Shown here: positions 1-24,000 of the stretch, piece after piece
Layout: the number at the start of each line of letters is the position of its first letter
How positions within the stretch are numbered: position 1 is the stretch's first letter
NCBI GenBank assembly: GCA_012523685.1
Contig: JAAYTR010000238.1
Coordinates: 9,567-33,566 of the forward strand
Source: Clostridiaceae bacterium
GTDB taxonomy: Bacteria > Bacillota > Clostridia > DSM-8532
Direction of reading: 5' to 3'
DNA: 24,000 nucleotides
The notes under the pieces: generated by a model
The model's database searches: none
The model's input: only the letters and a program-made list of their open reading frames with translations
Told to the model about the DNA's origin: nothing
Position numbers and translations under genes: made by a program

Positions 1-519
1 GAGTCAGCTCAGAGTGAACTGCAGGACGATTTCTTGAAAAAGGCTATGGAACTTGTTGTTGACGGTATCGAGGCTGAAATCGTAAAAACAACAATGCAGT
101 TGGATATCGATAGTATGGCGGTAAGACACCAAAATGCACAAGCATATTTCAAGGGACTGGCCGGACAATTCCCCGCATGGGGCTTAATCGGTACTCTACT
201 GGGTCTTATTAATCTTCTCAGATCACTGGATGATCCATCGTCTATAGGACCTGCTATGGCTCTTGCACTTGTTACAACATTTTATGGAAGTATTTTGGCC
301 AACTTTGTCTGCAACCCGATTATTAGCAAGCTTGGGGGCAATAGTGCAGAGGAAATCCGTTTAAGAGAAATGATGATGGAAGGAGTTCTCTCTATTCAAT
401 CAGGCGAGAATCCGAGGTTGATGGAACATAAGCTTAAAACCTTCTTATCGCCTGATCAAAGAGCAGAGTATGAAGCAGCGTCAAAAGGACAGGAAAAACA
501 AGAGGGGCCCAGACCATAA
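1..519 (+). CDS. motA: Flagellar motor stator protein MotA (MotA/TolQ/ExbB proton-channel family), 5'-truncated by the window edge
   Basis: Frame 1 is open from nt 1, so the listed Met at 34 is internal. The C-terminal half carries the family signature (PAWGLIGTLLGLINLL ... ALVTTFYGSILANF). motB follows 18 nt later. Confidence 0.85.
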   Translation, partial: ESAQSELQDDFLKKAMELVVDGIEAEIVKTTMQLDIDSMAVRHQNAQAYFKGLAGQFPAWGLIGTLLGLINLLRSLDDPSSIGPAMALALVTTFYGSILANFVCNPIISKLGGNSAEEIRLREMMMEGVLSIQSGENPRLMEHKLKTFLSPDQRAEYEAASKGQEKQEGPRP

Positions 520-537
520 AGGAAAACAGGTGAGATA

Positions 538-1314
538 ATGGCAAAAAAAAGGGAGTCGGAAGAAGTCGGTGCACCGGCATGGATGGCAACATATGGTGAT
601 TTAGTTACCAATTTGTTAGTTTTTTTCGTTCTGTTGTATTCGATGTCCACAGTTGACCAGAACACGTTTTCAGAGGTTGCTGCGAGTTTATCCTACTCAA
701 TGATTAAATTAAATAGCAGCGAATCAATTCTTGATGGCAGTAACAACAGTATAATAGCGTTTGACTATACCAGATTTGACAGTGAAGAAGCAGCAGCAAA
801 GCGAAAAGAAAAATACATTGAAGATGCAAATGAAATGGTCGTTGATGCCGAAGAAAAATTAAAGGAAAAAGAGTTTGATGAGGCAAAAAATGATATAAGG
901 GATACCATAGCAGAGCAGGGAATTTCTGATAAGGTACAGGTAATAGAGGAAAAGGATTACCTTCTTATCCGCCTTGATCAGGAAATCTTCTTTGCTTCGG
1001 GAAGTGCTGACATAGTGCCGGAGGGTAAAGAGGTATTATCTTCTTTAGCACCATCTCTTAGAGAGCTTGAAAACGAGATTATGATTTCAGGCCATACCGA
1101 TAATGTTCCACAGACAAATAAGAAATATGAAACAAACTGGGAGCTATCTACAGCGCGAGCCACTAATGTTGTAAGGTATTTAGTCGAGATTGAGAATTTA
1201 GAGCCATCAAGGTTCACTGCTACCGGCAATGGTGAATACAGACCTGTTGGAGACAACAATACTCCGGAAGGCCGGCAAAAAAATCGTCGCATCGAAATAA
1301 AAATTCTGAAGTAA
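538..1314 (+). CDS. motB: Flagellar motor protein MotB (OmpA-like peptidoglycan-binding stator subunit)
   Basis: N-terminal single TM with the conserved Asp context (AWMATYGDLVTNLLVFFVLL). C-terminal OmpA/MotB domain (ISGHTDNVP ... NWELSTARATNVVRYL ... NRRIEI). Lies directly after motA. Confidence 0.85.
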   Translation: MAKKRESEEVGAPAWMATYGDLVTNLLVFFVLLYSMSTVDQNTFSEVAASLSYSMIKLNSSESILDGSNNSIIAFDYTRFDSEEAAAKRKEKYIEDANEMVVDAEEKLKEKEFDEAKNDIRDTIAEQGISDKVQVIEEKDYLLIRLDQEIFFASGSADIVPEGKEVLSSLAPSLRELENEIMISGHTDNVPQTNKKYETNWELSTARATNVVRYLVEIENLEPSRFTATGNGEYRPVGDNNTPEGRQKNRRIEIKILK

Positions 1315-1390
1315 TAATGCGTTTTTGCAGGGAAATAGAATATAATAATCTAAGAAATGAAATTGATTTACAAGGGAGCCATATTTCCTC

Positions 1391-1558
1391 ATGGACACTA
1401 TCGTTTGCGATATTATAAGAACCCATATGCAAAAAGATTTTAACGAAGCCCTGCAAGCTTTGGGTCTTATCGTTTCGTCAATAAAATTTGAAGACAATAC
1501 AGGGCTTTCTGTAATTATTGAAATATCGATTAATGAAAATGATTATAATTGTGCATAA
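1391..1558 (+). CDS. Hypothetical small protein (55 aa), not in the supplied ORF track
   Basis: ATG 1391 to TAA 1556-1558: MDTIVCDIIRTHMQKDFNEALQALGLIVSSIKFEDNTGLSVIIEISINENDYNCA. AGGGAG at 1373-1378 gives a long 12-nt spacing. The stop codon abuts an intrinsic terminator. No family recognised. Confidence 0.3.
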   Translation: MDTIVCDIIRTHMQKDFNEALQALGLIVSSIKFEDNTGLSVIIEISINENDYNCA

Positions 1559-1590
1559 AAAACTCGGAAACACATTGTTTCCGAGTTTTT
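1556..1590. terminator. Bidirectional rho-independent terminator between the motB-side and DUF378-side transcripts
   Basis: Stem CTCGGAAAC (1563-1571) / GTTTCCGAG (1577-1585) with a 5-nt loop. An A-run lies upstream and a T-run downstream, so it reads as a terminator on both strands. Confidence 0.7.
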
Positions 1591-1611
1591 ACGGAAGGAT
1601 CCTTTCGGTGT

Positions 1612-1818
1612 TTAATCAACAACCGGTACATCTCTAAAGAGAAGACTAATACAGTATAGTCCTGCAATACCAATTATAGAATATACAATATTAGTTCCCC
1701 AAGTTGCTATGCCAAATATGGCTTCAACGAGATCGTACTGAAAAAGACCCACCAGCAGCCAGTTTAGAGCCCCTATGATAACGAGCAAAAGTGCAATTTT
1801 GTCAATCGGTGTTCTCAT
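1612..1818 (-). CDS. DUF378-family small membrane protein
   Basis: 68 aa with two TM helices and the ALLLVIIGALNWLLVG motif typical of DUF378. AAGGAG SD (reverse complement of 1826-1831) precedes the ATG. Confidence 0.75.
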   Translation of the reverse strand: MRTPIDKIALLLVIIGALNWLLVGLFQYDLVEAIFGIATWGTNIVYSIIGIAGLYCISLLFRDVPVVD

Positions 1819-1931
1819 ATTTCTGACTCCTTTTATTTATTTAGGCGACAAAACGCCACCTTCAATGATTTATTGTTAACAGAAATTTAAAAATAATTCC
1901 GGCTATTTATTGAAATGATTGAATATTTCTG

Positions 1932-1940
1932 TGATATAAT
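1932..1940 (+). promoter_or_regulatory. Possible extended -10 promoter (TGaTATAAT) for the PC4-like gene
   Basis: TGATATAAT at 1932-1940. TTGAAA lies 19 nt upstream, which is suboptimal spacing. Sequence match only. Confidence 0.3.
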
Positions 1941-2027
1941 ATACAGCAAAGCCAAATTAAGCTTTTACTTTGATTATTATTTTTATACAGATCAATTATA
2001 GTCTGATAATACTTTGGAGGTAATTAG

Positions 2028-2255
2028 ATGGCAGATTTTTGGGATTCAGAAGAAATGATAAGCAAGTTTGTAAAAAACAGCAGGGAAGAAATTCAAATTA
2101 AAAAAGTTTCAAAAAATAATAAGTCATACGTAGATATACGGACTTTTTGGTATGACAGTAAAAGCGATGAATACAGGCCCAGTCAGAAGGGTGTTGCAAT
2201 TCCATTAGAATTTGTTGGAGAGCTTAAGTCTGCATTAGACACAATAGAGTATTAG
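2028..2255 (+). CDS. PC4/YdbC-like single-stranded DNA-binding protein (transcriptional coactivator p15 family)
   Basis: 75 aa. YVDIRTFWYDSKSDEYRPSQKGVAIPLEFVGELKSAL parallels the PC4 core (IDIREYW..D..GE.KPG.KGISL..EQW..L). Strong SD GGAGG 7 nt upstream. Confidence 0.7.
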   Translation: MADFWDSEEMISKFVKNSREEIQIKKVSKNNKSYVDIRTFWYDSKSDEYRPSQKGVAIPLEFVGELKSALDTIEY

Positions 2256-2333
2256 AATAAATAAACTCTTTAGAATGCAAGCAGTTTAAAAAAGTACTTA
2301 TTAATGCTTTAACCGCACCTGCAATAAATACAG

Positions 2334-2362
2334 GTGCGGTATATAAGAACCGCACTTTTTTT
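2334..2362 (+). terminator. Intrinsic terminator candidate downstream of the PC4-like gene
   Basis: GTGCGGT (2334-2340) / ACCGCAC (2349-2355), 8-nt loop, followed by T7 (2356-2362). Its 5' arm is shared with an upstream 10-bp hairpin (see findings). Confidence 0.55.
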
Positions 2363-2432
2363 GGCCGGCCGGTTAATAACAGGAGGTGCGGATAATAATA
2401 AGATATGCTTATGAAACAAGGGATGTGATAAT

Positions 2433-3191
2433 ATGGAGCCTGCCCTTGTAAATCCGTATCTACCGTCAGGAAGGGTTACAAAAGCTATTGCATCCGGGGA
2501 CATATCAGAAGAAATCCTAAATTCATTAAAAGAGTCCGGGACAGATATTATTTTCACTGAGCCACATCCGTCGTTACCGTCACCATTATCTTACCATGCA
2601 GATATGCAGATGGTAAATGTTAGTGAGGGTGTATTTGTTTATGCTCCCGGGGTGTCAGAAAAGATGCTGGAAAAGCTTAAGAAACTGGGGTTTGAATTGA
2701 TAAGGGGTTCAGTAACGCTTAAGAATTATTACCCTTTTGATGTTGCTTATAATTGCGCAGTAGTCGGGGAAAATGCCTTTTTAAATCCAAGATATACCGA
2801 TCCGATAGTTCTGGAATTATTGGTTAAGAATAATATCAGGTTGAATCCGGTCAAGCAGGGATATGCAAAGTGTTCCACCGCTGTTGTTTCGGAGGAGGCA
2901 ATCATAACCGCAGATTTACAGATCTATAGAAAAGCGGTTGATGCCGGACTTGATGCTTTGCTGATTCAACCTCAGAAAAACATAATCCTGAAGGGCTATG
3001 ACTATGGTTTCATTGGTGGCTGTTCGGGATTAATTTCAGATAAAGAGATTGCCTTTTTCGGAGACATTAGTACTTTAGAGAATGGAGATGCCATCAGCAA
3101 ATTTTGCACTAAGCACGGTAAAGAAGCAATTTCTCTTGCAAAAGGTTATCTTGTCGATCTTGGCGGTCTATTTCCATTAACTTCTGTATAA
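2433..3191 (+). CDS. Conserved hypothetical protein (252 aa) of unknown function
   Basis: Long ORF with normal composition. An in-frame stop at 2412-2414 fixes the start at 2433, and AAGGGA lies 9 nt upstream. Motifs YHADM and GFIGGCSG are noted, but no family is assigned with confidence. Confidence 0.7.
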   Translation: MEPALVNPYLPSGRVTKAIASGDISEEILNSLKESGTDIIFTEPHPSLPSPLSYHADMQMVNVSEGVFVYAPGVSEKMLEKLKKLGFELIRGSVTLKNYYPFDVAYNCAVVGENAFLNPRYTDPIVLELLVKNNIRLNPVKQGYAKCSTAVVSEEAIITADLQIYRKAVDAGLDALLIQPQKNIILKGYDYGFIGGCSGLISDKEIAFFGDISTLENGDAISKFCTKHGKEAISLAKGYLVDLGGLFPLTSV

Positions 3192-3237
3192 CGGACAATG
3201 AGATTTACATATAATACACCTGAAGGGATGTGAGAGA

Positions 3238-4077
3238 ATGCCATCCTTAAGGGTAGACAGCATGAAAGACATAAAAGGATTGGCCTGTTATCTTAAGAAA
3301 AGATTTGGGATGAATGCACGAAGTCCGTTCAGAGTGGTAGAACGCGAAGAAGAAAATTATCTGACAATCCTTATTGATGGTTGCATAAGAAAAAATGGCA
3401 GAAAATATCTGGTTGTGCTGAACCACTTATCTGATATATTGGCTGAATATATTCTTAAATCTCATGAAACCAATATTTTAGAAAAGATAATAGCCCGTAC
3501 ATGTGAAGGGCTGACAAAAAGTGACAGGGATGAAATTTATCGTATTGCTTGTATGAGATTATATACGCATTATGAAGCGAATATCGGCAGCCTCATAGAA
3601 TCAAGACGTAAGTTGATTTCAGCTAAAATTGCTGAATACTTAAGAAGTGCTGATACGATTACTCTGGAGGGCTTTGTAACTTTCAGACTCGGTGACTATG
3701 TCAAAAATCTTGAGATTGAGGTAGAAAGGTCTATCAGGCAATTTTTCATAGAGAGACAATATGAGGAGTATATTAATCTTCTGACAACCTTCGTTAAAAT
3801 GCAGGTGCCGAAAGTACCGGAACTGCATGTTTTTGTCCAGAATAATGGCTCCTATAAAGTAGAAGGTGCAAAACCATTCGAAATTCCCGAAGACGTTATA
3901 AATGGTTTTGGGATTCAATCAAGCAATCCTGTTATTGAAGATGACGATTTTATGATAGGCTTTCTTCTGACCTGTGCACCTGTCAGAATCTTTATCCATA
4001 ATTCAGTATTATTCAGGAATAAGGAACTATTAAATACAATACGCATTGTCTTTTCAGAATGTATACTGTTAAACTGA
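3238..4077 (+). CDS. ytxC: Putative sporulation protein YtxC
   Basis: 279 aa. The central LEGFVTFRLGDY...IERQYEEYINLL region matches my recollection of the YtxC family. The start is uncertain (alternative Met at 3262). Confidence 0.65.
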   Translation: MPSLRVDSMKDIKGLACYLKKRFGMNARSPFRVVEREEENYLTILIDGCIRKNGRKYLVVLNHLSDILAEYILKSHETNILEKIIARTCEGLTKSDRDEIYRIACMRLYTHYEANIGSLIESRRKLISAKIAEYLRSADTITLEGFVTFRLGDYVKNLEIEVERSIRQFFIERQYEEYINLLTTFVKMQVPKVPELHVFVQNNGSYKVEGAKPFEIPEDVINGFGIQSSNPVIEDDDFMIGFLLTCAPVRIFIHNSVLFRNKELLNTIRIVFSECILLN

Positions 4078-4131
4078 CAATACTATATTTTTACAAATAA
4101 AACCGTCTAAAACTGATTTCACCAAAAAAAG

Positions 4132-4160
4132 TTGTACCCGGGGTTGTTTTTGTGTATAAT
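4132..4160 (+). promoter_or_regulatory. Sigma-A-type promoter for the PucR-family regulator gene
   Basis: TTGTAC (4132-4137), 17-nt spacer, TATAAT (4155-4160). Lies about 45 nt upstream of the TTG start. Confidence 0.5.
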
Positions 4161-4204
4161 TAAAGCAAAATACTCGGGATAATAGCTAACTGGGGGTTGT
4201 TTTT

Positions 4205-5284
4205 TTGGCTTTTAAAGTATTTCAATCTGTTGTTCAGAGAATCCGTGATACTATCGGTTATGATTTTGGTATCACTGACAGTTCAGGAGTGATTATTGCA
4301 AGTACAGTCGAAGAAGAGATCGGTCTTGTTCATGACGATTGTGTCGATTTTTTGAATTCAAATTCTACTTATGTTGAGAAGTCGGATATGGTTATGAAAA
4401 AGATTGATAATAATGGACGGCTGGACTTTGTTCTATATCTGTTAACCAATCATCCGGATAGAAAGAGCCTGGCTGAGCTTATATCGATAAGCATGGAGAA
4501 TGCTAAGCTTTATTATGATGAGAAGTATGACAAAAGCAATTTTATGAAAAACGTACTTCTGGGAAACATCTTACCCGGTGACATTACAATCAGAGCCAAA
4601 GAACTCAGAGTGAAAAATGACTGCAGAAGAATTGTATACTTAGTCAGAACTGAAAAAACCAGAGAATTGTATGCTTACAATATTATTCAGAGCCTGTTTC
4701 CAAACAACAGCAAGGACTATATTATTTTACTTGATGATCAAAACACGGTCCTTATTAAGGAACTTAAAGAAAAAGAGGATAGCGACGAAATCCATAAAAA
4801 GGCCAGAATTATTATTGATACGTTAAGCAGTGAGCTTATGATAAAAGCAAATATAGGGATTGGGACTGAAGCAGATAGCCTGCGTGATGTAGCCCGTTCT
4901 TATAAAGATGCTCAGACTGCATTAAAAATTGGGCAGATCTTTGAGTCCGAGAAAAATATCGTTGATTACAATCATCTCGGTATAGGAAGACTCATTTATC
5001 AATTACCCACAACTCTTTGCCGTCTCTTTTTAAATGAGGTCTTTAAAGAAGGTGTTTTTGAAACTATTGACTCTGAGACAATGATTACTATACAAAAATT
5101 CTTTGAGAACAACCTGAATGTCAGCGAAACATCCCGGCAATTATTTATACACCGGAATACACTGGTGTATAGGTTAGATAAAATACAAAAAATAACAGGG
5201 ATGGATTTAAGGAAATTTGATGATGCAATTTATTTTAAGGTTGCCATGATGGTAAAACGTTACCTTGATGATGTATCAAAATAA
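4205..5284 (+). CDS. PucR/CdaR-family transcriptional regulator
   Basis: C-terminal PucR-type HTH (NLNVSETSRQLFIHRNTLVYRLDKIQKITGMDL). TTG start at 4205 with GGGGG 8 nt upstream. Confidence 0.8.
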   Translation: MAFKVFQSVVQRIRDTIGYDFGITDSSGVIIASTVEEEIGLVHDDCVDFLNSNSTYVEKSDMVMKKIDNNGRLDFVLYLLTNHPDRKSLAELISISMENAKLYYDEKYDKSNFMKNVLLGNILPGDITIRAKELRVKNDCRRIVYLVRTEKTRELYAYNIIQSLFPNNSKDYIILLDDQNTVLIKELKEKEDSDEIHKKARIIIDTLSSELMIKANIGIGTEADSLRDVARSYKDAQTALKIGQIFESEKNIVDYNHLGIGRLIYQLPTTLCRLFLNEVFKEGVFETIDSETMITIQKFFENNLNVSETSRQLFIHRNTLVYRLDKIQKITGMDLRKFDDAIYFKVAMMVKRYLDDVSK

Positions 5285-5317
5285 ATTTTCCTTCTCTGAT
5301 TTTTATGGGGGCATATC

Positions 5318-6004
5318 ATGATTAGGTTTGTAGACGCAACGAAGGTGTATTCCAACGGAGTAATCGGGCTAAGAAACCTTACTGTCAGGATAGAAAAAGG
5401 TGAATTTGTTTTTATTATAGGAGCCAGTGGCTCAGGAAAGTCAACATTTTTAAAGCTCATAATGCATGAAGAGGTTCCAACAGAAGGCGAGGTCTATGTC
5501 AATGGATATAGTGTACATGACATGGTCCAATCAGAGGTGCCTTATCTCAGGCGTAGTTTAGGCGTCGTATTTCAGGATTTCAGATTGTTACCAAACAGAA
5601 CAGCATACGATAATGTTGCTTTTGCCATGCAAATTGTTGAGGCTACCGCAAGAGAGATTAGAAGACAGGTTCCACTGGCATTGGGACTGGTAGGCTTAAG
5701 TAAAAAGGCAAGAGCATATCCGGATCAACTCTCGGGCGGGGAGCAGCAGAGAATTGTGCTTGCCCGTGCTTTGGTCAATAACCCTGCTGTTCTGATTGCA
5801 GACGAACCCACAGGAAATTTGGATCCCAAAACCTCAATTGAGATAATGAATCTCCTTGAGGAGATAAATCAGCGCGGTACGACCGTTGTAGTGGCAACCC
5901 ACGAGAAAAGCATAGTGGATACCATGAAAAAACGGGTTATTACTCTTGAACGTGGAGAACTTAAGAGCGACGTGCAGAAAGGATCTTATTTCGATGAAAA
6001 TTAG
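5318..6004 (+). CDS. ftsE: Cell-division ABC transporter ATP-binding protein FtsE
   Basis: Walker A GASGSGKST, signature LSGGEQQR, Walker B LIADEPTGNLD. 228 aa. ftsX follows immediately. Confidence 0.95.
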   Translation: MIRFVDATKVYSNGVIGLRNLTVRIEKGEFVFIIGASGSGKSTFLKLIMHEEVPTEGEVYVNGYSVHDMVQSEVPYLRRSLGVVFQDFRLLPNRTAYDNVAFAMQIVEATAREIRRQVPLALGLVGLSKKARAYPDQLSGGEQQRIVLARALVNNPAVLIADEPTGNLDPKTSIEIMNLLEEINQRGTTVVVATHEKSIVDTMKKRVITLERGELKSDVQKGSYFDEN

Positions 6005-6908
6005 AACAATGAAGCTTCTTATTAAAGAAGGCACAAATAATGTTATAAAAAACAAGTTAATGTCATTCGCATCAATTATGACGGTTGTGGCAACATTGTT
6101 TTTCCTGGGGATAATTCTCCTTATTGCAATTAATATTACATCGAATATTGAAGCTATGAAGCGGGATTTAGAAATCACCGTTTTTCTGAATGTAAATGCC
6201 ACAAATTATCAGCGCGAAGAAGTAGTAAGTTTTATCGAAGCGAAAAAGGAAGCCGGCGTTATAACAGAATACCGAAATGAAACCAAAGAACAAATGTATC
6301 AAAATATTAAAGAAAGCCTCAATGATGATTCCCTGTTAGAGGGTTTCAGCGTTGATAATGCTGCGGAGTCGTTCTACATAAAGCTTGCTGATCCAAATAA
6401 CAGTGATGAGATAATCACAGAAATATCGCGTTTTGAGGGAGTCAACAATAATAACGGAATAGGGTACGGCAAAGAGGAGCTTGATAAGCTTGAAGGAATA
6501 CTGAAGGTTTTTAATTACATAGTTATGGCAGTACTGGTTGTCCTCATGATTGTCTCAATATTCCTCATATCAAATACTATTCGTCTTACAGTATTTGCCC
6601 GAAGACACCAGATAGAAATAATGAAATACGTAGGTGCGCTGGACAGCTTTATAAGGTGGCCATTTATCGTTGAGGGTCTGTTGATAGGGTTTATAGGTGC
6701 TGCTTTATCATTTTTTATTACCTCCCAGGCATATCAGTGGCTTCAGGGTGTTATAAATGCAATACTGGCAAATTTAAAGCTGTCTACACTTAGAATTATG
6801 GAATTTGGTCCGGTGGCTTTCAGGATATTTATTATATATTCTATATTCGGAATTGTAATCGGTGGTATAGGAAGTTTGCTATCTGTCAGAAAACACTTGA
6901 ACGTATAG
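5994..6908 (+). CDS. ftsX: Cell-division permease-like protein FtsX
   Basis: Four-TM FtsX topology with a large extracytoplasmic loop and a C-terminal TM bundle. I moved the start from the track's 5946 to ATG 5994 (MKIRTMKLL...), which overlaps the ftsE stop by 11 nt, with AAAGGA upstream. Confidence 0.9.
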   Translation: MKIRTMKLLIKEGTNNVIKNKLMSFASIMTVVATLFFLGIILLIAINITSNIEAMKRDLEITVFLNVNATNYQREEVVSFIEAKKEAGVITEYRNETKEQMYQNIKESLNDDSLLEGFSVDNAAESFYIKLADPNNSDEIITEISRFEGVNNNNGIGYGKEELDKLEGILKVFNYIVMAVLVVLMIVSIFLISNTIRLTVFARRHQIEIMKYVGALDSFIRWPFIVEGLLIGFIGAALSFFITSQAYQWLQGVINAILANLKLSTLRIMEFGPVAFRIFIIYSIFGIVIGGIGSLLSVRKHLNV

Positions 6909-6925
6909 CGTTTTGACGTTATAAT
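6897..6925 (+). promoter_or_regulatory. Sigma-A-type promoter candidate upstream of the M23 peptidase gene
   Basis: TTGAAC (6897-6902), 17-nt spacer, TATAAT (6920-6925). It overlaps the end of ftsX. Confidence 0.4.
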
Positions 6926-7025
6926 AAAATGAGCAATTGTAATAAAAATGTAAGTTTATTTATGCATATTTATTGGTAGTTGTTCATATACAGCCAACTA
7001 ACTTGAAAGGATGGGGCAGTTACAT

Positions 7026-8171
7026 ATGATAAAGCGGGCGTCGGCTTTGTTAATCTGTTTTGTGATGATTTTGACAATGGCGTTAACATCATCTGCTAAT
7101 TCTATAGATGATGCAAGGAAAGAATTGCAAAAGACACAACAGGAAATTAACGCAATAAAAAATCGACAAAAGAAAGAGAAGCAAAATCTTTTAAACAATA
7201 AACAATACAGAGAAAAAATTATAGCCGATCTAGAGAAAAAAGGCCATGAACGAAGTCAAATTGAAGAAAGAATAAGAGAGATTGAATCTGCTATTGCATC
7301 TCTTGATGAAGCAATCAGATTAACAGAAGAAGAATATGCAGCTGAACTGAAGCTTTTTCAGGAAAGACTGGTCACTATATACATAAATTCCAGGACTAAT
7401 GCAGAAACAAATTTACTTCTCCAATGTGAAAACTTTGAGGAGATGTTCAAAAAAAGCCACATGTTAAAGATGATCTCTCAGTTTGATCAGGATTTGCTGA
7501 AAAGCCTGGAAGACAAACGAAATGAAATATCTGATTTAAAGGCTCTTAAACAACAAGAAGAAGATAATGCACAGGAACAATTGGAAGCAATGCTTGTGGC
7601 TATAGCTGATCTTGAGGTGTCCCGTTCCGCAGCAGAGAAAGAAGTTCAAAAAACTCAGCAGGCGCTTAAAGAGCTTGAAAAAGCAGAAGATGCACTGGAA
7701 GCTGATTCAAAAGAATTAGAAAAACTGATAAGGAAGCTTTCATCCTCGGGGGCATATACCGGTGGAGTTATGCAATGGCCCTTGCCCGGGTATTACAAGA
7801 TTTCTTCTTATTTCGGTATGAGAATGCATCCTATTTTGAAATATAATAAAATGCATGGGGGCATTGATATAGGTGCGCCTAAGGGAACACCTATTCATGC
7901 TGCGGCCAGCGGTAAAGTAATCTGTGCTGCATGGAGAAGCGGAGGATCAGGAAATACTGTTATTATTGACCATGGCGGCGGAATCACTACGTTATATTTC
8001 CACATAATGAACGGCGGAATACTGGTTAAAGAAGGACAAACGGTTGTTGCCGGGGATGTTATTGCAAAAGTAGGAAGCACAGGACTATCAACCGGTCCGC
8101 ACCTGCACTTTGAGGTAAGAAAGAATGGTGTGCGGCAGGATCCTTTAAACTATGTTAAAGGTAAAAAGTAA
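7026..8171 (+). CDS. Secreted coiled-coil M23-family peptidoglycan DD-metalloendopeptidase (EnvC/PcsB-like architecture)
   Basis: Signal peptide (MIKRASALLICFVMILTMALTSSA), a ~220-aa heptad-rich E/K/Q/L region, then an M23 domain with HGGIDI (HxxxD) and GPHLHFEV (HxH). Start set at ATG 7026 behind AAAGGATGGGG. Confidence 0.85.
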   Translation: MIKRASALLICFVMILTMALTSSANSIDDARKELQKTQQEINAIKNRQKKEKQNLLNNKQYREKIIADLEKKGHERSQIEERIREIESAIASLDEAIRLTEEEYAAELKLFQERLVTIYINSRTNAETNLLLQCENFEEMFKKSHMLKMISQFDQDLLKSLEDKRNEISDLKALKQQEEDNAQEQLEAMLVAIADLEVSRSAAEKEVQKTQQALKELEKAEDALEADSKELEKLIRKLSSSGAYTGGVMQWPLPGYYKISSYFGMRMHPILKYNKMHGGIDIGAPKGTPIHAAASGKVICAAWRSGGSGNTVIIDHGGGITTLYFHIMNGGILVKEGQTVVAGDVIAKVGSTGLSTGPHLHFEVRKNGVRQDPLNYVKGKK

Positions 8172-8191
8172 GAGAAATAAAAATAATATCT

Positions 8192-8226
8192 AAGAGCTTT
8201 TGCAATAACAAAAGCTCTTTTGTTTT
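8192..8226 (+). terminator. Rho-independent terminator after the M23 peptidase gene
   Basis: AAGAGCTTTTG (8192-8202) / CAAAAGCTCTT (8209-8219), 6-nt loop, followed by TTGTTTT. Confidence 0.8.
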
Positions 8227-8291
8227 CAAGGTAGTTATAAATTAAAATTATTTTCTTACTTTATGGATATCATTCATGTGACTAACATGGT

Positions 8292-8320
8292 TTGAAAAAT
8301 GACAGCATAGGATGTAGAAT
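8292..8320 (+). promoter_or_regulatory. Sigma-A-type promoter candidate for the S41 protease gene
   Basis: TTGAAA (8292-8297), 17-nt spacer, TAGAAT (8315-8320). Confidence 0.4.
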
Positions 8321-8352
8321 AGATTTAATTAAGCTTAAGAAGGGTTGTTTTA

Positions 8353-9618
8353 ATGAGAAGAAAACAAAAAATATTACTTTCTGTTATTCTGCCAGCTTGC
8401 CTGGTTGCAGTGTTTTTTTTAGGCTACTTTTTCTCGGTAATTCAATTGATGTCATGGGATGTTTTTATATCAAAGCCTATAAATGAATGGTTTAAGCAGC
8501 AAAATGCAATATACTTTGATGCCGATCAAGTCGATGAATTGAATATTGAGGCATTTAATAAGGTAAAGAATGTACTGGAAAATAAATATTATAAAGAGGT
8601 TGATTTCAATGAAGCCTTCAGTCATGCGATTAAAGGCCTTTCGGCCGGTTTAGATGATCCGTATACGCTTTATTATACCCCTGAAGAAATGAAGGCTTAT
8701 CTGGAAGGGGTATCTGGGAATTATGTGGGCATTGGTGTATCGGTCCATATGGATGAAAATTATCTTCTTACCGTTGCCGATGTATTTGCCGATTCTCCGG
8801 CAAAGGAGGCAGGGATTCTTAAGAATGACAAAATTGTAAAGGTTGACAACGAAGATGTTACGACTATAAGAGATGCTGATCTGATAGTGAAAAAAATAAA
8901 AGGTGAACCGGATACCAAGGTAAGAATTACTATTTACAGACCTGATGAGAGAATATACAAGGAATTCGAGCTTATTAGAAGAGTTATTAATATTTCATGG
9001 ATTTCAAGCGAAGTATTGGATGAAGACATTGGATATATACACATTAAACAGTTTGATGATGATATTTATAGAGATTTTGAGGTGCATCTTAATAATCTGA
9101 TGGCAAAGGGAATCAGGGGTTTGGTTATAGATTTGAGAGATAACCCTGGAGGCTCGTATTATCAGGTTGCCCAAATTGCTGACCGTATTGTACCAAAGGG
9201 ATTAATTGTATATACTGAGGATCGTCATAAAAACAGAAGAGAACAGTATTCAGACGAAAGAGAATTAGAAATACCTTTAGCTGTGCTCGTCAACGGATAT
9301 AGTGCAAGTGCTTCAGAAATACTTGCAGCTTGTGTACAGGACTATGATAAGGGTATTATTGTAGGAACAAAAACATTCGGAAAGGGTCTTGTACAGGAAA
9401 TAGATATTGACTTTAAAAACGGTGGGGGCCTTAAATACACAAAAGCACGGTATTTCACTCCTTCCGGCAAAAGTATACATGGAGAAGGGGTTATACCTGA
9501 TGTAGAGATTGAATTAAGTGAAGAGTTTAACACTACATCAATTGAGGATATACCCCACGATAAGGATAACCAGCTTAAAATAGCAATTGCAGAAGTGATG
9601 GCGAAGATTAAAGAGTAG
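8353..9618 (+). CDS. S41-family C-terminal processing peptidase (Ctp) with PDZ domain
   Basis: N-terminal TM anchor, a PDZ region (GIGVSV...SPAKEAGILKNDKIVKV), the catalytic Ser context LVNGYSASASEILA, and Lys in TFGKG. Confidence 0.9.
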   Translation: MRRKQKILLSVILPACLVAVFFLGYFFSVIQLMSWDVFISKPINEWFKQQNAIYFDADQVDELNIEAFNKVKNVLENKYYKEVDFNEAFSHAIKGLSAGLDDPYTLYYTPEEMKAYLEGVSGNYVGIGVSVHMDENYLLTVADVFADSPAKEAGILKNDKIVKVDNEDVTTIRDADLIVKKIKGEPDTKVRITIYRPDERIYKEFELIRRVINISWISSEVLDEDIGYIHIKQFDDDIYRDFEVHLNNLMAKGIRGLVIDLRDNPGGSYYQVAQIADRIVPKGLIVYTEDRHKNRREQYSDERELEIPLAVLVNGYSASASEILAACVQDYDKGIIVGTKTFGKGLVQEIDIDFKNGGGLKYTKARYFTPSGKSIHGEGVIPDVEIELSEEFNTTSIEDIPHDKDNQLKIAIAEVMAKIKE

Positions 9619-9685
9619 GGACTTTTAATTATTACTGAATACCCATGAATATGATTGGCAATAATGTTTCATGGGGTGATAAAAT

Positions 9686-9841
9686 ATGATAAAAAAGGAT
9701 GAACAGCTTAAATTGGAAATAGCAAAAGAGCTGGGGTTGCTGGAGAAGATTCAGACAGAAGGCTGGAAAAGTCTGAGTTCTAAGGAAACAGGACGAATCG
9801 GAGGACTCGTATCAAGAAAAAAGAGATCCAGGGCAATTTAA
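9686..9841 (+). CDS. Small acid-soluble spore protein-like (alpha/beta-type SASP-like), 51 aa, not in the supplied ORF track
   Basis: MIKKDEQLKLEIAKELGLLEKIQTEGWKSLSSKETGRIGGLVSRKKRSRAI. Both conserved SASP blocks are recognisable (K-L-E-I-A-x-E-L-G and S-x-x-x-G-x-I-G-G-x-V). GGGGTGA SD lies 6-7 nt before the ATG. Confidence 0.55.
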   Translation: MIKKDEQLKLEIAKELGLLEKIQTEGWKSLSSKETGRIGGLVSRKKRSRAI

Positions 9842-9856
9842 GCTGCAGGTGCTTTA

Positions 9857-10597
9857 ATGTACACAAAATTTGCGGATTTTTATGATCGACTGACTCATGA
9901 CATCGATTACGTTAGATGGGCTGATTATTTACAATCAGCCTTTCGCAAATATGGGAAGGATCCAAAGCTGGTGCTGGAGCTGGGATGCGGTACCGGAAGC
10001 CTGGCTGTTGAACTGTCAAAAAGAGGCTATGATATGATCGCCCTTGACGCTTCAACCGCTATGCTTAACAAAGCATGTGAAAAAGCGCGTAAAGTTAATC
10101 TGGATATACTGTTTTTGAATCAGGATATGAGAAGCTTTGAGCTGTACGGCACAGTAGATGCTGTTGTTTGCCTTCTGGACTCTATTAATTATATAACATC
10201 TTTAAAAGATATTAAGACAGTATTTAAATTAGTAAATAATTATCTTAATCCGGGTGGGCTGTTTATTTTTGATGTCAACAGTCCATATAAACTTTCAACT
10301 GTTTTGGGCAACCAGACGTTCTATGAGTTTGATGAAGATATTTCATGGGTTTGGGTAAATACATACAACAGTAAAGACAAAACAACAACATTCGACCTTA
10401 CCTTTTTTGTTAAGAATGAAGATGGTCTTTATGAAAGATATGATGAAACTCATATAGAAAGAGCATTTACAGGAGAAGAGATCAGGGAGGCTCTTGCTTC
10501 TTCAGGACTTATTCTTATCGGAGAATTTGGAGATTTATGCTTTAAGGCACCCGCTGCAGATGAGGAACGCATTTTTTATATTGCGCAGAAAGCATGA
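9857..10597 (+). CDS. Class I SAM-dependent methyltransferase
   Basis: Motif I VLELGCGTG, an acidic residue at the end of beta-2 (IALDAS), and post-I/II motifs. 246 aa. Confidence 0.85.
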   Translation: MYTKFADFYDRLTHDIDYVRWADYLQSAFRKYGKDPKLVLELGCGTGSLAVELSKRGYDMIALDASTAMLNKACEKARKVNLDILFLNQDMRSFELYGTVDAVVCLLDSINYITSLKDIKTVFKLVNNYLNPGGLFIFDVNSPYKLSTVLGNQTFYEFDEDISWVWVNTYNSKDKTTTFDLTFFVKNEDGLYERYDETHIERAFTGEEIREALASSGLILIGEFGDLCFKAPAADEERIFYIAQKA

Positions 10598-10698
10598 CGT
10601 GGTTATAATCGATTATATAAAATAATACTTTTTCAAACATGCAGATTCAATATAATTTGCAATTACGATCTTTGAATTAAGGATATGGAGGGACAACC

Positions 10699-11130
10699 TT
10701 GGGAAGAAGAGAAACACGGGAAAATGCAATGAAATTACTTTACCAGGTTCAGATACAAAAGGACGATATTGAGGAACAGATAAATCGTTTCATTGAAGAA
10801 TATGAGATTAACGATACGCAGGATAAAGAGTATTTGCTTAACGTGGTAAACGGTGTTATTAACAATGAAGAGGAACTGGATAACCTGATTTCAATTCATG
10901 CCAAGGGATGGACCATTCATAGAATGCCCAAAGTGGATCTGGCTATTATGCGGCTTTCCTGCTACGAAATAAAATACAGAAGGGATATTCCGGTTAATGT
11001 ATCTATAAATGAAGCAGTAGAAATGGCTAAAAAATATAGTGGCGAACAATCCAAGACATTTGTTAACGGTGTATTAGGTAAAATATTTGCCGAATTAGCG
11101 GAAGATACCGCTATAGATTCGGAGGAATAA
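10699..11130 (+). CDS. nusB: Transcription antitermination factor NusB
   Basis: RRETRENAMKLLYQ N-terminus and the AVEMAKKYSGEQSKTFVNGVLG C-terminal block typical of NusB. TTG start with GGAGGG 7 nt upstream. Confidence 0.9.
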   Translation: MGRRETRENAMKLLYQVQIQKDDIEEQINRFIEEYEINDTQDKEYLLNVVNGVINNEEELDNLISIHAKGWTIHRMPKVDLAIMRLSCYEIKYRRDIPVNVSINEAVEMAKKYSGEQSKTFVNGVLGKIFAELAEDTAIDSEE

Positions 11131-12329
11131 TGATGGAAAGAACATTGACCGTAACTGAATTAACCACATATATAAAGCAGCTTGTTGATAGTGACATGCT
11201 GCTTTCTAATGTCTGGGTAACCGGTGAAATTTCAAATTACAAGCACCATACCTCCGGTCATATGTATTTTTCTCTGAAGGACCAGGGAGCGGTTATTAAA
11301 TGTGTAATGTTCAGAACACAAAACAGCCGGTTGAAATTCAGACCTGAAGAAGGAATGCGTGTATTAGCCAGGGGCTATGTGTCTGTTTATCCTCAGGGGG
11401 GAGCCTACCAGCTTTATGTTGACGATATGCAGCCTGATGGCATCGGTGCTTTGTACATGGCATTTGAACAGCTAAAAAAAAAGTTGGAAGCTCAAGGCCT
11501 TTTTGATGCCGGCCGTAAAAAGAAAATACCGGAATTGCCCCGGGCGGTTGGAGTAATAACATCACCTACCGGAGCGGTTATCAGGGATATAATTCATGTT
11601 TTAAACAGACGCTACCCTAATACCAGAATATTTATATACAGTGCAGCTGTTCAAGGTCCGGAAGCAGCCGGGCAATTAATTGAAGGTATCAGGTGCTTTA
11701 ACACAAAAAAGAACGTAGATGTAATAATCCTTGCCCGTGGCGGTGGTTCTCTGGAAGATTTATGGCCTTTTAATGACGAGGATTTAGCAATTGCCATTTC
11801 AAAATCAGAGATTCCTATAATATCCGCTGTAGGACATGAAACTGATTACTCAATATCAGACTATGTTGCTGATTTGAGAGCTCCTACTCCTTCTGCTGCA
11901 GCAGAACTGGTTATGCCGGAAAAAAAGGCTCTGAAAGAAGCATTGGCTACAAATGAAAAAAGGCTGATTAACTGTTTATCATTTGGTCTCAAAAAGGAAA
12001 GAGAAAGGTTATCAAGGCTGCAAAACACGAGGGGGCTGCAAAGACCGTTAGATGCAATTAATCAAAAAAGACAGAACCTGGATGTCATTGAAAGAAGCCT
12101 GGTTTTGCATGGCAGAACCGGGTTAGACAAAACCAGAACCTCATTAAAAACAGTAGTAGCGCGGTTAAATGCTTTAAACCCTCTGACCGTATTGAGCAGG
12201 GGATATGGCGTTATTCAAAATGAAAACGGTAAGCTGATACGGTCTGTCAAAGAATTAGAACCCGGCGATAAGCTGGTTGTAACAATGTCTGACGGCAAAT
12301 TCAGTGCTGTATGTGATAAAATACTTTAA
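11130..12329 (+). CDS. xseA: Exodeoxyribonuclease VII large subunit
   Basis: OB-fold N-terminus (VWVTGEISNYKHHTSGHMYFSLKD) and catalytic core (ARGGGSLEDLWPFNDE ... VGHETDYSISDYVADLRAPTPSAAAE). The start overlaps the nusB stop (TAATG). Confidence 0.95.
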   Translation: MMERTLTVTELTTYIKQLVDSDMLLSNVWVTGEISNYKHHTSGHMYFSLKDQGAVIKCVMFRTQNSRLKFRPEEGMRVLARGYVSVYPQGGAYQLYVDDMQPDGIGALYMAFEQLKKKLEAQGLFDAGRKKKIPELPRAVGVITSPTGAVIRDIIHVLNRRYPNTRIFIYSAAVQGPEAAGQLIEGIRCFNTKKNVDVIILARGGGSLEDLWPFNDEDLAIAISKSEIPIISAVGHETDYSISDYVADLRAPTPSAAAELVMPEKKALKEALATNEKRLINCLSFGLKKERERLSRLQNTRGLQRPLDAINQKRQNLDVIERSLVLHGRTGLDKTRTSLKTVVARLNALNPLTVLSRGYGVIQNENGKLIRSVKELEPGDKLVVTMSDGKFSAVCDKIL

Positions 12330-12346
12330 AGTCTGGAGGGATTTAA

Positions 12347-12592
12347 ATGGCTAAAAAGGAAGAGAAGGCTGATATTACATATGAGCAGGCTGTTCTGGAA
12401 TTGGAAAGTGTTGTTAATATGCTCGAAAGTGGAGACTTGCCCCTGGAGGAGTCAATAAAAATATTTGAAAAGGGAATTAGCCTTGTTCGGCTATGTAATA
12501 AAAAACTGGATGATATTGAGAAACGAATTACACTCTTGATTGAGGGAAAGGAAGGAATCATCGAGAAGGACTTTAGTTCCGATGATTTATAA
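12347..12592 (+). CDS. xseB: Exodeoxyribonuclease VII small subunit
   Basis: 81 aa. YEQAVLELESVVNMLESGDLPLEESIKIFEKGISLVRLC is the XseB helical hairpin signature. SD GGAGGG upstream. Confidence 0.9.
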   Translation: MAKKEEKADITYEQAVLELESVVNMLESGDLPLEESIKIFEKGISLVRLCNKKLDDIEKRITLLIEGKEGIIEKDFSSDDL

Positions 12593-12594
12593 GA

Positions 12595-13497
12595 ATGAGT
12601 TTTATTAACGAATATAAACAATATTTAGATATCGTGGAGGAATGGCTCAGAGGTGTACTCCCGCCGGAAAGTCTTTCAAATGATGACTTCCCTGAGAAAA
12701 AAATCTATGAAGCTATGAAATACAGCCTTATGGCAGGAGGAAAAAGGATCAGGCCTGTGTTATCTCTTGCTGTTTGTAATCTGCTCAACGGCGACATAAA
12801 AGAAGTTCTTCCTTTTGCCGGGGCTATTGAATTAATTCATACCTATTCGCTTATACATGACGATATTCCATGTATGGACAATGATGATTACAGAAGAGGT
12901 AAGCCCACTAATCATAAGGTGTTTGGTGAGGCTATGGCCGTTCTTGCAGGTGATGGCCTGTTAAATCTTGCTTTTGAGATCATGCTGAGAGAAACCATTA
13001 AAGGTGACAACAAGAATTTTTCCCGTCTGAAAACTGCCTATATGATATCCACGTCCTCCGGAGTTAAAGGAATGATTGGGGGACAGGTAATTGATATGGA
13101 ATCAGAAAAGACCGCTATTTCATATGATGTATTGTGTCAAATGCACAGAAAAAAGACCGGAGCATTAATCAGAGCTTCGGTGCTGGCACCGGCTATACTA
13201 CTTGATGCAGGGAAAGATATCGTTGATAAACTGGAGAACTATGCCGAAAATATAGGTCTTGCGTTTCAAATAAAAGATGATATTCTTGATTTTGAAGGTG
13301 ACAGTAAAATTGTAGGTAAATCAACAGGAAGTGATACTGTCAATAACAAATCTACATTTGTCAGCATATTGGGAATTGAAAAAGCGAAGGAACTTTTGAG
13401 AACTTCTGTTGAAAACGCAGTTAATGCATTGAATGGTATGAATAATAACAATTTTTTAGCTCAGATTGCGGTATTTATCGCAGAAAGAGATAAATGA
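12595..13497 (+). CDS. ispA: Farnesyl/geranylgeranyl diphosphate synthase (short-chain trans-prenyltransferase)
   Basis: First Asp-rich motif HDDIPCMDNDDYRRG and second FQIKDDILD. 300 aa. Confidence 0.9.
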   Translation: MSFINEYKQYLDIVEEWLRGVLPPESLSNDDFPEKKIYEAMKYSLMAGGKRIRPVLSLAVCNLLNGDIKEVLPFAGAIELIHTYSLIHDDIPCMDNDDYRRGKPTNHKVFGEAMAVLAGDGLLNLAFEIMLRETIKGDNKNFSRLKTAYMISTSSGVKGMIGGQVIDMESEKTAISYDVLCQMHRKKTGALIRASVLAPAILLDAGKDIVDKLENYAENIGLAFQIKDDILDFEGDSKIVGKSTGSDTVNNKSTFVSILGIEKAKELLRTSVENAVNALNGMNNNNFLAQIAVFIAERDK

Positions 13498-13524
13498 TCG
13501 AGGATTTATGAGGGAGATACAAAA

Positions 13525-13962
13525 TTGACACAGGTGGGAGCATTTTTTAACAATACGGCTATAACCCTGCCGATTCTTTCATGGTTTTTAGCCCAGTTAA
13601 TAAAATTTATCAATCATTTTCTTCAACACAGGAAAATTGATTTTAGAAAGTTTGTCGCTTCCGGAGGAATGCCAAGCTCACATAGTGCTATATCGGTGTG
13701 TCTTGCGGCTGTGATGGCTATAAAAAATGGATTTGCTTCGAGTGAATTTGCCATCTCTACCATACTGTCGTTTATTGTTATGGCTGATGCAACAGGTGTC
13801 AGAAGAGCGGCGGGGAAACAAGCGGAAGTCCTGAACAAGCTTGTATACCATTCGCGGGAAATCAGAGTGGACAAAGAGTTAAAGGTACTGCTCGGGCATA
13901 CACCGATACAAGTAATTGCCGGCGCAGCTTTGGGGATACTGGTAGCAATATTATTTGCATAA
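13525..13962 (+). CDS. Divergent PAP2-family membrane protein (acid phosphatase/vanadium-haloperoxidase-related, DUF212/YuiD-like)
   Basis: SGGMPSSHSA and GHTPIQV motifs with multiple TM helices. TTG start at 13525 behind GAGGGAG. Confidence 0.8.
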   Translation: MTQVGAFFNNTAITLPILSWFLAQLIKFINHFLQHRKIDFRKFVASGGMPSSHSAISVCLAAVMAIKNGFASSEFAISTILSFIVMADATGVRRAAGKQAEVLNKLVYHSREIRVDKELKVLLGHTPIQVIAGAALGILVAILFA

Positions 13963-13983
13963 AAAGTGCTTTTAGTGTATAAT
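13955..13983 (+). promoter_or_regulatory. Sigma-A-type promoter directly upstream of the large structured RNA
   Basis: TTGCAT (13955-13960, overlapping the stop codon of the PAP2-like gene), exact 17-nt spacer, TATAAT (13978-13983). The predicted start is ~13990, about 12-14 nt before the RNA closing helix. Confidence 0.55.
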
Positions 13984-14003
13984 ATTTTCTCAACGGTAAA
14001 CAT

Positions 14004-14615
14004 CAGGATGGTGCAGTATCCTAGTCAGTACTGCCTGCTTCGAAGACGGGCCTAAAAATCCGTTAAAGGGCACATCGATGAAGTTCCTTGTGCCGGCTTG
14101 TTACGCCCAGTGATGGGTTGGTGCTGGGAGTTAAGGTTTAGGGGCAGCCTGCAATGGCATGCGGGAACTGACCCCTTTACCGCGGAGACCCTTAATTGTG
14201 GAAGACAGATTGCCCCGCGAAAGCGATAAAAATCTTGACTACGATGAGGGAGTGAACCTGCCTTGCGGTATCACTTTTTGGTGCTGTGGGCAGTGTAGCC
14301 TGCCTTGAGTGTTGTTTGGAGGATAACGGGTCACGTGTTTATGTACTGGCCGGTACATAAGCAATATTGCCGTTTGAAACCAGCAATGCAAAAGAGGCTA
14401 GAGCAGGCACAGGCTCTCGGGGAAAACCCCTAGGCTGTTTGAATAAGGCAATCCGGGGATTGCAGTGTGGACTAAGTGGTAATCAGGCTTTGAGAAGGGT
14501 AACCTTTCAACAACGGATTTAAAGGGAAACCGCCGAAACGGCGACGATTCGGTATCTATTGGGGAAAACCTGCCTGACCTAAGCCGCAAAATTTACTCGG
14601 GTTGTTACCATCCTG
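14004..14615 (+). ncRNA. ole: Large (~612 nt) structured noncoding RNA, best interpreted as OLE (ornate, large, extremophilic) RNA
   Basis: There is no plus-strand ORF in the supplied 60-aa-cutoff track across 13963-14601. G+C hand-counted at 55-58% (14101-14220) versus ~32% just downstream (14641-14700). A 9-bp closing helix CAGGATGGT (14004-14012) / ACCATCCTG (14607-14615) encloses 12 or more local hairpins, including the GNRA-type CGC-GAAA-GCG (14216-14225) and an 11-bp stem at 14336-14363. It has its own promoter. The neighbourhood (nusB-xseA-xseB-ispA upstream, 4-TM gene-dxs-tlyA downstream) and the ~610-nt size match what is published for OLE. Boundaries are good to about +/-15 nt. Confidence 0.8.
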
Positions 14616-14634
14616 TTTTATTACTGATTTTTTT

Positions 14635-15312
14635 ATGATATTGAGAAAGCAGGATTTTTGCTTGGACCAGGAAAAAGCAGAAAAGAAATATATAAAACTT
14701 TTTGATAAATACAAGGGATTATCCGGTGAAAGTATTCCTGTTAAAAAAGGCTCTGGAATTGAAAAAAAGCATATATTTTGGGGTCTTTTTATTACAGCCG
14801 TTTCTTTTACATTGTCTATACTTATATTATTTGCATCCACAAGTATATTTAAATCAATATCTCCCCCTTTGGCTTTTTTGGTTGTATTGAGTATTATTTT
14901 AATCGGTGTAATTTTTGACATCATAGGGATGGCAGTCACTGCAGCCGATGAAACTCCTTTTCATTCAATGGCATCAAAAAAGATGAAAGGAGCAAGACAA
15001 TCAATTAATCTTTTGCGTAATGCCCCCAGAGTATCCAGCTTTTGCAACGACGTTGTGGGAGATATCTGCAGTGTTGTGAGTGGAGCTGCAGGTACAGCCA
15101 TTGTATACAAGCTTTTTGCAGATAGCGCAAATATTTCTTTGTTTGAAGTGGTGTTAGGCGCTTTAATAGCTGCTCTAACCGTTGGTGGAAAAGCCTTCGC
15201 AAAAAATATTGGCATAAATAATGCCAACTATATTGTTTATAAGGTTGGTCGTATAGTCGCAGTTTTCTCCAGGAAAAGCAAGACTAACAGGAAATGTAAG
15301 AAAAACTGCTGA
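14635..15312 (+). CDS. oapA: OLE-associated membrane protein OapA-like (four-TM protein)
   Basis: Lies immediately downstream of the structured RNA. Four predicted TM helices (FWGLFITAVSFTLSILILFAS; LAFLVVLSIILIGVIFDIIGMAV; FCNDVVGDICSVVSGAAGTAIVY; LFEVVLGALIAALTVGGKAFA). The Lys-rich N-terminal segment and basic C-tail are compatible with RNA contact. Start set at the first ATG (14635), because the track's TTG 14602 lies inside the RNA closing helix. No clear SD is present. Confidence 0.7.
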   Translation: MILRKQDFCLDQEKAEKKYIKLFDKYKGLSGESIPVKKGSGIEKKHIFWGLFITAVSFTLSILILFASTSIFKSISPPLAFLVVLSIILIGVIFDIIGMAVTAADETPFHSMASKKMKGARQSINLLRNAPRVSSFCNDVVGDICSVVSGAAGTAIVYKLFADSANISLFEVVLGALIAALTVGGKAFAKNIGINNANYIVYKVGRIVAVFSRKSKTNRKCKKNC

Positions 15313-15330
15313 TTTGAGGTGTAGCTTTAG

Positions 15331-17223
15331 TTGATTAAGAATAGTGATAAATGTTATGGATATCTTTCAAAAATAAATACCCCGGCAGAATTAAAAAAAA
15401 TGACATATGATGAAATGGGTATGCTGGCTGAAGAAATTCGTTTGTTTCTTCTTGATTCTGTTTCAAAAACCGGCGGACACATTGCCTCTAATTTAGGTGT
15501 TGTTGAATTAACTCTGGCACTTCATAAGGTTTTAAACACACCTGTGGATAAAATCATTTGGGATGTCGGACACCAGACATATGTTCATAAAATTCTTACC
15601 GGGCGAAAGGATTCTTTTGAATCACTGCGGCAATTAGGCGGCATTGCGGGATTTCCCAAAACCCAGGAAAGTGAATATGATGTATTTAATACCGGACACA
15701 GCAGTACATCCATTTCTGCTGCATTGGGAATAGCCAGGGCACGGGACTTAAACCGGGAGAATTATACGGTTGTTGCAGTAATAGGGGATGGTGCTTTATC
15801 GGGCGGAATGGCTTTAGAAGCATTGAATGATGCCGGAATGTCCCGCACCAACCTGTTAGTAATTCTTAACGATAACGGCATGTCAATTGCTCCCAATGTA
15901 GGAGGACTTTCACGGTATTTGAGTAAAATTCGTGTTCGGCCATTTTACTATAAAACCAGAGAATCAATGCAGGCTTTTATTGACTCGTTGCCAAACTCAG
16001 GGAAACGACTCAGAAAGTTTTTGCATAAAGTAAAAGCATCGATGAAGAGCATGTTTATACCATCGATGTTTTTTGAGGACCTGGGATTCCGGTATTTCGG
16101 CCCAATTGACGGCCATAATATTAAGGAAATGGTAAGAGTATTTGAACAGGCTAAAATGATGAAAGGACCGGTTTTAGTCCATGTTACTACTATAAAAGGA
16201 AAAGGTTATAAATTTGCCGAGGAAAATCCGGGTATTTATCATGGTGTCGCACCATTCGAAATTGAGACCGGGCAGTTGGTGAATTCAGGAGGAGAGAATT
16301 ATTCAGGCATTTTCGGTAAAAAAATGTGTGAGCTGGCAGAACAGGATAATAAGGTTATTGCCATTACTGCAGCAATGACTGACGGGACGGGCCTTTCACA
16401 GTTCAGAGAACTATATCCTAAGAGGTTTTTTGATGTAGGAATAGCCGAACAGCATGCGGTAACAATGGCTGCCGGTCTGGCTATGGGAGGTGCAAAGCCC
16501 GTAGTGGCGATATATTCAACTTTCCTCCAAAGGGCCTATGATCAGATTCTTCACGATGTAGCTTTACAGAATATTAAGGTGGTATTTGCCATAGACCGTG
16601 CCGGAGTTGCAGGTGATGACGGTGAAACACACCAGGGGATCTATGATATTTCATTTCTTTATACCATACCAAATATGACTATCCTGTCTCCGGCATCGCC
16701 GAATGAGCTTAAGAATATGCTGGACTATGCTGTTTTTGAACATAAGGGACCTGTTGCTGTTCGTTATCCAAAGGGTACAGGCCATGAATTTGACGGATCC
16801 GACGCTCCCATTGAATTTGGTAAAGGTGTGGTTCTAAAAGAAGGTACTTCTGTTACTCTGATAGGAGTAGGAAAGATGTTGGAAATTACCTTTGAAGCAG
16901 GCCGGTTACTGGAGTCTGAAGGGATTTCCTGTGAGATAATAAACCCGAGATTCTTACGGCCTGCAGATGAAGAAATTATACTGGCATCAGCCAGAAAAAC
17001 GGGAAAAGTTGTTGTGATAGAGGACGTTATTCAAGAGGGCGGTTTTGGTGCTTATGTAACCGGACTTATAAATGATGCGCGCACAGGAGCTTATACAAAG
17101 GTTATCGGTCTTCCGAATAAAGGTATCGAACATGGTAAAGTAGAATTGATATACAAAAAATACGGGCTTGATGCGCAAGGGATAAAAGCTGCTATTATAA
17201 AAGAGTTTGATTTGAATAAATGA
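15331..17223 (+). CDS. dxs: 1-deoxy-D-xylulose-5-phosphate synthase
   Basis: 630 aa. GGHIASNLGVVELTLALH, the TPP-binding motif GDGALSGGMALEALN, and IAEQHAVTMAAGLA. TTG start behind GAGGTG. Confidence 0.95.
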   Translation: MIKNSDKCYGYLSKINTPAELKKMTYDEMGMLAEEIRLFLLDSVSKTGGHIASNLGVVELTLALHKVLNTPVDKIIWDVGHQTYVHKILTGRKDSFESLRQLGGIAGFPKTQESEYDVFNTGHSSTSISAALGIARARDLNRENYTVVAVIGDGALSGGMALEALNDAGMSRTNLLVILNDNGMSIAPNVGGLSRYLSKIRVRPFYYKTRESMQAFIDSLPNSGKRLRKFLHKVKASMKSMFIPSMFFEDLGFRYFGPIDGHNIKEMVRVFEQAKMMKGPVLVHVTTIKGKGYKFAEENPGIYHGVAPFEIETGQLVNSGGENYSGIFGKKMCELAEQDNKVIAITAAMTDGTGLSQFRELYPKRFFDVGIAEQHAVTMAAGLAMGGAKPVVAIYSTFLQRAYDQILHDVALQNIKVVFAIDRAGVAGDDGETHQGIYDISFLYTIPNMTILSPASPNELKNMLDYAVFEHKGPVAVRYPKGTGHEFDGSDAPIEFGKGVVLKEGTSVTLIGVGKMLEITFEAGRLLESEGISCEIINPRFLRPADEEIILASARKTGKVVVIEDVIQEGGFGAYVTGLINDARTGAYTKVIGLPNKGIEHGKVELIYKKYGLDAQGIKAAIIKEFDLNK

Positions 17224-17232
17224 CATATGGGG

Positions 17233-17300
17233 GGGCATCCTGAGCGGTGCGCAATGCCCTCACTGTCATCCTGAGCGGAGTACAGCGTAGTCGAAGGACC
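17233..17300. repeat. Short GC-rich intergenic repeat unit (two CATCCTGAGCGG copies plus a GTCGAAGGACC tail)
   Basis: CATCCTGAGCGG occurs at 17236-17247 and 17267-17278. A GGGCAT/ATGCCC hairpin (17233-17238 / 17254-17259) is present. The minus-strand translation reads ...SAQDDSEG..., which I recall as typical of a widely dispersed extragenic repeat type. Confidence 0.5.
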
Positions 17301-17358
17301 TTATATGATAACTTGGAATGACCTATACTAATATGACCTATAGAAACAGAGGTATTAA

Positions 17359-18159
17359 ATGGCCAGGGAAAGATTGGATGTAATTTTATTTAAGAAAGGG
17401 CTTTTCGAGAGCCGGGAAAAGGCTAAAACCGCCATTATGGCAGGTTTAGTATTTGTTGATGGTGAACGCGCAGATAAGCCGGGTGCGTCTTTTGGCGAAG
17501 ATTGCACTATTGAGGTTAAAGGCAAGCCAATTCCATATGTCAGCCGCGGTGGTCTCAAGCTGGAAAAGGCAATTACCGAATTCAATATAGACCTAAAAGG
17601 CATGATTTGTGTGGATGTGGGTGCATCAACTGGCGGTTTTACCGATGTTATGTTAAGAAACGGAGCAAAAAAAGTATATTCAGTAGATGTAGGCTATGGG
17701 CAATTAGCCTGGGAACTCAGAAACAATCCCAAAGTAATCTGTATGGAGCGTACTAATTTCCGGTATGTAACTAAAGAGCAGATAAGCGAACCTTTGGATT
17801 TTGGTTCTGTTGATGTTTCTTTCATATCCCTGAAACTTATACTGCCACCTTTAAAAGCTTTACTGAAGCCTTTCGGTAAAGTTGTATGCCTTGTAAAGCC
17901 TCAATTTGAAGCAGGTAGAAACAAGGTAGGGAAAAAAGGGGTTGTAAAAGACCCCGGCGTCCATGAAGAAGTAATAAATTCAGTTATATCATCATCCCGG
18001 GAATTGGGGTATTCTGTTTCAGGTCTTTCGTTTTCACCTATTACCGGACCGGAAGGTAATATTGAGTACTTGCTTTATTTAATAAACGGGGACATGGAAA
18101 AAAAGTCTGAGATCATTGTCCCGGACACAGTCAAATCAGCGCATTCTACACTAGGCTGA
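17359..18159 (+). CDS. tlyA: TlyA-family rRNA (cytidine-2'-O)-methyltransferase (hemolysin A-like)
   Basis: N-terminal S4 domain (RLDVILFKKGLFESREKAKTAIMAGLVFVDG), an FtsJ-like fold with VDVGASTGGFTD, and KPQFEAG. Confidence 0.9.
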   Translation: MARERLDVILFKKGLFESREKAKTAIMAGLVFVDGERADKPGASFGEDCTIEVKGKPIPYVSRGGLKLEKAITEFNIDLKGMICVDVGASTGGFTDVMLRNGAKKVYSVDVGYGQLAWELRNNPKVICMERTNFRYVTKEQISEPLDFGSVDVSFISLKLILPPLKALLKPFGKVVCLVKPQFEAGRNKVGKKGVVKDPGVHEEVINSVISSSRELGYSVSGLSFSPITGPEGNIEYLLYLINGDMEKKSEIIVPDTVKSAHSTLG

Positions 18160-18164
18160 TATTA

Positions 18165-18767
18165 TCATATTTCGGATGGAATAAGATGCATTAATTCTTC
18201 TACTGTATTAGCAGCAGAGAGAACTTTCAGAATCTTCTTGCTGGGAGTATGATAAATAGTAAAATCGTCAGATTCTCCAATTTCCTCCCGAACGCTTTTA
18301 ATTGTGGATTCCTTAAACGGGTCAAACCCCCAATCATCGACATCTACCTGAAAACAGGCATCAATGCGTACCCATTTATCCAGTTCCTGAATATAGACAC
18401 CATTAAATCCATGGGCAATAAGCCTCTCAAGATCTTCATAATAACGGATTTGATAGCAGAACCCGGTGGGAATACCCGAAGCTCTCATAAGAGCAGCAAG
18501 TAGATGAGCTTTTGCAAAACAAATTCCATGCCCTTTATCCAATACCTCAGAAGCTGTTTTAGTTACACTGGTTGCATCAATATCAACAGAATGAAAGATA
18601 TGATCTCTTGTAAATTCATAAATTTCCCGCGCTTTTGAAAGATTGTCTTTTAGACCGTATGTAAGCTGCTGTGCTGTCTGCGATACCAATGGATGGTCAA
18701 AATCCAGCACATCACTGCTTTCAAGATAATCACTTATGTCCGACTTATCCGGATTCGGGTCAGGCAT
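18165..18767 (-). CDS. Transglutaminase-like cysteine peptidase-fold protein
   Basis: Cys-His-Asp core (GHGICFAKAHLLAALMRASGIP ... HGFNGVYI ... WVRIDA). Start moved from 18836 to the ATG at 18767, which has an AAGGAG SD 12 nt upstream on the minus strand. Confidence 0.8.
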   Translation of the reverse strand: MPDPNPDKSDISDYLESSDVLDFDHPLVSQTAQQLTYGLKDNLSKAREIYEFTRDHIFHSVDIDATSVTKTASEVLDKGHGICFAKAHLLAALMRASGIPTGFCYQIRYYEDLERLIAHGFNGVYIQELDKWVRIDACFQVDVDDWGFDPFKESTIKSVREEIGESDDFTIYHTPSKKILKVLSAANTVEELMHLIPSEI

Positions 18768-18863
18768 TATAATTTTCAACTCCTTTAAAAAATTCAGTTT
18801 TAATAGTATGCTACCATTGTTTTTTGTTTGATGCAAGACTATTATATTACTTATATTATGTTA

Positions 18864-18872
18864 TGCTATAAT
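18864..18872 (+). promoter_or_regulatory. Possible extended -10 promoter (TGcTATAAT) for the signal peptidase gene
   Basis: TGCTATAAT at 18864-18872, about 45 nt upstream of ATG 18914. Sequence match only. Confidence 0.3.
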
Positions 18873-18913
18873 CAGGAATGTAACGTTTATGGAAATTAAT
18901 CGGGGCGGTATTA

Positions 18914-19522
18914 ATGAAAATAAAAAAACTGATTCAGGAAATAATAGGTCTGATTGTCACAATAATAGTGATATTTACTATTGTCTTTACACTTAATTTG
19001 TTTGTTTTTACCATATCCAGGGTTAATCAGGTTTCAATGCAAAATACTTTATTTGAAGGAGATATTGTTTATTATAACCGGCTTGCCAGCAAACAGCATC
19101 ATTTTAACAGAGGGGATCTTGTGCTTTTTTTGACGGACGGAAGAGAAAGACATGGGATTTTAGACGCAATAAGTATCAAATTAACAGATTTAAAAGATGC
19201 ATTTACCGGCAGAGGGAAATTCACGAACAAGCGTTATGTCAAGCGTATTATAGGAATACCCGGAGATATTATAGAAATAGACGATGAAGGTAATGTTTAC
19301 GTGAACGGAGTGGTCGAAAACAAACCATATGTTTTAGGACATACTTCTAAAGGAAATATGGAGTATCCTCTTAAGGTTCCGGAAAATAAATTCTTTGTTT
19401 TGGGTGATAACAGGGAGATGTCTGATGACAGTCGTGATTTTGGTTGTGTCAGTATAAATTCTTGTGAGGGAAAAGCAGTTTTTATTCTTTGGCCCTCATC
19501 AAGAGTAAAACGAATAAAATAA
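18914..19522 (+). CDS. lepB: Signal peptidase I (S26 family)
   Basis: N-terminal TM, the catalytic Ser box VSMQNTL, the Lys box YVKRIIGIPGD, and GDNREMSDDSRDFG. Confidence 0.9.
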   Translation: MKIKKLIQEIIGLIVTIIVIFTIVFTLNLFVFTISRVNQVSMQNTLFEGDIVYYNRLASKQHHFNRGDLVLFLTDGRERHGILDAISIKLTDLKDAFTGRGKFTNKRYVKRIIGIPGDIIEIDDEGNVYVNGVVENKPYVLGHTSKGNMEYPLKVPENKFFVLGDNREMSDDSRDFGCVSINSCEGKAVFILWPSSRVKRIK

Positions 19523-19539
19523 ACTGTTGCGAGGATGAT

Positions 19540-20568
19540 ATGGAAAAACAGATTAATTATGAGAAAAGAAGGCTTCCTGTACCGTTTGATTCAGGCTTAA
19601 TGTATACTGTTGTTGCAATTTACTATGTATATGCATACCAGTATATTGCTAAGTTTAATTTTTCCACAGAAATAAATCTTGTACTTTCCCAGGTTTTATT
19701 TCTGGTTGTACCTCCTTTATTATTGGCTTTAATCAAAAAATACGATATAAAAGAAACGTTCAGGCTTAAAGCGCCAAAACCGATGGAAGTTCTACTTATG
19801 CTTGTTATAAGCCCCGTTATGGTTATTGCCGGATTCTGCGCCGGATTTATCGGACTTCTCGCTGTAAAAGGAATTTTTGGAAGAGTATATATTGCAGGCG
19901 ATACTACAGATTTAATGTCCAATGATATTATTATTTCTCTGCTGTTGGTAGCAGTATTGCCGGCGGTCTGTGAGGAATTGCTCTTTAGAGGGATGATTCA
20001 AAGAGGTCTGGAAAGGATTGGAGCAGGCTGGTCTATATTTTTAAGCGGTATATTATTCGGTCTGTTCCATTTTGATTTTCAACGGTTGGCAGCTCAGACT
20101 CTGATTGGGTTTCTGGCAGCATATGTGGTTTACCGTACCGGTTCAATTTTTAATGGTATGATTCTTCATTTTAGCAATAACGGTCTCTTGACGATTTTTG
20201 CAAACTATATGGCAGGATCAGAGGTGCAGGGCGCGCAAGTTGTGACTGATCCCTTTGATGTTCCGGAATTTGCGCAGATTGCGGCTCAATACAACATTTC
20301 AACTGAGCAGTTGCTTGGGATAATGGCAGCAGTGTTTGCGGTTTTTCTGGCAATAAGTGTGGCAGTTATTTTTGGTCTTATTATAGTTTTGAGATCCATT
20401 ACCCGAAAGACCGTGGAAAAACCTGATAAAATAAAAGGCAGCGGAAAAGGTATGCTTATCGGCCTTCCCGGTCTTTTAATGATAGGTATTGTCTATACAG
20501 GACTTGGATTAATGCTCCTTAATAACAATATGGGTCAGAAAATCCTTCAATTTATGGGAATGCTGTAA
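19540..20568 (+). CDS. CPBP-family intramembrane glutamic endopeptidase (CAAX protease-like)
   Basis: Motifs EELLFRG, FGLFHF and HFSNN on a polytopic membrane protein. Start set at ATG 19540 (GAGGA SD) rather than 19489, which overlaps lepB. Confidence 0.85.
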   Translation: MEKQINYEKRRLPVPFDSGLMYTVVAIYYVYAYQYIAKFNFSTEINLVLSQVLFLVVPPLLLALIKKYDIKETFRLKAPKPMEVLLMLVISPVMVIAGFCAGFIGLLAVKGIFGRVYIAGDTTDLMSNDIIISLLLVAVLPAVCEELLFRGMIQRGLERIGAGWSIFLSGILFGLFHFDFQRLAAQTLIGFLAAYVVYRTGSIFNGMILHFSNNGLLTIFANYMAGSEVQGAQVVTDPFDVPEFAQIAAQYNISTEQLLGIMAAVFAVFLAISVAVIFGLIIVLRSITRKTVEKPDKIKGSGKGMLIGLPGLLMIGIVYTGLGLMLLNNNMGQKILQFMGML

Positions 20569-20623
20569 CAGAGTATCAAATAACAGGTATTATTTAGTGT
20601 ATATACGGAAAGGTTTAGAATAT

Positions 20624-21484
20624 ATGATAATTGCTGATCAATGGACCGAATATAAGCTTCTGGATGCAGGAGACGGTGAAAAGGTTGAAAGCTGGAACGG
20701 TATAATTTTAAGAAGACCCGATCCCCAGGCCATCTGGCCCTGGACAAAACCGGATGTGCGGGACAATGTACATGCTCATTATCACAGAAGCAAAGCCGGA
20801 GGCGGACACTGGGAATATAAAACGGTCATTCCCGACAATTGGACTATCAGATATAAGAATCTGGCTTTTAATGTAGAGCCTACTGGATTTAAGCATACAG
20901 GCCTTTTCCCGGAACAGGCCGTCAATTGGGACTGGATGATGGAAAAAATAATTGAGTCAAAAAGGCAGATTTCTGTTCTCAATCTGTTTGCTTATACAGG
21001 CGGAGCTACCTGTGCCTGTCTTGCAGCAGGGGCTTCAGTGTGCCATGTTGACGCTTCAAAGGGTATGGTTACGTGGGCAAAGAAAAATGTTGAATTATCA
21101 AATCTGAAAGATAAACCGGTACGTTTTATTGTGGATGATTGTATGAAATTTGTCCAGAGAGAAATAAGGCGGGGTCGTTTTTACGATGCAATTATTATGG
21201 ATCCTCCTTCATATGGAAGAGGTCCTAAAGGAGAACTGTGGAAGCTGGAGGATGAGCTGTTTTCACTGGTAAATACCTTAAAGGATGTTATGAGCAATGC
21301 CCCGTTGTTTTTCCTTCTGAATTCTTACACTGCCGGTTTTTCTCCCAGAGTTTCGGCAAATATGCTTGAACTTTGTTTAAAAAGAAAATTTGGCGGAAAA
21401 GTTAATAGTGGTGAGATAGGTCTGCCCGTTACTGATTCAGATATAGTACTACCCTGTGGAAACTATGCACGATGGGACATGTAG
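20624..21484 (+). CDS. Class I SAM-dependent methyltransferase (RlmI/YwbD-like rRNA methyltransferase fold)
   Basis: LNLFAYTGGATCACLAAGA (motif I) and IIMDPPSYGRG (DPP motif). Start set at ATG 20624 (MIIADQW...). Confidence 0.8.
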   Translation: MIIADQWTEYKLLDAGDGEKVESWNGIILRRPDPQAIWPWTKPDVRDNVHAHYHRSKAGGGHWEYKTVIPDNWTIRYKNLAFNVEPTGFKHTGLFPEQAVNWDWMMEKIIESKRQISVLNLFAYTGGATCACLAAGASVCHVDASKGMVTWAKKNVELSNLKDKPVRFIVDDCMKFVQREIRRGRFYDAIIMDPPSYGRGPKGELWKLEDELFSLVNTLKDVMSNAPLFFLLNSYTAGFSPRVSANMLELCLKRKFGGKVNSGEIGLPVTDSDIVLPCGNYARWDM

Positions 21485-21523
21485 AATTAATTAGATTATA
21501 TTATGGTTGATAAAACAATTTAA

Positions 21524-21532
21524 TGGTATAAT
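21524..21532 (+). promoter_or_regulatory. Possible extended -10 promoter (TGgTATAAT) for rsfS-leuS
   Basis: TGGTATAAT at 21524-21532. The upstream TTGATA is only 14 nt away, so activity would depend on the extended -10. Confidence 0.3.
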
Positions 21533-21582
21533 ATCCAAATAGCATAGGTTGCGATTTTGAAAGGAAGGATTTTTATTCGCCT

Positions 21583-21945
21583 ATGAAAAATGAAAACAGG
21601 AATTTAAGACTTATTATCGATTCGTTGGAGGATAGCAAAGCCAAGAATATTAAAGCTATTGATATCCGTAATCTGACAACTATCGCCTATTATTTTGTAA
21701 TTGCAAGCGGCACGTCTGTTACACATATTAAAGCTCTTAATGATAATTTGGTTAAAAAGCTGTCGGAGAATGGATTGGAACCTTTAAGGATAGAAGGATA
21801 TAATCATGCAAGATGGATATTGCTGGACTACGGTGATATTATTGTACACATCTTCCATGAAGAAGACAGAGAATACTATGGTCTTGAAAGACTATGGCAG
21901 GACGGGAAATCTGTTGATTTCCGGGGACTGGCAGAGACTATATAA
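21583..21945 (+). CDS. rsfS: Ribosome silencing factor RsfS (iojap family)
   Basis: 120 aa. YFVIASGTSVTHIKAL ... WILLDYGDIIVHIFHEEDREYYGLERLW is the RsfS signature. Confidence 0.9.
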   Translation: MKNENRNLRLIIDSLEDSKAKNIKAIDIRNLTTIAYYFVIASGTSVTHIKALNDNLVKKLSENGLEPLRIEGYNHARWILLDYGDIIVHIFHEEDREYYGLERLWQDGKSVDFRGLAETI

Positions 21946-21972
21946 GGGATTCAAATATCGGAGGTTATAGAT

Positions 21973-24000
21973 ATGAGTTATTCTAGAGAAGTAGATATAA
22001 AATGGCAGAAAAAATGGGAAGACACCAATCTATATAAGTTTGATAGAAATAAGCTTGATAAAAAGCTTTATTGTCTTGAAATGTTCTCTTATCCATCAGG
22101 AGCCAATCTTCATGTTGGGCACTGGTATAATTTCGGTCTCACTGATTCATGGGCAAGAATGAAGAGAATGCAGGGTTATAATGTTTTCCACCCTCAAGGA
22201 TTCGATGCTTTTGGACTTCCTGCCGAAAACTATGCTATCAAGACCGGAATACATCCTATGGACTCAACTATGAAAAATATAGATACCATGAAACGGCAGC
22301 TGAAAGAAATGGGGGCAACCTTTGACTGGGACTATGAGGTAATAACCTGTGCCCCCGAATACTATAAATGGACTCAATGGATTTTCCTTCAGTTATATAA
22401 AAAGGGTCTGGCTTACAGAAAAAATGCTCCGGTTAACTGGTGCCCAAGCTGTAAGACTGTTCTGGCCAATGAACAGGTTGTAGATGGTGCATGTGAGCGC
22501 TGTAACAGCGAGGTAACAAGAAAGAATCTAACACAATGGTTTTTCAAAATAACCGAATATGCACAAGAATTGTTAGATTGTCTGCCAGGGCTGGATTGGC
22601 CGGAAAAAACCAAGAAAATCCAGACTAACTGGATAGGCCGTTCAGAGGGTGCACAGATAGAGTTTAAGGTGGAGAATGGGGATAAGTCTTCGGAGAATCT
22701 CGCATTCAATGTATTTACAACGCGTGCTGACACGCTTTATGGTGTAACTTATGTGGTTTTGGCGCCGGAGCACGAACTTGTTGATAAAATAGCCACCCCT
22801 GAGTGTAAAAAAGCTGTAGAGGATTATCGTACAAAGGTTAGCAAGGTTTCGGAAATTGACAGGCTATCAACAGCCAGGGAAAAAACCGGTGTGTTTACTG
22901 GTGCCTATGCTATTCATCCTCTAACCGGTAAGAGAGTCCAGATATGGATTGCTGATTATGTCCTCGGAGGCTATGGAACCGGCTGCGTTATGGCTGTACC
23001 TGCCCATGATGAACGGGATTATGAGTTTGCTACTAAGTATGGACTTGATATAATTCGTGTTATCAAAGGAAATGAAGGCGTTGATGATAATCTTCCATTT
23101 GTAGAAGACGGTATTTTAACAAATAGCGAAGAATTTGACGGAATTACGTCGGAAGATGCCCGCCTGAGAATTGTTGATAAGCTTTCCCAACAAGGGAAGG
23201 GAGAGCTTAAGGTTACCTACCGCTTAAGGGACTGGCTTGTTTCAAGGCAGCGCTATTGGGGGGCTCCAATTCCAGTTGTTCATTGTGAAAAGTGTGGTAT
23301 TGTTCCGGTGCCCGAAGACCAGTTGCCGGTTGAACTTCCTTATGATGTTGTATTTACTCCTGATGGCGAGTCTCCGCTTGCCAAATGTGAGTCTTTTATA
23401 AATACCGTTTGTCCCACCTGTGGAGGTAATGCAAAAAGAGATTCGGACACATTGGATACCTTCGTCTGCTCGAGCTGGTATTTTTTAAGGTATCCGGACA
23501 ATAAGAACGATAAAGAAGCCTTTAATACTGAATGGATAAATAAAATTCTTCCTGTTGATAAATATGTTGGTGGCGCAGAGCATGCTGCCATGCATCTTCT
23601 TTATGCGCGATTTTTCACAAAGGCATTGAGAGATATGGGTTATCTTAATTTTGATGAACCATTCCTTTCATTAATACACCAGGGTACCATTTTAGGCTCA
23701 GATGGCCAAAAAATGTCTAAGTCGAGAGGCAATACCGTAACACCGGACGAATATATAAACAAATATGGTTCTGATGTTTTCAGAATGTATCTGGCCTTCG
23801 GCTTTGCATATGTTGAAGGCGGCCCCTGGAGCGATGACGGAATAAAGGCTATAGATCGTTTCATAGGACGGATCGACAGGATAATTGAAAAACATGTTGG
23901 CGAAAGAGTAAAACCGTCTTCAGACACTATGGGAGCCGATGAGAAAGAGCTTAATTATGTGCGGCACAACACTATTAAAAGTGTTACCCAGGATACTGAC
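21973..24000 (+). CDS. leuS: Leucine--tRNA ligase, 3'-truncated by the window edge
   Basis: Absent from the track because no stop occurs in the window. ATG 21973 lies behind [28 protein letters not shown]..., the HIGH-type motif ANLHVGH, zinc-knuckle Cys pairs (CPSC/CERC, CEKC/CPTC), and KMSKS at ~23710. The frame stays open to nt 24000. Confidence 0.95.

Follow-up and report, generated by a model that had tools for sequence, protein, structure and literature searches.

A full-length OLE RNA gene next to oapA in an uncultured Bacillota bacterium

The locus and its genes

The window, which is the whole stretch of DNA that was analysed (24,000 nucleotides), comes from a Clostridiaceae bacterium of the Bacillota, whose taxonomy suggests an anaerobic lifestyle. 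The proteins it encodes are identical to entries of an NCBI MAG labelled Clostridiaceae bacterium, and an exact-sequence look-up gave no sign of an annotated OLE RNA in that MAG. On the plus strand the genes run in the order nusB, xseA, xseB, ispA (FPP synthase), DUF212, ole, oapA, dxs, and tlyA (Table 1). The original prediction had named ispA, dxs, tlyA, xseA/xseB, and nusB as the usual company of OLE RNA (ornate, large, extremophilic RNA, a family described in 2006), and all six genes are present in the canonical order. The same neighbours recur at the 53 OLE loci found among the matches listed in a genome scan described below, many of which are cut short by their own edges: oapA at 44, ispA at 36, dxs at 33, tlyA at 28, xseA at 25, xseB at 22, nusB at 16, and DUF212 at 8.

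The gene directly downstream of the RNA is oapA. Its open frame begins at 14602 and overlaps the 3' end of OLE, and the start adopted here is the one used in public assemblies, which also lines up with that of the closest homolog. The product is homologous to the ORF found directly 3' of OLE in 44 other loci among the matches listed, with E values of 1e-78 to 1e-24. The expectation of a 4-TM protein is borne out by four predicted hydrophobic segments, which in the 216-aa form span roughly residues 37-62, 68-92, 131-149, and 154-178, and the C-terminus is a basic tail, RKSKTNRKCKKNC. Against the CNNM transmembrane domain (PF01595) the protein gives E 1.6e-5 and 25.1 bits, which is under the 28.4-bit cut-off, and 16 of 23 OapA homologs match this domain at E 0.01 or better. 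OapA has been published as a distant relative of the MpfA/CNNM transporters (PMC12265935), a view with which these matches are consistent, and the NCBI label of the same protein in a Clostridiaceae MAG is 'CorB'. A PDB search with a profile of the 23 OapA homologs returned no sequence relative at E of 1 or better, and NCBIfam held no model matching OapA or the DUF212 protein. Genes for the other two protein partners of OLE, OapB (YbzG) and OapC (YbxF), were sought through their domains, and neither a KOW nor an L7Ae domain occurs within the 24-kb window.

The DUF212 gene encodes a divergent PAP2-type membrane phosphatase and lies between ispA and ole in the window and in 8 of the 53 loci listed, all of them in Clostridia-type genomes. 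On the basis of this adjacency the DUF212 protein could work with the OLE particle as a partner particular to this lineage, which we regard as unlikely. If true, it would link OLE RNA to the turnover of polyprenyl-phosphate carrier lipid in the membrane. In the library searched, no paper deals with both OLE RNA and DUF212.

Table 1. Features of the ole locus, in window coordinates
Feature	Position	Strand	Basis or remark
Upstream nusB, xseA, xseB, ispA, DUF212	10699..13962	+	Pfam and NCBIfam; order shared with other OLE loci
Promoter-like site TTTGCA-18 nt-TATAAT	13954..13983	+	Consensus scan, 10/12 matches; activity putative
Rfam OLE (RF01071) match, full extent	13992..14627	+	528 bits, E 1.9e-152, model 1-616/616
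P1, 5' strand (CAGGAUGGU)	14004..14012	+	Pairs with 14607-14615; 9 perfect pairs
P2, 5' strand (GCAG-UAU-CCUAG, including CUAG palindrome)	14013..14024	+	RNAalifold and pair counts
P3 (14027-29) and P3.1 (14032-40), 5' strands	14027..14040	+	Partners 14413-15 and 14401-09
P4 hairpin, conserved A-rich loop CCUAAAAAU (14051-59)	14045..14064	+	Rfam structure; 97% paired
Nearly invariant AGGGCACAUCGAUGAAG, P4a and P4a-P5 joining region	14067..14083	+	AUCGAU palindrome 14074-79, k-turn 5' strand
P5 (14084-88/14126-30), P5.1 (14090-104/14110-24), loop GCCCA (14105-09)	14084..14130	+	Rfam structure
P6/P6.1 (14135-37/14179-81, 14140-44/14172-76, 14148-53/14160-65), loop AUGGCA (14154-59)	14135..14181	+	Rfam structure; 96-97% paired
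P7, exceeds consensus length	14189..14250	+	Basal stem 14189-94/14245-50 covaries
P8 hairpin	14256..14296	+	Rfam structure; name assigned by rank among the published helices
P9 arm; apex stem 14336-47/14352-63, self-complementary loop GGCC (14348-51)	14303..14397	+	Rfam structure
P3.1 (14401-09) and P3 (14413-15), 3' strands	14401..14415	+	Pair counts, constrained folding
Small conserved hairpin GGG-GAAAA-CCC	14419..14429	+	Rfam structure; 97% paired
P2, 3' strand (CUAGG-CUGU)	14430..14438	+	RNAalifold and pair counts
Long-range helix P10 (named by position), 5' strand	14447..14457	+	Rfam structure; partner 14596-14606
Four-way junction: P12.2 (14483-88/14572-77), P13, P14 (14511-18/14554-61), P14.1, P15 (14562-63/14569-70)	14483..14577	+	
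P13 hairpin, GNRA tetraloop GUAA (14499-502), single bulged A14495	14490..14510	+	cmscan alignment, pair counts
P14.1 hairpin, GCGA cap (14541-44)	14532..14553	+	Column 696-703: U-A in 22 sequences, C-G in 21
P10, 3' strand	14596..14606	+	Rfam structure and pair counts
P1, 3' strand (ACCAUCCUG)	14607..14615	+	Pairing and covariation
oapA, 216 aa from TTG 14662	14662..15312	+	Homology to ORF directly 3' of OLE
Downstream dxs, tlyA	15331..18159	+	Pfam and NCBIfam; recurs at other OLE loci

Identity, conservation, and transcription of the element

The element stands out from its surroundings by composition, with a G+C content of 0.507 compared with 0.387 in the remaining window. Local values that had been counted by hand were exact (0.55 for 14101-14160, 0.583 for 14161-14220, and 0.317 for 14641-14700), and the ORF listing likewise bears out that no plus-strand ORF of at least 60 aa crosses 13963-14601. 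Folded as a single sequence, the element reaches -236.1 kcal/mol, with z = -4.1 relative to dinucleotide shuffles. The region might instead be protein-coding or a decayed gene, with the rise in G+C and the pairing being incidental, and short ORFs of up to 63 aa do exist on both strands. However, each of the six frames carries 6 to 11 stop codons within 14004-14615, conservation across genomes tracks base-pairing with compensatory changes and not codons, and the Rfam result given next has a vanishingly small E value, so that a coding origin has a negligible chance of being correct.

The original prediction was "probable OLE RNA", drawn from size, architecture, and synteny, and a search with the OLE covariance model was proposed as its check. 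When the whole 24-kb window is scanned with Rfam release 15, the single above-threshold match is OLE (RF01071), with a score more than ten times the gathering score of 50, and the cmscan alignment is not truncated at either end of the model (Table 1). Because the covariance model matches at full length, the class assignment is settled; the size, the synteny, and the oapA-like gene downstream all agree with it. From P1 to P1 (14004 to 14615) the element measures 612 nt. We put the probability at about 95% that it is the ole gene of its host, an anaerobic member of the Bacillota that has not been cultured, and encodes a full-length OLE RNA of ~612 nt, P1 to P1, and there is no evidence that speaks against OLE identity.

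Relatives were collected by scanning genomes, one for each species, for the invariant 15-mer GGCACATCGATGAAG; the scan returned at least 120 stretches, many of them chance matches in non-Bacillota genomes. Searching these with nhmmer, using the window's OLE as query, identified 53 real OLE loci among the matches listed, and the named OLE-bearing records among them are all Bacillota. Complete copies drawn from the same matches (47) were aligned with the window by MAFFT to give alignment A1 of 48 sequences. Among the matches listed, the copy nearest to the window belongs to an Acetivibrionales MAG (77% identity), followed by those of a Bacillota MAG (74%) and of Ruminiclostridium cellobioparum (73%), and the most distant copies in A1 are 58% identical to the window. 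Contigs from the same organism's metagenome are identical to the window across the RNA, and one of them deviates solely at four bases, 13993-13997, just 5' of P1. The samples in which the contig occurs are from anaerobic digesters, ERZ3460576 being an example. Conservation in A1 reaches 97% or more at 164 columns, and at none of these does the window depart from the majority base. These near-invariant positions make up 27% of its OLE length, and the published share of nucleotides that are over 97% conserved in OLE is about 25% (PMC12265935).

A promoter-like site ends 20 nt 5' of P1. Comparable two-hexamer sites no more than 70 nt upstream of P1 occur at 27 of 48 OLE loci versus 2 of 43 control windows. 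The placement of the site agrees with that of the known proximal ole promoter of B. halodurans, for which experiments showed a more than 100-fold increase in expression; transcripts there begin close to P1, and the RNA persists with a half-life of ~3 h (PMC3413148). A scan for plus-strand terminator-like hairpins between ole and oapA found none, and it is therefore likely that oapA is co-transcribed with ole. This arrangement, in which the element sits directly upstream of oapA on the same strand, has no intrinsic terminator before oapA, and is overlapped at its 3' end by the oapA open frame, could also suit a cis-acting structured leader, riboswitch- or attenuator-like, that controls oapA-dxs and is not a free-standing RNA. 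We consider such a leader very unlikely: the element matches at full length a family whose RNA, as known from B. halodurans, is abundant, stable, membrane-localised, and bound in trans by OapA, OapB, and OapC (PMC3413148, PMC12265935), and at 612 nt and ~25 helices the element is far larger than any known leader, with a closing P1 helix that delimits a discrete molecule.

Conserved architecture of the RNA

Consensus folding of A1 (48 sequences) with RNAalifold gives 154 pairs in 26 helices, in which 94.4% of cells are standard-paired and compensatory change occurs at 113 of the 154 pairs. The consensus scores 0.531 for covariation; shuffles score 0.207, and controls with partners displaced by 1 to 3 columns score no more than 0.131. 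A covariation analysis had been the second check proposed with the original prediction, and the helices of the family consensus do covary strongly across the 48 aligned OLE RNAs. Of the 154 pairs, 148 form in the window; among the six that fail, two are due to its P3.1 being shifted by one column in the alignment. MAFFT, which introduces this shift, also cannot be relied on where P7, P8, and P9 vary in their upper parts, and these parts and P3.1 were judged by the Rfam model alignment and constrained folding and not by pair counts. Three long-range helices, namely P1, P2, and P3/P3.1, are supported although the Rfam structure line does not contain them. Enforcing P1 and P2 in the window gives a fold of -231.3 kcal/mol, in which P3 and P3.1 form unforced, compared with -236.1 kcal/mol for the MFE fold; in these predicted folds P1, P2, P3, and P3.1 are thermodynamically competitive in the window sequence.

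The element is closed by P1, which had been proposed by hand as a terminal helix and which holds up well, with 87% of cells paired in the 48 sequences and compensatory change at 8 of 9 pairs. The U-rich tract noted behind it is present at 14616-14634, adjoining the 3' strand of P1, and the Rfam consensus likewise ends in a U-rich run. Within P1 lies P2, where 14013-16 pairs with 14435-38 and 14020-24 with 14430-34; it is 100% paired in the 48 sequences, and at column 32-531, 35 sequences have U-A and 12, including the window, have C-G. Next come P3 and P3.1, in which all 11 alignment pairs show compensatory change and 88-92% of cells are paired. In the window the two strands of P3.1 are perfectly complementary, and P3 has a C-C mismatch at its base, in a region known to vary. 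The two helices total 12 bp (3 in P3 and 9 in P3.1), which is also the typical published total for the proposed membrane-spanning stem P3/P3.1 (PMC12265935).

Enclosed by these helices are several of the best-conserved parts of the RNA. The hairpin named P4 here was identified from the description of its loop in the published text, and this A-rich L4 makes an A-A dimer bridge in cryo-EM structures (PMC12286853, PMC12265935). It is followed by a block in which GCACAUCGAUGAAG is invariant in 48 of 48 OLE sequences and in which GGGC (14068-71) can pair with GCCU (14298-301), a pairing found in 99% of cells with hardly any variation. An OapA site has been mapped to P4a and another 'in or near P2', with the AUCGAU and CUAG palindromes as the mapped locations (PMC12265935), and the conserved strands beside P5 make the k-turn bound by OapC (PMC12265935, PMC9723947). 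P5 and P5.1 are 97% paired, with compensatory change at 14 of 19 pairs, and P8 is 91% paired, with compensatory change at 8 of 13. The basal helices of P9 covary and are 90-99.5% paired, and a symmetrical loop that gives a kissing-loop dimer contact has been described (PMC12265935, PMC12286853). Putative dimer-contact loops are all present in the window: the A-rich L4, the complementary L5.1 (GCCCA) and L6.1 (AUGGCA), and the self-complementary L9 (GGCC).

P7 of the window's RNA is longer than in the consensus. In the cmscan alignment it shows an 18-nt insertion and non-standard pairs, and its upper part is a predicted structure obtained from single-sequence folding. A CGC-GAAA-GCG hairpin (14216-25), drawn in the original prediction, forms the apex and is particular to the window sequence, lying inside the insertion relative to the Rfam model. 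The nearest relatives among the matches listed also carry long, dissimilar inserts in P7. The idea that the GAAA-capped extension is a conserved extra protein site was rejected, as the inserts of the relatives are unrelated in sequence.

In the 3' part, 31 sequences have A-U as the middle pair of the small hairpin next to P2, 13 have G-C, and 3 have C-G, and the little hairpin 3' of P2 (14439-46) is shortened in the window. The long-range helix P10 shows compensatory change at 11 of 11 pairs and is 94% paired. It is followed by a four-way junction whose architecture and helix names are taken from the OapB-OLE crystal structure (PMC7936274); its helices are in the Rfam structure, are 92-100% paired, and covary. 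Primary binding of OapB takes place at P13 and needs a GNRA loop and a one-nucleotide bulge, and P14.1 is a weak second site (PMC7936274). Judged from its sequence, P13 of the window has both features, in the form of the GUAA loop and the bulged A14495, and is thus a candidate OapB site.

Beyond the terminal helix, the original prediction listed 13 internal helices. Its sequence strings lie where they were quoted, and the arms are complementary in every listed pair. A few of its hairpins stand, and 7 of the 13 conflict with conserved helices. The composite hairpin at 14140-76 is P6/P6.1 (92% paired), and the stem at 14336-63 is paired in the Rfam model as the apex of P9. Two hairpins were right in place and wrong in register: for GGGG-AAAA-CCCC the conserved pairs are G14419-21 with C14427-29 around a GAAAA loop, C14430 belonging to P2, and GAAGGG/CCTTTC is P13, in which the conserved form has the GUAA tetraloop and the bulged A. 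Four others pair in about half of cells. GCAGTA/TACTGC (58%) loses its GCAG to CUGU in P2; both arms of ATTGC/GCAAT (50%) sit in covarying P9 helices; AGAGC/GCTCT (50%) overlaps the 3' strands of P3 and P3.1; and the 5' arm of GCAATC/GATTGC (50%) is taken by P10. The remaining three are better paired and equally incompatible with the consensus. GGCACA/TGTGCC (83%) shows no compensatory change, has a 3' arm that covaries with another partner, and conflicts with P5/P5.1; CCCAG/CTGGG (95%) is invariant on both sides and clashes with covarying P5; and CGCCG/CGGCG (81%) clashes with the covarying, GCGA-capped P14.1. That these seven are conserved alternative conformers was considered and rejected, the first four since they pair in only 50-58% of cells and the other three since their strands are invariant and complements of 5-6 nt are expected by chance in a 600-nt RNA.

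As a set, the hand-drawn helices are paired in 71.5% of cells and score 0.270 for covariation, well below the consensus values, and lack P2, P3/P3.1, and P10. The errors arise because single-sequence MFE folding prefers the same local choices. The methodological lesson is that pairing one sequence by hand, or MFE folding, finds local hairpins and misses P2, P3/P3.1, and P10, the long-range helices that define the OLE architecture.

Relation to known systems and proposed mechanism

What is demonstrated for the window is that its RNA belongs to the family, with the conserved nucleotides and a covarying architecture, and that oapA adjoins it. Compared with the 'full-length' type of OLE RF01071 (Fernando and Breaker 2024), the window shares the length, all near-invariant nucleotides, and helices P1-P15, as well as the P13 GNRA loop with its bulge, the A-rich L4, and the self-complementary P9 loop. 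It also shares the site 5' of oapA in nusB-xseAB-ispA...dxs-tlyA, a proximal promoter-like site, and a Bacillota anaerobe as host. The differences are the longer P7 with its insertion and GAAA-capped apex, a P3 of 3 bp with a C-C basal mismatch beside a P3.1 of 9 bp, the shortened hairpin at 14439-46, and a DUF212 gene between ispA and ole; they are small and confined to regions known to vary. OLE variants 1 and 2, from the TANB77 and RF39 clades, belong to the same family and have the same conserved core, but in these P7, P8, and P9 are shortened or missing and the OapB site is often absent (PMC11332333). Because P7, P8, P9, and the P13 loop are all present, the window's OLE belongs with the 'full-length' RNAs and with neither variant.

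Two further comparisons can be made. ROOL and GOLLD RNAs resemble OLE as large non-coding RNAs that are highly structured, self-associate, and have no assigned function (PMC12286853). Unlike OLE, they form multimeric cages and not dimers, and have neither a dedicated membrane-protein partner nor OLE synteny; Rfam gives no match to either within the 24-kb window. On the protein side, the weak resemblance of OapA to the transmembrane domain of the MpfA / CorB / CNNM divalent-cation transporters is limited to that domain, since OapA is a membrane domain only, of ~200 aa, without the CBS pair or the CorC/HlyC domain. MpfA proteins have been proposed as all-protein counterparts of the OLE particle (PMC12265935).

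A mechanism for the window's OLE can be extrapolated from work in H. halodurans and two Clostridium species. Transcription would start at the promoter-like site just upstream and be supplemented by read-through of the nusB-to-tlyA cluster, and the product would be a long-lived non-coding RNA that dimerises via the P4, P5.1/P6.1, and P9 loops. Dimers of OapA would bind the palindromes in P2 and P4a and keep the RNA at the membrane, with OapB binding P13 and OapC binding the k-turn beside P5. By analogy, the 12 bp of P3/P3.1 in the window are compatible with the published model in which this stem crosses the bilayer (PMC12265935). The particle may then help the cell to withstand alcohol, cold, excess Mg2+, and poor carbon sources. 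The mechanism we prefer, to which we give about even odds, is that the RNA acts as a regulatory scaffold for OapA and supplies sensing and partner-binding; OapA would in that case be a CNNM/MpfA-like divalent-cation transporter without cytoplasmic sensor domains.

Alternatively, OLE RNA may act as a ribozyme, its size and conservation serving a catalytic site and not a scaffold for OapA. The literature repeatedly raises this from the size, the complexity, and the 25% of near-invariant nucleotides (PMC12265935, PMC11332333), and the same invariant blocks occur in the window. However, nearly 20 years have passed without a substrate or reaction being found, Northern blots show a single product without self-processing (PMC3413148), and many of the invariant nucleotides are now explained by dimer contacts or protein sites (PMC12286853, PMC7936274, PMC9723947). 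We regard catalysis as an unlikely, minority alternative, and the regulatory scaffold for OapA remains the preferred mechanism.

OLE RNAs are among the largest and best-conserved bacterial non-coding RNAs without a known biochemical function, and they have recently been proposed to span the membrane. The element described here is a routine full-length member of this known family in its canonical setting, and as such is already known; it raises no new question on OLE, nor does it make the old question of function more testable. Its value lies in correct annotation of the locus and in adding to comparative alignments a further full-length copy, from an anaerobe that has not been cultured.

Genes surrounding the element

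The genes around the OLE RNA (Rfam RF01071, encoded by ole) are collected in the table below. The MotA/MotB-like pair is ordinary context, as is the cell-division and cell-wall cluster, which is made up of an FtsE-like ABC ATPase, FtsX, an M23 peptidase with a PcsB-like coiled coil, and an S41 CtpB-like protease. At the opposite end, the gene that follows rsfS and runs past the end of the window looks, by its sequence, like leuS, and an Rfam scan detected no T-box leader ahead of this gene.

Features of the window discussed in the text
Feature	Window position	Remarks
MotA/MotB-like pair	34-1314	Left edge of the window
75-aa protein	2028-2255	Match to the PC4 (transcriptional coactivator p15) single-stranded-DNA-binding fold, E 2.3e-9
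DUF6873 gene	2433-3191	Neighbour of the PC4-fold gene
YtxC-like gene	3238-4077	Neighbour of the PC4-fold gene
Cell-division and cell-wall cluster	5318-9618	
DUF212 (divergent PAP2) gene	13525-13962	Between ispA and ole
Promoter-like two-hexamer site	13954-13983	Just 5' of OLE
OapA	14662-15312	NCBI label 'Mg2+ and Co2+ transporter CorB' (NLP00395.1)
rsfS, then putative leuS	21583-24000	leuS within about 30 nt of rsfS

The CorB label carried by OapA, the membrane protein encoded directly downstream of ole, is probably an over-annotation because the protein consists of a 216-aa membrane domain alone, with a CNNM score under the Pfam cut-off. On the other side of ole, the DUF212 gene is present in 8 of the 53 OLE loci confirmed by nhmmer, inserted each time at the identical position in the gap between ispA and ole. 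In the literature library searched, DUF212 and OLE RNA are never mentioned together.

Loci that depart from the usual form

No oapA homolog was detected after the OLE RNA of an Ammoniphilus MAG (L016:4539-5176) or a Bacillota MAG (L075:1835-2473), and neither stretch has an ORF of at least 120 aa directly downstream of the element; in both, the next gene is dxs. A frameshift or an assembly error could account for the absence, as could genuine loss of the gene. Three further OLE RNAs (L063:3752-4344, L070:6596-7182, and L005:2801-3392) are missing the upper part of the P9 arm, at about columns 406-458 of the 48-sequence alignment A1, and with it the GGCC loop. Loops of this type in P9 form a dimer contact (PMC12265935, PMC12286853), and the three RNAs look like the truncated 'variant 1' forms already described (PMC11332333).

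The 5' boundary of the RNA

Within the 70 nt upstream of the terminal helix P1 at the A1 loci, a two-hexamer site comparable to that of the window is found in 27 of 48 genomes versus 2 of 43 control windows, and in most of the other loci a TATAAT or TGnTATAAT box is nevertheless present. The 'uaauau' with which the Rfam OLE consensus opens may correspond to the last bases of this -10 box. Experimental proof of an ole promoter comes from B. halodurans only (PMC3413148). Compared with the window, a contig from the same species (L124:1662-2297) has four base differences, which all fall within 13993-13997, immediately 5' of P1; the 612-nt OLE RNA itself is identical in the two. Differences confined to this side of P1 are consistent with a functional OLE RNA that would begin at P1 or slightly before it.
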